A stretch of DNA of 59,094 bases from Candidatus Evtepia excrementipullorum (GTDB lineage: Bacteria > Bacillota > Clostridia > Oscillospirales > Oscillospiraceae). Shown here in pieces: positions 1 to 59,094 of this stretch. The notes beneath the pieces were generated by a model. The model did not search any database. It was not told the DNA's origin and was given only the letters and a program-made list of their open reading frames with translations. Position 1 is the first letter of the stretch. Each line of letters starts with the position of its first letter. The translations under genes and the position numbers were made by a program. The stretch spans positions 1 to 59,094 of the forward strand of contig DWYQ01000133.1 in NCBI GenBank assembly GCA_019118615.1, read 5' to 3'.

Positions 1-283
1 GCAAATCGCTTAGTCCCTGAGACGGGACAACCTTGTGCCAGTGGCCTGTGGTATCAAACTCCGGGTAGCGGTAACGCCACCTGTCGTAATCCTCTTTGAA
101 GATTTCGCCAACCTCCAGCATGGCAGCGGCCTGCTGCCAGGAGCAGAGCATCTCGTACAGCTGGGCGGCGTCCTTGCTCTTCCGTACATCAGCGGACTTC
201 TCCGGGAAGCCCAGCGCCATACCGAGATATTTCTGTGTCATCCCCAGCAAGAAACAGAAAGAGAAATTTTACGCCAATGCCAT
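1..283 (-). pseudogene. Degenerate XRE-family HTH regulator of the type carried on Clostridial integrative elements; runs off the left edge
   Basis: Minus strand from ATG 241 reads MTQKYLGMALGFPEKSADVR|KSKDAAQLYEMLCSWQQAAAMLEVGEIFKEDYDRWRYRYPEFDTTGHWHKVVPSQGLSDL. This matches the N- and C-terminal parts of a family I recall, with the middle missing. The upstream ATG at 283 hits TAA after 4 codons. Confidence 0.7.
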
Positions 284-339
284 ATACCTAGCTCCCATTT
301 GGGCTTTTCCAGCTTTTGCCGCAAAATACTTAGGCCCTT

Positions 340-777
340 TCAAAAATAACTGGCCAGACGCTCTCCCGTCTCTGCTGCCACCGTGAATGGCAGGACGAGA
401 TCCAAGATCTCTAAGGTCAGGCAGTGTTCCGAATAGAGGGTGATCCGGCAGAGTTCGGTCCAACCGTCGGGCTCGGTCTGGCCCAGCTGGATGGTATTCT
501 CCTGGAAGAGCACAAAGGATCCCAGTGGCTGTACCTCCTCGGGAAGCGCCTGGTAGGTCCAATGCGCCAACTCCAGGTTTTCCACGAATGCCGTGAGGTC
601 TTCCTGGGTAGAGAGGGTGTTGACCGTTTGGCCTGCAGAGTCCAACACCTGGACGGTTTGGGCCTTGGCGATGGTCTCCCCGTAGGACGCAGCATCCTGG
701 GTTCCCTGGTCTGTGTTCCCCTGGCAGCTGCAGAGGAGAAGGGCGCACAACAGCACCCCCAAGCAGAGTTTCTTCAT
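340..777 (-). CDS. Hypothetical lipoprotein
   Basis: MKKLCLGVLLCALLLCSC signal peptide with lipobox; AGGAGG RBS upstream of ATG 777. Confidence 0.8.
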   Translation of the reverse strand: MKKLCLGVLLCALLLCSCQGNTDQGTQDAASYGETIAKAQTVQVLDSAGQTVNTLSTQEDLTAFVENLELAHWTYQALPEEVQPLGSFVLFQENTIQLGQTEPDGWTELCRITLYSEHCLTLEILDLVLPFTVAAETGERLASYF

Positions 778-826
778 TCCGGTTCCTCCTGGTACACGCG
801 TGGTTACCCTGTAAGGGGTATCCCCC

Positions 827-1381
827 TTAGTCCACATGGCTGCTGGCCCGCATGGCCTGGATGGTCTGGTCGATGAGGTGATCCAGATCCCAGCCCAGCA
901 TCTCCGCCCCCTGGAGGATGACCTCCCGGGAGCAGCCGGCGGCAAACTTCTTGTCCTTGAACTTTTTCTTCACCGATTTGACCTCCAGATCGGACACACT
1001 CTTGGACGGCCGCATGATGGCCGCCGCTCCGATGAGACCGGTGAGCTCGTCGGTGGCAAAGAGGACCTTCTCCATCTGATGTTCGGGTTGAATGTCCACG
1101 GTGATGCCATAGCCATGGCTGGCGGTGGCGTGGATGATGGCCTCATCCACCCCTCGTGCCCGCATGATCTCCTGGGATTTGATGCAGTGCTGGTCGGGGT
1201 ATTGCTCAAAGTCCAGGTCGTGGAGCAGGCCCACGATGGACCAGAATTCCTTCTCCTCCCCGTAACCCAATTGCTCGGCAAACCAGCCCATCACGTCAGA
1301 GACAATATAGGCATGTTTTAAGTGAAACTCTCCCTGGTTGTACTCCTTCAGCAGGGCCAGGGCTTCGTCGTATGAAATCAT
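827..1381 (-). CDS. HD/HDIG-domain metal-dependent phosphohydrolase
   Basis: H..(GLLHDLD)..H..D HD-fold motifs; KSVKKKFKDKKFAAG C-terminal signature. Confidence 0.9.
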   Translation of the reverse strand: MISYDEALALLKEYNQGEFHLKHAYIVSDVMGWFAEQLGYGEEKEFWSIVGLLHDLDFEQYPDQHCIKSQEIMRARGVDEAIIHATASHGYGITVDIQPEHQMEKVLFATDELTGLIGAAAIMRPSKSVSDLEVKSVKKKFKDKKFAAGCSREVILQGAEMLGWDLDHLIDQTIQAMRASSHVD

Positions 1382-1409
1382 GTTACGATTCTCCTCTCCT
1401 GTGTTGTTC

Positions 1410-2267
1410 TTACCAGGTCCCTTCCCGGAAGGCCTGGATCATGTGGTTGGTCAAGCTATAGCCGTCTGGGGCCAGGTCAATCTCCTCTCGGCGGTACCAG
1501 CCTGCCTGGGAGAGCTCCTGCCGGTCCATATGGATCTCCCCTGTTCCGTCCAGCTGGGCAAAGAATCCCAGGAGAAGGTTGGAGTCCACCCCCCAGGGCT
1601 GGCTGCCGTAGTAGCGGATGTTTTTGATCTGGAGGCCGACCTCCTCCATCACCTCCCGGCGGACGGTGTCCTCTGCGGTCTCTCCGATCTCCGTAAACCC
1701 TGCAATCAGGGCATAGCCTTTGTAGGCCCGGCCCTGGTAACGGGTCATAAGGATACGGTCCCCGTCCGTCACGGCCACAATGACCGCCGGCGCAATCTTG
1801 GGATAGATCAGGTTGCCGCAGCGGGGGCAGCGGAGCATCCGCTCCCTATCGTCGGGCTGGGTCTCCCCGCCGCAGCGGCCGCAGAACTGGTTGTCCCGAT
1901 ACCAAAGGGACAGGTGGTAGGCCGTGGACTCGGCAAAGCGGAGGAGGCGGGGCTTCTTGGCCCGGTGCTCCCGGAGGTTGTACCAGGCATACCCCAGGGG
2001 CAGGGGATCTTTCCTCCCTTCCGTGCACAGATAGTAATCCGTCTCGTCGATCCGGAAGAGCCAACGGCTCTCCCCCGGGGCTGCACCCAGCTCCCCCCAA
2101 GTGGGAAGGGTCAGCTGGCCATCCACCTCCCGCTCCAAAATTTCCCGGCCGCGAAACAGGAAACAACGGCTACTCTCTTGGGGCAGGCAGGGAGCATATG
2201 CCACCTGATAGCGGTGAGGGGCAATGTCCTGGATCATCGGCAGGCGGGCAGAAGGCTGCCTATCCAC
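1410..2267 (-). CDS. nudC: NAD(+)/NADH diphosphatase NudC
   Basis: Zn ribbon FCGRCG..CPRCG, Nudix box GETAEDTVRREVMEEVGL, SQPW motif; GTG start overlaps upstream stop. Confidence 0.93.
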   Translation of the reverse strand: MDRQPSARLPMIQDIAPHRYQVAYAPCLPQESSRCFLFRGREILEREVDGQLTLPTWGELGAAPGESRWLFRIDETDYYLCTEGRKDPLPLGYAWYNLREHRAKKPRLLRFAESTAYHLSLWYRDNQFCGRCGGETQPDDRERMLRCPRCGNLIYPKIAPAVIVAVTDGDRILMTRYQGRAYKGYALIAGFTEIGETAEDTVRREVMEEVGLQIKNIRYYGSQPWGVDSNLLLGFFAQLDGTGEIHMDRQELSQAGWYRREEIDLAPDGYSLTNHMIQAFREGTW

Positions 2268-3912
2268 GGTTTTCCCCTCCTTCCCCTTTGGGACGGCGGA
2301 GGTCCCGCCAGAACTCGTACTCTGGGTCCACCATCTCCATCTGCTCCGGAGTCAGCCCCATGGGGCCGTCCCGGAAGAGGCGGGGATCCATATACCGAAT
2401 GTATTCAGGAATCACCGGTTGGAACTCCATCTGGTCCAGGATGTCCCGCTGAAGGTCCACCCCGTGGGCGATTTCCACCAGGGTGATGCCCTCTTTCTCC
2501 AGGCGGAACACCGCCCGCTCGGTGATATAGAGGACTTCCTGCCCCTTCCGCACCGCTTCCCGGCCAGAGAAGGTGATGGACTCCACCTCCGCCAAAAACT
2601 TCTTCTGGGGACCCTGGGTGTGGATCACCAGGCCATTGTCCCGCAGGCCCACGTCCTGCTTGCCTGCGGTGAACGTGCCGATGAAGCAGAGTTTTTGGGC
2701 GTTCTGGGTGATGTCGATAAAGCCCCCCGGGCCCACCATCCGCCCGTGGAAGCTGGAGGCGTTCACGTTGCCGTACCGGTCCACCTCGGCAAAGCCCAGC
2801 ACCGCCATGTCCAAGGCGCCGCCATCGTAGAGCTGGAGGGTATCCGACATCCGGTACATGGCCTCTGGATTCACCGAAGCGCCAAACTCCATCCCCCCCA
2901 AGGGGATGCCCCCAATGGGGCCACACTCTACCGAGACGGTGAAAAGGTCTGACAGCCCCTCTTCCGCAGCCACAGAGCCAATGCCGCCGGGCATCCCTAT
3001 GCCCAGGTTGATGAGGGAATCTGGGCGCAGCTCCATTACGGCCCGGCGGCAGCAAATCTTCCGGGGCCCCATAGCCAGGGGGGGCACCTCCTCCGTGGGG
3101 ATCTGGGCCAAACCGGCAATCTCCGGGCGGAACCGGTCGTTGGCAAAACTCTGGTGGCTGTACTCCGGGCGGCCCTCCACCAGGTAATCCACCATGAACC
3201 CGTGGATGAGGACCTCTTTGGCCGGAATGGTGCCCCGTTTGACAATCTGGTCCACCTGGGCAATGACGATGCCGCCGGCGTTGTGGACAGCGGCAGCCAC
3301 CTCAAACTGCTCCACATTCATGGCCTCATTGCGGATGGAGAGGTTGCCTGCCTCGTCCCCATAGGTGGCGCGGAGGAAGCAGACATCCAGGGGAAAGGCC
3401 GGATAGAACAGGCACTCCCTTCCTCCCAACTCGATGAGGGAGACCACTTCCCTGCCTGTGTCCTTGGCCCGTTGGTTGATCTTGCCGCCGCCGTTGCGGG
3501 GATCGGCAAAGGTGCCCAAGCCGGTGGTGGCAATGGCACCGGGCAGCCCCCCTGCAATGGCCTGGAAGAGTTTCATCAAATTCCCCAGGGGGAGCATGTA
3601 GCAAGCCGCCTGTTCCTCCTGAACCAATTTCCGTAGGCCTGGGTCATAGCCCATATGGGAGAGGATCAATTCCCGGAACATTCCGGGTTTCTCGGCCAGG
3701 CGGCTGATGCCCCGGCCCTTTCCATCCCCTTGGCTGGTGCACTTGACCAGGGTCAGATCCCTGGGGTGGCCTGTCTTATCATAGTGCTCTGCCAGAGCCA
3801 TCATCAGATCCTCTGGGCAGCCAAAACCGTTGAACCCTGTGGTGACAAGGGTACAACCATCTTTCACCAACGCCGCTGCTTGGGCGGCGGTGAGTCGCTT
3901 TTCCATGGGCAT
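2260..3912 (-). CDS. Family I acyl-CoA:acetate/propionate CoA-transferase (YdiF/Pct-like, fused alpha/beta)
   Basis: GLGTFADPRNGGGKIN, INLGIGMP, catalytic VECG glutamate, GPGGFIDITQNA, YITERAVF; AAGGAG RBS before ATG 3912. Confidence 0.92.
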   Translation of the reverse strand: MPMEKRLTAAQAAALVKDGCTLVTTGFNGFGCPEDLMMALAEHYDKTGHPRDLTLVKCTSQGDGKGRGISRLAEKPGMFRELILSHMGYDPGLRKLVQEEQAACYMLPLGNLMKLFQAIAGGLPGAIATTGLGTFADPRNGGGKINQRAKDTGREVVSLIELGGRECLFYPAFPLDVCFLRATYGDEAGNLSIRNEAMNVEQFEVAAAVHNAGGIVIAQVDQIVKRGTIPAKEVLIHGFMVDYLVEGRPEYSHQSFANDRFRPEIAGLAQIPTEEVPPLAMGPRKICCRRAVMELRPDSLINLGIGMPGGIGSVAAEEGLSDLFTVSVECGPIGGIPLGGMEFGASVNPEAMYRMSDTLQLYDGGALDMAVLGFAEVDRYGNVNASSFHGRMVGPGGFIDITQNAQKLCFIGTFTAGKQDVGLRDNGLVIHTQGPQKKFLAEVESITFSGREAVRKGQEVLYITERAVFRLEKEGITLVEIAHGVDLQRDILDQMEFQPVIPEYIRYMDPRLFRDGPMGLTPEQMEMVDPEYEFWRDLRRPKGEGGENRG

Positions 3913-3957
3913 TGCTCTCCTTGTTGTCTCGCGCTGCGGGGGCACTCCCTGCCTCAG

Positions 3958-4005
3958 CGCTGCCATTTCCATGGGATATTATACCATGGAAATGGCAGCG
4001 GACAA
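3958..4005 (-). promoter_or_regulatory. sigma-A promoter of the CoA-transferase operon embedded in a perfect 17-bp inverted repeat
   Basis: Minus strand TTGTCC-16-TATAAT with TG extension; arms 3958-3974 and 3984-4000 are exact reverse complements. Confidence 0.7.
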
Positions 4006-4114
4006 GCAGGCAGCTCCCCTTTCTCATCATTTTTCTGAGATTTCCTTGCATCTTGCCCGGCAACTGCCTATACTGGGAACAGAGAATTTCCCTTTGCCGT
4101 TAGGAAGTGTTTCT

Positions 4115-4798
4115 ATGCAGGATACCCTCCCCATGCACGTCATCGCCACCATGCACAGCGCCTTTCCCGCCAAGTTCGGCATCCCCCGACAGAGCGGGCT
4201 GGTGGACACCCTGCGTTCCACCATCGTATTTCAGCCAGAATACCGGAATCCAGACGCCCTGCGGGGGTTGGAGGGGTTCTCCCACCTTTGGGTGGTGTGG
4301 GTGTTTTCCCAAGCGGTTCGGAACACCTGGTCCCCCACGGTCCGCCCGCCTCGGCTGGGCGGGAACACCCGCATGGGGGTGTTTGCCACCCGGTCCCCCT
4401 TCCGTCCCAACCCCATCGGCCTTTCCTGCGTGAAGATTGACCGTGTGGAGCAGCACCCGGAACTGGGGCCGGTGATCCATGTGCTGGGGGCCGATCTCCT
4501 GGACGGCACCCCCATCCTGGACCTGAAACCCTACCTCCCCTATGCCGATGCCCACCCGGAAGCGGCCGGGGGATTCACCGACGGGTACCAAGGGTACCGG
4601 TTGGAGGTGAACTTTCCGCCAGAACTCCTGGCTGCCGTTCCCTTGGAGAACCGGGAGGCCCTCCAGGGGGTGCTGGCCCAGGACCCTCGTCCCTCCTACC
4701 AAGCCGATCCCCAACGGGTCTATGGCATGGCCTTCGGCGGACAGAACATCCGCTTTACCGTGGCGGAGGGCGTCCTCACGGTGGTGGCGGTGGAATAA
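4115..4798 (+). CDS. tsaA: tRNA (N6-threonylcarbamoyladenosine(37)-N6)-methyltransferase TrmO/TsaA
   Basis: KFGIPRQSGLV, VRPPRLGGN..GVFATRSPFRPNPIGLS, DGTPILDLKPY; promoter TTGCAT-17-TATACT at 4046-4074. Confidence 0.95.
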   Translation: MQDTLPMHVIATMHSAFPAKFGIPRQSGLVDTLRSTIVFQPEYRNPDALRGLEGFSHLWVVWVFSQAVRNTWSPTVRPPRLGGNTRMGVFATRSPFRPNPIGLSCVKIDRVEQHPELGPVIHVLGADLLDGTPILDLKPYLPYADAHPEAAGGFTDGYQGYRLEVNFPPELLAAVPLENREALQGVLAQDPRPSYQADPQRVYGMAFGGQNIRFTVAEGVLTVVAVE

Positions 4799-4812
4799 TC
4801 TCCGGGTAACAG

Positions 4813-4844
4813 AAGCGGACCGTTCCCAAGGGAACGGTCCGCTT
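4813..4844. terminator. Intrinsic terminator between convergent tsaA and M23 gene
   Basis: 15-bp stem aagcggaccgttccc/gggaacggtccgctt. Confidence 0.8.
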
Positions 4845-4872
4845 TCTCTCTTGTTTGATTGTGTACGGTTGC

Positions 4873-6171
4873 TCAGAAGCAGTATGCCACGGGGTTCACC
4901 CGGCTGCTGCTGGAACTGTTGAGCCAAATCTCAAAGTGGAGATGGTTCCCGGTGGAGCTGCCGGTGGTACCCACATAGCCAATGACCTGGCCCTGGGACA
5001 CCGTCTGACCCACGGAAACAGCCCGCTGAGACTGGTGCGCATAGAGGGAACGAGAGCCGTCGCTGTGGGCGATGACCACATAGTTACCATAGGAGGAACC
5101 ATAGGTAGAGACCACGACTACGCCGCTCTTGGTGGCCATGATGGGCGTTCCGCTGGGAGCGGGCACGTCACAACCGCCGTGGAGCTCCTGCCCGTGGAAG
5201 GGGCAGTTCCGGTAACCGAAAGGAGACGAGACCCGGGTGTACCCGGACAGCGGCCACAGGAACCCGCTGGAGCTGGCACTGCCGCCACCGCTGGGGGTGT
5301 TCGTGCTGCCGCTGTTACTGCTACTAGACTGGCCTTTCGAGGCCTCTTCCTGCGCCTTTTTGGCTTCCTCGGCCTTCCGCTGGGCTTCAAGCTGCGCTTG
5401 ATAGTCCTTCTCCGCCTGGGCAATCTGGCTGGCGATGGTAGCAGAGTCATCCTCCAGCTCGTCCATCTTCTGGGCATACACGCTAGACTGGCTTTCGATC
5501 TCAGAGATCACCGCGTCTACGTTGGCCTGCTCCGTTTCCAGTTCCGCCTTCTGGCTTTCCAGATCCGCCTTAGCAGCCTCCTCGGCAGCCTTGTTCTCCT
5601 CCAGATCTGCCTTGGCATCTGCCACAGCCTGACGGGCGGCAGCCAAGTTGTCCATCACCTGGTTGTCATAGTCCATGACTTCCGAAATGGCGTTGATCTG
5701 GTCCAGCAAGTCCGAAAAGCTGTTGGCATTGAAGAGAACGGACCAATAGGACACATTCCCCCGCTCCTCCATGCTGCGGACTCTCTGGTTGAACTCCTCC
5801 TGGTACTTGGCTTCTTCCTCTTGGGCTTCTGCCAGTTCCACTTCCTTCTGGTCGATCATCTCGCCGTAATCCTGGATGGCTTGCTCAGAGAGAGCAATCT
5901 GCTCCTGGAGTACGTTGATCTTCTCTTCCAGCAGGAACTTCTGGTCTAAGGCAGCGTTCTGGGAGTTTTCCAGCTCGTCCAGTTTACTCTGGAGATCTGC
6001 TTGCTGCTCTTTCAGACTGGAGGCCTGGGACTTCATATCATCAATTTCGTCCTGGGTCACCGCCTGGGCTGCCGGCAGAGCCGAAGCCATGACAAACAGC
6101 AACATGATCGCCGTCATAAGCCATGCGACGAACCGCTTCCCCCGCTCCTTAGAGCATAGGATGTGCTGCAT
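4873..6171 (-). CDS. Secreted coiled-coil + M23 peptidoglycan endopeptidase (CwlO/EnvC-like architecture)
   Basis: Signal peptide, long coiled coil with SFSDLL motif, Ser/Gly linker, HxxxD (HGGCD) and HLH (GNHLHFE) M23 motifs; GAGGTG RBS. Confidence 0.92.
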   Translation of the reverse strand: MQHILCSKERGKRFVAWLMTAIMLLFVMASALPAAQAVTQDEIDDMKSQASSLKEQQADLQSKLDELENSQNAALDQKFLLEEKINVLQEQIALSEQAIQDYGEMIDQKEVELAEAQEEEAKYQEEFNQRVRSMEERGNVSYWSVLFNANSFSDLLDQINAISEVMDYDNQVMDNLAAARQAVADAKADLEENKAAEEAAKADLESQKAELETEQANVDAVISEIESQSSVYAQKMDELEDDSATIASQIAQAEKDYQAQLEAQRKAEEAKKAQEEASKGQSSSSNSGSTNTPSGGGSASSSGFLWPLSGYTRVSSPFGYRNCPFHGQELHGGCDVPAPSGTPIMATKSGVVVVSTYGSSYGNYVVIAHSDGSRSLYAHQSQRAVSVGQTVSQGQVIGYVGTTGSSTGNHLHFEIWLNSSSSSRVNPVAYCF

Positions 6172-6226
6172 AGTAGATTCACCTCGTAACGTTTTCTTCT
6201 CGTAAGTTGATCCTACTAACAGGGGC

Positions 6227-6375
6227 AGTATAACACACTCTGGAAAGAATTGCAAGAAGAAAACAAAAGTTTAACAAAAGTGTAACAGTGCCAGCTGTAT
6301 TTTCCGATAGAATTTCCTGGTATCTACAAGAGGCCCACTTCGTTTTATTATACTGTTTTCCCCCTGAAATTGCAA
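6227..6375 (-). promoter_or_regulatory. Tandem sigma-A promoters plus WalR-like direct repeats upstream of the M23 gene
   Basis: TTGCAA-17-TATACT (6255-6227) and TTGCAA-17-TATAAT (6375-6347); TGTTAC-acttt-TGTTAA-acttt-TGTTTT at 6287-6260. Confidence 0.65.
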
Positions 6376-6384
6376 CCAAATTCC

Positions 6385-7161
6385 TCACATTTTCTCCAGG
6401 TTTTCCGTACCTCTCCCTTGCAAAAATGCCACCGCAAGGGAGAGTACTTGCTCCAATTCTCCCGGCCCCATCAGGTTGTGTTCCCCCTGGGGAAGGATGG
6501 TAAGCTGGGCACCAAATCGGGTGGCAAACCGCTGTGCCGCCTTCACCGGTGCCACCTGGTCCTGCCCTCCGTGAACCATGGCCACCTGGGCACTGCCCTG
6601 CCGGTACCGGGTAAAGAGATTGTACTCCGCCAGATCATCCAAAAAGGCCGGCGTGATCCGCATTTCTCGGACGTAGTCGTACTGCGGGACAAAGTAGCCC
6701 TGCCGGGCCAGGTCCTCCTGGGCCCGCTGGTTCAGGAGCCACCCAGCTGCCAAGGCCGGCATGGTCACAGCTGCCGAGCGCAGGAAGGCCTTCCTTTGCC
6801 GGTGCGGGTGCTGTGCCAGGTAGAGCAGCGTGATATACGCCCCAAAACTAGAGGCAAAGTAGGAGATCTCCGCCTGGGGATTTCTGGCCAGGAGATGGGC
6901 CTCCACCTCTGCCAGATCGTCTATGCAGAAGGGCACCCGGAGGCCCTCCTCCCCCACCGGGCTTTCTCCGTGGGCGGGAAAATCAAAACTGTATACCCCG
7001 ATCCCATGGGCTGGCAAGGTTTGGTCCAGGGCCTGTACCATGGGGCTGTTCTTACTGCTGCCGAACCCATGGCAGACTATGGCTACCTGGTTCTGCCCAT
7101 CCCAGTTGTTCCGGCAGGCAATCCGGTAGCCGTGCCGGCTGACCACCCATTCTTGTTGCAT
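6385..7161 (-). CDS. Alpha/beta hydrolase
   Basis: VCHGFGS oxyanion loop, ASSFGA nucleophile elbow, HGGQDQVAP, GEH catalytic His. Confidence 0.9.
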   Translation of the reverse strand: MQQEWVVSRHGYRIACRNNWDGQNQVAIVCHGFGSSKNSPMVQALDQTLPAHGIGVYSFDFPAHGESPVGEEGLRVPFCIDDLAEVEAHLLARNPQAEISYFASSFGAYITLLYLAQHPHRQRKAFLRSAAVTMPALAAGWLLNQRAQEDLARQGYFVPQYDYVREMRITPAFLDDLAEYNLFTRYRQGSAQVAMVHGGQDQVAPVKAAQRFATRFGAQLTILPQGEHNLMGPGELEQVLSLAVAFLQGRGTENLEKM

Positions 7162-7251
7162 GGTGTTCCCTCCTCCTTCTTCCTGGAAGTATGGTTACCC
7201 CCATTGTGGCATAGTTTTCTCAGGCCGTCAAGGGATCCCCTTTGGCAAGAA

Positions 7252-7280
7252 TTGACACTGTCCCCCGGTTATGATATGAT
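7252..7280 (+). promoter_or_regulatory. sigma-A promoter of ferritin
   Basis: TTGACA-17-TATGAT with TG extension. Confidence 0.7.
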
Positions 7281-7388
7281 CATTCCGGATAAACTCCCTA
7301 TGGTTTCTCTGGGTTTTCTGTGACTGCAGTTGCCCACTGGATACACTGGCCAATCCCAACCAATTCTAACAAAGAAAGGATGTTTTCT

Positions 7389-7901
7389 ATGCTGAAGAAA
7401 GAAGTCGCCGCTCTGCTGGAGCAGCAGATCAACAAGGAGTTCTACTCCGCCTATCTGTACCTGGACATGTCCAACTATTACTATGGCAAGAACCTGGATG
7501 GGTTCGGCAACTGGTTTAAAATTCAGGCCCAGGAAGAGCGGGACCACGCCATGCTCTTCCTGACCTACCTGCAGAACAACGGCGAGTGCCCCAAGCTCAG
7601 CGCCATTGAGGCCCCCGATAAGGTGTATGAGTCCTTCCGGGATCCCCTGGCCGCCTCCCTGGCCCACGAGGAGTATGTCACCTCCCTGATCAACGCCATC
7701 TATGCCGAGGCCATGAAGGCCAACGACTTCCGCACCCTCCAGTTCCTGGATTGGTTCGTGAAGGAGCAGGGCGAGGAGGAGAAGAACGCCAACGATCTGC
7801 TGGGCCGGTTCGATCTGTTCGCCTCTGACATCAAGGGTCTGTATGCACTGGACTCTGAAATGGGCGCACGGACTTACAGCGCACCTTCCCTGACCCTGTA
7901 A
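7389..7901 (+). CDS. ftnA: Non-heme ferritin
   Basis: QINKEFYSAYLY, EERDHA, HEEYVT, FLDWFVKEQGEEE ferroxidase residues. Confidence 0.95.
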   Translation: MLKKEVAALLEQQINKEFYSAYLYLDMSNYYYGKNLDGFGNWFKIQAQEERDHAMLFLTYLQNNGECPKLSAIEAPDKVYESFRDPLAASLAHEEYVTSLINAIYAEAMKANDFRTLQFLDWFVKEQGEEEKNANDLLGRFDLFASDIKGLYALDSEMGARTYSAPSLTL

Positions 7902-7924
7902 GAGCCGCCCTCTTCTCTGTACGC

Positions 7925-7965
7925 AAGCCCCCCTCGAGGCAGGACTCTGGCCTCGAGGGGGGCTT
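7925..7965. terminator. Terminator between ferritin and anti-sigma gene
   Basis: 16-bp stem aagcccccctcgaggc/gcctcgaggggggctt. Confidence 0.75.
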
Positions 7966-7976
7966 TCTCTGTAACA

Positions 7977-8930
7977 CTACTCCGTTGGTTGGGAGAAAAT
8001 GTACGACACGCCGTTGATCCGCAGGCCGCGGTAGTCCTCCAAATCCAGGACACGGACGGCCAGAGGGCTGCCGGCACACCAGTAGCCGGAGAACCACTGC
8101 GTGTCCCCGCCGGAATACCCTGCCATATGGCAGCCCAAGTCCTCTCCCATCTCCACCACGGTTCCGTCGGTTCGAAGGAGCTCTAGGGTGACCTCCCCTC
8201 CCCCTGGCACCGTGCACTGAAATCCAATGGGGGACAGATAGCACACCGTTCCCGCCCCTTCCGCAGGATGTTCCGGGACCAGCAGGTATCCGGGCAAAAG
8301 ATACTGCGAAACGTCTACCTCCAAGGTAAGCCCTTCGTACGTGAAGCAGACGTTCTCAATCTCCTGCAGCGAGAGGTCCTCCGGGAAGGTCACCGTAACC
8401 AGCGCGGTGAGATCTGCCCCCGCAAAGGGGGTGCTTGCGACGCTGCGGAACCCTCTCTGCTCGGTGTATACCCCGCTGTTCCATTGGGTGCTATTCACTG
8501 GGGTCCCATTCTCGGCGGTAGCATAGAGCTGGAAGCCACTCTGCGTCTCCGCGCTGTGCTTGGTCAGTTGCTCTTTGACCGCTTGGGTTTGCCCCACAAA
8601 GGAGACCAGCAGATGGCAGAGGTGTTCGTCTGCGACGGCCCCCTCCAGCCGGAGTTCCACGGCGTCGTTGGCCACCGAGGTCGAGGCTGAGAGGAAACGG
8701 TCCCAATCCGCCTCTGTCCGCCCTTGAAAGTACTGCGACAGCGGGTCAAACACCCCAGCTGCAAAGGCCACCGACAGGGAGAGTAGGAGAGCCACCGCTA
8801 GGCAAGCGGCCCAGCGCAGAAGCTTTCTGGGGGGGCGCCGGACCGGGGTGGTGAGACACCGCTGTTCCGCTTCCGCCACCAGGTTCATGTCGATCTGCCC
8901 CATGGCATCCATCCAGTGTTCTGCCTTCAT
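7977..8930 (-). CDS. Putative anti-sigma factor (DUF4179-like, single TM helix)
   Basis: Overlaps ECF sigma stop (ATGA); DAMGQIDMNLVAEA N-terminus, basic patch then hydrophobic helix WAACLAVALLLSLSVAFAA. Confidence 0.75.
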   Translation of the reverse strand: MKAEHWMDAMGQIDMNLVAEAEQRCLTTPVRRPPRKLLRWAACLAVALLLSLSVAFAAGVFDPLSQYFQGRTEADWDRFLSASTSVANDAVELRLEGAVADEHLCHLLVSFVGQTQAVKEQLTKHSAETQSGFQLYATAENGTPVNSTQWNSGVYTEQRGFRSVASTPFAGADLTALVTVTFPEDLSLQEIENVCFTYEGLTLEVDVSQYLLPGYLLVPEHPAEGAGTVCYLSPIGFQCTVPGGGEVTLELLRTDGTVVEMGEDLGCHMAGYSGGDTQWFSGYWCAGSPLAVRVLDLEDYRGLRINGVSYIFSQPTE

Positions 8931-9487
8931 AGCAATCCCTCACTTTCCAGAAACACCCGCAGTTTTTTCCGGGTCCGAAACAGGATGGATTTCGTCTTGC
9001 TCTCTCCGATGGCGTACGCCTTGGCAATCCTTTGGATGGAGCTGAAATGGTAGTACCGCAGAACAAACACATCCCGGTGCAGCGGGGGCTGTTCCCACAG
9101 AAAGCGGCTGATGGCCTCCCCCAGCAGGTTCCCTTCCACCGCTCGCTCCACCGTATCGCGCTCTGTCCATAGACATTCTTCCAACTCCTCCAACGCCACG
9201 TCGTACACGCCACCGCCCCGTTTCTGGGTCCGCTGGGCACGATACCGGTCGATGGCCAACTCCCGGGTGATCTTTCCCAGGAAGAGGGAGAGCTTCGCCG
9301 GCCTGTGGGGTGGAATGGTATTCCAGGCCCGGAGCCACGTGTCGTTGACGCATTCCTCCACATCTTCCGCTTGGGAGAGAATATTCCCTGCGATGCGGCC
9401 GCAGTAGTGCCCATACTTCTGTGCAGAAGCCGCAATGGCTGCTTCCTCCCGGTTCCAATACAGGGTTAGGATTTCCTTGTCGTCCAT
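8927..9487 (-). CDS. ECF RNA polymerase sigma-70 factor
   Basis: DVEECVNDTWLRAWNTIPP region 2; VFVLRYY..KSILFRTRKKL region 4. Confidence 0.93.
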   Translation of the reverse strand: MDDKEILTLYWNREEAAIAASAQKYGHYCGRIAGNILSQAEDVEECVNDTWLRAWNTIPPHRPAKLSLFLGKITRELAIDRYRAQRTQKRGGGVYDVALEELEECLWTERDTVERAVEGNLLGEAISRFLWEQPPLHRDVFVLRYYHFSSIQRIAKAYAIGESKTKSILFRTRKKLRVFLESEGLL

Positions 9488-9576
9488 ACCGCTCCCCTCC
9501 TACCATATTCTCAAAGGGCCCTTCCCCCATATTACCGAGATTTTGGGAACCAGGTTGCACGGAACCGGTTTCTTAC

Positions 9577-9612
9577 GAAAAAATGCTCGCTGCGTGGCAG
9601 CGAGCGTTTTTC
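9577..9612. terminator. Terminator after SPFH gene
   Basis: gctcgctgc/gcagcgagc stem flanked by A and T tracts. Confidence 0.75.
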
Positions 9613-9627
9613 TAGGCAAAGGTTTTG

Positions 9628-10557
9628 TTACGCCTGTTCCTTGGAAACTGGCCTGCTCCCGGTCTCCGGGCGCTTGACGGTTTCTACGATGCCCTCGGCC
9701 AGGCCGGCCAGGCCTTGGATCTCCGAGGGGATGATAATCTTGGTGGCCTTTCCATTGGCAGCGGCCTGGAAAGCCTCCAAGGCCTTGATCTTGATGACGC
9801 CATCGGTGGGGGCGGACTCATTGAGGAGTTTCAAGGAGTCTGCCATGGCCTCGTTCACCCGGAGAATGGCAGCAGCTTCGGCTTCGGCCTCCATGATGCG
9901 GGCCTGCTTTTCGCCGTCGGCCCGGAGGATCATAGACTCCTTCTCGCCCTGGGCCACCAGGATCTGGCTTTGCTTCTGGCCCTCGGCCTGAAGGATCTGC
10001 TCCCGCCGTTCCCGCTCGGCCCGCATCTGCTTCTCCATGGCGTTTTGGATGTCCTTGGGCGGCACGATGTTCTTCAGCTCCACCCGGTTGACTTTAATCC
10101 CCCAGGGATCTGTGGCTTCGTCCAGAATGGAGCGCATCCGGGCATTGATGATATCTCGGGAGGTCAGAGACTGGTCCAGCTCCAACTCACCAATGATGTT
10201 CCGCAGGGTGGTGGCAGTGAGGTTCTCAATGGCGCTCATGGGGTTTTCCACCCCATAGGCGTAGAGCTTGGGGTCCGTGATTTGGAAGTAGAGGACCGTG
10301 TCGATCTGGATGGTGACGTTGTCCTTGGTAATGACAGGCTGGGGTGGGAAGTCCGCCACCTGTTCCTTCAAGGAAACCACCCGTTGGACGCGATCAATAA
10401 AGGGAATCTTAAAATGCAGGCCCACACTCCATACCGTGTGGAAAGCACCCAGGCGCTCAATCACGTATGCTTTGGACTGCTGCACCACTCGAATGCAGCG
10501 AGCCAGAATCACCAAGACGATGATCAACAGAACAATGAGGACAATCCTTGTTTCCAT
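9628..10557 (-). CDS. SPFH/band 7 (stomatin/QmcA-like) protein
   Basis: N-terminal TM, PPQPVITKDNV, TTLRNIIGELELDQ, WGIKVNRVE, EKQMRAERERR. Confidence 0.95.
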   Translation of the reverse strand: METRIVLIVLLIIVLVILARCIRVVQQSKAYVIERLGAFHTVWSVGLHFKIPFIDRVQRVVSLKEQVADFPPQPVITKDNVTIQIDTVLYFQITDPKLYAYGVENPMSAIENLTATTLRNIIGELELDQSLTSRDIINARMRSILDEATDPWGIKVNRVELKNIVPPKDIQNAMEKQMRAERERREQILQAEGQKQSQILVAQGEKESMILRADGEKQARIMEAEAEAAAILRVNEAMADSLKLLNESAPTDGVIKIKALEAFQAAANGKATKIIIPSEIQGLAGLAEGIVETVKRPETGSRPVSKEQA

Positions 10558-10614
10558 AGTAACAATCCTTTCTCTTCTTCAAAAGGCGGGTTCTCTCTTT
10601 GGGTCTACTGGGTT

Positions 10615-11049
10615 TCAATCGGTCTGTTTTCTTACAATGGCTTTGACACCTTCGATCCGCGCCACCCGTACCCGGGTCCCTGGGGGAATGACTTCCTCCC
10701 CCTCTGCTCGGGCGGACCAGACAGCACCGCCAATTTTAATTTGGCCAGAGGCGTTGAGATTATCAATCTCCTCCACCACCACGCCTTCCTGATCCAGGAT
10801 GCGGTCTGCGTTGGTTTTCTCCATCTTAGGGTGCAGCCATTTCCGCGCCATGGGCCGCACCAAGGCCATAGCCACTACGGAGACAATGGCGAACAGCCCA
10901 ATCTGTACCGGCAAGGATGCCCCCAGCCACGTCGCCACCAGGGCCACTAGACTGCCAGCACAGAACCAAATGGAGACCAACCCCGCCGTTATCCCCTCAA
11001 TGCCTGCAAAGACGATAAGAAGGATCAGCCAGATGGTCTGGTAATGCAT
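10615..11049 (-). CDS. NfeD family membrane protein
   Basis: Hydrophobic N-terminus, GQIKIGGAVWSARA OB-fold motif; canonical partner upstream of SPFH. Confidence 0.9.
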   Translation of the reverse strand: MHYQTIWLILLIVFAGIEGITAGLVSIWFCAGSLVALVATWLGASLPVQIGLFAIVSVVAMALVRPMARKWLHPKMEKTNADRILDQEGVVVEEIDNLNASGQIKIGGAVWSARAEGEEVIPPGTRVRVARIEGVKAIVRKQTD

Positions 11050-11301
11050 CGGTTTCCTCCTTTCCCGGGTATCAAAACCCACGAATTCACTTTGAGAACT
11101 TACAAAATAAGTGTACCATATCTACAGAAGTGTGGCAACTGCTATTTTCTGGTGTTTCTCTCTGGGTTCGACCTGCTGGGGGCTTGGGCGCAAAGAAAGT
11201 GCCCCAATCGCCGCCTGCCGCTTGCAAGCCTCTGCCAGCTTTGCTATACTATGGTATGTTCCTTTTTCTTGCGCGTTTCCACCTGGGAGGTGATTCCACA
11301 C

Positions 11302-11850
11302 ATGCGCAACCGACCAAGTTTTCGTGTGGCTTTTTGCGGCGTCCTGGCTGCCCTAATGATCGTCATTATGCTGCTGGGCACCATGATTCCCGCCACGGAG
11401 TACCTGTGCCCTGCTGTCGCTGGCGTGCTCATCATCCCTGTGGTATGGGAGTTTGGCGGCAAGACAGGGGCACTGCTCTACCTTGCCGTGGCACTGCTCA
11501 GCCTGATCCTCTCCCCCAACAAAGAGGCTGCCCTGTTTTTTGCCCTCCTCTTCGGCTGGTATCCCCTGGCTCGGCCCAAGCTGCAGCATTTGCGGCGTAA
11601 GCCCCTGCGGGTGGTCTTAAAACTGGTTCTGTTTAACGCTGCCCTGGCTGTCATCATCGCCCTGCTGCTCTTTGTCCTGGTTTCTCCGGATTGGCAGGCC
11701 GATGCCGCCAACTGGACGGGGCTGGTAGTGGCCGGCATGTTGGTGCTGGGCAATGTGGCCTTCTTGATCTATGACGTGTTGCTGGCCAGGATCAGTGACC
11801 TGTATGTCTACCGCCTGCGCCCCAAACTCTTTCCCCGGCACTTTTCTTAA
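11302..11850 (+). CDS. Hypothetical integral membrane protein (DUF2232/YybS-like)
   Basis: 5-6 hydrophobic helices, PNKEAALFFALLFGWYP; GGAGGTG RBS; promoter TTGCAA-17-TATACT at 11222-11250. Confidence 0.75.
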   Translation: MRNRPSFRVAFCGVLAALMIVIMLLGTMIPATEYLCPAVAGVLIIPVVWEFGGKTGALLYLAVALLSLILSPNKEAALFFALLFGWYPLARPKLQHLRRKPLRVVLKLVLFNAALAVIIALLLFVLVSPDWQADAANWTGLVVAGMLVLGNVAFLIYDVLLARISDLYVYRLRPKLFPRHFS

Positions 11851-11877
11851 CCAAAGAGATAGAGAGGTATCTTTCCC

Positions 11878-13263
11878 ATGCAAACGATTCGACAGAGACT
11901 GCATGCCCTGCTCCTGCTGGCTGCCCTCACCATTTCCCTGGCCGTCCCCGCCAGTGCCGCAGGCAGTTTGCCTTTTACCGACGTGGATCCCTCGGAGTGG
12001 TACTACACCTACGTACAAGACCTCTACGACGCCGGTATTGTAGACGGGGTCACCTCCACGGCCTTCCGCCCTGAGGGCACTGTGACCTTTGGGCAGGCCT
12101 TGAAGCTCGTCCTGATGGCCGCCGGTTATGAGAACCAGGCCCCCACGGGAACCCACTGGGCCAGTGGGTTCTACGATTTGGCCCAGCGAGAGGGGCTGCT
12201 CCCCAGTGTGCTCAATCTAGGGTTGGACGATGCCATTACCCGGCTGGAGATTGCCGAGATCACCGTCCTGGCTATGGACCTCTCCCGGACCAGCCAAGAT
12301 CCCTCCCCCTTTGACGACACCGACGCGGAGGCCGCACTGATCCTGTGGGACCACGGTATTTTCGAGGGATCCGCCTCGGGGGACCAAATCCTCTTCCAAC
12401 CCCAGGATGACATCTCCCGCGTGGAGATTACCACCGTGATCTGGCGGATCTACCACTACACCCCGCCAGAAAACCCTGAGACGCCACCCACCTCACCAGA
12501 GGACCCAGACGACCCCGAGGAGGAGGGGGATTACTTCTACTTCGGCAACAAAAAGGTCTATGTGGTGGAAGAAATGCCAAAACGGACCTATGATTCCTCC
12601 CTCTTCCAGGTGAATGAAAACGGGTTTCTCACCTACAACAGCGATGACTATGATTACCGGATCGGCATCGACGTCTCCCGCTACCAAGGGGAGATCGATT
12701 GGGCCGCTGTGAAGGACGCTGGCGTGGACTTCGCCATGATCCGTCTGGGCTACCGGGGGTACGGAACGGGGCGGATTGTCACGGACACCTACTTTGAGAC
12801 CAATCTGAAGGGTGCCTTGGAAAACGACATTGAAGTTGGGGTGTACTTCTTCTCCCAAGCCATCAACGAGGAGGAGGCCGTGGAGGAAGCCCAGTACTGC
12901 ATGGATCTCCTCCAGGACTATGACATCACCTACCCCATCGTCTTTGACTGGGAACCTTACGACAGCAGCCTCAATCCCCGCACAGACGGGCTCTCCGATG
13001 AGATGCTCACCAAATGTGCTGTGGCCTTCTGCCAAGCCGTAGAGGACGGTGGGTACGAGAGCATGGTCTACTCCAACCTCACCTACTTCTACCTCCATTA
13101 CGACCTGGCGCAGCTGGTGGACTTCCCCCTGTGGCTGGCCCAGTACAACGAAACCCCCACCTTCTACTACCACTTTTCCATGTGGCAGTACTCCAGCACC
13201 GGCACGGTGCCTGGCATTGAGGGAAATGTAGACTTGAACATCCAACTCATCCCCAAAGCCTAA
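11878..13263 (+). CDS. SLH-domain GH25 lysozyme/muramidase
   Basis: Signal peptide, FTDV..WY/ITRLE/ISRVE SLH repeats, Pro/acidic linker, GIDVSRYQG..FDWE..WQYSSTG..VDLN GH25 motifs. Confidence 0.92.
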   Translation: MQTIRQRLHALLLLAALTISLAVPASAAGSLPFTDVDPSEWYYTYVQDLYDAGIVDGVTSTAFRPEGTVTFGQALKLVLMAAGYENQAPTGTHWASGFYDLAQREGLLPSVLNLGLDDAITRLEIAEITVLAMDLSRTSQDPSPFDDTDAEAALILWDHGIFEGSASGDQILFQPQDDISRVEITTVIWRIYHYTPPENPETPPTSPEDPDDPEEEGDYFYFGNKKVYVVEEMPKRTYDSSLFQVNENGFLTYNSDDYDYRIGIDVSRYQGEIDWAAVKDAGVDFAMIRLGYRGYGTGRIVTDTYFETNLKGALENDIEVGVYFFSQAINEEEAVEEAQYCMDLLQDYDITYPIVFDWEPYDSSLNPRTDGLSDEMLTKCAVAFCQAVEDGGYESMVYSNLTYFYLHYDLAQLVDFPLWLAQYNETPTFYYHFSMWQYSSTGTVPGIEGNVDLNIQLIPKA

Positions 13264-13290
13264 CGACTCCCCTGTCACCGTCTCTTACAA

Positions 13291-13323
13291 AAATTGCCCC
13301 ACCCAAATTGGGTGGGGCAATTT
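13291..13323. terminator. Bidirectional terminator
   Basis: aaattgccccaccca/tgggtggggcaattt between convergent genes. Confidence 0.8.
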
Positions 13324-13327
13324 CCAA

Positions 13328-13984
13328 TTACCACTGTTTGGCTCTCTCATAAAACCCGGGAAAATCCGTGAGATCGGACAGGTAGAGGTGGCACGTGGCC
13401 TGCAGCGCTTTCTGGTCGCTGTAAGGGTCTGCCACACCGGCCACGCGGTAGCCCGCCTGATAGGCCGTCTGAGCAGCGTGCACGGCATCCTCAAAAACCC
13501 AGGTGTCTGCCAGGGCCGTTCCCATGGCCGCCCGGGCCGTGTGGAAGATGGTGGGGGTGCGCTTGTCCACCCCCAAATCCCCACAGGTGAACACTTTGTC
13601 CAACAGAGGTAACAGGGATGTGCGGCGCAACCCCGCCAGAATCACTTCCCGGTCGGTGGCAGTGGCCAAGGTGACTGCCACGCCCTGGCGGTGCAGGGCT
13701 TCCAAAAAGGCCTTCGCGCCGGCTTTGGCCTGCACCTCGTCCCGGTAAAAGGTGAAAATACTTTCATTGATGCCATCGGCAATGGCCTGGCAGGACTGGG
13801 GCAGCCCATAGGTCTGCTTGAGATATGCGGCGCACTGGGTCAGGCTCATGGGGAAGAGAATCTCCCGCAGCCCTGGGCGGGCGGGGATCCCCAGGGAAGC
13901 CAGGTACCGCTCCCCTACCGTATCCCACATCCCCATGGAGTCCAGCAGGGTTCCGTCTGCATCAAAAATAGCCCCTTGGATCAT
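13328..13984 (-). CDS. HAD-superfamily phosphatase
   Basis: FDADGTLLDS motif I, ATAT motif II, K, VFEDA motif IV. Confidence 0.92.
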   Translation of the reverse strand: MIQGAIFDADGTLLDSMGMWDTVGERYLASLGIPARPGLREILFPMSLTQCAAYLKQTYGLPQSCQAIADGINESIFTFYRDEVQAKAGAKAFLEALHRQGVAVTLATATDREVILAGLRRTSLLPLLDKVFTCGDLGVDKRTPTIFHTARAAMGTALADTWVFEDAVHAAQTAYQAGYRVAGVADPYSDQKALQATCHLYLSDLTDFPGFYERAKQW

Positions 13985-14022
13985 TGGTTGTTCTTCCTTT
14001 CTCTCTGGCTGCACTGCCGCCC

Positions 14023-14073
14023 AGTGTAACAAAAAAACGCCCCCTGGTCAAGAGGAGCCAACCGTGGTAAGAT
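14023..14073. promoter_or_regulatory. Divergent sigma-A promoters with overlapping -35 boxes (HAD / thiN)
   Basis: Minus TTGACC(14051-46)-17-TACACT(14028-23); plus TGGTCA(14045-50)-17-TAAGAT(14068-73); both TG-extended. Confidence 0.6.
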
Positions 14074-14111
14074 GGGGACATCCATGGACCCTATGGAAAG
14101 GAGACATCGCC

Positions 14112-14789
14112 ATGCCCCAAGTCTACGATACCTGCTTTCTCTTTGGCGCCGGCCCCTTTTTCGGACTGCCGGTACCGCCTCAGCCAGGGGATCTTATCCT
14201 GGCCGCCGACGGGGGGTACCGCCACTGCCAGGCCGCTGGGCTGCGCCCAGATCTCCTGTTGGGAGACTTGGACTCCCTGGAAACGCCCCCCCAAGCCCTC
14301 CCCGTGCAAACCTTTCCGGCAGAAAAGGATGACACCGATACCATGCTGGCCGTAAAATACGCCCTGGCCCAGGGATGCACCACCGTCCACCTCTACGGCT
14401 GCACAGGTGGGCGGTTGGATCACACCCTGGCCAACCTGCAAACCCTGGGCTACCTGGCCCAGGCAGGGGCCGCAGGCTATCTCTATGATGAGACCTATGT
14501 ATTTACCGCCCTGGCCGATGGTCACCTCACCTTGCCCGCCCGGGAGGCAGGGATCTTCTCCCTGTTCTGTCTGGGGGAGGCCGCTAAGGGGGTCACCATT
14601 CGGGGGGGGCAGTACCCGTTGGACCGGGCAACCCTCTCCCCCTTTTTCCCCCTGGGGGTGAGCAACCATTTCCTGGGAAACCCGGTGGAGATCCAAGTGG
14701 AACACGGCTGCCTGCTCGTCGGCTGGGAGCAAGCCACAGAGAACCTTCTCCCGCTGCGGCGGGAATCCCTCCTGAAAACAACCGATTGA
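14112..14789 (+). CDS. thiN: Thiamine diphosphokinase
   Basis: AADGG, GDLDS, EKDDTDT, GGRLDHTLAN, LGVSN motifs. Confidence 0.95.
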   Translation: MPQVYDTCFLFGAGPFFGLPVPPQPGDLILAADGGYRHCQAAGLRPDLLLGDLDSLETPPQALPVQTFPAEKDDTDTMLAVKYALAQGCTTVHLYGCTGGRLDHTLANLQTLGYLAQAGAAGYLYDETYVFTALADGHLTLPAREAGIFSLFCLGEAAKGVTIRGGQYPLDRATLSPFFPLGVSNHFLGNPVEIQVEHGCLLVGWEQATENLLPLRRESLLKTTD

Positions 14790-14800
14790 CAGAGATGAAA

Positions 14801-14833
14801 CGGCCGGCACCCCCGCAACAGGGGTGCCGGCCG
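14801..14833. terminator. GC-rich hairpin between convergent genes
   Basis: cggccggcacccc/ggggtgccggccg stem. Confidence 0.65.
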
Positions 14834-14851
14834 GCATGGTTCTCTTTCGAT

Positions 14852-15658
14852 TTACATGAGTTTTGCCGTGAAGTAGACCGCCAGGATGAACAGCCAAGCT
14901 GCCATTGCCCAAACGCCATAGTAGCCCATGGCACTCACAACCAGAGGAAGCAGGAGCAGAACCAGGGTAATGACTGCTGTAAGGTAGTACGGCAGGTAGG
15001 CTGCATCCGACTGCAGCAGGGTCCAACTGCGGTTCTTGTCCTTCCACACCCCGCCTGCTTTCTTCAGCTTCCAGGCCAACACAGCTCCTGCGGCAGCGAT
15101 CACCACCGTTAGGATGAGATAGGCGTAATAGATGGTACCACTGGAAAGGGTCCGGTAAACCCACAGGCCCAGGAGACCCAAACCGCCCACAATGCCGCAG
15201 GCGAAGAACTCCTTGGGGTAGAGGTAAAACACCATCATCAGGACCCCAAGCCCAGGCACCACGGCCAGCACCATGGGGGCAACGGTGCTCTCATAATTCC
15301 GCATCAGAAGGCCGCACACGCCCATGCACAAAAATCCGAAGGCCATCGCCACCTGAAGGGTTCCGTCCTTCCCTGTATCGCTTCGACGCATCCGCACGGC
15401 CACCACCAAGAGGATCACGAACAGGGCCGCCCCCACGAAGGGCAGTGCTGTCAGCACATAGTACAGCACGATCTTGGCGTTGAGCTCGCTCACTCTGGTG
15501 TTGATATAAAAGCGATTGATGAGAACCATAACCACTTCTACCACGGCGGCCACTGCCACCCAGAGAAGCATCCGGTTAAAGGTTTCATTCTCTATCTGTT
15601 CCCGCGTACGAACTTCTGGCGGTTTGGTTCTTCCGGATTTGATTTCATGTTTCTTCAT
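14852..15658 (-). CDS. Hypothetical polytopic membrane protein (~8 TM)
   Basis: 268-aa ORF with repeated hydrophobic segments; GGGAG RBS. Confidence 0.75.
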   Translation of the reverse strand: MKKHEIKSGRTKPPEVRTREQIENETFNRMLLWVAVAAVVEVVMVLINRFYINTRVSELNAKIVLYYVLTALPFVGAALFVILLVVAVRMRRSDTGKDGTLQVAMAFGFLCMGVCGLLMRNYESTVAPMVLAVVPGLGVLMMVFYLYPKEFFACGIVGGLGLLGLWVYRTLSSGTIYYAYLILTVVIAAAGAVLAWKLKKAGGVWKDKNRSWTLLQSDAAYLPYYLTAVITLVLLLLPLVVSAMGYYGVWAMAAWLFILAVYFTAKLM

Positions 15659-15818
15659 ACTCGTGACAACACTCCCACTTTAGGAACCGATCCCCCATGC
15701 CGGGGCATCTTCACAGGATCTTTGCTATTGTACCAGAAAATGAACGGTTTCGCAAGGCAGAGATGGTGTTTTCTCCTCCCTGCTTTTCCCAAAATTTCCG
15801 ATATCCATGCATCGGATT

Positions 15819-17513
15819 TTATTTTTTCTTAAAGCTGTCCTTCAACGAGACACTGCGGTTAAACACCAGATGGCCCGGGGCGGCGTCCTGGTTATCCAGG
15901 CAGAAGTAGCCCTGACGCATGAACTGATAGGCAGTGGCGGTTTTCCCCTTTTCCGGCATGGCCGCCTGGGCCAGCCCCTGCTCCACCTTGCAGCCGATAA
16001 GAATCTGGAGGCTATCCGGATTCAGATAGTCCAGGAAATTCTTATCCGCCGCATCCGGCGCGGGGTCGGTGAACAGGTAGTCGTACAGACGCACCTCTGC
16101 ATCGGCGGCGGTGGCAGCATCCACCCAGTGAATGGTGGCCCCTTTGACCTTCCGCCCATCGGCGGGGTTGCCCCCCTTGGATTCCGGGTCATATTCGCAG
16201 AGGACCTCTACCACCTCGCCGGCCTCGTTCTTGACGCAGCCGGTGCAGCGAATGAGGTAGGCCCCTTTCAGGCGGCACTCCTGACCGCCGGGGGTCAGGC
16301 GCTTATACTTGGGAATGGGGGTCTCCAAAAAGTCATCTGCCTCAATATAGAGGTGGCGGGAGAAGGGCACCTGCCGCTCCCCAGCGGTAGGATCCACCGG
16401 GTTGTTCTCCACGGTGACGGTCTCCTGCTGCCCTTCGGGATAGTTGGTGATGGTGAGCTTCACCGGGCGCAGGACGGCCATGACCCGCTGGGCTGTCTCG
16501 TTCAGGTCCTCCCGCAGGCAGGACTCCAGGAAGGCCCAGTCCACGGTGGAGTCCACCTTGGACACACCGATGCGCTCACAGAAGTTGCGAATGGACTTGG
16601 GGGTGTATCCCCGGCGGCGCAGGCCACAGAGGGTGGGCATCCGGGGGTCATCCCACCCGGCTACCTGGCCGTTCTCCACCAGGGCCCGGAGCTTCCGCTT
16701 GGACAGAACGGTGTAGTTGATGCCCAAGCGGGCAAACTCGATCTGCCGGGGCCGGCTGGGCACGTCGCAGTGCTCCACCACCCAGTCGTAGAGGGGGCGG
16801 TGGTTTTCATACTCCAAGGAGCACAGGGAGTGGGTGATCCCTTCCAGGGCATCCTGGATGGGGTGGGCAAAGTCGTACATGGGGAAGATGCACCATTTGG
16901 TCCCCTGCCGGTGGTGCTCAATGTAGCGGATACGGTAGAGCACCGGGTCCCGCATGTTGAAGTTACCGGAGGCCAGGTCAATCTTGGCGCGGAGGGTGTA
17001 CTTGCCTTCCGGGAACTCCCCGTTCTTCATGCGTTCGAAGAGGTCCAGGTTTTCCTCCACCGGCCGGTCCCGCCAAGGGCTTTTGGCGGGGGTGGTGGTG
17101 TCCCCCCGGTACTCCCGGAACTGCTCGGGGGTCAGCTCACAGACATAGGCCAGGCCTTTCTTGATCAGGTCCACTGCCAATTCATAGGTTCGAGTGAAAT
17201 AGTCTGAACCGTAAAAGAACCGGTCGCCCCAATCAAATCCCAGCCAGTGGATGTCCTCCTGGATGGCGTCGACGTACTCTGTGTCCTCTTTGGCGGGGTT
17301 GGTGTCATCCATCCGCAGGTTGCAGATGCCCTGGTACTTCTCCGCCGTGCCAAAGTCAATGGTCAGCGCCTTGCAGTGGCCGATGTGGAGATACCCGTTG
17401 GGCTCCGGTGGGAACCGGGTGTGAACCTGTTTCCCCTCGCAGCGGCCACCGGGCTGCAGTTCCTCCTCAATGATGCTGTGAATGAAATTGGTGCTCATGG
17501 TCTCTTCCGCCAT
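15819..17513 (-). CDS. glnS: Glutamine--tRNA ligase
   Basis: TRFPPEPNGYLHIGH (HIGH), LSKRKL (MSKR-type), GWDDPRMPTL, anticodon beta-barrels. Confidence 0.97.
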   Translation of the reverse strand: MAEETMSTNFIHSIIEEELQPGGRCEGKQVHTRFPPEPNGYLHIGHCKALTIDFGTAEKYQGICNLRMDDTNPAKEDTEYVDAIQEDIHWLGFDWGDRFFYGSDYFTRTYELAVDLIKKGLAYVCELTPEQFREYRGDTTTPAKSPWRDRPVEENLDLFERMKNGEFPEGKYTLRAKIDLASGNFNMRDPVLYRIRYIEHHRQGTKWCIFPMYDFAHPIQDALEGITHSLCSLEYENHRPLYDWVVEHCDVPSRPRQIEFARLGINYTVLSKRKLRALVENGQVAGWDDPRMPTLCGLRRRGYTPKSIRNFCERIGVSKVDSTVDWAFLESCLREDLNETAQRVMAVLRPVKLTITNYPEGQQETVTVENNPVDPTAGERQVPFSRHLYIEADDFLETPIPKYKRLTPGGQECRLKGAYLIRCTGCVKNEAGEVVEVLCEYDPESKGGNPADGRKVKGATIHWVDAATAADAEVRLYDYLFTDPAPDAADKNFLDYLNPDSLQILIGCKVEQGLAQAAMPEKGKTATAYQFMRQGYFCLDNQDAAPGHLVFNRSVSLKDSFKKK

Positions 17514-17718
17514 GGTCCTCACGCTCCCTCTCCCTGGATTTTGGTGCATTCCAATCAAAATCAAAATAGGTTTCTTTCTGGCTGTTTTCTCAGAAAAGCG
17601 GGGCACCTGTTCTGGCAGGCGCCGTTCCCTCTCTTTGGCATACTCTGTATGAAAAACCAGAAGGGAAGGCAACCTTCCCTTTTTTCTTGGATCATAACAG
17701 GGCTAGAAAATTCATAAT

Positions 17719-17747
17719 ATTATATATCATTTCCTTCTTTTCGTCAA
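17719..17747 (-). promoter_or_regulatory. sigma-A promoter of glnS (about 200-nt leader)
   Basis: TTGACG-17-TATAAT. Confidence 0.7.
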
Positions 17748-17847
17748 GAAATTGCTTACAAGAAGGTTTACATTCTTTTACATCCTTTGCAAATTGTCTC
17801 TTTTTCTGGTAAAATTACTAAGATTTTATTAAATTTCCTAGAAAGAT

Positions 17848-17876
17848 TTGAATGTTTCACCATTTTATGGTATAAT
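17848..17876 (+). promoter_or_regulatory. sigma-A promoter of the osmoprotectant transporter
   Basis: TTGAAT-17-TATAAT with TG extension in an AT-rich region. Confidence 0.7.
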
Positions 17877-17906
17877 AAAAATAAGTAATAGAAAGGAGGT
17901 ATGTGA

Positions 17907-19043
17907 ATGATCGAATTCCGGCACGTCTCCAAGGATTTCCACGGCAAAGTTGTTCTATCCGATATATCCATGGAAATCCCCACAGGGGAACTCACCGTAT
18001 TGATCGGCCCTTCCGGTTGTGGGAAGACCACCACCCTAAAGATGATCAACCGGCTTCTCTCCCCATCCAGCGGCGAAATTTGGATAGATGGAAAGAACAT
18101 TGAAACGCTGGACAAGGTGCAGTTGCGCCGGCGAATCGGTTACGTCATCCAACAGGGCGGCCTATTCCCCCACATGACCATTCGGGAAAACATCGAAATC
18201 ATTGCCCGTCTGGCCAAGGGCGACCCCCAAGCCATCTCCCGCAAAACCGACCAACTCATGGAGATGGTGGATCTGGATCCTGCGGAGTACCTGGACCGTT
18301 ATCCCACGGAGCTCTCTGGTGGCCAGCAGCAGCGCATCGGCGTGATTCGCGCCCTGGCCAACGACCCTGAGGTCGTGCTTTTCGACGAGCCCTTCTCTGC
18401 GCTTGACCCGGTTACCCGGAGCAGCCTGCAGGACGAGTTGGTCTCAATGCACGAAAAGATGGGAAAAACCATGGTTTTTGTCACCCACGACATGGACGAG
18501 GCCATCAAGATCGCCGACCGCATTTGCATCATGCGCAATGGGCACATTTTGCAGTTTGACACGCCAGAACAGATCCTCAAACACCCCGCCGACGATTTCA
18601 TCGCCAGTTTTGTCGGCACCGAACGGATCTGGGACTCCCCGGAGTTCATCCGGGTGTCTGACTTCATGATCAAGGAGACCATCACCTGCCATGGCGATTT
18701 GAACCGCAACCTCTGCATCAAGCGTATGCGGGACCATCACATCGACTCCCTCCTGGTGGTGGACGAGCAGCACCATTTACGGGGGGTGGTCACCCGCCGG
18801 GCCCTCTTCCGGGCGGAGTCCCCTTTGGCTCGAGCAGAGGAGATCATGGAGCCTGTCCGCTACACTGCCCGGGATGATGACAACATTGTCAACATCCTCC
18901 GTATGGTCCAAGAGGCAGAGGTCAACGCCGTCCCTGTGTTGGATGCCTCTGAGAAGCTGGTGGGTCTGCTCACCAACTCCAGCCTGGTGGCTACCTTGAG
19001 CCGCCAGTTCCTCACCGAGGAAAAGGGGGTGGCAGACGGATGA
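17907..19043 (+). CDS. Glycine betaine/proline/choline ABC transporter ATPase with CBS pair (OpuCA/OsmV-like)
   Basis: GPSGCGKTT Walker A, LSGGQQQR, DEPFSALD, C-terminal CBS domains. Confidence 0.95.
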   Translation: MIEFRHVSKDFHGKVVLSDISMEIPTGELTVLIGPSGCGKTTTLKMINRLLSPSSGEIWIDGKNIETLDKVQLRRRIGYVIQQGGLFPHMTIRENIEIIARLAKGDPQAISRKTDQLMEMVDLDPAEYLDRYPTELSGGQQQRIGVIRALANDPEVVLFDEPFSALDPVTRSSLQDELVSMHEKMGKTMVFVTHDMDEAIKIADRICIMRNGHILQFDTPEQILKHPADDFIASFVGTERIWDSPEFIRVSDFMIKETITCHGDLNRNLCIKRMRDHHIDSLLVVDEQHHLRGVVTRRALFRAESPLARAEEIMEPVRYTARDDDNIVNILRMVQEAEVNAVPVLDASEKLVGLLTNSSLVATLSRQFLTEEKGVADG

Positions 19044-20641
19044 ATGCCTTCCTGGACGGGTTTGCCAGCCTCATGGACTATTTCATCACCCAGTGGCAGC
19101 AAATCCTCTCCCTCACCATTGAGCATATTGAAATGACTGCCATTGCGGTGGGCTGCTCCATCCTGATTGGCGTCCCTCTGGGGATTCTGGTCAGCTATGT
19201 GCGCAAACTGGGCAAACCGGTGATTGGCATTGCCAACGTGGTGCAGGCCATCCCTAGTATGGCCCTGCTGGGCCTGGCTATTCCCCTGCTGGGCATTGGC
19301 ACCCTGCCCGCTGTGGTGATGGTTATCATCTACTCCCTGTTGCCCATTGTAAAAAACACCTACACCGGCATCACCAACATTGACCCTCTGTTGGTGGAAG
19401 CCGCCACGGGCATCGGCCTGACCAAGTGGCAGGTGCTCTATAAGATCAAGCTTCCCATGGCCTTGCCTGTCATCATGGCGGGGGTGCGGATCAGCACCGT
19501 CACCGCCGTGGGCCTGATGACCATGGCCGCCTTCATCGGCGCTGGGGGCCTGGGATATCTGGTGTTCTCCGGCATCCGGACGGTGAACAACATCCAGATC
19601 CTGGCAGGCGCCATCCCCGCCTGCATCCTGGCCCTGGTGGTGGATTTCCTCATGGGGCTCATCGAAAAACTGGTGACCCCCATCAGCCTGCAGAAACAGT
19701 TCGGCACCTCTAAGGAAAAGCTGAAACGCCGCAGAACCCGCAGCAAAGCGATCCTGGGCGTCGCCGCTGCTCTGCTGGTCCTCATGGTGGGCAACACCGC
19801 CTACCACAACCTGGCCAACACCAGCGACCGGAGCATCGTCATCGGCAGCAAGGACTTCACGGAAAACATCGTGTTGGCCCACCTCTACGGCCAGATGATC
19901 GAGGCCCACACGGACATTGACGTGGATGTGGAGGACAACTTGGGCGGTACCCAGGTGTGCTACGAGGCCCTCCAGGCCGGGGAAATTGACATGTACCTGG
20001 ACTACACGGGAACCGTTTACGTCAGCCTTTTGAACCACCCTGCCAAGTCCGACATGGAGGCGGTGTACCAGGAATGCAAGGACGAACTGGCTGCCAACTA
20101 CGACATTGTGGTGCTGGATAAGTCCCCCCTCAACAATACTTACACCATCGCGGTGCAGCCCGAAACCGCTGAGGAATATGGGCTTGTCACCATCGCCGAC
20201 CTTCAGAAGTGCGATGATCAGCTGGTCATTGGGACCACGCTGGAGTTCCAAAACCGGCCTGATGATGGGCTGCCGGGTCTGGTGGCCAAGTACGGATTCC
20301 AGTTTAAGAATACCGTAGGCATTGACGGCTCCCCCCGGTTTATCGCCCTGGAACAGGGAGAGATTGACATTGTGGACGCCTTCGCCACCGACGGCCTGCT
20401 GAAAAAGTATGGCCTGGTGACGTTGGAAGACACCGATGGCTATTTCCCGCCCTACAACGCCATCCCCATGCTCCAGGAGGAAGTTCTGGAGGAGTACCCG
20501 GAACTCGCCGATCCCATCAACCAGCTTTCTGCGGCCCTCACCGACGAGGAAATGCAGAACATGAACTACCTGGTGGACGAGGAAGGGCAGGAGCCCGCCC
20601 AGGTGGCCGCGGACTTCCTCTCCAGCCATGGGTTGCTCTAA
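19040..20641 (+). CDS. Osmoprotectant ABC transporter fused permease/substrate-binding protein
   Basis: QAIPSMAL, EAA loop, IGAGGLG; then IGSKDFTE, LGGT, YTGT, FPPY OpuCC-type binding domain. Confidence 0.95.
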   Translation: MNAFLDGFASLMDYFITQWQQILSLTIEHIEMTAIAVGCSILIGVPLGILVSYVRKLGKPVIGIANVVQAIPSMALLGLAIPLLGIGTLPAVVMVIIYSLLPIVKNTYTGITNIDPLLVEAATGIGLTKWQVLYKIKLPMALPVIMAGVRISTVTAVGLMTMAAFIGAGGLGYLVFSGIRTVNNIQILAGAIPACILALVVDFLMGLIEKLVTPISLQKQFGTSKEKLKRRRTRSKAILGVAAALLVLMVGNTAYHNLANTSDRSIVIGSKDFTENIVLAHLYGQMIEAHTDIDVDVEDNLGGTQVCYEALQAGEIDMYLDYTGTVYVSLLNHPAKSDMEAVYQECKDELAANYDIVVLDKSPLNNTYTIAVQPETAEEYGLVTIADLQKCDDQLVIGTTLEFQNRPDDGLPGLVAKYGFQFKNTVGIDGSPRFIALEQGEIDIVDAFATDGLLKKYGLVTLEDTDGYFPPYNAIPMLQEEVLEEYPELADPINQLSAALTDEEMQNMNYLVDEEGQEPAQVAADFLSSHGLL

Positions 20642-20665
20642 CCCATTTTGATACGCAGAATACGG

Positions 20666-20706
20666 AACAGATCCCTCGGAACCATCGCCGGGGGATCTGT
20701 TTTTTT
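20666..20706 (+). terminator. Intrinsic terminator
   Basis: acagatccctcgg/ccgggggatctgt stem followed by T7. Confidence 0.8.
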
Positions 20707-22297
20707 ATGTTTCTGGGGGATGGGCCACCGCCTCCGCCACCCGGAGACCATCTACCGCTGCCGAGACGATGCCCCCGGCATAGCCAGCCCCCTCGCCGCA
20801 GGGATAGAGCCCCCGCAGGTTTGACTGAAACCCCTTATCCCGAAGCAGGCGAACGGGAGAGGAGGAACGGGTCTCCACCCCCACCATCAGGGCATCTGGG
20901 GCGGCAAAGCCATGGAGCTTGCGGTCCAGCACTGGCAAAGCCTGGGCCAAGGTGTCGGTGACCAAGGGAGGCAGAGTATCCCGCAGGTCTCCGAAGCACA
21001 CGCCGGGCCGGTAGGTGCTGCGATGCTGGAGATGGTCCGGGCTGGGGAGGCCTCGGAGGAAGTCCCCCACCCGCTGGGCCGGCGCCTCATACCCAGGGCG
21101 GCCAAAGGCGTAGGCTTTCTCCTCCCATAGGGCCTGAAAGGTCGCCCCGGCCAGGGGATCCTCACTGCCAAAGTCCCCTGGGCCCACGCCCACCAGGAAC
21201 CCGCCGTTGATGAAGGCCCCATCCCGGGCACGGTTGCTCATCCCATTGGTCACAAGGCCGCCAGGCTGGGAGGCCGCCGCCACAATCTGCCCCCCAGGGC
21301 AGACGCAGAACGTATAGGCCGACCGGCCCGTGGGCAAATGGCACACCAACTTATAGTCCACAGGGGGAAAGGCCGCCCACTGCTCCCCCAACTGTGCCCG
21401 GCTGATCCGGTCCTGCCGGTGCTCTATGCGCACCCCGATGGCAAAGGGCTTCTGCTCCATGGCGGCCCCAGCATCTCGGAGCATCCGGAAGGTGTCCCGG
21501 GCAGAGTGGCCTGGGGCCAGAATCAGGGCATCGCAGGGCATGGTGTAGGTGGCATTCCCCTCTGCCACGACGATCTCCTGCAACGCATGGCCCGACAGGG
21601 AGAGGCCCTCTAGGCGATGTCCAAACCGGATCTCGCCGCCGGCGGCTAAAATCTCCTCCCGGAGCCGGCGGACCACTTGGCGGAGGAGGTCCGTTCCCAC
21701 ATGGGGCTTATGCTGCCAAAGGATATCCTCAGGGGCCCCTGCCGCCACGAAGGTCTTCATCACCTGGGACAGGCGGGGGTCATGGGTTCCCGTGGTGAGT
21801 TTTCCATCGGAAAAGGTCCCTGCACCCCCTTCCCCAAACTGAACGTTGGACTCCGGGTCCAGGTCCCCGCCCTTCCAGAAGGCCTCCACGTCCTGCACCC
21901 GCTGCTCGATGGGCTTGCCCCGTTCCAGCAAAACCGGCCGGAGGCCCGCCCGGGCCAAAGCGAGGGCGGCAAACAGCCCCGCCGGCCCGCTGCCCACCAC
22001 CACAGGCGGCAAGGTGGAAACCCGCGTCACCTGAGGAAATGCGTAGGGCACCGGCGGCTCCACCAGAGAAATCTGATTCCCCTTCCCCCGGGCTACCACC
22101 GCCTCCTCGTGGGGCAAGGAGACATCCACAGTCATGACATAATGGACGTCCCCTTTCTTGCGGGCATCGATGGATTGGCGCACTGGGACACATCGGTGGA
22201 GTTTCCCTACCGGGACGCCCAAGGCACGCGCCGCCTTTTTCCGCAGGAGGGCCTCGTCCCAAGTGGCGGGCAAGGCGATATTCCGAATCCGAACCAT
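20705..22297 (-). CDS. Uncharacterised FAD-dependent oxidoreductase (COG2509-type)
   Basis: VVGSGPAGLFAA, FGEGGAGTFSDGKL, GVETRSSSPVR, GEGAGYAGGIVSAAVDG. Confidence 0.9.
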   Translation of the reverse strand: MVRIRNIALPATWDEALLRKKAARALGVPVGKLHRCVPVRQSIDARKKGDVHYVMTVDVSLPHEEAVVARGKGNQISLVEPPVPYAFPQVTRVSTLPPVVVGSGPAGLFAALALARAGLRPVLLERGKPIEQRVQDVEAFWKGGDLDPESNVQFGEGGAGTFSDGKLTTGTHDPRLSQVMKTFVAAGAPEDILWQHKPHVGTDLLRQVVRRLREEILAAGGEIRFGHRLEGLSLSGHALQEIVVAEGNATYTMPCDALILAPGHSARDTFRMLRDAGAAMEQKPFAIGVRIEHRQDRISRAQLGEQWAAFPPVDYKLVCHLPTGRSAYTFCVCPGGQIVAAASQPGGLVTNGMSNRARDGAFINGGFLVGVGPGDFGSEDPLAGATFQALWEEKAYAFGRPGYEAPAQRVGDFLRGLPSPDHLQHRSTYRPGVCFGDLRDTLPPLVTDTLAQALPVLDRKLHGFAAPDALMVGVETRSSSPVRLLRDKGFQSNLRGLYPCGEGAGYAGGIVSAAVDGLRVAEAVAHPPET

Positions 22298-22379
22298 GGT
22301 TGTTCTCCTTTCCCCAGCCCTAGAAGGCAAACAGACCCACGCCGCCGGCATGGTCAGCAGCATGGGTCCAACTGCCCCG

Positions 22380-22949
22380 TCAGGCTTCCTCGTCCCTAGG
22401 ATCGGGAAGGTCTACCAGCAGGGGGACAATCCCCAAGGCAGGCAGCAGCGTCTTCCGTACCTCTTCCATAGAGAGGTTTACTGTCGAAGTATTGATGCAG
22501 GGGTGGCAGCCAAAGTGGCCGGTCTCTGCCACCGTGCGGTCCAGGATCAACTGCACCTTATGGTCCGGGTCGTTGGCCAGGGCCAAAACGGTAGCGGAGC
22601 CCGGGGTAACCCCCAAATAGGTCTCCATATCCTCCGGTGCAGCAAAGGACAGACGGGCCGAGCCAATCTGTTTGGACAGATCCCTGGTGCGAAAGGGCTT
22701 GTCCCCCTCCATCAGGAGAAGATAGAAGGCGGTTTTCTGCCGATTGCACAGCACCAAATTCTTACAGATGGGAGCGCCCAGGACCTTCTCAATCTCATGG
22801 CAGGCTGCAATGGTATCCGCCGGATCATGGTCCACCCGGGTATAGGGGATGGCCAGGCGATCCAGCAGATCATAGCAGGCAACCTCTCGCGGCAGACGGC
22901 CCTCCAAATTCTGGGGCCGTCCAGTATAGAGGGTGGGATCAATATGCAT
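22380..22949 (-). CDS. proX: Prolyl-tRNA editing protein (YbaK/ProX family)
   Basis: CKNLVLCNRQKT, RLSFA, LGVTPGS, HPCINTS. Confidence 0.88.
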   Translation of the reverse strand: MHIDPTLYTGRPQNLEGRLPREVACYDLLDRLAIPYTRVDHDPADTIAACHEIEKVLGAPICKNLVLCNRQKTAFYLLLMEGDKPFRTRDLSKQIGSARLSFAAPEDMETYLGVTPGSATVLALANDPDHKVQLILDRTVAETGHFGCHPCINTSTVNLSMEEVRKTLLPALGIVPLLVDLPDPRDEEA

Positions 22950-22965
22950 AGGCTTCCTCTCTTTT

Positions 22966-22998
22966 AAAAAAGAGGGCAGTGGCGAACCACTGCCCTCT
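22966..22998 (-). terminator. Terminator of the etfB-etfA-acd operon
   Basis: agagggcagtgg-TTCG-ccactgccctct plus T tract on minus strand. Confidence 0.85.
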
Positions 22999-23028
22999 CT
23001 TTACTTATCCGTTGAATGATAAACCGAA

Positions 23029-24177
23029 TTACTTCTTCAGCATCCAGCCGGAAACGACCATCTTCTGAACTTCGGTGGTGCCCTCATAGATCTCGGTGAT
23101 CTTAGCGTCACGCATCATTCTCTCGAAGGGATACTCGCGGGTGTAGCCGCAGCCGCCAACCAGCTGGACAACACGACGGGTCACGTCGGAAGCGACCTCA
23201 GCAGCGAACATCTTACCCATAGCAGCCAGGTAGCTGTAGGGCTCGTGGTCCTGCTTAGCCATAGCAGCACGATAGATCAGCAGGCGAGCAGCGTCAACCT
23301 TGGTCTGCATGTCAGCCAGCTCGAACTGGGTGTTCTGGAAGGAGGACAGGGGCTTGCCGAACTGCTTGCGGTTCTTCAGGTAGGGGATGCACTCGTCGAT
23401 AGCACCCTGAGCAATACCCAGAGCCTGAGCAGCAACGCCGATACGGCCGCCGTCCAGCAGCATCATAGCGATCTTGAAGCCTTCGCCTTCCTTGCCCAGC
23501 AGGTTCTCAGCAGGCACTTCGCAGTTGTCGAAGACCAGCTCGTAGGTGGCGGAAGCACGGATGCCCATCTTCTTCTCCTTGGTGCCGAAAGAGAAGCCCT
23601 TGAAGCCCTTCTCCACGATGAAGGCAGACAGGCCCTTGTGGCCCACGCTCAGATCGGGGTTGGTACGGGCGAAGATGACATAGGTGTCAGCATAGTAGCC
23701 GTTGGTGATGAAGATCTTGGTGCCGTTGAGGATGTACTTGTCACCCTTCAGCTCAGCAGTGGTGCGCACGCCGTTGGCGTCGGTACCAGCACCGGGCTCG
23801 GTCAGACCCATAGCGCCCAGCTTCTCGCCCTGAGCCAGGGGAACCAGGTACTTCTGCTTCTGCTCCTCGGTGCCGAACTCCAGGATGGGCCAGGAGCACA
23901 GGGAACCGTGCACGGAGAACATGATGGAGGTGGAAGCGCAGTACTTAGCCAGCTCCTCGCAGCAGACGATGTAGGTCAGATAGGACAGACCAGCGCCGCC
24001 GTACTCCTCGGGGATGTAGGTGCCCAGCATACCCATCTCGGCCAGCTTCTCGCGGGCGTTCTGGGTGAACTCTTCCTTCTCGTCCAGCTCAGCAGCGATA
24101 GGCTTGACTTCCTTGATGCAGAAGTCGTGCAGCATGTCGAGAATTTCCTGCTCCATTTCGTTCAGTTTGAAATCCAT
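23029..24177 (-). CDS. Acyl-CoA dehydrogenase (butyryl-CoA dehydrogenase-like)
   Basis: GLTEPGAGTDA, GTKIFITN, KMGIRAS, GGRIGVAAQ, RKQFG, EIYEGT. Confidence 0.95.
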   Translation of the reverse strand: MDFKLNEMEQEILDMLHDFCIKEVKPIAAELDEKEEFTQNAREKLAEMGMLGTYIPEEYGGAGLSYLTYIVCCEELAKYCASTSIMFSVHGSLCSWPILEFGTEEQKQKYLVPLAQGEKLGAMGLTEPGAGTDANGVRTTAELKGDKYILNGTKIFITNGYYADTYVIFARTNPDLSVGHKGLSAFIVEKGFKGFSFGTKEKKMGIRASATYELVFDNCEVPAENLLGKEGEGFKIAMMLLDGGRIGVAAQALGIAQGAIDECIPYLKNRKQFGKPLSSFQNTQFELADMQTKVDAARLLIYRAAMAKQDHEPYSYLAAMGKMFAAEVASDVTRRVVQLVGGCGYTREYPFERMMRDAKITEIYEGTTEVQKMVVSGWMLKK

Positions 24178-24265
24178 AATGTTTTCCTTTCTTTTTCCTG
24201 GATAGCGCCCCCTGAAGGGGGCGCCTCCGGAATATGTTAAATTTTTTTATAAACGAAGTAAGGAA

Positions 24266-25285
24266 TTAGTCCTTGTCTGCCAGAATCAGCTTGGTCAGAG
24301 CGGGGCAGACGTCATACAGGTTGCCGATGACACCCAGGTCAGCCACACCGAAGATGGGAGCCTCAGCGTCCTTGTTGATGGCAACGATGAAGTCGGAGGA
24401 ACCCATGCCAGCCAGGTGCTGGATGGCGCCGGAGATACCGCAGGCAACATACAGCTTGGGGCCAACGGTCTTACCGGTCTGGCCAACCTGGTGGGAGTGG
24501 GGGATCCAGCCGGCGTCAACGGCGGCACGGGAAGCGCCCACAACAGCGCCCAGAGCATCAGCCAGGGGCTTGATGGTGGTGTCGAAGCCCTCGGGGCCAC
24601 CCAGGCCACGGCCGCCGGACACGATGATGTCAGCGCCTTCCAGGTCGACCTTCTCGCCTTCCTCGGCGATGGTCTCGATGACCTTGATGCGGATCTGGTC
24701 AGCGGGGAAGACGAAATCGACCTTCTCGACCTCAGCGGTACGGCTGTAGTCGGCTTCCAGCTTCTTGTTCACGCCAGGACGGCAGGTGCCGATCTGGGGG
24801 AAGGTGAAGGGGCACAGGATGGTAGCCATCAGGTTACCACCGAAAGCGGGACGGGTCCAAGCAACCTTGCCGGTGGCCTCGTCGATGTCCAGGGAGGTGC
24901 AGTCGGCGGTCAGACCGGTCTTCAGACGGCCAGCCACACGGGGGCCCAGGTCACGGCCCATGGGGGAAGCGCCCATCAGAATGGTGGTGGGGCAGTCAGC
25001 CTCGACGCAGTGCACGATGGCAGCGGTGTAAGCGTCGGTGCTGTAGTGATCATACACTTCGTTGTCGACGACCAGAACCTTGTCAGCGCCGTGGGCGATG
25101 GCTTCCTTCACGGCCTCGTCGCAGTTGTAGCCGATGACCAGAGCAACGGTCTTACCGCCCTGGATACCAGCCAGACGACGGCCGGGGTTCAGCAGCTCCA
25201 GGCCAACGTTTCTGGCCTTGCCGTCTTTGGTTTCAATAAAGACCCACAGGTCCTTGGTCTTTGCTTCGTAGCTAGTCTGTAACAT
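24266..25285 (-). CDS. etfA: Electron transfer flavoprotein alpha subunit
   Basis: [33 protein letters not shown]. Confidence 0.96.
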
Positions 25286-25306
25286 TGTTCTTCGTCCTCC
25301 CCTCGA

Positions 25307-26116
25307 TTAGATAATGCCCTTGTCTCTGAGCAGGTCGTACAGCTTCTTTGCGGACTCTTCAGGAGTTTCCTCCTTGATCTTCAGGCCGCCTTCCTTACGA
25401 GGAGGAGTGAAGCTCTTCTTAACCTTGGTGGGAGAACCCTTCAGGCCGGATCTCTCCACGTCCAGGCCGCAGTCGGCAGCGCTGAGAACGGGGATCTTAG
25501 CCTTGTTGGCAGCCATCTTGGACTTGATGGTGGGGAAGCGGGGCTCATAGTCGGGCTTGGTCACGGTGACAGCGCAGGGGCAAGCCATCTCGAGGATCTC
25601 GAAGCCCTCTTCCAGCTCCTTCTTCACGCGCACGTGCTGGCCGTCCTCGGTGGGCCAAACTTCCCAAGCATAGGTAACCTGGGGAATGTCCAGATCCTCG
25701 GCAACCTGAGGACCAACCTGAGCGGTATCGCCGTCGATGGCCTGCTTGCCGAACATCAGCATGTCGAACTTGATGCCTTCCAGCTCCTCGACCTTCTCCT
25801 TAGCCTTGGAGAGGATGTAGCCGGTGGCCAGAGTGTCGGAACCACCGCAAGCGCGGTCGGAGACCAGGTAAGCCTTGTCGCCGCCGACAGACAGGCACTC
25901 CTTCAGAGCGGCCAGAGCCTGCTCGGGGCCCATGGACAGGACGACAATCTTGGTGTCCTTGTACTTGTCCTTGATGCGGGCAGCAGCTTCGAGTGCATAA
26001 GCATCGAAGGGGCTGACGATGGCGGGAACGCCCTCACGCATCAGGGTGTTGGTCTCGGGATCAATTTTGATAATGGTCGTGTCCGGCACTTGTTTAATGC
26101 AAACAAGTATGTTCAT
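25307..26116 (-). CDS. etfB: Electron transfer flavoprotein beta subunit
   Basis: MNILVCIKQVPDT, GSDTLAT, GKQAIDGDTAQVGP, GLKGSPTKV. Confidence 0.96.
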   Translation of the reverse strand: MNILVCIKQVPDTTIIKIDPETNTLMREGVPAIVSPFDAYALEAAARIKDKYKDTKIVVLSMGPEQALAALKECLSVGGDKAYLVSDRACGGSDTLATGYILSKAKEKVEELEGIKFDMLMFGKQAIDGDTAQVGPQVAEDLDIPQVTYAWEVWPTEDGQHVRVKKELEEGFEILEMACPCAVTVTKPDYEPRFPTIKSKMAANKAKIPVLSAADCGLDVERSGLKGSPTKVKKSFTPPRKEGGLKIKEETPEESAKKLYDLLRDKGII

Positions 26117-26331
26117 TTCTGATTTCCCCCTATTTTTGATTTGTTTTATTTTGGTGGTTGTTCTGGGGCTCCATCGGAATGGGAAGACTAGAAGCATTTG
26201 CGTTCTTTCCGTTCCGCTGGGCAGCCGCAGCACACCCGCCAGATAAACGCCGACCCAGAGTTTCCCCCCGGTGGCAGACGTTTCTTGGAAGAGTGTCAAA
26301 TCGCGCACCCCTCCTGTACGTTACGTGGTGT

Positions 26332-26429
26332 ATTATAGCAAAGGATTTCTCAAATTACAAGCAGGGAATGTATCGCATCTGAGAAAAAAAATTCCGCTTT
26401 CTTCGTCGATTTTAGGCGTTTCGCCTAAA
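26332..26429 (-). promoter_or_regulatory. etfB sigma-A promoter and upstream 19-bp palindrome
   Basis: TTGTAA-17-TATAAT with TG extension (26360-26332); TTTAGGCG-ttt-CGCCTAAA at 26411-26429. Confidence 0.65.
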
Positions 26430-26446
26430 TATGACAAGGAAATCTT

Positions 26447-26479
26447 CAGGGGAGCCAATCGTGCTCCTTGGCTCCCCTG
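26447..26479. terminator. Hairpin downstream of aspartate kinase
   Basis: caggggagccaa/ttggctcccctg stem. Confidence 0.6.
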
Positions 26480-26498
26480 TTTTCTCCCGATTTTTCCT

Positions 26499-27713
26499 TT
26501 ATTCGCCAAAGAATTTGTCGTGGATGGCCTGGACCGCCAGCTTGGCATCCGACTCGTCCAGCAGGACAGAAACCTTGATCTCACTGGTGGAAATCATATG
26601 AATGTTGATGTCTGCATCGTACAGTGCACCAAACATCTTGGCAGCCACGCCGGCGTTGTCCACCATGCCGGCGCCAACAATGGAAACTTTCACCACGCTC
26701 TGATCCACGTCGATGTGATCGAAGGGCAAGCTCTCCTTGTGCTCTTGGAGCAGCGCCACCGCTTGGTCCACGTCGCTGCGGCGCACGGTAAAGCTGATGT
26801 CCTGGGTCCCCTGCCGGCCAATGGACTGGACGATGATGTCCACGTTGATGTTTTTCTGTCCCAGCAGAGAGAACACTTTGTAGGCAATGCCAGGCCGGTC
26901 TTCCACCCCCACCAGGGCCAGGCGGGCCACGTTTTTGTCTGTTGCTACGCCGCTGATCTGGGTCTTTTCCATGTTCTTTGCAACCTCCTTGACTTTCGTG
27001 CCCGGCTTTCTCTCGAAGCTGGACAGCACTTCCAAATTCACCTGATACTTCTTGGCCAGTTCCACAGAGCGGTTGTGGAGCACCTGGGCCCCCAAGCTGG
27101 CCAGCTCCAGCATTTCATCGAAGGTGATCTCCTCCAGCTTCCGGGCCCCCTTGACGTGGCGGGGGTCGGCAGTGTAGATGCCATCCACATCGGTGTAGAT
27201 CTGGCAGAGATCTGCCTTCAAGGCCGCGGCCAAGGCCACGGCGGAGGTGTCAGACCCTCCCCGTCCCAGGGTGGTGATGTCACCATACTTGTTGATCCCC
27301 TGGAAGCCGGTGACAATGACGATGGAGTGGTTCCGGTCAATTTCAGACTGGATGCGCTCCACGTCGATCTTTTTGATCCGTGCGCTGCTGTAGCTGCTGT
27401 TGGTCTGCACCCCAGCCTGCCAACCTGTGAGGGAAACCACCGGCAGACCCAGGGCCTCCACGGCCATGGCACACAGAGAACAAGAGATCTGCTCCCCGGT
27501 GGAAAGGAGCATATCCATCTCCCGCCGGGAGGCCTTGGGGTTAATTTCCTGGGCCTTTTCAATGAGGTCGTCGGTGGTGTCCCCCTGGGCAGAGAGAACC
27601 GCCACCACCTGGTTGCCCTGGCGGTAAGTTTCCGCAATGATTTCCGCGACGTTCCGCAGCCGTTCTGCATTGGCTACGGAGGTCCCTCCAAATTTTTGTA
27701 CAATCAGTCCCAT
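26499..27713 (-). CDS. lysC: Aspartate kinase
   Basis: VQKFGGTSV, TTLGRGGSDTSA, YTDVDG, two C-terminal ACT domains. Confidence 0.95.
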   Translation of the reverse strand: MGLIVQKFGGTSVANAERLRNVAEIIAETYRQGNQVVAVLSAQGDTTDDLIEKAQEINPKASRREMDMLLSTGEQISCSLCAMAVEALGLPVVSLTGWQAGVQTNSSYSSARIKKIDVERIQSEIDRNHSIVIVTGFQGINKYGDITTLGRGGSDTSAVALAAALKADLCQIYTDVDGIYTADPRHVKGARKLEEITFDEMLELASLGAQVLHNRSVELAKKYQVNLEVLSSFERKPGTKVKEVAKNMEKTQISGVATDKNVARLALVGVEDRPGIAYKVFSLLGQKNINVDIIVQSIGRQGTQDISFTVRRSDVDQAVALLQEHKESLPFDHIDVDQSVVKVSIVGAGMVDNAGVAAKMFGALYDADINIHMISTSEIKVSVLLDESDAKLAVQAIHDKFFGE

Positions 27714-27815
27714 CTCACATACCTCCAGTCAAACGGCCCAGCCCCGCCGGGCCATTGGGAACGAGATTGCTCAAGATCACCTTTCCCCCATGTTATGTGC
27801 CAGGGGGAGAAACCG

Positions 27816-29006
27816 TCAGTCCAACACCCGGATGACGGCCAGCACCGCTTTGCCTGCCAGCTGCTGCTCCAGCTCTGGCCGGGTCATGGCGGGGGTAAGC
27901 CAGCCGCTCTCCCCCTCGGCTGCGCCGGGGATGGTCAGCCGCTCCCCTTCCAGCGTCCCCTGCGCCAGGCGGACATACCACTGGGTGGCCAAGGTATCCG
28001 GGGAAACCACGGCCTCCGGCCGGTTGGGGCTCCAAGGACGATAGCTGGCCCGCTCCAGCTGCCGGGCAGCGGCAATCACATCGGCCACCACCGCGCTGGC
28101 GGTGGGAAGCTTCCCTGCCCCTCTGCCGTAGAACATCACATCGCCGGTGGCGTCACCTTTCACCAAAATAGCATTGAACACATCCTCCACGCCGGCCAGG
28201 GGATCCTGCTGGCCCACAAAATGGGGTTCCACATAGGCGCAGACCTTCCCGTCCGCCTGGGCAATGGCCCGGCCCAGCAGCTTAATCCGCCGGCCGCAGG
28301 CGGCGGCATAGGCCTCGTCCTCCAAGGTAATCTGGGTGATGCCGGTGGTGGGCACCTGCTCCGGCAGCAGCTGCCAGCCGAAGGCAATGGAGGAGAGGAT
28401 GCACAGCTTCCGACAGGTGTCCTTCCCCTCCACGTCGGCGGAGGGATCCTGCTCAGCATACCCGTTGGCCTGGGCCCCCTTCAGGGCCTGCGCAAAGGGG
28501 ATGCCGTCTTGGACCATCCGGGTGAAGATATAGTTGGCGGTACCGTTGAGGATGCCGCAGATCTCCAGAATGGCGTTGGCCGCCATGCACTCACTGAGGG
28601 GGCGCAGGATGGGGATGCCCCCACCCACGCTGGCCTCAAAGAGGTAGACCGCCTGGTGCTCTGCCGCCAAAGCCAGCAGCCGGCGGCCGTGGGTCGCCAC
28701 CAATTCCTTATTCGATGTCACCACACTTTTGCCCGCCTTCAGGGCCCGTTCTGTGAAGTCCAAGGCGGCCCCCATGCCCCCGATGGTCTCCACCACCACC
28801 TGAACTTCCGGATCATTTTCAATCACGGAAAAGTCCTGGACAAAGCAGCCGGCAAAGGGGCTGTCCGGAAATTGACGGACGTCTAAAATATACTTCAGTG
28901 CCAGCAGATCGTCTGCTTTCTTGTGGATCCCCTCACCCGTGCCGGTGAGGACCTCCGCCACACCGGAGCCCACAACACCGAAACCTAAAATTGCAACATT
29001 TACCAT
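27816..29006 (-). CDS. hom: Homoserine dehydrogenase
   Basis: GFGVVG, EASVGGGIP, GILNGT, GYAE.DP, YGRGAGKLPTASAV. Confidence 0.95.
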   Translation of the reverse strand: MVNVAILGFGVVGSGVAEVLTGTGEGIHKKADDLLALKYILDVRQFPDSPFAGCFVQDFSVIENDPEVQVVVETIGGMGAALDFTERALKAGKSVVTSNKELVATHGRRLLALAAEHQAVYLFEASVGGGIPILRPLSECMAANAILEICGILNGTANYIFTRMVQDGIPFAQALKGAQANGYAEQDPSADVEGKDTCRKLCILSSIAFGWQLLPEQVPTTGITQITLEDEAYAAACGRRIKLLGRAIAQADGKVCAYVEPHFVGQQDPLAGVEDVFNAILVKGDATGDVMFYGRGAGKLPTASAVVADVIAAARQLERASYRPWSPNRPEAVVSPDTLATQWYVRLAQGTLEGERLTIPGAAEGESGWLTPAMTRPELEQQLAGKAVLAVIRVLD

Positions 29007-29049
29007 GGTTTGTTTCCATCCTTTGTTCTGTATTCTATGGCTTGCGCCG

Positions 29050-29490
29050 TTAGCCTGCCAGGATCTCCCCTCGGAGAACCCCCTCTGCCTCGTTGAGCTG
29101 GGCCAACAGTTCCTGCAAAGACCCGCGCAGGCCGGAAGTCTCTGCATTCACCGTCACCACAGCGCAGCCGTTGATGGGCAGGCCCTGGTTGATGGTGAGG
29201 ATATTGGCCCCAGAGTCGGCAAAAAAGTTCAGAACCTGGGAAAGGATCCCCGGTTCATCCTTCATCATGATTTGAAAGGTAACGATCCGGCCATGGAGCA
29301 TATCCTGGAAGGGCCGGACCGCGTCCCGATATTTGTAAAACGCGCTGCGGCTGATCCCCGTGAGCTGGACCGCCTGGTTGACCGTTTCGGCCTCCCCCGT
29401 GTCCAGCATGCGCCGGGCTTCCACCACTTTGCGGAAGATCTCCGGCAGCGCATCGGCTTCTACAATATAATAGTTTGGCGTCTTGGACAT
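29050..29490 (-). CDS. ACT-domain regulator (ThrR/PheB family)
   Basis: LPEIFRKVVEA, GISRSAFYKYRD HTH, ACT domain GANILTINQ; upstream of hom; promoter TTGCCA-17-TAGAAT at 29562-29534. Confidence 0.88.
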   Translation of the reverse strand: MSKTPNYYIVEADALPEIFRKVVEARRMLDTGEAETVNQAVQLTGISRSAFYKYRDAVRPFQDMLHGRIVTFQIMMKDEPGILSQVLNFFADSGANILTINQGLPINGCAVVTVNAETSGLRGSLQELLAQLNEAEGVLRGEILAG

Positions 29491-29627
29491 AGTTCGCCTC
29501 CATTTCGTCGCCGCTTGGGTTGGTGCGAGGGATATTCTATCACATCTGTCCTTCCATGGCAACCCAAAGTACTTGTCTGAACGACAGTTTTTCCTGAGGA
29601 ATGGCCGTCGTTTCGGTCATTTCCTGC

Positions 29628-29659
29628 AAAAAGGGACTCTGCCAAAGCAGAGTCCCTTT
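29628..29659 (-). terminator. Terminator of the PBP1A gene
   Basis: aaagggactctgc/gcagagtcccttt with T tract on minus strand. Confidence 0.8.
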
Positions 29660-29679
29660 CAAAGTGAATGGGAAGGATG

Positions 29680-32115
29680 CTAACTGACGGGGCGAAGGGC
29701 GTAGTTCCGCCTGCGCCGGCCAGTGGTCTCGGTGCCCCCTTCTGCCGGAGGCGTGGTAGGATCGGTCCCAGGATCGGTGGTAGGCGGCGTATCCGTCCCA
29801 GGATCGGTACCGGGATCGGTGGTCCCAGAATCGGTGTTGTCACCAGTCTCGCCTCCGGTAGCACCGGTATCCGGGTCCGTTGTCGGCACCGTTACGCGAT
29901 GATAGGTGCAGGAGCTGGTGGGCACATCGTCGGCATAGAAGGTACCCGTGGCCACATTGCTGCCGCAGGCAGAGGTGGCCAGCATCCCACTGGACAGGCA
30001 GTAGGTGACGGTGCGCAGGTTGGAGGAATCCGGCTGGGTGAAGTCTTTGTAAGCCAGGTTCTGGTGAACGGCCGACATAACCTGCCGCCACAGCCCGGTA
30101 GAAGGATTGCCCAGGCTGCTGGACAACCGCTCCTGCTGGTCATACCCCGTCCACACTGCAGCGGTGTAATAAGGGGTATAGCCTACAAACCACAGGTCCC
30201 GCCGGGAGGTGGTGGTACCGGTTTTGCCGGCGATCTCCTGGCCGCTGAAGTTGGCGGCCTTACCGGTGGCCCCGGAACCTCCCGTCACCACCTGCTGAAG
30301 CATCTCTGTGATGTAGTAGGTGGTGCGCTCGGCCAGGATGGTCTCCTCCTCGCTCTCATTGCGCAGGAGAACTTGACCATTGTTGTCCGTGACCATCGTA
30401 TAGGTCTTCGGCGCGATATAGGTGCCCTGGCGGGCAAAGGTAGAGTAGGCAGCGGCCATGTCGTAGGTGCTGACCCCCTGGGTCAGGCCACCCAGGGGCA
30501 GAGAGGCAAGGTTAATGTCCGTATAGGTGGTGTTGTTCTTGGTGAGGGAGCGGACCAGCTCAATGTGGAACTTATCCTGCATGAAATTAAAGCTGGTTTC
30601 TGCCCCCACCATGTCCAGCACCTTGACAGCCACGGTGTTGGTGGATTCCTTCACCGCCTGGGACACGGTCATGTCCCCCTTATAGACGCCGATGGCGTTG
30701 ACCGGCCAGTCTCTGCCATCCACTTGGCTGTGGGGGCTGTCTTCCACCACAGTCAGGGGGGTCACCAGGTTCAGCTCAATGGCCGGTGCATACACGGACA
30801 AGGGCTTAATGGAGGACCCTGGGGGCCGCAAACTGCCTGTGGCTCGGTTCAAACCGCGGCTGACGGTTTTCTCGCCCATCCCGCCGGCCATGGCCACCAC
30901 TTCGCCGGTCGAATTGTCCACAATGGTAATGGCCGACTGGAGCTGCTGTCCGCTGCTGGAGGTGTAGTTCAGGTTGCTTTGGTCTTGATAGACCGAATCC
31001 ACCGCCGCTTGCACATCGGGGTTCATACAGGTATAGATCTCCAGGCCGCCAGAGAACACCATGTCTTGGGCATACGTCTCCGACCAACCGTAGGTTGCCA
31101 CCAAATCATCGATGACGTCGTTGATGACTTGATCCTCATACCAGGAATAAACCGTGGATGTGGTCTGTGTGCTCTCACTTTCGCCATCGTCCCCGGAGGT
31201 GTTGAACACCAGCTCCTCTGCCACGGCCTGGTCGTACTCCTCCTGGGAGATCATCCCCTGCTCCAGCATGGCTTGGAGGATCAACTCCTGGCGCTCCTTG
31301 TTGTACTGCGCCGTGGTCTTGGTCTCGCCGGTTTCGGCGTCCGTGATCTCCCGCTTGCTCAGGGGATCGTACTTAGAGGGGCTGTTGGTAATGGCGATCA
31401 AGCTGGCACACTCTGCCAGGGAGAGTTCCGACACATGCTTTCCAAAGTAGGTGTACGCTGCGGTGTATACCCCGTTGCAGCCCTGGCCCAGGAAAATATA
31501 ATTGAGGTAAGCCTCCAAGATTTCCTCTTTGGAGTAGTTTTTCTCAAACTCCAGGGCCCGGAAAATCTCCATGACCTTTCGCTTGACGGTTACCTCATCG
31601 TCGTCGGTCATATTTTTAATGAGCTGCTGGGTGATGGTGGAGCCCCCCTGAATGTCACCGCCGGTGAACATCAGCAGGATAGCTTTTGCGGTACGAACCC
31701 AGTCCACTCCGTTGTGGTCATAGAATCGCTTGTCCTCGATGGCTACGGCGGCGTTTTGCAGGTTCTTCGGGATCTCAGAGAGATCGACCCAAACGCGGTT
31801 TTCACTGCCATATAGGGTTTGCATCACTTCATAGTTTCCCGTATCGGGATCTTTATAGTACATCGTACTGGTCAGGTTGGGGTTGAAATCCGCCATCTCC
31901 AAACTTGCCTCAGGAATGATTACATTTTTAATGTAGATGGCTGCCATGCACAGGAGCATGACCATGGTGATGACAAGGATCAGCACAACGGTCATCACGG
32001 CCTTGAAGCCCCGACCGTGGTTTTTCCGTTTTCGCTTGGAACTGGCGCCCCGCCGGTCCCGGGCATCCCGCGGGTCGCGCCGGTCAGCGGAAGCGTATGT
32101 GTCTCTACGGTCCAA
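29680..32115 (-). CDS. Class A penicillin-binding protein (PBP1A family transglycosylase/transpeptidase)
   Basis: EDKRFYDHNG, GGSTITQQL, RKVME; SSIK (SxxK), STN, KTGT; TTG start after GGAGGTG. Confidence 0.95.
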   Translation of the reverse strand: MDRRDTYASADRRDPRDARDRRGASSKRKRKNHGRGFKAVMTVVLILVITMVMLLCMAAIYIKNVIIPEASLEMADFNPNLTSTMYYKDPDTGNYEVMQTLYGSENRVWVDLSEIPKNLQNAAVAIEDKRFYDHNGVDWVRTAKAILLMFTGGDIQGGSTITQQLIKNMTDDDEVTVKRKVMEIFRALEFEKNYSKEEILEAYLNYIFLGQGCNGVYTAAYTYFGKHVSELSLAECASLIAITNSPSKYDPLSKREITDAETGETKTTAQYNKERQELILQAMLEQGMISQEEYDQAVAEELVFNTSGDDGESESTQTTSTVYSWYEDQVINDVIDDLVATYGWSETYAQDMVFSGGLEIYTCMNPDVQAAVDSVYQDQSNLNYTSSSGQQLQSAITIVDNSTGEVVAMAGGMGEKTVSRGLNRATGSLRPPGSSIKPLSVYAPAIELNLVTPLTVVEDSPHSQVDGRDWPVNAIGVYKGDMTVSQAVKESTNTVAVKVLDMVGAETSFNFMQDKFHIELVRSLTKNNTTYTDINLASLPLGGLTQGVSTYDMAAAYSTFARQGTYIAPKTYTMVTDNNGQVLLRNESEEETILAERTTYYITEMLQQVVTGGSGATGKAANFSGQEIAGKTGTTTSRRDLWFVGYTPYYTAAVWTGYDQQERLSSSLGNPSTGLWRQVMSAVHQNLAYKDFTQPDSSNLRTVTYCLSSGMLATSACGSNVATGTFYADDVPTSSCTYHRVTVPTTDPDTGATGGETGDNTDSGTTDPGTDPGTDTPPTTDPGTDPTTPPAEGGTETTGRRRRNYALRPVS
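29757..29830 (-). repeat. Imperfect TDPG coding repeats in the PBP1A low-complexity tail
   Basis: ACCGATCC(C/T)GG(T/G) units encoding TDPGTDPGTDTPPTTDPGTDP. Confidence 0.7.
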
Positions 32116-32389
32116 ATTGACACCTCCAAAAGTTCTGTATCGTGGAATCCGACGCGCTCCTGCCTAGAAGCGGCCGGCCGTTTCTGTTTGGGTGCTTTTC
32201 TTCTTTGGCCTGCGCCAGAAAGGGAAAACCGCGTTTATTCTATGTATTATACCACAGGATTCCAATTTGTCTATCCGTGGAAAAGGAGGTTTTTCAGGAA
32301 ACTTTACCGAAACTTTTCGTCTCATTGGTCTTGCTTTTTTCATTTTGACAGGGTACAATACAGACAGAACAGCAAAGGAGACCATCTCT

Positions 32390-32686
32390 ATGCAAGAAGA
32401 ATACGGCGGGAATTTTATCACCGTCACCGACGAAGACGGCAACGAATTCGAACTGGAACATCTGGACACCATTGAGTGGAACGGCCAAACCTATCTGGCG
32501 TTCTTTCCTGCTGAACAGGAAGGGGAGGAAACCCCCGAAGAGGAACTGGGCTTGGTCATTCTAAAAGCCATCCAGGAAAACGGCGAGGAAATCCTCTCTA
32601 CCCTGGACAGCGACGAGGAAATGGATGCCGTCTATGAGGAATTCATGAAGGAACTCTTCGCCGAAGAGGATGAGGAGGACTCCTAA
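32390..32686 (+). CDS. DUF1292 family acidic protein
   Basis: FITVTDEDGNEFELEHLDTIE..YLAF; AAGGAG RBS; promoter TTGCTT-17-TACAAT at 32331-32359. Confidence 0.9.
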   Translation: MQEEYGGNFITVTDEDGNEFELEHLDTIEWNGQTYLAFFPAEQEGEETPEEELGLVILKAIQENGEEILSTLDSDEEMDAVYEEFMKELFAEEDEEDS

Positions 32687-32731
32687 TCCCCTCTCTTCCC
32701 ACCTCACCGCTCCCCATACATGACACAATCA

Positions 32732-32922
32732 GGCGCCCTGCTCGGTGCGTGGAATCTGGACCCTTTTAAACCCACATTTCTTAAACGGGATGCTCACTCG
32801 CCCTGTGGACTGCAGGCCTCCCGGCTTCAGCTGGAAGTTGGAAGCAACGAAACTTGGCGGAGGCAACCCACCTGCCATCTCGTGCAGGTTTTAATTGGGT
32901 CCCCACGGCCAGAGCGGGGCTT
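32732..32922 (+). ncRNA. ssrS: 6S RNA
   Basis: About 190-nt rod: 5' gccctgctc..gcgtgg..ggaccc pairs with 3' gggtcc..ccacg..gagcggggc; Firmicute 6S-like GGCAACCCACCTGC..GCAGGTT motif beside a central bubble. Confidence 0.85.
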
Positions 32923-32959
32923 TCTGTTTTTACTTTTTCTTCCTCTTTTTCCTGCTCCG

Positions 32960-32985
32960 CCCCCTTGAAAAAGGGGGCCTTTTTG
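32960..32985 (+). terminator. Terminator after 6S RNA
   Basis: gccccctt/aagggggc stem followed by T tract. Confidence 0.7.
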
Positions 32986-33244
32986 TAATTCTTCCCGGTT
33001 TCCCTGAATTCTTTTCAGCAAAACAACGGGGATCGTTTGTTTTTTCCAATTTGATTTCCGCAGCCTTTTGTCTATGTGTACAACATGCCCAATTTTCTCT
33101 TCTAATTCTTGTTGCATATTTTCGTCTGGTTACAACTTGCCAGTTCCCTTTATCAATGGTATACTAAAGCCATAGATGGTTTGCCCATACTTTGTGGGCA
33201 AACCGTATAAAACCATTGAGTATTTGGAAAGGATGCGATTCCCT

Positions 33245-34405
33245 ATGATCAAAGATTTTGGTTTTATCATCCCTCAGAACTGCCAGTTCGGCATGGGCGC
33301 TCTGAAGAAGCTGCCTGACTTCCTGAAGGCCGCTGGCTCTGACAATGTCATGCTGATCTCTGACCGTGGCCTGGAAGCCATCGGCGTTGTGGACAAGGTT
33401 CGCGAGATCATCAAGGCTGCTGACCTGAAGTACAGCGAGTATCTGGACGTGCTGCCCAACCCCACCACCACCATCGTGGACGAGTGCGCTGCCCAGTACA
33501 AGGCCAACGGCTGCACCGCTCTGATCGCTCTGGGCGGCGGCTCCCCCATGGACGTGGCCAAGGCTGTCGGCGTTGTCGCTAAGTTCGGCGGCACCATCGG
33601 CGACTATGAAGGCGTGGGCAAGGTTCCCGGCCCCATCGACACCCTGATCGCCGTGCCCACCACCGCTGGTACCGGCTCCGAGGTTACCGTGGCTGCCGTT
33701 ATCACCGACGAAGCTCGTAACTACAAGCTGTCCGTCCTGGGCCCCGAAATCTCCCCCACCTATGCCGTTCTGGATCCCGAGCTGATCATGACCGCTCCCG
33801 CCTCCGTGGCTGCTGCCTGCGGCGTTGACGCTCTGATCCACGCTATGGAGTCCTACATCAACACCGATGCCAACCCCTTCGCCATGGCTATGGGCGAGAA
33901 GGCTATGGAGCTCATCGGCGGCAACATCCGTAAGTTCGTGGCTCGCCGCAACGATGCCGATGCCGCTTGCGCTATGATGCTGGGTTCCACCTTCGCCGGC
34001 ATTGCTTTCGCCAACAACCGTCTGGGCGACATCCACGCTATGTCTCACCCCGTGTCCGCCTTCTTCCACGTGGCTCACGGTGTGGCCAACGCTGTGCTGA
34101 TGCCCACCATCTTCGAGTTCAACGCTCTGGCTGCTGACGAGCGCTATGCCAACATCTATCAGTACATCACCGGCAAGGAAGCCGGCCCCGACTTCGTGCC
34201 CGAGATGCTGGTTGAGGCTCTGCGCCAGCTGAACAAGGATCTGGGCATCCCCGCTTGCCTGGCCGACGTGGGCGTCACCGAGGACAAGATTCCTCAGATG
34301 GCCATCGACGCTATGAAGAGCGGCAACGTCACCGTCAACCCCAGACTGACCACCGTGAAGGACGTAGAGGCCCTGTATCACAAGGCTATGTACGCCGACA
34401 AGTAA
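33245..34405 (+). CDS. Iron-containing alcohol dehydrogenase
   Basis: GGGSPMD, PTTAGTGSE, DALIHAME, HAMSH, HGVANA; promoter TTGCCA-17-TATACT at 33137-33165. Confidence 0.95.
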   Translation: MIKDFGFIIPQNCQFGMGALKKLPDFLKAAGSDNVMLISDRGLEAIGVVDKVREIIKAADLKYSEYLDVLPNPTTTIVDECAAQYKANGCTALIALGGGSPMDVAKAVGVVAKFGGTIGDYEGVGKVPGPIDTLIAVPTTAGTGSEVTVAAVITDEARNYKLSVLGPEISPTYAVLDPELIMTAPASVAAACGVDALIHAMESYINTDANPFAMAMGEKAMELIGGNIRKFVARRNDADAACAMMLGSTFAGIAFANNRLGDIHAMSHPVSAFFHVAHGVANAVLMPTIFEFNALAADERYANIYQYITGKEAGPDFVPEMLVEALRQLNKDLGIPACLADVGVTEDKIPQMAIDAMKSGNVTVNPRLTTVKDVEALYHKAMYADK

Positions 34406-34436
34406 TCCTTCTGAGGGATTGGGATACGCAAACCAT

Positions 34437-34469
34437 AAAAGAGACCGGCTTCGGCCGGTCTCTTTTTTT
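34437..34469 (+). terminator. Intrinsic terminator
   Basis: gagaccggc-TTCG-gccggtctc followed by T7. Confidence 0.9.
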
Positions 34470-34601
34470 CCGCGCACATCCCGCCTTGGTGCGGCTTTTT
34501 GCTGCCGCTGGGTTTGCAGGCAGGGGAAAAGATGGTATACTATATATAAACGTCGATCCATTGGGGGAGGGGGTTCCCTTCCCTGCCTGAGGAGGTATTC
34601 C

Positions 34602-35894
34602 ATGAAGCAAACCACCCAACAATCGTTGACCAATCTCCTTCGGGCCAACAGCATGACCCCAGATACCTTAGACGGGCCCACTTTGACCCAACTCTTTCTC
34701 TCCCAAATGCGTATCTCCCTTTACGGGGGGGAGAGTTCCATCCCCATGCTTCCCACCTTTTCTAAGCCCTTCGGTGCCCTGGCCGACGGTGTGCCCGTTG
34801 CGGTGGCCGAGGTGGATGACCAGGAAGTCCGGGTAAGCCTGGTGACCTTCCGCGGCGGCCAGGCTCAGTGCACCAGCCAGGACAGCTTCCCTGTCCCCGG
34901 CCGGGACTATCCCGCCCCCCTGGCCGACCTGATCTACGCCGTGGCGGAGCTGATCCAGCCCCTGCTGGACCAGGCCCATGCCTTGGCCCTGTGCCTGCCC
35001 TTCCCCGTGGACTTTGACGGGAAGGGAGACGGCATCATCCGCCGCTTCCCCGGCACCATGACGGTGACGGACTTCTCCCAGCAGCCCGTGCTGGCCGCTT
35101 TGCAGGCTGAGCTACAGGACCGGGGATGTCCCCCCCTTCCCATGACGTTGGTGAGCGAGCCCGACGCCGTCCTGCTGGCCGCTGGGGTCCAGCAGCCGGG
35201 GTGCAGCCGGTACGTGGGCCTTACCTGGGGCAGCAGCGTCGATGTTGGCTTCGCCGCCCCGGGCAGCATCGTCCTGCGGTGGCGCGGCATCCCGGGAGAC
35301 CTGATGCTGTTTGACAGCGGACTTTCCCAGGCCCAGTGCGTCCCCTTCGGCCAGGTGGATTTCTCCAAGGACCGGGACAGCTATGCCCCTGGCAAAGATC
35401 TCTATTGGAAGATGGTCTCCACCGACTACCTGGGGGAGGTCTACCGGCTGGTGATGATCAAGGCCGCAGAGGCCAAACTCCTCTCCTTCGGGTGCAGCCG
35501 GGATGTGCTCTCCCTGCGGTGGCTGGGCTTGGATACCCTGGCCGAGTTCCTCACCGACCCAGAAAAAGGAGGCACCCTAGCCCACTTCTGCCGGGAGCCA
35601 GAGGACCGTGAAGTCGGCCTGGCCGTGGGGCAGGCCGTCCTGGACCGGGCCGCCAAACTTCTGTGCGTGGGCCTGGCCTCGGTCCTCCAGTTCGTAGGGG
35701 CCGGACGGGATCCCAAGGCGCCGGCCTGCGTAGGCCTGCACGGCGCCGCCTTTTCCTTCCCCCCGGTGAAGGCCGCATGGGAACACCAGGTACAGACCTA
35801 CCTGCGGGACACCCTGGGCCTTTCCGTCACGCTATGCTATGGCGAGAATATGCTCCCCACCGGTGCCGCCGCCGAGGCCCTCTATTCTCGCTGA
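34602..35894 (+). CDS. Hexokinase-fold protein with degenerate active site
   Basis: SSIPMLPTF, PVPG, KMVS..YLGEVYRL, RAAKL and C-terminal GAAA follow the hexokinase scaffold, but catalytic motifs are substituted; GAGGAGG RBS and TG-extended TATACT at 34533-34541. Confidence 0.8.
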   Translation: MKQTTQQSLTNLLRANSMTPDTLDGPTLTQLFLSQMRISLYGGESSIPMLPTFSKPFGALADGVPVAVAEVDDQEVRVSLVTFRGGQAQCTSQDSFPVPGRDYPAPLADLIYAVAELIQPLLDQAHALALCLPFPVDFDGKGDGIIRRFPGTMTVTDFSQQPVLAALQAELQDRGCPPLPMTLVSEPDAVLLAAGVQQPGCSRYVGLTWGSSVDVGFAAPGSIVLRWRGIPGDLMLFDSGLSQAQCVPFGQVDFSKDRDSYAPGKDLYWKMVSTDYLGEVYRLVMIKAAEAKLLSFGCSRDVLSLRWLGLDTLAEFLTDPEKGGTLAHFCREPEDREVGLAVGQAVLDRAAKLLCVGLASVLQFVGAGRDPKAPACVGLHGAAFSFPPVKAAWEHQVQTYLRDTLGLSVTLCYGENMLPTGAAAEALYSR

Positions 35895-35933
35895 CCCCTT
35901 TGCAAACGAAAGAAACTACAAAGGAGAACCACT

Positions 35934-36560
35934 ATGAAAATCATTGGTATCAACGGCAGCCCCCGGGCCAAGGGCAACACCCGCCTGGCACTGGACACCA
36001 TGGGAGAGGTCTTTGCCCAGGAAGGGGTGGAATTTGACATCCTCCACATTGGACACAAGCTCTCCCCCTGCTCCGGCTGCTTCCGCTGCGCCAAAACCCA
36101 CACCTGCACCCTCCCGGACGACGGCCTGAACGCCATGTATGAACAGCTCATCCAGGCAGACGGAATCGTCCTGGCCTCCCCGGTGTATTTCGCCTCGGTG
36201 ACCAGCGGGATGCGCTGCTTCCTGGACCGCATCGGCTGCATCGACATGAACAACGGCCGGAAGCTGCGGATGAAGGTGGGCGTCCCGGTGGCCGTGGCCC
36301 GCCGGGCAGGGGTCGTAAACGCCGTGGACGAGCTTTTCCACTACCTCAACTACGCCCAGATGCTCATCCCCGGTTCCCTCTACTGGCCCTTGGCCTTTGG
36401 GCAGGCCCCTGGGGAAGTGGCCCAGGATGCGGAGGGCATCCAGACTCTCCAAGTGTTAGCCCAGGAAATGGTCTATGTGATGAAGGTTCTGGACGCCGGC
36501 AAAGCGCAGGTCCCCCTGCCTCCCCTGCCCAGAAAAGTCTACACCAACTTTGTGCGATAA
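35934..36560 (+). CDS. Flavodoxin-fold iron-sulfur flavoprotein / NADPH-dependent FMN reductase family
   Basis: GSPRAKGNT, CxxCxxCx5C, ADGIVLASPVY, ARRAG. Confidence 0.92.
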   Translation: MKIIGINGSPRAKGNTRLALDTMGEVFAQEGVEFDILHIGHKLSPCSGCFRCAKTHTCTLPDDGLNAMYEQLIQADGIVLASPVYFASVTSGMRCFLDRIGCIDMNNGRKLRMKVGVPVAVARRAGVVNAVDELFHYLNYAQMLIPGSLYWPLAFGQAPGEVAQDAEGIQTLQVLAQEMVYVMKVLDAGKAQVPLPPLPRKVYTNFVR

Positions 36561-36574
36561 GGGAGGGTGCCACC

Positions 36575-37852
36575 ATGCGCAAGAAATATCTTTTTGCTGC
36601 CATTATTCTCGTCGCCCTCTGCGTGGTTCTCATCCTTCTCGGTCTGCGGCAAAGCGGTGCGCTCACCACAGGCAGCACCACAGAGGGGGGAAGTGTTTCT
36701 ACACAGACCGAGGTCCAAGCCCCCATCACCGCCACCTTGTCGGTGTGCGGGGACATTATGAGCCATTCCCCCCAGACCAACGACGCCTATGACGCCGCCA
36801 CAGACACCTACAACTACCGCCCCTGCTTCCAATATGTGAAGCCCTGGATCGAAAATGCCGACTATGCCGTGGCCAACTTTGAGACCACCCTCAACGGCCC
36901 ACCCTACTCCGGCTATCCCCAGTTCTCCGCCCCGGACGCCTTGGCTGCAGACATCAAGGACACCGGCTTTGACCTGGTGACCACTGCCAACAACCACTCC
37001 ATGGACAAGGGGTACGATGGCCTGGTTCGTACCCTGGACACCATGGATGCCGCCGGCCTGGCCCACGTAGGCAGCTACCGTACCCAGGAAGAGTGGAACA
37101 CCAACCACGGCGTGGTGGTGGCCGATGTGGGTGGCATCTCGGTGGCTTTCCTGGGGTACACTTATGGCACCAACGGCATTGCCATTCCCGAGGACCGTGA
37201 CTTTTGCCTGAACCGCTTCAACACCGACTATACCGGAAACTGTGAAACCCTGGATCAGGAGGGGCTCTCCCAGGCGCTGGCCTACGCGGAAGGGCTGAAC
37301 ACCGACCTCATCGCCGTGATGATCCACTGGGGCATTGAATACCAAACCCAGCAAAACGCCTACCAGGAGGAAGTGGCCGATTTCCTCATCGCCCATGGGG
37401 CTGACCTGATCCTGGGCAGCCACTCCCATGTGCCCCAGCCCATGGAGACCCGCACGGTCACCCTGGAGGACGGGTCCACCCGGTCTGCCTTTGTGGCTTA
37501 CTCCCTGGGGAACTTCGTCTCCAACCAGAGTCCCGCCACGGTGCAGGTGAATTACACCGACACCACCGCCATCCTCAACCTGGATCTCACCAAGAACTTT
37601 GAGACGGGAGAGACCACGGTGACCAACGTCAGCTACGTCCCCCTGCTGGTTCTGAACCGAGGCACTGGCGTGGCAGACCAGTATGTCATCCTAGACGTCA
37701 ACGACGCCATGGCCGACTACAACGCCGGGGACACCTCCCTGGTGACTGCCGACGTCTATTCCAAACTGGAGTACGCCTTGGAAGGCTGCCACACCATTCT
37801 AGGGGAACAGTACGACACCGCCGGGACTCCCCCCACCCAAGAGGCCGCCTAA
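36575..37852 (+). CDS. CapA family (metallophosphatase-fold) membrane-anchored protein
   Basis: GDIMSH, NFET, ANNHSMD, HWGIEY, GSHSHVPQP, YSLGNF. Confidence 0.92.
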   Translation: MRKKYLFAAIILVALCVVLILLGLRQSGALTTGSTTEGGSVSTQTEVQAPITATLSVCGDIMSHSPQTNDAYDAATDTYNYRPCFQYVKPWIENADYAVANFETTLNGPPYSGYPQFSAPDALAADIKDTGFDLVTTANNHSMDKGYDGLVRTLDTMDAAGLAHVGSYRTQEEWNTNHGVVVADVGGISVAFLGYTYGTNGIAIPEDRDFCLNRFNTDYTGNCETLDQEGLSQALAYAEGLNTDLIAVMIHWGIEYQTQQNAYQEEVADFLIAHGADLILGSHSHVPQPMETRTVTLEDGSTRSAFVAYSLGNFVSNQSPATVQVNYTDTTAILNLDLTKNFETGETTVTNVSYVPLLVLNRGTGVADQYVILDVNDAMADYNAGDTSLVTADVYSKLEYALEGCHTILGEQYDTAGTPPTQEAA

Positions 37853-37886
37853 CCCCGACAAACCCATGGAGATACCGTAGAAAGCA

Positions 37887-37922
37887 AAAAGAAGTCCGTT
37901 GCAAAAGCAACGGACTTCTTTT
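37887..37922. terminator. Intrinsic terminator
   Basis: aaaagaagtccgttgc/gcaacggacttctttt. Confidence 0.8.
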
Positions 37923-37963
37923 ATAATAGAGGGCATCCCCTTGGAAGAACGGAGGACCCATCC

Positions 37964-38617
37964 ATGCTGCACCACCCCATGATTCTGCAATGCCCCTTGT
38001 TTCAAGGGCTCCCGCCGGACGCGTTGGAGTATGCCCTGTCCTACTTTGAGGCCCATGTCAAAGCCTATGAAAAAGGGGACTTTCTCCACCAGGTCTCCTT
38101 CCCCTTAGAGCGGTTTGGCCTGGTGCTGTCCGGCACCATCCAGGTCTCCATGGACGACATGGATGGCCACCACATCATCATGAACAACGTCAGCGCCGGC
38201 GGCCTCTTCGGGGAGGCCTACTGCTTCCTGGGCACCGATGCCCCCATTTACATCTGTGCGGTCACCGAGGCAGAGGTGCTTTGGATGCGCCCTACCCGGG
38301 TCAAGGCGCCCCACCTCCCCCTCCAGGAGCGGGATCAAATGCTGGCCAACCGGTTTGTGGCGGCTTTGGCCTCCCGCACCCTCTCCCTGAATCAGCGCAT
38401 CCAAATCCTCTCCCGGCGCACGCTGCGGGAGAAACTCATCACCTTCCTGTCCCAATACGCCACGGCCCAGGGGGACACGTTTACCGTCCCCTTCGACCGG
38501 GCCAGCATGGCCAATTTCCTGGGGGCCGACCGCAGCGCCCTGTCCCGGGAGCTGTCTCACCTCCGGAAGGAAGGGGTTTTGGACTATCATCGCAACCAGT
38601 TTCGTATCTTAAAGTAA
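37964..38617 (+). CDS. Crp/Fnr family transcriptional regulator
   Basis: cNMP-binding fold LFGEA; HTH MANFLGADRSALSRELS. Confidence 0.92.
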   Translation: MLHHPMILQCPLFQGLPPDALEYALSYFEAHVKAYEKGDFLHQVSFPLERFGLVLSGTIQVSMDDMDGHHIIMNNVSAGGLFGEAYCFLGTDAPIYICAVTEAEVLWMRPTRVKAPHLPLQERDQMLANRFVAALASRTLSLNQRIQILSRRTLREKLITFLSQYATAQGDTFTVPFDRASMANFLGADRSALSRELSHLRKEGVLDYHRNQFRILK

Positions 38618-38666
38618 CTGTGTTTCCACCGGTTTACAAAGTGGGTTTCGAAACAGACTGCGCCGC

Positions 38667-39332
38667 TCACTCCCCCCGGCTGCACAGTGCCGTGAAGTAG
38701 TGATAGTAGGGCAGCAGCTCCTCAAAGGCATCCAGCAATTCCTCCACAAGCCCAGGACTGTAGAGGAGGGCATCCATCTCCCGCTGGCAGGTGAGGTCAA
38801 TGGTCTTCCGGTTGTACCACTGGTCCAGGGGCGGCTGGGGATGGCCCTTGGCCCGCTTATACTCCTCCCCCTCCAGCCGGAACCGCGTCTGCTTTTGGAA
38901 GGCCCGGGCCAGCTTCATCATGGTCTGGGGATGCTCATCCATGTCCTGACGGAACCGGGCCATGGTGGCGGGCTTCGCCTCATAAATCCCCATGCCATAG
39001 GCGTAGCCGGCGGGATAGATCTCAAACCACAGCACCGGCCGTTCTGCCCAGCGGTCCCCAGCCATACGCAGGGAAAACCAGAGATGGCTTTTGTAGGGCC
39101 CCCGGCCATAGAGCCGCCGGGCATCCCGGTAGATTCGGCTCACCCGCACCATGAGGGGCAATGCCTCGTGGCGGGCCGAAAATTTTTCGTATACCTCTTG
39201 GGCCAGTTGGCGCATCGGGGTTTGCACATGGTCCAGATAGGCTTGCTTGTGGGCCTCAAACCAAGGGCGTTCGTTGTTGAAGCGAATGCCCCAGAGAAAA
39301 TCATTGGTGGCCTGTGAAAAACCTTGAAACAT
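38667..39332 (-). CDS. DUF2461 family protein
   Basis: NNERPWFEAHK..Y, SRIYRDAR, PYK; AAGGAG RBS. Confidence 0.88.
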   Translation of the reverse strand: MFQGFSQATNDFLWGIRFNNERPWFEAHKQAYLDHVQTPMRQLAQEVYEKFSARHEALPLMVRVSRIYRDARRLYGRGPYKSHLWFSLRMAGDRWAERPVLWFEIYPAGYAYGMGIYEAKPATMARFRQDMDEHPQTMMKLARAFQKQTRFRLEGEEYKRAKGHPQPPLDQWYNRKTIDLTCQREMDALLYSPGLVEELLDAFEELLPYYHYFTALCSRGE

Positions 39333-39547
39333 TCTATGATCTCCTTGGACTGGGGAGAAAATGACCTCCCCACGCATAAGATTCTGCTGCCGGGGCAAAG
39401 TGAACCATAGGAGATTCCCCCTGCCTGTCCCAACGCAGCGGCTGGTTTTTTATCCTATCACAAAGCAGATCGCTTTGCAATTACTTGGGAAAATATGGAT
39501 GATCAAATTATTTTTTCTATTTTTGTAAAGACTTTTGTAAAAAACTC

Positions 39548-39691
39548 TTGCAAAATAAAAAAGAAAGTCCTATAATGTGCGATAGGCTTTTCCTGCCTCA
39601 TCTTCGATCAGTTTTAGCGGCAAACAACAAATTCTATTCTCACAGTTTGTATAGGTTGACCCTTGCAAAAAGAGAGAGAACGTACTATGAT
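39548..39691 (+). promoter_or_regulatory. Tandem sigma-A promoters of the radical SAM gene
   Basis: TTGCAA-17-TATAAT (39548-39576) and TTGCAA-17-TATGAT (39663-39691). Confidence 0.7.
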
Positions 39692-39786
39692 GTAGGCTGA
39701 TAGTTTTTGGTCTCTGATTTTCCACTCTGCTTTCCCAATGATCGGAGTTTCCTGATATCGCACATAAAAAGGGAGGAAATTTTATT

Positions 39787-41163
39787 ATGTTAGGCAACAG
39801 CATCAAAAAATTTGCACTGAGTCAGGCCTTTTCCTACATTGAAAAGGATCCCATCAAAAACTTGGTCCACGTGATGGACATGGTGGACAAATTCGCGGGC
39901 GACGGTCCCCAGTCCTTCCCCCGTCAGCGTAAAGCCATCCGCGATGCTGTCACCAACGAGAACTCCACCGCCCATAAGCTGGTGGTTCGTATGATGACCG
40001 AAATGGACCTCGGCTTCACCGAAACCCTGCTGTCCAACTTCTTCCTCAACGCCAGCATCACCGGTTGGAAGAAGGGCGACGAAATCCGTAAGAAATACAA
40101 TTGCAACGTGCCCTGGGCCATCCTGCTGGATCCCACCTCTGCCTGCAACCTGCACTGCAAGGGCTGCTGGGCCGCAGAGTATGGCAATAAGCTGAACCTC
40201 ACCTACGACGAGATTGACAGCATCATCCGTCAGGGCAAGGAAATGGGCACTTACTTCTATATCTATACCGGCGGTGAACCCCTGGTGCGGAAGAAGGACC
40301 TCATCAAGCTCTGCGAAGTCCACTCTGACGCCATCTTCATGTGCTTCACCAACGGCACCCTCATTGACGAGCAGTTCGCTGCCGACATGATGCGGGTGAA
40401 GAACTTCGTCCCCGTTATCAGCGTGGAGGGGTACGAGGAGTCCATGGACTCCCGCCGTGGTGACGGCACCTACCAGAGAGCCGTGAAGGCCATGAACCTG
40501 CTGAAGAGCCACCGCCTGCCCTTCGGCAACTCCATCTGCTATACCAGCGTCAACATCAAGGACGTCAGCACCGAGGCCTATGTGGACCAGCTGGTGGACT
40601 GGGGTTCCTACTTCGTGTGGTACTTCCACTACATGCCCGTGGGCAAGGACGCCGTGCCCGAGCTGCTCCCCTCCCCCGAGCAGAGAGAGCACATGTACCA
40701 CCAGATTCGTACCCTCCGCGGCAAGAAGCCCATCTTCATGCTGGACTTCCAGAACGACGGCGAGTATGTGGGCGGCTGCATCGCCGGCGGCCGGCGTTAC
40801 CTCCACATCAACGCCAATGGCGACTGCGACCCCTGCGTGTTCATTCACTACTCCGACTCCAACATCCGGGAAAAGACCCTGCTGGAGGCCCTGCGCTCCC
40901 CCCTGTTCATGGCCTACCACGACGGGCAGCCCTTCAACGACAACCACCTGCGTCCCTGCCCCATGCTGGAGAATCCCGAGAAGCTGCGGGAGATCGTCCA
41001 CAAGTCCGGCGCCCATCCCAGCGATGTCACCGCTGTGGAAGAGGTCGACGATCTGTGCGCCAAATGTGACAGCTACGCAGAGAATTGGCAGCCCACTGCC
41101 GACCGCCTGTGGGAATGCTCCCACGGCTGTGCCTCCTGCCAGAAGATGGCTGCGGGGAAGTAA
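39787..41163 (+). CDS. Radical SAM protein with SPASM/twitch-like C-terminus
   Basis: CNLHCKGC (CxxxCxxC), TGGEP, FTNG, GCIAGG..GDCDPCVF, RPCP, CAKC. Confidence 0.93.
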   Translation: MLGNSIKKFALSQAFSYIEKDPIKNLVHVMDMVDKFAGDGPQSFPRQRKAIRDAVTNENSTAHKLVVRMMTEMDLGFTETLLSNFFLNASITGWKKGDEIRKKYNCNVPWAILLDPTSACNLHCKGCWAAEYGNKLNLTYDEIDSIIRQGKEMGTYFYIYTGGEPLVRKKDLIKLCEVHSDAIFMCFTNGTLIDEQFAADMMRVKNFVPVISVEGYEESMDSRRGDGTYQRAVKAMNLLKSHRLPFGNSICYTSVNIKDVSTEAYVDQLVDWGSYFVWYFHYMPVGKDAVPELLPSPEQREHMYHQIRTLRGKKPIFMLDFQNDGEYVGGCIAGGRRYLHINANGDCDPCVFIHYSDSNIREKTLLEALRSPLFMAYHDGQPFNDNHLRPCPMLENPEKLREIVHKSGAHPSDVTAVEEVDDLCAKCDSYAENWQPTADRLWECSHGCASCQKMAAGK

Positions 41164-41230
41164 TCCAAAGTTTACAATCTATTCCTTGTTATTCCTGACG
41201 AAAAATAGTATACTACCTTTGGTTACACGG

Positions 41231-41273
41231 ACCGGAGGCCTAATGGGCCATGTGCCCTGGGCCTCCGGTTTTT
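41231..41273 (+). terminator. Terminator after the radical SAM gene
   Basis: accggaggcc/ggcctccggt stem followed by T tract. Confidence 0.7.
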
Positions 41274-41307
41274 GTTTCCCAAACTCCCAGAAATCGGAGG
41301 CACGCCT

Positions 41308-43695
41308 ATGCCTGCACTGAACCAACCCGCCGGCCCCTCCGGACAGGGACCTGCGGGCCTCACCACCGCCCAGGTTCGAAAACGGATCCAAGCTGGCCAG
41401 GTCAACACCCCGCCAGAATCTCCCACCAAAACGGTGAAGCGGATTGTCCTGGAGAACCTCTTCTCCTTCTTTAACATCATCTTCTATATCATCGCCGGTT
41501 TCCTGATTGCGGTGGGCTCTTTCGGAGAGTTGATTTTCCTCCTGGTGGTGGCCGCCAACACTGCCATCGGCATCATCCAGGAGCTCCATGCCAAAAAAAA
41601 ATTGGACTCCCTCTCCCTCCTCTCTGCCCCACGGTCCCAAGTGGTTCGAGATGGGATCGAAGGCACCATCCCCACCAGCCACTTGGTACAGGATGACCTG
41701 GTCATCCTCTCCGCCGGCAACCAAATTCCGGCCGATGCCAAAGTGGTCTCCGGCAGTGTCCAGGTGAACGAGTCCCTGATCACCGGTGAGTCGGACGAAA
41801 TCACCAAAGGGGAGGGCAGCGAGCTGCTCTCCGGCAGCTTTGTCGTCTCTGGCAAGTGTTACGCCGTTCTCACCCATGTGGGGGCAGAGTCCTATGCCTC
41901 CCGCCTGACCAACGAGGCCAAAAAATCCAAAAAGAGCCACCTGCCTGGGATGATGCGCTCCTTGAACCGGTTGCTCATCGGCATCGGCATCCTCATCGTC
42001 CCCATCGGAGGGCTGCTGTTTTACCGGCAGTACTCCCTCCTCCACCTGACCGTAAAGGAAGGGGTGGAGACCACCGCCGCCGCCGTTATCGGCATGATCC
42101 CCGAAGGGCTGTACCTGATGGTGAGCTTGGCCCTGGCCGCCAGCGTCTTGCGCCTGGCCCAGCGAAACACCTTGGTACAGGACCTCAAGTGCACCGAGAC
42201 CCTGGCCCGGGTGGACGTGCTGTGCGTAGACAAAACCGGCACCATCACCCAGCCGGAAATGGCCTACTGCGGCCTGCTCCCTCTGGACACCCAGCTGACC
42301 CAGGAGGGGTTGGAAACCGTCCTGTCCGACTTTGTCTCCAACATGGAGCCGGACAACGAAACCATGCAGGCCCTGCAGAAGGCCTTGAAGCGGGATGACT
42401 TCCGCAAGGCCGTCCAGGTCCTGGGCTTCTCCTCTGAGACCAAATACAGCGCTGTCTCCTATGGCGAGGAGGAGAGCTACGTCCTGGGGGCCCCGGAATT
42501 CATTCTAGGGGCGGAGGGCTATGCCCCCCACCGGGCCGTGGCAGAGGAGGCCATGGCCGACGGCAGCCGGGTCCTTCTCCTGGCCGCCTGCCGCCCGGGC
42601 CCCAACGGCCGGGGCATTGCCGACCCCCATCCCTTGGCCTTCATATTGCTGCGCAACCCCGTCCGGGAAAACGCCAAGGAGACCTTTGCCTACTTCCGGG
42701 ACCAGGGCGTGACCATCAAAGTGATCTCCGGGGACAACCCCGTCACCGTGGCCGCCGCCGCCCGGGAGGCCGGGATTGAAGGGGCCGACAAGTACGTGGA
42801 TGCCTCCACCCTGACCACGGAGGCCGAGGTCGCCGCCGCTTGCGAGACCTATAACGTCTTTGGCCGGGTGAAGCCCAATCAGAAGAAACAGCTCATCCAA
42901 GCCCTCCAAAGCAAGAAACACACCGTGGCCATGACCGGTGACGGCGTCAACGACGTGCTGGCCCTGAAGGAGGCCGACTGCAGCGTGGCCATGGCCTCCG
43001 GCAGTGACGTGGCCGCCCAGATCTCTGACCTGGTGCTGATGAACTCCGACTTCTCCTCCATGCCCTCGGTGGTGGCCGAGGGGCGCCGGGTTATCAACAA
43101 CATTGAACGGGCCGCCTCGCTGTACCTGGTGAAGAACATCTTCTCCCTGATCCTCGCCGTCATCTCCATCACAGCGGCCTTCTCCTATCCTCTGACCCCC
43201 TCCCAGCTCACGCTGATGAGCCTGTTGGCCATTGGTATCCCCTCGCTAATCCTGGCCTTGGAGCCCAACGAGAACTTGGTTCAAGGGAAGTTCCTCCGAA
43301 ACGCCATTCTCCGGGCGCTCCCTGCGGCTTTCACAGACCTATTCATTATCATCTTTGTCCTGCTCTTCCAGCAGGCCTTCCAGATCAACAACAATGAGAT
43401 CTCCACCATCACCGCGCTGCTGGTGACCATTGTGGGCTTCTTCATGCTCTGGAAGGTGGCCAAGCCTGTGAACAGACTCCATGTGGGCATGATGGCCGGA
43501 CTGATCGCCGCCCTGGTGTTCATTGTCCTCTTCCTCCCGGGACTCTTCTCCCTGTCCCCCTTGTCCTTCGGTGGATATCTCATTCTGATCCTGTTTACCC
43601 TGCTGATCCCTTCGGTGATCTGGCTGCTGAACAAGGCCCTGGAGGGGCTCCTGCTCCTTCTGCAGAAAGCAGAGGGCGGCAAGCGCGCTGCCTGA
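41308..43695 (+). CDS. Cation-transporting P-type ATPase (CtpE-like)
   Basis: TGES, IPEGL, DKTGT phosphorylation site, SGDN, GDGVND. Confidence 0.95.
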   Translation: MPALNQPAGPSGQGPAGLTTAQVRKRIQAGQVNTPPESPTKTVKRIVLENLFSFFNIIFYIIAGFLIAVGSFGELIFLLVVAANTAIGIIQELHAKKKLDSLSLLSAPRSQVVRDGIEGTIPTSHLVQDDLVILSAGNQIPADAKVVSGSVQVNESLITGESDEITKGEGSELLSGSFVVSGKCYAVLTHVGAESYASRLTNEAKKSKKSHLPGMMRSLNRLLIGIGILIVPIGGLLFYRQYSLLHLTVKEGVETTAAAVIGMIPEGLYLMVSLALAASVLRLAQRNTLVQDLKCTETLARVDVLCVDKTGTITQPEMAYCGLLPLDTQLTQEGLETVLSDFVSNMEPDNETMQALQKALKRDDFRKAVQVLGFSSETKYSAVSYGEEESYVLGAPEFILGAEGYAPHRAVAEEAMADGSRVLLLAACRPGPNGRGIADPHPLAFILLRNPVRENAKETFAYFRDQGVTIKVISGDNPVTVAAAAREAGIEGADKYVDASTLTTEAEVAAACETYNVFGRVKPNQKKQLIQALQSKKHTVAMTGDGVNDVLALKEADCSVAMASGSDVAAQISDLVLMNSDFSSMPSVVAEGRRVINNIERAASLYLVKNIFSLILAVISITAAFSYPLTPSQLTLMSLLAIGIPSLILALEPNENLVQGKFLRNAILRALPAAFTDLFIIIFVLLFQQAFQINNNEISTITALLVTIVGFFMLWKVAKPVNRLHVGMMAGLIAALVFIVLFLPGLFSLSPLSFGGYLILILFTLLIPSVIWLLNKALEGLLLLLQKAEGGKRAA

Positions 43696-43734
43696 GCACC
43701 ACAACGAGAGGCACGTCCCCCTTCCCAACACCGT

Positions 43735-43767
43735 AAAAAACCGGACCCATGACGGGTCCGGTTTTTT
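43735..43767. terminator. Bidirectional terminator
   Basis: aaaaaaccggaccc/gggtccggtttttt. Confidence 0.85.
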
Positions 43768-43801
43768 GCGGTTATATCGTTGGAAACAGAAGGATCGACT
43801 C

Positions 43802-45031
43802 TCAGGCCTCTTCCTCGGGCTGGGCCTTCTCCGCCTCTGCAGCACGGACCAGCTTGGCAGTGTCCAGGGCGATCATCAGCTCCTCGTTGGTGGGGATCAT
43901 GAGGATCTTGTTGGGGGAGTCGTCGGTGGAGATGATGGCCTCCTTGCCGCGGACCTTGTTCTTCTCGGGGTCCAGCTTCAGGCCCAGGAACTCCAGGCCC
44001 TCCACGATCCGGGCGCGGAGGGTGGGGGAGTTCTCGCCCACGCCGGCGGTGAAGACCACAGCGTCCAGGCCGCCCATGGCAGCGGCGCAGGAGCCGATGC
44101 GCTTGGTGACCTTGTAGCAGAAGACGTCGATGGCCAGCTGGGCGCGCTCGTTGCCCTCGGCAGCGGCGGCCTCCAGGTCACGGAAGTCGGAGGAGATGCC
44201 GGAGATGCCCAGCACGCCGGACTCCTTGTTCAGGGCGCTCTCCACGCGCTTGGTGGAGTTGCCCCGCTGGTCCACGATGTAGTCCACGATGGCCGCGTCG
44301 ATGGCGCCGGCACGGGTGCCCATGGGCAGGCCGTCCTGGGGAGTGAAGCCCATGGAGGTGTCGATGGACTTGCCGAACTTCACAGAGCAGGTGGAGGCAC
44401 CGTTGCCCAGGTGGAGGCTGGCGATGCGCAGCTCCTCAATGGGGCGGCCCAGCAGGGCGGCGGCCCGCTCGGTGACGTACTGGTGGGAGGTGCCGTGGAA
44501 GCCGTAGCGGCGGACCTTGTTCTCGGTGTACCAGCGGTAAGGCACGGCGTAGATGTAAGCCTTGGGGGGCATGGTCTGGTGGAAGGCGGTGTCGAACACA
44601 GCCACCATGGGGGTGTTGGGCATGACTTCCTTGCAGGCCTCGATGCCGGTGATGTTGGCGGGGTTGTGGAGGGGGGCCAGAGGGATGCACTCCCGGATGC
44701 CCTTCATCACGTTCTTGTCGATGATCACGGAATGGGTGAACTCCTCACCGCCGTGGACCACACGGTGGCCCACTGCGTCAATCTCAGACATATCTTTGAT
44801 GACACCGTAGTAGTTGTGGGTGAGCACTTCCATCACCAGCTTGATGGCAGCCTCATGGTCGGGCATATAACGGTCGGCGTCATAGACATCCTTACCGGTG
44901 GGGGTGTGCTTGATGTGGCCGTCCAGGCCGATCCGCTCGCACAGGCCCTTGGCCAGCACTTCCTTGGTATCGGGATCCAGCAGCTGATACTTCAGGGAAG
45001 AGCTACCTGCATTGATGACCAAAATTTTCAT
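43802..45031 (-). CDS. ackA: Acetate kinase
   Basis: INAGSSSLK, GHRVVHGG, APLHN, YGFHGTSH, HLGNG, FTAGVGEN, PTNEE. Confidence 0.97.
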   Translation of the reverse strand: MKILVINAGSSSLKYQLLDPDTKEVLAKGLCERIGLDGHIKHTPTGKDVYDADRYMPDHEAAIKLVMEVLTHNYYGVIKDMSEIDAVGHRVVHGGEEFTHSVIIDKNVMKGIRECIPLAPLHNPANITGIEACKEVMPNTPMVAVFDTAFHQTMPPKAYIYAVPYRWYTENKVRRYGFHGTSHQYVTERAAALLGRPIEELRIASLHLGNGASTCSVKFGKSIDTSMGFTPQDGLPMGTRAGAIDAAIVDYIVDQRGNSTKRVESALNKESGVLGISGISSDFRDLEAAAAEGNERAQLAIDVFCYKVTKRIGSCAAAMGGLDAVVFTAGVGENSPTLRARIVEGLEFLGLKLDPEKNKVRGKEAIISTDDSPNKILMIPTNEELMIALDTAKLVRAAEAEKAQPEEEA

Positions 45032-45192
45032 GGTATTTTCCACTCCTTACTCGTAAATCCTTGGGATGGTTCTTGCTTGTTTGCCCCCTAGGGGGTAAAA
45101 TAGTTCATACAGGAATATATTAGCCCATTTTGCGGGAAAGGACAACTGTTTTTTCCCCAAATTTCAAAATTTTTCCGAGGGGTGGTTGGGCC

Positions 45193-46383
45193 ATGCGTAC
45201 AATCGGCATCATAGCGGAATATAACCCCTTTCACAGCGGCCACCGGCACCACATCCAGGCGGTGCGCCAGGCCTTTGGCGCAGACTGCGCCGTGGTCTGT
45301 GCCATGAGCGGCAACTGGGTCCAGCGGGGGGAGGCCGCTTTGGCAGACAAGTGGACCCGGACTGCCCTGGCCCTCCGGCAGGGGGTGGACCTGGTGGTGG
45401 AACTGCCCACCCCTTGGGCGGTGTCCTCGGCGGAACCCTTCGCCCGAGGCGGGGTGGGCCTGCTCACCGCCACCGGGGTGGTGGACACCCTGAGCTTTGG
45501 CAGCGAAGCAGGGGCGCTGCCCCCTCTGCAGTCCGCAGCGGACTGCCTAACCTCCCCTGCCTGGCAGGAAGCGCTGCGCCAGGGGCTGGCAGAGGGTTTC
45601 TCCTTCCCGGTGGCCCGGCAGCAGGCTGCTACGGCCCTTCTCGGGGACGCTGCCCGCTGTCTCCAGGGGCCCAACAACAATTTAGGGGTAGAGTACCTGC
45701 TCGCCCTGCGTGCCTTAGAGAGCCCGCTGCGCCCTCACACCGTCCCTCGCCAGGGGGCGGGGCACGATGAGGGGCCTTCCCCCTCCTCCCCCCATGCCTC
45801 TGCCAGCTACCTGCGGGAGAGGATCCTGGCCGGGGACCCTGCCCCCCTCACCCCATACCTCACCGCCCCAGAGGAGGCCACCCTGCGGCAGGATCCCGCC
45901 GCGTTGGACTTTGGGCGTCGGGGGGTGCTGGCCCGGCTGCGGACCATGACGGAGGAAGACTGGTCCCGGCTGCCTGACAGCGGGGAGGGGCTGCACCACC
46001 GCCTCTTCGCCGCCGCCCAGGCGGCCACGTCCCTGCCCCAGCTCTATGCCCTGGCCAAGACCAAACGCTATCCCCTGGCCCGGATTCGGCGGCTGGTGTT
46101 GTGGGCTTTCCTGGGGCTCACAGCCGAGGACCGGCCTGCTGCCCTCCCCTATCTTCGGGTCCTGGGCTTCACCCAGCGGGGGCAGATTCTGCTGCGGCGG
46201 ATGAAGACCGCCGCCTCCCTGCCCATTCTGGTGAAGCCCGCCCACGCTGCCCGCCTGCCGGAGGAGGCCCGCCGCCTCTTCGCGCTGGAGGCCCGGTGCA
46301 CCGCCCTCTACGATTTGTGCCGCCAGAAGTTTGGCCAAACCCCTGGAAAGAATGAGTATACGCAGAATCCCATCCGTTTTTAA
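45193..46383 (+). CDS. tmcAL: tRNA(Met) cytidine acetate ligase (HIGH nucleotidyltransferase, YlbM/TmcAL)
   Basis: IAEYNPFHSGH, MSGNWVQRGE, PNNNLGVEY, SASYLR, KTKRY..RIRR. Confidence 0.9.
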   Translation: MRTIGIIAEYNPFHSGHRHHIQAVRQAFGADCAVVCAMSGNWVQRGEAALADKWTRTALALRQGVDLVVELPTPWAVSSAEPFARGGVGLLTATGVVDTLSFGSEAGALPPLQSAADCLTSPAWQEALRQGLAEGFSFPVARQQAATALLGDAARCLQGPNNNLGVEYLLALRALESPLRPHTVPRQGAGHDEGPSPSSPHASASYLRERILAGDPAPLTPYLTAPEEATLRQDPAALDFGRRGVLARLRTMTEEDWSRLPDSGEGLHHRLFAAAQAATSLPQLYALAKTKRYPLARIRRLVLWAFLGLTAEDRPAALPYLRVLGFTQRGQILLRRMKTAASLPILVKPAHAARLPEEARRLFALEARCTALYDLCRQKFGQTPGKNEYTQNPIRF

Positions 46384-46395
46384 CCCCCAAAACTG

Positions 46396-46433
46396 CAACC
46401 GCACCGGCCCAAACAGGGCCGGTGCGGTTGTTT
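46396..46433. terminator. Terminator between tmcAL and fhs
   Basis: caaccgcaccggccc/gggccggtgcggttg. Confidence 0.8.
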
Positions 46434-46453
46434 CTTTCGCAAATAGGTTATGT

Positions 46454-48121
46454 TTAGAAGAGGCCTTCGATCCGGCCGTTCTCGTCCACGTCGATCTTCT
46501 CTGCGGCGGGAACCTTGGGCAGGCCGGGCATGGTGAGGATCTCCCCGGTGAGGGCCACGATAAAGCCGGCCCCGGCGGAAACCTTCAGGTTCCGCACGGT
46601 AACGGTGAAGCCCTCCGGCGCTCCCAGGAGGGAGGCGTTGTCCGAGAAGCTGTACTGGGTCTTTGCCATGCAGATGGGGTAGGTGCCGTAGCCCTGGTCC
46701 GTCAGCTGCTTGGCCTGCTTCTTGGCGTTGGAGGTGAGAACCACGTCCTTGCCGTGGTAGATCTTGGTGACAATGGTCTGGAGCTTCTCCTCAATGGTGG
46801 TGTCCAGCTCATAGGAGGGATGGTAGTGGTTGGGCTGCTCACACAGGCGGACCACTTCCTCGGCCAGAGCACGGCCCCCCTCGCCCCCCTTGGCCCACAC
46901 CTCGGAGAGGGCCACGTTGACCCCCAGTTCCTTGCACTTGGCCTCGATGAGGGCCAGTTCTGCCTCGGTGTCCAGGGGGAAGCGGTTGATGGCCACCACG
47001 CAGGGCAGGCCAAAGACCTTGGTGATGTTCTCCACATGGCGCAGGAGGTTGGGTAGGCCCTTCTCCAGGGCTTCCAGGTTCTCGGTGCCCAGGTCGGCCT
47101 TAGCGACACCGCCGTGGTGCTTCAGGGCCCGCACCGTGGCCACCACCACCACCGCGTCGGGGTGGATGTCCGCCATGCGGCACTTGATGTCCAGGAATTT
47201 CTCCGCCCCCAGGTCGGCGCCGAAGCCGGCCTCGGTGACCGCATAGTCCCCCAGTTTCAGGGCCGCCTTGGTGGCCATGATGGAGTTGCAGCCGTGGGCG
47301 ATGTTGGCAAAGGGGCCCCCGTGGATGAGGGCAGGAGTGCCCTCCAGGGTCTGGACCAGGTTGGGTTTCAGCGCGTCCTTCAGCAGGGCGGTCATGGCCC
47401 CGGCGGCCTTCAGATCCCCAGCGGTGACGGGCTTGTCATCGTAGGTGTAGGCCACCACCATGCGGCTCAGCCGCTCCTTCAAATCGGTGATGGAGGTGGC
47501 CAGGCACAGCACCGCCATAACCTCGGAGGCCACGGTGATGTCGAACCCGTCCTCCCGGGGCACGCCCTGCATCCGGCCGCCCAGGCCGTCTACAATGTTG
47601 CGCAGCTGGCGGTCGTTCATGTCCACGCAGCGCTTCCAGGTGATCTTCTTCACGTCAATGCCCAGGGAATTGCCCTGCTGAATGTGGTTGTCCAGCATCG
47701 CGGCCAGCAGATTATTGGCTGCGCCAATGGCGTGGAAGTCCCCGGTGAAGTGGAGGTTGATGTCCTCCATAGGCACCACCTGGGCATAGCCGCCGCCGGC
47801 GGCCCCGCCCTTCAGGCCGAAGACCGGGCCCAGAGAGGGCTCCCGCAGGGCCACCACGGATTTCTTGCCGATCTTTCGCAGGCCGTCGGCCAGGCCCACG
47901 GTGGTGGTGGTCTTCCCTTCCCCGGCAGGGGTGGGGGTGATGGCGGTGACCAGGATCAGCTTGCCGTCTGGTCCCTGGTGGTCCTGGAAAAACTTGGTGT
48001 CGATCTTGGCTTTGTAGTTGCCGTACTGCTCCAGGTACTCCTCCGCAATGCCGGCCTCCCGGGCGATGTCCCGAATGTGCTGCATGGGGCAGGCCTGGGC
48101 GATCTCAATGTCACTCCGCAT
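46454..48121 (-). CDS. fhs: Formate--tetrahydrofolate ligase
   Basis: [38 protein letters not shown]. Confidence 0.97.
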
Positions 48122-48169
48122 GGGAATCCTCTCCTTTCTTTTCTGGAAAACTTGGCTGGATCAATGGGC

Positions 48170-49675
48170 TTACTGGCCGCCGCTGGTGGTGCGGAGGGTG
48201 ACGTCATGGTAGCCGCCCTCCACAATGCTGGTGGCAGAGACCAGGGTGAGCTTGGCGTTCTGCTGCAGGTCGGGAATGGTGATCACGCCGCAGTTGCACA
48301 TGGTGGACTTGACCTTGTACAGGCTCTTCTCCACGTTGTCGTGGAGGGAACCGGCGTAGGCCACGTAGGAGTCCACGCCTTCCTCAAAGGCCAGGTCGTT
48401 CTTGCCGCCCAGGTCATAGCGTTGCCAGTTGCGGGCGCGGTTAGACCCCTCGCCCCAGTATTCCTTCACGTAGGCGCCGTTGACCATGAGTTTGTTGGTG
48501 GGGCTCTCGTCGAACCGGGCGAAGTACCGGCCCAGCATCAGGAAGTCGGCCCCCATGGCCAGGGCCAGGGTCATGTGGAAGTCAAAGACGATGCCGCCGT
48601 CGGAGCAGATGGGCACATAGACGCCGGTCTCCTTGAAATACTCATCCCGGGCCGCTGCCACCTCGATGAGGGCGGAGGCCTGGCCGCGGCCGATGCCCTT
48701 GGTCTCCCGGGTGATGCAGATGGAGCCGCCGCCGATGCCTACCTTCACAAAGTCGGCCCCGGCCCGGGCCAGGAAGCGGAAGCCCTCCCGGTCCACCACG
48801 TTGCCGGCGCCCACCTTGACGGTGTCGCCGTACTTCTCCCGGATGAAGTCGATGGTCTTTTTCTGCCAGACGGAGTACCCCTCGGAGGAGTCAATGCACA
48901 GGATATCGGCCCCGGCCTCCACCAAAGCGGGCACCCGTTCCTCGTAGTCCTTGGAGTTGATGCCGGCCCCCACCAGGTAGCGCTTGTCGGCGTCCTGGAG
49001 GGCCAGGGGGTGCTCCTTGTGCTCGGAGTAGTCCTTGCGGAAGACGAAGTACATCAGGTGATCCTCGTCGTCCACCACCGGCAGGGCGTTGAGCTTATTG
49101 TCCCAAATGATGTCGTTGGCCTCCTTCAAGGTGGTGGAGGCAGGGGCGGTGATGAGCTTTTCCCGGGGGGTCATGAAGTCCCGTACGGGAACGTCGGTGC
49201 TCATCCGGGTTACCCGGTAGTCCCGGCTGGTGACCAGCCCCAGGAGCTTGCCGTTGGGGGTGGCATCCTCGGTGATGGCCACGGTGGAGAAGCCGTTCTT
49301 CTCCTTCAGGGCCAGCACATCTGCCAGGGTATGGTCCGGGGTGAGGTTGGAGGCGCTGATGACGAAGCCGGCCTTGCTGCTCTTCACCCGGCGGACCATG
49401 GCGGCCTCATCGGCGATGGACTGGGAGCCGTAGATGAAGGACAGGCCCCCCTCCTTGGCCAGGGCCACGGCCAGGGTGTCGTTGGACACGGCCTGCATGA
49501 TGGCGGAGACCAGGGGGATGTTCAGGCTGATGGGGCACTCCTCCTCCCCCTTCCGATACTTCACCAGAGGGGTCTTGAGGGAGACGTTGTCCGGGATGCA
49601 CTCCTCAGACGTGTAACCCGGCACCAACAGATACTCACTGAAGGTGTGGGAGGGTTCGGGATAGTAATAAGCCAT
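48170..49675 (-). CDS. guaB: IMP dehydrogenase
   Basis: SAIMQAV, CBS pair, [11 protein letters not shown] catalytic Cys, CSDGG, YWGEGS. Confidence 0.95.
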
Positions 49676-49696
49676 GTGGGGCTCCTCCTTTCGTTC

Positions 49697-52600
49697 TCAC
49701 AGGAAATACTCCACCGCCGAGCGGAAGAGCTTCATGTCATAGTCACCGGGGACGTTCTGATACAGGCCGGGGCCGGTGCGTTCGCTGTGGCCCATCTTAC
49801 CCAGGACCCGCCCGTCGGGAGAGGTGATGCCCTCGATGGCCCAGACGGAGTTGTTGGGGTTAAAGTGGACATCGGCGGTGGGATTGCCTGCCAGGTCCAC
49901 GTACTGGGTGGCGATCTGCCCGTTGTCCGCCAGCTGCTGGACCAGTTCCTGGGAGGCCAGGAACCGCCCCTCCCCGTGGGAGATGGGCACGGTGTACACC
50001 TCCCCGGGCTTGGTGTTCATGAGCCAGGGGGACTTGTTGGAGGCCACCCGGGTGTGTACCAGGCGGGACTGGTGCCGGCCGATGGTGTTGAAGGTGAGGG
50101 TGGGGCAATGCTCGTCGGTGTCGACGATCTCCCCGTAGGGTACCAGGCCCAGTTTGATGAGGGCCTGGAAGCCGTTGCAGATGCCCAGCATCAGGCCATC
50201 CCGGTTTTTCAGCAGGTCGTGGACCTGGTCCTTCAGCTTCTCTGCCCGGAAGAAGGAGGTGATGAGCTTGGCCGAGCCGTCGGGCTCGTCGCCGCCGGAG
50301 AAGCCGCCGGGGAGGAAGACCATCTGGGCCTGGGCCAGCTTCTGGGCCACCAGGTCCATGGACTGGGCGATATCCCCTGCGGTGAGGTTCTTGATGACCA
50401 CAATCTCCGGCACGGCCCCCGCCTGGGCCATGGCCTTGGCGGCGTCATACTCGCAGTTGGTGCCGGGGAAGACGGGGATGAGCACCCGGGGCTGGGGGGC
50501 CTTGATGAGGGGTTTCTTCCAGCTGTCGCTCTCGTAGGACAGGGTGGGGATGGCCTCCCCGCCCTGAGGGATGTTGCAGGGATAGATGGGTTCCAGCTTG
50601 CCCTCATAGGCCGCCAGCAGCTCCTGGGCGGTGAGGGTCTGGCCGTTCCAGGTGAGGTCGCCGGTCTCCGTGGTGGTACCCAGGGACAGGCCGATGGTTT
50701 CCTTATTATCGGTCAGCTCCAGGATGAAGGAGCCGTAGGCATAGGAGAAGAGCTCGTCCAAGGTGCAGCCGGGGTCAAAGGCCAGGCCGATGCCATTGCC
50801 CAGGGACATCTTCAAGATCCCCTCTGCCACCCCGCCGTAGCCGGGGGTATAGGCGGCCAGGACCTTGCCCTTCTTCACCAGGCGGTTCACCGTCTGGTAG
50901 ACCTTTTTCAGGGAGGCTGCCACCGGCAGGCCGTCCGGGCCGTACTCGGGGCAGAGCCACACCACCGGATGGCCGGCCCCCTTGAACTCGGGGGAGAGGA
51001 TGCGGCTCACCTTGTCGGTGGTCACGGCAAAGGACACCAAGGTGGGGGGGACGTCCAGGTCCTCGAAGGAGCCGCTCATGGAGTCCTTGCCGCCGATGGC
51101 GGCGATCTCCAACTCCTTCTGAGCCCGGTAGGCCCCCAGGAGAGCGGCCAAAGGCTGGCCCCAGCGGTGGGGATCCTTCCCCAGCTTCTGGAAGTACTCC
51201 TGGAAGCTCAGGTAGGTCTCCTTCAAATCGGCGCCGGTGGCCACCAGTTTGGACACCGACTCGATGACCGCCAGGTAGGCCCCGTGGTAGGGGCTCTTCT
51301 CGGTGATATAGGGGTTATAGCCCCAGGCCATCAGGGAGCAGGTGTCGGTCTCCCCTTCCTCCCGGGAGATCTTGTTGACCATGGCCTGGGTGGGGGTGAG
51401 CTGATACTTGCCGCCAAAGGGCATGAGGACAGTGCCCCGGCCGATGGTGGAGTCAAACCGCTCCGACAGGCCCCGCTTGGAGCAGACGTTCAGGTCCGCT
51501 GCCAGATCCAGGTAGCCCTGGCGGAAGTCCTTCACCTGGTCCTTCAGGATGGACTCCGGGGCGGCGGTGATGGCGGTGGTGTGCTTCTCCACCCCATTGG
51601 TGTCTAGGAAGGCGCGGGCGATGTCCACGATGGTGTTGCCGTTCCAGGTCATGGTGAGGCGGCCCTGGTCTGTGACCGTGGCCACCACCGTGGCCTCCAG
51701 GTTCTCCTGGTCGGCCAGTTCCATGAACCGGGGGGCGTCCTGGGCTTCCACCACCACGGCCATCCGCTCCTGGGATTCGCTGATGGCAAGCTCGGTGCCG
51801 TCCAGGCCCTCGTACTTCTTGGGGACCTGGTTGAGGTCGATGGCCAGGCCCTCGGCCAGCTCGCCGATGGCCACGGAGACCCCGCCGGCGCCGAAGTCGT
51901 TGCAGCGCTTAATCAGGCGGGAGGCCTCAGGGTTACGGAAGAGGCGCTGGAGCTTCCGCTCCTCCGGGGCGTTGCCCTTCTGCACCTCCGCCCCGCAGGT
52001 CTCCAGGGAGGCGGTGGTGTGGGACTTGGAGGAGCCGGTGGCCCCGCCGCAGCCGTCCCGGCCTGTTCGGCCGCCCAGGAGAATCACCACATCCCCGGGG
52101 GCAGGCCGCTCCCGCCGGACGTTGGCGGCAGGGGCAGCGGCGATCACCGCGCCGATCTCCATGCGCTTGGCGGCATAGCCGGGGTGGTAGAGCTCGTCCA
52201 CCTGGCCGGTGGCCAGGCCGATCTGGTTGCCATAGGAGGAGTACCCCGCAGCCGCCTTGGTGACGATGGTCCGCTGGGGGAGCTTACCGGCCATGGTCTC
52301 CTCAATGGGGGTGAGGGGGTTGGCTGCGCCGGTCAGGCGCATGGCGGAGTAGACATAGGACCGGCCGGAGAGGGGGTCCCGGATGGCGCCGCCCACGCAG
52401 GTGGCTGCGCCGCCGAAGGGCTCAATCTCCGTGGGGTGGTTGTGGGTTTCGTTCTTAAAGAGGAGGAGCCAATCCTCCTTGCCGTGGTCGGTGTCCACCT
52501 TGATCTTCACCGTGCAGGCGTTGACCTCCTCGGACTCGTCCAGGTGGGGCATCTTCCCCTGCTTTTTCAGGTACTTGGCCACAATGGTGCCGATGTCCAT

Positions 52601-53386
52601 GAGGTTCACCGGCTTGGTGCGGCCCAGGCGCTTGCGGGTGTTCAGATAGTCCTCATAGGTCTGCTGGAGGATGGGACTCTGGAACTCCACGGCGTCAATG
52701 GTGGTCAGGAAGGTGGTGTGGCGGCAGTGGTCAGACCAATAGGTGTCGATCACCCGCAGCTCGGTGATGGTGGGGTCCCGGTCCTCAGAGCGGAAGTAAT
52801 CCCGGCAGAAACGCAGGTCATCCAGGTCCATGGCCAGGCCGTAGTCGGCCACCATGGCGGCCAGGCCGTCCTCGTCCAGCTCCCGGAAGCCGTTGAGGGT
52901 GGCCACCGTCTCGGGGATAGCGTAGTCCATGGCCAGGGTGTCGAAAGGCTCCAGCGAGGCCTCCCGAGACTCCACGGGGTTGATGAGGTACTTCTTGATG
53001 GCAGCCACCTCTTCCGCCGTCAGGTCCCCAGTGAGGTGGTAGACCCGGGCGGAGCGGACCAGGGGGCGCTCCCCCTGGGAAAGGATCTGGATGCACTGGG
53101 CGGCAGAGTCCGCCCGCTGGTCAAACTGGCCGGGGAGGTACTCCACGGCAAAGAGGATGCCCCCCTCCGGGAGGGTGTCCGTCACCAGGTCCAGCTGGGG
53201 CTCAGACAGGATGGTCCGGACACTGTGGTCAAAGAGCTCCGGCGAGATGTTCTCCACATCGTAGCGGTTGAGCAGCCGCAGCCCCTTCAGGGAGGAGATT
53301 CCCAGCAGGGTGCGGATGTCGCTGGCCAGGGCGTCGGCCTCGGCGGTGAGGCCCGGCCGTTTTTCTACATATACCCGATATACCAT
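49697..53386 (-). CDS. purL: Phosphoribosylformylglycinamidine synthase (large fused Clostridial type)
   Basis: WSDHCRH, ETHNHPTEIEPFGGAAT, DFGAGG, GGKDSMS, glutaminase GICNGFQ..MGHSE. Confidence 0.97.
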   Translation of the reverse strand: MVYRVYVEKRPGLTAEADALASDIRTLLGISSLKGLRLLNRYDVENISPELFDHSVRTILSEPQLDLVTDTLPEGGILFAVEYLPGQFDQRADSAAQCIQILSQGERPLVRSARVYHLTGDLTAEEVAAIKKYLINPVESREASLEPFDTLAMDYAIPETVATLNGFRELDEDGLAAMVADYGLAMDLDDLRFCRDYFRSEDRDPTITELRVIDTYWSDHCRHTTFLTTIDAVEFQSPILQQTYEDYLNTRKRLGRTKPVNLMDIGTIVAKYLKKQGKMPHLDESEEVNACTVKIKVDTDHGKEDWLLLFKNETHNHPTEIEPFGGAATCVGGAIRDPLSGRSYVYSAMRLTGAANPLTPIEETMAGKLPQRTIVTKAAAGYSSYGNQIGLATGQVDELYHPGYAAKRMEIGAVIAAAPAANVRRERPAPGDVVILLGGRTGRDGCGGATGSSKSHTTASLETCGAEVQKGNAPEERKLQRLFRNPEASRLIKRCNDFGAGGVSVAIGELAEGLAIDLNQVPKKYEGLDGTELAISESQERMAVVVEAQDAPRFMELADQENLEATVVATVTDQGRLTMTWNGNTIVDIARAFLDTNGVEKHTTAITAAPESILKDQVKDFRQGYLDLAADLNVCSKRGLSERFDSTIGRGTVLMPFGGKYQLTPTQAMVNKISREEGETDTCSLMAWGYNPYITEKSPYHGAYLAVIESVSKLVATGADLKETYLSFQEYFQKLGKDPHRWGQPLAALLGAYRAQKELEIAAIGGKDSMSGSFEDLDVPPTLVSFAVTTDKVSRILSPEFKGAGHPVVWLCPEYGPDGLPVAASLKKVYQTVNRLVKKGKVLAAYTPGYGGVAEGILKMSLGNGIGLAFDPGCTLDELFSYAYGSFILELTDNKETIGLSLGTTTETGDLTWNGQTLTAQELLAAYEGKLEPIYPCNIPQGGEAIPTLSYESDSWKKPLIKAPQPRVLIPVFPGTNCEYDAAKAMAQAGAVPEIVVIKNLTAGDIAQSMDLVAQKLAQAQMVFLPGGFSGGDEPDGSAKLITSFFRAEKLKDQVHDLLKNRDGLMLGICNGFQALIKLGLVPYGEIVDTDEHCPTLTFNTIGRHQSRLVHTRVASNKSPWLMNTKPGEVYTVPISHGEGRFLASQELVQQLADNGQIATQYVDLAGNPTADVHFNPNNSVWAIEGITSPDGRVLGKMGHSERTGPGLYQNVPGDYDMKLFRSAVEYFL

Positions 53387-54661
53387 TTACTTTACCTCTT
53401 CCTCCGCCCGCAGTGCACGGGCGCCGATGTCCTTACGGCAGTAGGCGTTCTGGAAGGTGACCCGGGCCCCCTCCTGGTAGGCCTTGTCGATGGCCTCCTT
53501 CAGGGTGTTCCCCAGGGCCGTGACCCCCAGGACCCGGCCGCCGGAGGTTTTGAGCACGCCGTCCTCCAGCTTGGCCCCGGCGACGAAGACCTGGGCGTCC
53601 AGATCCTCCGGGATGGTGATGGGGAATCCCGTCTCGTACTTCTTGGGATACCCCTCCGAGGCCAGCACCAGGCAGCAGGCGTGCTGGTCCCGGAACTTCA
53701 CCTCGGTCTCGGCCAGGGTACCGTTGGCGGTGGCCTCCATGATGGTGAGCAGGTCGCTCTCCAGCAGGGGGAGGACCACCTGGGTCTCCGGGTCGCCGAA
53801 ACGGCAGTTGTATTCAATGACTTTGGGCCCCTTCTCAGTGAGCATGAGGCCGAAGTAGAGGCACCCCTTGAAGGTGCGCCCCTCGGCGTTCATGGCGCGC
53901 ATGGTGGGCAGGAAGATGGTGTCCATGCACACCCGGGCGATCTCGTCGGTGTAGTAGGGGTTTGGGGCCACGGTGCCCATGCCGCCGGTGTTGGGGCCGG
54001 TGTCCCCATCGCCGATGCGCTTGTGGTCCATGGAGGAGACCATGGGCACCACCACCTTGCCGTCGGTGAAGGAGAGGACCGAGACTTCAGGCCCGGTGAG
54101 AAACTCCTCGATGACGATGTGGCTGCCGCTCTCCCCGAAGACCTTGTCCTCCATGCAGGCACGGACGGCGTCCTCCGCCTCCTGCCGGGTCATGGCCACG
54201 GTGACCCCCTTGCCCAGGGCCAGGCCGTCGGCCTTGACCACCGTGGGGATGGGGGCGGTTTTCAGGTACTCCAAGGCCCGGTCCATGTCGTCAAAGACCT
54301 GGTACTGGGCCGTGGGGATGTGATACTTCTTCATGAGGTCTTTGGAAAAGACCTTGCTGCCCTCCAGGATGGCGGCAGCCTTGTTGGGGCCGAAGCAGGG
54401 AATGCCCACGGCCTCCAGCCGGTCCACCGCCCCCAGAACCAGGGGATCGTCAGGCGCCACCACGGCAAAGTCAATGGCGTTTTCCTGGGCAAAGGCGGTG
54501 ATGGCGTCCAGGTCCTTGGCGCCAATGCCGGTGCAAACGGCGTCGGCGGCCATGCCGCCGTTGCCGGGGGCAGCATAGATCTGGGTGACCCGGGGGCTCT
54601 TTTTCAGGCTCTTGATGATGGCGTGCTCCCGGCCGCCGCCGCCCACAACGAGAATGTTCAT
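53387..54661 (-). CDS. purD: Phosphoribosylamine--glycine ligase
   Basis: GGGGREHA, KADGLALGKGV, GPNTGGMG, EYNCRFGDPE. Confidence 0.97.
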   Translation of the reverse strand: MNILVVGGGGREHAIIKSLKKSPRVTQIYAAPGNGGMAADAVCTGIGAKDLDAITAFAQENAIDFAVVAPDDPLVLGAVDRLEAVGIPCFGPNKAAAILEGSKVFSKDLMKKYHIPTAQYQVFDDMDRALEYLKTAPIPTVVKADGLALGKGVTVAMTRQEAEDAVRACMEDKVFGESGSHIVIEEFLTGPEVSVLSFTDGKVVVPMVSSMDHKRIGDGDTGPNTGGMGTVAPNPYYTDEIARVCMDTIFLPTMRAMNAEGRTFKGCLYFGLMLTEKGPKVIEYNCRFGDPETQVVLPLLESDLLTIMEATANGTLAETEVKFRDQHACCLVLASEGYPKKYETGFPITIPEDLDAQVFVAGAKLEDGVLKTSGGRVLGVTALGNTLKEAIDKAYQEGARVTFQNAYCRKDIGARALRAEEEVK

Positions 54662-54680
54662 TGGGAAGGTCCTCCTTTTC

Positions 54681-55859
54681 TCAGTGGTGGAACAGGCGCA
54701 TGCCGGTGAAGGCCATGACCATGTTGTAACGGTTGGCAGTCTCAATCACATTGTCGTCCCGGATGGACCCACCGGGCTCCACAATGTAGGTCACGCCGGA
54801 CTTTCTCGCCCGCTCCACGTTGTCCCCGAAGGGGAAGAAGGCGTCAGAGCCCACGGTGACCCCGGTCTGGGTGGCAATCCAGTCCTTCTTCTCCTGGGCC
54901 GTGAGGGGCTCCGGACGGACTTTGAACACGGCCTGCCAGGCCCCATCCCGGAGGACGTCCTCATACTCATCGGAGAGGTAGACGTCGATGGCATTGTCCC
55001 GGTCGGGCCGGCGGATGCCGTCCACGAACTGGAGTCCCAAAGCCTTGGGATGCTGGCGGAGGTACCAGTTGTCCGCCTTGTTCCCTGCCAGGCGGGTGCA
55101 GTGGATGCGGCTCTGCTGGCCGGCGCCCACCCCGATGGCCTGCCCGTTCTTCACATAGCACACGGAGTTGGACTGGGTGTATTTGAGGGTGATGAGGGCC
55201 ACGATCATATCGATCTTGGCCTCCTTGGGCAGGTCCTGGTTCTCGGTGACTAGGTTGTTCAGCAGGGACTCGTCAATCTGAAAGTTGTTCCGGCCCTGCT
55301 CAAAGGTGATGCCAAAGACATCCTTGTGCTCCTGGGGGGCGGGGATGTAGTTGGGGTCGATCTTCACCACGTTGTAGTTGCCCTTCTTCTTGCTCTTGAG
55401 GATCTCCAAGGCCTCGGGGGTGTAGTCCGGGGCGATGATGCCGTCGGAGACCTCGTGCTTGAGGTAGGCGGCGGTGGCGGCATCGCAGGTGTCGCTGAGG
55501 GCCGCCCAGTCGCCGTAGGAGCACAGCCGGTCCGCCCCCCGGGCCCGGATGTAAGCGCAGGCGATGGGGCTGAGCTCGGCGGCAGGGTCCACGAAGTAGA
55601 TGGCCTTGTCCGTCTCGCTCAGGGGCAGGCCCACGGCAGCCCCCGCGGGGGAGACGTGCTTGAAGGAGGCCGCGGCAGGCAGGCCGGTGGCCTCCTTGAG
55701 CTCCTTCACCAGCTGCCAGGAATTTAGGGCGTCCAAGAAGTTAATGTACCCCGGCTTGCCGTTGAGGACCTCCAGGGGCAGGTCACCTCCGCCCTGGAGG
55801 AAGATACGGGCAGGCTTCTGGTTGGGGTTACAACCGTATTTCAGTTCCAGTTCGTTCAT
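54681..55859 (-). CDS. purH: AICAR transformylase (PurH C-terminal domain only)
   Basis: Starts at LKYGCNPNQ; SFKHVSPAG, GAGQQSR, SDAFFPF, RLFHH; no N-terminal cyclohydrolase domain. Confidence 0.93.
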   Translation of the reverse strand: MNELELKYGCNPNQKPARIFLQGGGDLPLEVLNGKPGYINFLDALNSWQLVKELKEATGLPAAASFKHVSPAGAAVGLPLSETDKAIYFVDPAAELSPIACAYIRARGADRLCSYGDWAALSDTCDAATAAYLKHEVSDGIIAPDYTPEALEILKSKKKGNYNVVKIDPNYIPAPQEHKDVFGITFEQGRNNFQIDESLLNNLVTENQDLPKEAKIDMIVALITLKYTQSNSVCYVKNGQAIGVGAGQQSRIHCTRLAGNKADNWYLRQHPKALGLQFVDGIRRPDRDNAIDVYLSDEYEDVLRDGAWQAVFKVRPEPLTAQEKKDWIATQTGVTVGSDAFFPFGDNVERARKSGVTYIVEPGGSIRDDNVIETANRYNMVMAFTGMRLFHH

Positions 55860-55877
55860 GGGATTCTCCCTCTCCTC

Positions 55878-56588
55878 TCACTGATATTTGTTCACGATGC
55901 GCTCTTCCCACGTCCCCGTGGCCAGGTCGGTGTAGCGGACGTAGAGGGAGATCTTATTGGCTTCGTTGAGGTTGGACCAAAGTAGGTTCACGCAGTCCTC
56001 CAGAGTGTCCGGAATGGCCACCCGCTCGGGTTCCCCCTGGAAGGTGGGGATGGGGTTGCCGTCGGTGACGTAGGTATGGAGGAAGTGGCCCACCCCGGCC
56101 AGGCCCGGGTAGGCGAAGGTGTACCGGGCGCAGGCGGTGCCTTCGGCATCGGCGCTCTTCAGGATGGAGAGCTTGTAGCTGCCGTCCGGGGAGAGCAGGC
56201 CAGAGATCCGGGGGGTCCAGTTGGGCCCGTCGGGCTCAAAGGCCCGGGTGGACAGGGCCTGCTCAAAGGGAAGGCCCTGCTCCAGGAAGTCCCGGATGGT
56301 GTCGGTCTGGTCCCCGTTGGTGACGATGAGGCCCCGGCCCATCTGCCGGACGGGGTGATAGATGATGAGGCTGGGGTCAGCCAGCTTGGCCGGGTCATAG
56401 GCCTGGGTGCGGATGCCGTCGGGCTCCTTCACGAAGACCCGGTTGCGGCTGTTCTCGCTGCGGCCCATGATGAAGTAGGCCGCCACCGACTGCTTCCCGT
56501 CGGCGGTCTTTCCCAGAACAATGCCCCGGCCGGGGTAGGGGTTCCCTGCCAGCAGGGCTGCCAGGTCGTGGGTTTCGTAGACGTTCAT
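55878..56588 (-). CDS. Stand-alone IMP cyclohydrolase (PurO-like Ntn fold)
   Basis: YPGRGI, MGRSENSRNR, TNGDQTD, EPDGPNWTPRISG; located between purN and the transformylase-only purH. Confidence 0.88.
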   Translation of the reverse strand: MNVYETHDLAALLAGNPYPGRGIVLGKTADGKQSVAAYFIMGRSENSRNRVFVKEPDGIRTQAYDPAKLADPSLIIYHPVRQMGRGLIVTNGDQTDTIRDFLEQGLPFEQALSTRAFEPDGPNWTPRISGLLSPDGSYKLSILKSADAEGTACARYTFAYPGLAGVGHFLHTYVTDGNPIPTFQGEPERVAIPDTLEDCVNLLWSNLNEANKISLYVRYTDLATGTWEERIVNKYQ

Positions 56589-57199
56589 TGGTCCTTCTCC
56601 CTCCTGATCTCTTCCGATATCATCTGGGTGGCCTGGGGCAGGAGGATCCACTCCGCCTGCTCCATCACCCGTCGCTGCAGCACTTCCGGGGTGTCCCCAG
56701 GCAGCACCTCCACCGCCTTTTGGAGGAGGATCTCTCCCCCGTCAGGCACTTCGTTGACGAAGTGGACGGTGGCACCGGTGACCTTCACCCCATAGGCCAG
56801 GGCGGCCTCGTGAACCTTCAGTCCATAGTATCCTTTCCCGCAGAAGGAGGGGATCAGAGAGGGGTGGACGTTAAGGATCCGCCGGGGCCAGCGGCTGGTG
56901 AAGTCTTCACTGAGAATGCTCATAAATCCTGCCAAGACGATGAGTTCCACCCCATGGTCCGCCAGGGCCTGGGAGATGGCGGCCTCAAAGGCCGCCTGGC
57001 TGCCCAGTTCCTTCCGGCTGCACACCACCGCGGGGACCCCTGCCTGGGCCGCCCGGGTGAGGGCATAGGCCTTGGCGTTGCTGGCAACTACCAGGACGAT
57101 CTCTCCGTCGGTGAGCAGGCCGCTCTGCTGGGCATCCAGCAGAGCTTGAAGGTTGGTGCCCCCGCCGGAGACCAGTACGGCAATCTTTGTCTTTACCAT
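56585..57199 (-). CDS. purN: Phosphoribosylglycinamide formyltransferase
   Basis: [33 protein letters not shown]. Confidence 0.96.
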
Positions 57200-58236
57200 A
57201 GGATCACGCCCTCGTCCCCGGGCACGATCTCACCCAGGCGCACGGGGGTCTCCCCGGCGGCCTGGAGGGCGGCCATGGCCTGGTCGGCCTCCTCTTTGGC
57301 CACCACCACGGTCATGCCGATGCCCATGTTGAAGGTGTTGAACATCTCCCGCCGGGGGATGTTCCCCTTGGCCTGGATGAGGTCAAAGATGGGCAGGACG
57401 GGCACGTCAGCTTCCTTGATCTTGGCGGTCATCCCCTGGGGCAGGCTGCGGGGGATGTTCTCGTAGAAGCCCCCGCCGGTGATGTGGGAGACCGACTTGA
57501 TGGTCACCTTCTCCATGAGGGCCAGGATGCTCTTCACATAGATCCGGGTAGGGGTGAGAAGGGTCTCCCCCAGGCTCTTGCCCCCCAGAGCGTCCACAGG
57601 GGCCTTCAGGTCGGTGTGCTCCACGTCCAACACCTTGCGCACCAGGGAGAACCCATTGGAGTGCACCCCGGAGGAGGGCAGACCCAGGATCACATCCCCG
57701 GGCTGGATCTTGGTCTTGTCAAAGACTTTGGCCTTATCCACTACGCCCACGGAGAAGCCTGCCAGGTCGTACTCGTCCACGGGGTAGAACCCGGGCATCT
57801 CGGCGGTCTCCCCGCCGATGAGGGCGGCCCCGGACTGCACGCACCCCTCGGCCACGCCGGAGACGATCTGGGCGATCTTCTCCGGCACGTTTTTCCCGCA
57901 GGCGATGTAGTCCAGGAAGAACAGGGGCTTGGCCCCCACGCAGATGATGTCGTTGACGCACATGGCCACGCAGTCGATGCCCACGGTGTCGTGCTGGTCC
58001 ATGAGGAAGGCCAGCTTGAGCTTGGTGCCCACCCCGTCGGTGCCGGAGACCAGGACAGGGTGGGTGATCCCCGTCAGGTCCAGTGCAAACAGGCCGCCGA
58101 AGCCGCCAATGTCGGACAGGGCGCCGGCGGTCATGGTCTTGGCAATGTGGGTCTTCATGAGCTCCACCGCTTTGTAGCCGGCGGTAATGTCCACCCCGGC
58201 GGCGGCGTAGCTGTCGGATCTCGATTGCTGATTCAT
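57193..58236 (-). CDS. purM: Phosphoribosylformylglycinamidine cyclo-ligase
   Basis: [42 protein letters not shown]. Confidence 0.97.
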
Positions 58237-58241
58237 CACAC

Positions 58242-59094
58242 TCATTCCTTTCCGCTCCAGCAGTAGGTGCAAACCTTACAGGGCTCCAGGCCGATGGCCT
58301 CGATGAGCTTGTCCAGAGACTGATACTCCAGGGAGGTGAAATGGAGCTTTTCACAGATGGTCTCCCGGAGCTTCTTCCCCCGCTCGGTATTGGGGTCGCT
58401 GTACTCCTCCAGGTGCTGGTCGCCTGCCTCCCCTTCCAGTTCGTAGATGGTACGGCGGGCGATGAGCTCCATGGGCGAACGGCTGGTGGAGAAGTTCAAG
58501 AACTTACAGCCATACATAATGGGGGGGCAGGCAGAACGGATGTGGACCTCCTTGGCGCCGTTGGCGTAGAGGAACTCCACCGTCTCCCGCAGCTGGGTGC
58601 CCCGGACGATGCTGTCATCCACAAAGAGGAGCTTTTTGCCCTCGATGAGCTCGTGGACGGGGATCTGCTTCATTTTAGCCACCCGATCCCGCTCCTTCTG
58701 GTTGGTGGGCATGAAGCTGCGGGGCCAGGTGGGGGTGTACTTGATAAATGGGCGGGCAAAGGGGATGCCGCTCTCGTTGGCATAGCCGATGGCGTGGGGA
58801 GTACCGGAATCCGGAACGCCGCTGACATAGTCAATGTCCTGGGCGGAACCGTTTTCCTTGTCGGTCTTGGCCAACAGGGCGCCGTTGCGGTTGCGCATGA
58901 CCTCCACGTTGATCCCCTCATAGTTGGAGTTGGGATAGCCGTAATAGGTCCACAGGAAGGCGCACACCCGCATCTCCTTCTCCGGAGGCAGGAGGGTCTC
59001 CCACCCGGACTCGGTGATCTTTACCACCTCTGCCGGACCCAGCTCGTAGGCGTCGTGGTAGCCCATCTTCTGGTAGGCGAAGGACTCAAAAGCC
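58242..59094 (-). CDS. purF: Amidophosphoribosyltransferase (5' part outside the window)
   Basis: [20 protein letters not shown] loop, C-terminal CTYC Fe-S ligands. Confidence 0.95.

What the first reader, a model, noticed from the sequence alone, without database searches (positions are those of the whole stretch)
34602..35894. Intact hexokinase-fold gene with every catalytic and ligand motif replaced: candidate bacterial pseudo-hexokinase
Seen: a full-length 430-aa ORF with its own extended -10, a GAGGAGG RBS and no stops or frameshifts, heading a run with an Fe-S flavoprotein and a CapA gene. Known: hexokinases use D-x-GGT-N (phosphate 1), FS(F/Y)P and TK (sugar), NDT (catalytic base), GTGxN (phosphate 2), N-x-E, EK and DGS/EGS. 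At the aligned positions this protein has EVDDQE (about 34809), LPFP and RRFPGT, SEP (about 35154), WGSSVD (about 35226), LFDSG, WKM (about 35406) and HGA (about 35739). The scaffold between them (SSIPMLPT, KMVS..YLGE..RL, terminal GAAA) is retained. Inference: loss focused on the active site in a preserved fold suggests a non-catalytic regulator, a scaffold, a partner of an active hexokinase, or a binder of another ligand, rather than random decay. This is the strongest novelty candidate here. The alignment was done by eye from recalled motifs.
Basis: partly seen in the sequence, partly recalled or inferred. Interest (0 to 1): 0.7.

Follow-up and report, generated by a model that had tools for sequence, protein, structure and literature searches.

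The report
Dead hexokinase kept as new dimer
This gene encodes a hexokinase-shaped protein that has lost the residues for binding sugar and ATP, yet almost every sampled genome of the gut genus Evtepia keeps it as its only hexokinase-like gene, and it is predicted to pair with itself through a newly conserved surface, so it likely has a non-enzymatic binding or regulatory job.

Summary
Confirmed. 34602-35894(+) is an intact 430-aa hexokinase-fold gene (Pfam Hexokinase_1 and _2; model pLDDT 94, Z 41 to glucokinase). DxGGT, NDT and GTG are absent in 102 of 102 full-length relatives, which form one clade apart from canonical bacterial hexokinases. It is single-copy in 38 of 40 genomes of the genus (Evtepia, by named relatives), with dN/dS about 0.10. 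No active hexokinase sits beside it and no ROK kinase was found (0 of 23), so the heterodimer idea fails.

Constraint has moved: old active-site positions went from near-invariant to average rate, while 40 other positions became conserved. A homodimer is predicted (0.78; best control 0.00; mark reached by 20 of 30 solved pairs and 1 of 23 single chains), on a surface that is slow here (p=0.0005) and fast in active hexokinases.

Best reading: a non-catalytic homodimeric binding or regulatory protein; partner unknown. Non-catalytic hexokinases are known in plants and fungi; no bacterial case turned up in my searches, nor this family in earlier scan notes.

The parts
34602..35894 (+). Pseudo-hexokinase gene, 430 aa (P0001)
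34513..34541 (+). Promoter-like site: TTTGCA, 17 nt, extended -10 TGgTATACT (consensus match only)
34589..34595 (+). Ribosome-binding site GAGGAGG, 6 nt before ATG
34437..34470 (+). Hairpin with T-run ending the upstream Fe-ADH gene; likely insulates the pseudo-hexokinase promoter
   Evidence: z -6.3; RNA contigs of 4 runs from 2 studies end at 34402-34433 (weak hint)
34650..34739 (+). Residues 17-46: first half of the predicted dimer interface, with newly conserved T27, Q35, R37, I38, Y41, G43
34809..34823 (+). Residues 70-74 EVDDQ in place of phosphate-1 DxGGT
34887..34967 (+). Residues 96-122: newly conserved small-domain patch (F96, Y103, P104, D109, E116, L117, L122)
35040..35057 (+). Residues 147-152 RRFPGT; the sugar-binding Lys (position 151) is replaced in 50 of 50
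35154..35162 (+). Residues 185-187 SEP in place of NDT (catalytic base)
35226..35243 (+). Residues 209-214 WGSSVD in place of LGTGxN; W209 newly invariant
35334..35402 (+). Residues 245-267: second half of the predicted dimer interface (R258, L267 newly conserved; D259 adjacent)
35445..35639 (+). Residues 282-346: newly conserved large-domain patch outside the predicted dimer interface (R282, M285, E290, F296, C298, R300, L303, S304, C330); candidate partner- or ligand-binding surface
35934..36560 (+). FMN_red-family flavoprotein; follows the gene in 19 of 28 loci of the nearer relatives
36575..37852 (+). CapA (PGA_cap) protein; follows the gene in 28 of 28 loci of the nearer relatives but 0 of 8 deeper ones

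Best explanation
The gene encodes a hexokinase-fold protein that lacks the ATP-, sugar- and catalysis-binding residues and is under purifying selection; it is predicted to form a two-fold homodimer and likely works as a non-catalytic binding scaffold or regulator for a still unknown partner protein. Shown: fold, loss of motifs across one clade, single copy with no active paralogue, purifying selection, and a shift of constraint away from the active site. Predicted: the dimer forms back to back through large-domain residues 17-46 and 245-267, and each subunit sits in a closed-like shape. Inferred: the lineage stopped needing glucose phosphorylation, the ancestral hexokinase was kept for a binding function, and the 32 newly conserved positions outside the dimer contact (small-domain 96-122 and 150-174; large-domain 282-346) hold the closed shape and form the docking surface, presented twice per dimer. 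The most likely target is a cytoplasmic metabolic enzyme or regulator; that last step is a guess by analogy.
For: Fold. Motif loss: 0 of 102 keep DxGGT, NDT or GTG; phosphate-1 Asp, sugar Lys and sugar Glu at position 240 kept in 0 of 50, catalytic Asp in 2 of 50, against 155 of 155 canonical for the catalytic Asp. One clade: 50 of 205 sequences, support 1.0; 20 vs 30 rows, SH-aLRT 100, quick tree. Single match in 38 of 40 genus genomes, 23 of 23 high-quality. ML dN/dS 0.097 vs 0.074 and 0.098 for two neighbours on the same 23 taxa; 12 of 16 listed strain differences are synonymous. Site rates: 16 active-site positions median 0.09 in canonical vs 1.09 here; 38 interface positions 1.40 vs 0.48 (p=0.0005 against other sites). 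Dimer: 0.78, best of 3 controls 0.00; mark reached by 20 of 30 solved pairs and 1 of 23 single chains; runs agree in at least 98% of contacts, pLDDT 93. 8 of 40 newly conserved positions lie in the interface (3.5 expected, p=0.017), and interface positions that are polar and variable in canonical enzymes are hydrophobic here. No ROK in 23 of 23 genus genomes; PTS EIIC in 2 of 23; no Glk-type glucokinase or glycogen phosphorylase in the own genome, 95% complete.
Against: No partner was identified, and no neighbour is conserved across the whole clade. The dimer is a model: it used the family alignment, so conservation and interface are not fully independent. Plasmodium vivax hexokinase uses the like helix (Tyr44-Arg66) at one of its two-folds (PMC7201273, passages), so memory may contribute, and no canonical bacterial hexokinase was run as a dimer control. 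In the nearer relatives 21 replaced active-site codons still give dN/dS 0.07, and D72, L132, G240 and T274 evolve slowly (0.47-0.57), which fits a reused cleft as well. Pairwise counting gives a higher dN/dS (median 0.33, range 0.09-0.58, 322 of 406 pairs), and the protein changes 1.1 to 6.8 times faster than eight neighbours. The deepest branch keeps an Asp at or beside the catalytic position. The own genome has a PTS with a glycoside hydrolase, plus HPr, PFK and PGI matches, so it is not free of sugar metabolism.
Confidence: 0.6

Rival explanations
1. A metabolite sensor: the cleft or a new pocket binds a small molecule other than glucose or ATP, and binding switches the dimer's shape or its hold on a partner, as the pseudokinase CoaX does with pantothenate.
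For: Replaced cleft codons are still constrained in the nearer relatives (dN/dS 0.07). D72-D73 stand in 34 of 50; R203, W209 and P220 are newly invariant. C298 and C330 are both present in 95 of 102 and lost together in 3. Precedent: PMC11626117 (passages).
Against: Across the whole clade the old cleft positions evolve at average or faster rate (median 1.09 vs 0.79). CoaX keeps substrate and nucleotide binding, whereas here the ligand residues are gone. The model leans to the closed form without a ligand (one model each).
Confidence: 0.22
2. A new enzyme: the fold now catalyses another, ATP-independent reaction with a rebuilt active site.
For: Invariant charged residues new to the clade (R203, R258, D259, R282, E290, R300). 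In the nearer relatives it heads a run with a flavoprotein and a CapA metallophosphoesterase-fold gene.
Against: No invariant acid or nucleophile replaces the lost ones in the cleft (position 70: E27, L8, V5, H4; position 186: Q14, E12, T7 of 50). R258 lies in the predicted dimer contact. Neighbours differ in deeper members.
Confidence: 0.1
3. Still a sugar kinase, with substituted motifs (Glu for Asp at positions 70 and 186).
For: This copy has E70, E186 and S211 at the two Asp and one Thr positions, and it is the genus's only hexokinase-family gene found.
Against: Those residues are not conserved (E at 186 in 12 of 50). GG is replaced by acidic DD, the sugar Lys and Glu residues are gone, and the nucleotide-side Gly at 274 is kept in 0 of 50.
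Confidence: 0.04
4. A relic in slow decay, or a regulatory subunit of an active hexokinase.
For: Faster protein change than most neighbours and pairwise dN/dS up to 0.58.
Against: Open frame with no stops in 38 of 38 matches, ML dN/dS 0.097, 40 newly conserved positions. No second hexokinase in any of those genomes.
Confidence: 0.04

Closest known systems
Canonical single-domain (eukaryote-type) hexokinases of Oscillospiraceae and other bacteria; solved relatives human glucokinase (1v4s, 3f9m) and Schistosoma hexokinase (1bdg)
   Same: Same two-domain fold over all 430 residues (Z 41.1, rmsd 3.1 over 421 residues to 3f9m); 32 scaffold positions conserved in both groups; 26-32% identity to family members.
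   Different: 21 positions conserved in canonical enzymes are lost, including nearly all ATP, sugar and catalytic residues; 40 others are newly conserved; a predicted dimer surface that is variable in the enzymes.
Non-catalytic hexokinase-like proteins of eukaryotes: Arabidopsis HKL1-3, Aspergillus nidulans HxkC/HxkD
   Same: Hexokinase fold without catalytic activity, with regulatory roles (PMC2755033 and PMC3821154, passages). AtHKL3 is described as possibly binding neither glucose nor ATP.
   Different: Those are eukaryotic and, for Arabidopsis, extra members of a family with active enzymes; HKL1 and HKL2 keep the glucose site. This one is bacterial, of independent origin from a bacterial hexokinase, and the only family member found in its genomes.
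Mycobacterium tuberculosis CoaX (type III pantothenate-kinase-fold pseudokinase)
   Same: Bacterial pseudokinase of the same superfamily; oligomeric; regulates a metabolic enzyme through protein contacts (PMC11626117, passages).
   Different: Different family. CoaX differs by a few residues and still binds pantothenate and ATP analogue, and an active CoaA does the catalysis; here the whole ligand site is eroded and no active counterpart was found.
Plasmodium vivax hexokinase tetramer (6vyf, 6vyg)
   Same: Oligomerises through the large domain; one two-fold uses the N-terminal large-domain helix (PMC7201273, passages).
   Different: Active enzyme with a conserved glucose site; D2 tetramer whose other contacts include a parasite-specific insertion; 15% identity.

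Membership tests
Hexokinase family (Pfam PF00349 + PF03727) | Both Pfam domains above cut-off | tested here: met
   52.1 vs 24 bits and 25.5 vs 24.3 bits
Hexokinase family (Pfam PF00349 + PF03727) | Two-domain hexokinase fold | tested here: met
   AF2 pLDDT 94.3; TM 0.84; Z 41.1, rmsd 3.1, 421 aligned
Catalytic hexokinase / glucokinase | Phosphate-1 DxGGT | tested here: not met
   0 of 102; Asp kept in 0 of 50
Catalytic hexokinase / glucokinase | Catalytic Asp in NDT | tested here: not met
   Glu in this copy; Asp in 2 of 50 vs 155 of 155 canonical
Catalytic hexokinase / glucokinase | Glucose-binding Lys, Asn, Gly and two Glu (glucose-site set named in PMC7201273; mapping to this protein is by my alignment) | tested here: not met
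   Positions 151, 185, 212, 240, 269 kept in 0, 5, 12, 0 and 2 of 50
Catalytic hexokinase / glucokinase | Phosphate-2 GTG | tested here: not met
   0 of 102; Thr kept in 10 of 50, Ser in 23
Catalytic hexokinase / glucokinase | Measured ATP-dependent hexose phosphorylation | not testable with these tools
   needs an assay
Eukaryotic HKL / HxkC-D non-catalytic hexokinases | Loss of conserved sugar- and ATP-binding residues | tested here: met
Eukaryotic HKL / HxkC-D non-catalytic hexokinases | Coexists with an active hexokinase paralogue | tested here: not met
   one match per genome in 38 of 38; own genome
Eukaryotic HKL / HxkC-D non-catalytic hexokinases | Common descent with the eukaryotic proteins | not tested
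   no tree with eukaryotic sequences was built; the nearest scored relatives are bacterial
ROK-type repressor (Mlc/NagC-like) | ROK domain with an N-terminal DNA-binding helix-turn-helix | tested here: not met
   Pfam gives only the two hexokinase domains; residues 1-430 all align to hexokinase
CoaX-like pseudokinase sensor | Binds a metabolite without turnover and acts on a partner protein | not testable with these tools
   sequence evidence is mixed; needs binding and pull-down assays

The most novel reading that the evidence does not exclude
A bacterial hexokinase that was converted, in the ancestor of the GABA-eating genus Evtepia, into an obligate homodimer held in the closed (glucose-bound-like) shape, which signals or scaffolds without sugar or ATP, controls a core non-sugar metabolic process, and is required for growth.
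Probability: 0.3. Interest if true: 0.8.

Novelty: new variant of a known kind. Interest (0 to 1): 0.62.

Why it matters
Hexokinases moonlight in eukaryotes, but the non-catalytic ones I read about sit in families with active enzymes. Here a bacterial lineage kept the fold as its only copy after dropping the chemistry, and the constraint visibly moved to a new surface. That makes it a clean natural experiment on what a hexokinase fold does without catalysis, and it implies an unknown binding function in gut bacteria, testable in the cultured strain Evtepia gabavorous KLE1738 (71% identical orthologue). It also warns that pathway reconstructions will credit Evtepia with a hexokinase: one source names three members 'hexokinase'.

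Tried and rejected
Heterodimer with an active hexokinase: no paralogue.

CapA or the flavoprotein as dedicated partner: adjacent only in the nearer relatives (28 and 19 of 28 loci), in 0 of 8 deeper loci.

Zn-ribbon/membrane/Ig-like gene as partner: divergently adjacent in 7 of 8 deeper loci, but its profile matches 280 of 401 family genomes, some through the Ig-like domains only, and in the own genome it lies on another contig; not specific.

RNase Y neighbour: near in 2 of 8 deeper loci only; not pursued.

Fused forms: none at E<=1e-60 among 7996 long candidates (weak evidence).

NCBIfam gave no family for the protein; the Atlas returned its own 57-member 'hypothetical protein' cluster and hexokinases; cluster look-up of 10 deep members gave no names.

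Expression level and strand could not be read: only assembled contigs were available; 2 of 4 RNA runs laid have contigs on the gene, the other two none.

The first codon-model run printed no dN/dS (read from the logs). The careful tree did not finish; the quick tree is quoted.

The primary paper on KLE1738 was not held, so its sugar-use phenotype is not cited from source; 'Evtepia' with 'asaccharolytic' gave 0 papers.

Full report
OBSERVATION. The window holds an open frame at 34602-35894(+) of 430 residues, with GAGGAGG six bases before the ATG, a promoter-like site at 34513-34541 (3 sites found vs 1.8 in shuffles, so not proof) and a strong hairpin just upstream (z -6.3). Pfam gives Hexokinase_1 and Hexokinase_2 above cut-off. 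The AlphaFold2 model (pLDDT 94.3) matches glucokinase over its whole length (TM 0.84; Z 41.1, rmsd 3.1, 421 residues).

A FAMILY, NOT ONE ODD COPY. A protein search returned 118 relatives among 7995 scored candidates, 35-99% identical. A profile search of 1.84 billion representatives listed the best 150, with the full-length close group at 308 bits and above and the rest at 230 and below. In a 205-sequence alignment, 146 had all three canonical motifs and 50 formed one branch, support 1.0, stem 0.53; a second, quick tree of 20 vs 30 rows gave SH-aLRT 100. None of 102 full-length clade members of 400-460 residues keeps DxGGT, NDT or GTG. Against 155 canonical sequences, 21 conserved positions are lost, 32 are shared and 40 are newly conserved (weighted frequency of 0.85 or more). 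The losses include the phosphate-1 Asp (0 of 50), the sugar Lys (0), the catalytic Asp (2), both sugar Glu (0 and 2) and a nucleotide-side Gly (0). The glucose-site residue set is as named in PMC7201273 (passages); the roles of the phosphate-loop residues are recalled. The two sequences with Asp belong to the deepest branch, where the local alignment is uncertain.

DISTRIBUTION. Named records with the gene include Evtepia gabavorous KLE1738 (71%) and Ca. Evtepia faecavium (86%), so I call the window's genus Evtepia; several other records carry looser names. It is found in 38 of 40 genus genomes and 23 of 23 high-quality ones, one match each, no stops inside; the two misses are 88% and 69% complete. 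Motif loss was read directly for the loci; for the remaining genomes it rests on low Pfam scores (72 bits or less, against more than 100 for most canonical ones). Among 401 family genomes, only the 9 of this genus and one genome of another, single-genome genus score in the clade's range; the next best match is canonical. Among 401 order genomes only the 3 of this genus pass. These are samples.

SELECTION. ML dN/dS is 0.097 over 23 taxa, against 0.074 (CapA) and 0.098 (a neighbouring TIGR02453-like gene); on 6 taxa 0.110 against 0.058-0.096 for five neighbours. Simple pairwise counting gives a median of 0.33 over 322 of 406 pairs, with neighbours at 0.10-0.29, and the protein changes 1.1 to 6.8 times faster than eight neighbours: kept, but not among the slowest. 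Of 16 strain differences listed inside the gene, 12 are synonymous (four further rows of that table were not shown). Contigs from 2 of 4 RNA runs laid (one study) cover parts of the gene; contigs cannot show strand or level and DNA can be present.

WHERE THE CONSTRAINT WENT. Sixteen active-site positions have a median relative rate of 0.09 in 50 canonical enzymes (chosen for being conserved there) and 1.09 in the clade, against 0.79 for other sites. A two-copy prediction gave 0.78 against a best control of 0.00; the mark was reached by 20 of 30 solved pairs and 1 of 23 single chains; runs agree in at least 98% of contacts, pLDDT 93. The interface is residues 17-46, 225 and 245-267. These 38 positions are slow in the clade (0.48 vs 0.84, p=0.0005) and fast in canonical enzymes (1.40 vs 0.88, p=0.056). 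Eight of the 40 new positions lie there (p=0.017), with polar-to-hydrophobic changes such as I38, Y41 and F249. Caveats: the prediction used the family alignment; P. vivax hexokinase uses the like helix at one two-fold; no canonical bacterial enzyme was run as a dimer control. The other 32 new positions cluster in 96-122, 150-174, 203-234 and 282-346; I had no coordinates to show which are on the surface.

SHAPE. For solved pairs of liganded and unliganded forms, the model prefers the liganded one more than a control model of a canonical bacterial hexokinase does: rice HXK6 Z 39.0 vs 34.6 (control 39.6 vs 38.1); K. lactis Hxk1 37.6 vs 33.9 (control 37.2 vs 37.7; that 3o08 is the open form is recalled); K. 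lactis Glk1 38.6 vs 36.7 (control 38.8 vs 38.8). One model each: a hint only.

METABOLIC SETTING. No ROK family gene in 23 of 23 genus genomes nor in the other carrier genome (which also found none in 2 of 4 genomes with a canonical enzyme). PTS EIIC in 2 of 23, one being the own genome, beside a glycoside hydrolase. No Glk-type glucokinase or glycogen phosphorylase in the own genome; HPr, PFK and PGI matches are present. Reviews describe E. gabavorous as dependent on GABA (PMC9504309, PMC11091661, PMC7643014; passages); the primary paper was not held. This fits loss of the need for glucose phosphorylation, but the link is inferred.

NEIGHBOURS. CapA follows in 28 of 28 loci of the nearer relatives, the flavoprotein in 19, an iron alcohol dehydrogenase precedes in 23, within a long conserved block. 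Eight deeper loci have other contexts. No neighbour tracks the gene, so context names no partner.

MECHANISM. Most likely (0.6) a non-catalytic homodimer that binds a partner protein through the remaining new surfaces. Next, a sensor of a new ligand (0.22): replaced cleft codons are still constrained in the nearer relatives (dN/dS 0.07 on 21 codons), and C298 and C330 co-occur in 95 of 102. A new enzyme (0.10), a working kinase (0.04), and decay or a heterodimer (0.04) are less likely.

COMPARISON AND NOVELTY. It belongs to the hexokinase fold family, fails every sequence test for a catalytic hexokinase, and probably works like the non-catalytic HKL and HxkC/D proteins (PMC2755033, PMC3821154; passages) or the bacterial pseudokinase CoaX (PMC11626117; passages) without being shown a member of either. 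Searches for a prior description found none: 'Evtepia' + 'hexokinase' 3 papers, listing only; 'hexokinase' + 'pseudoenzyme' + 'bacteria' 9 papers, listing, one review read in passages (PMC8256278), listings. The library lacks most subscription papers and no supplements were read. Earlier scan notes hold no look-alike; they list other conserved dead enzymes in Oscillospiraceae, unchecked by me. Verdict: real, a new variant of a known kind, interest 0.62.

Noticed in passing
window 33251-34405 (+): Iron-containing alcohol dehydrogenase; very slowly evolving (about 7 times slower than the pseudo-hexokinase) and covered by one contig in all 4 RNA runs laid. No NCBIfam cut-off passed; best scores ErcA and lactaldehyde reductase, 4-hydroxybutyrate dehydrogenase lower. 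A role in GABA fermentation is a guess.
   Followed up: partly
L100 (G000:C128:2521-6360): PTS transporter beside a glycoside hydrolase and an RpiR-like regulator (labels from the ORF sequences, by recall); PTS EIIC occurs in only 2 of 23 genus genomes, so it may be recently acquired.
   Followed up: partly
L101:8045-9007, L112:2827-4986 and relatives: Family of membrane proteins with an N-terminal CxxC...CPxC zinc-ribbon-like motif, an acidic linker of very variable length, a GGKRL motif in the deeper members, one membrane helix and two Ig-like domains; Pfam names only the Ig-like parts; widespread in the family.
   Followed up: partly
L064:7217-8452 and P0146: Otherwise canonical hexokinases on long branches with a changed phosphate-2 motif (GSG; ATG), possibly separate cases of erosion.
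   Followed up: no
L065:7344-8573 (G050) and P0129: Deepest branch of the clade, in a different genus; keeps an Asp at or beside the catalytic position but has lost the other motifs; lies upstream of the RNase Y gene.
   Followed up: partly
L101:5567-5989, L063:8664-9107, and L101:5071-5373: Two small conserved ORFs without a Pfam match downstream of the gene in deeper members, next to an SH3-NlpC/P60 gene.
   Followed up: no
window 37887-37927: 16-pair inverted repeat (terminator-like) overlapping a promoter-like TTGCAA-17-TATAAT site in front of a Crp-family regulator gene; could be an operator or a terminator for the CapA run.
   Followed up: no
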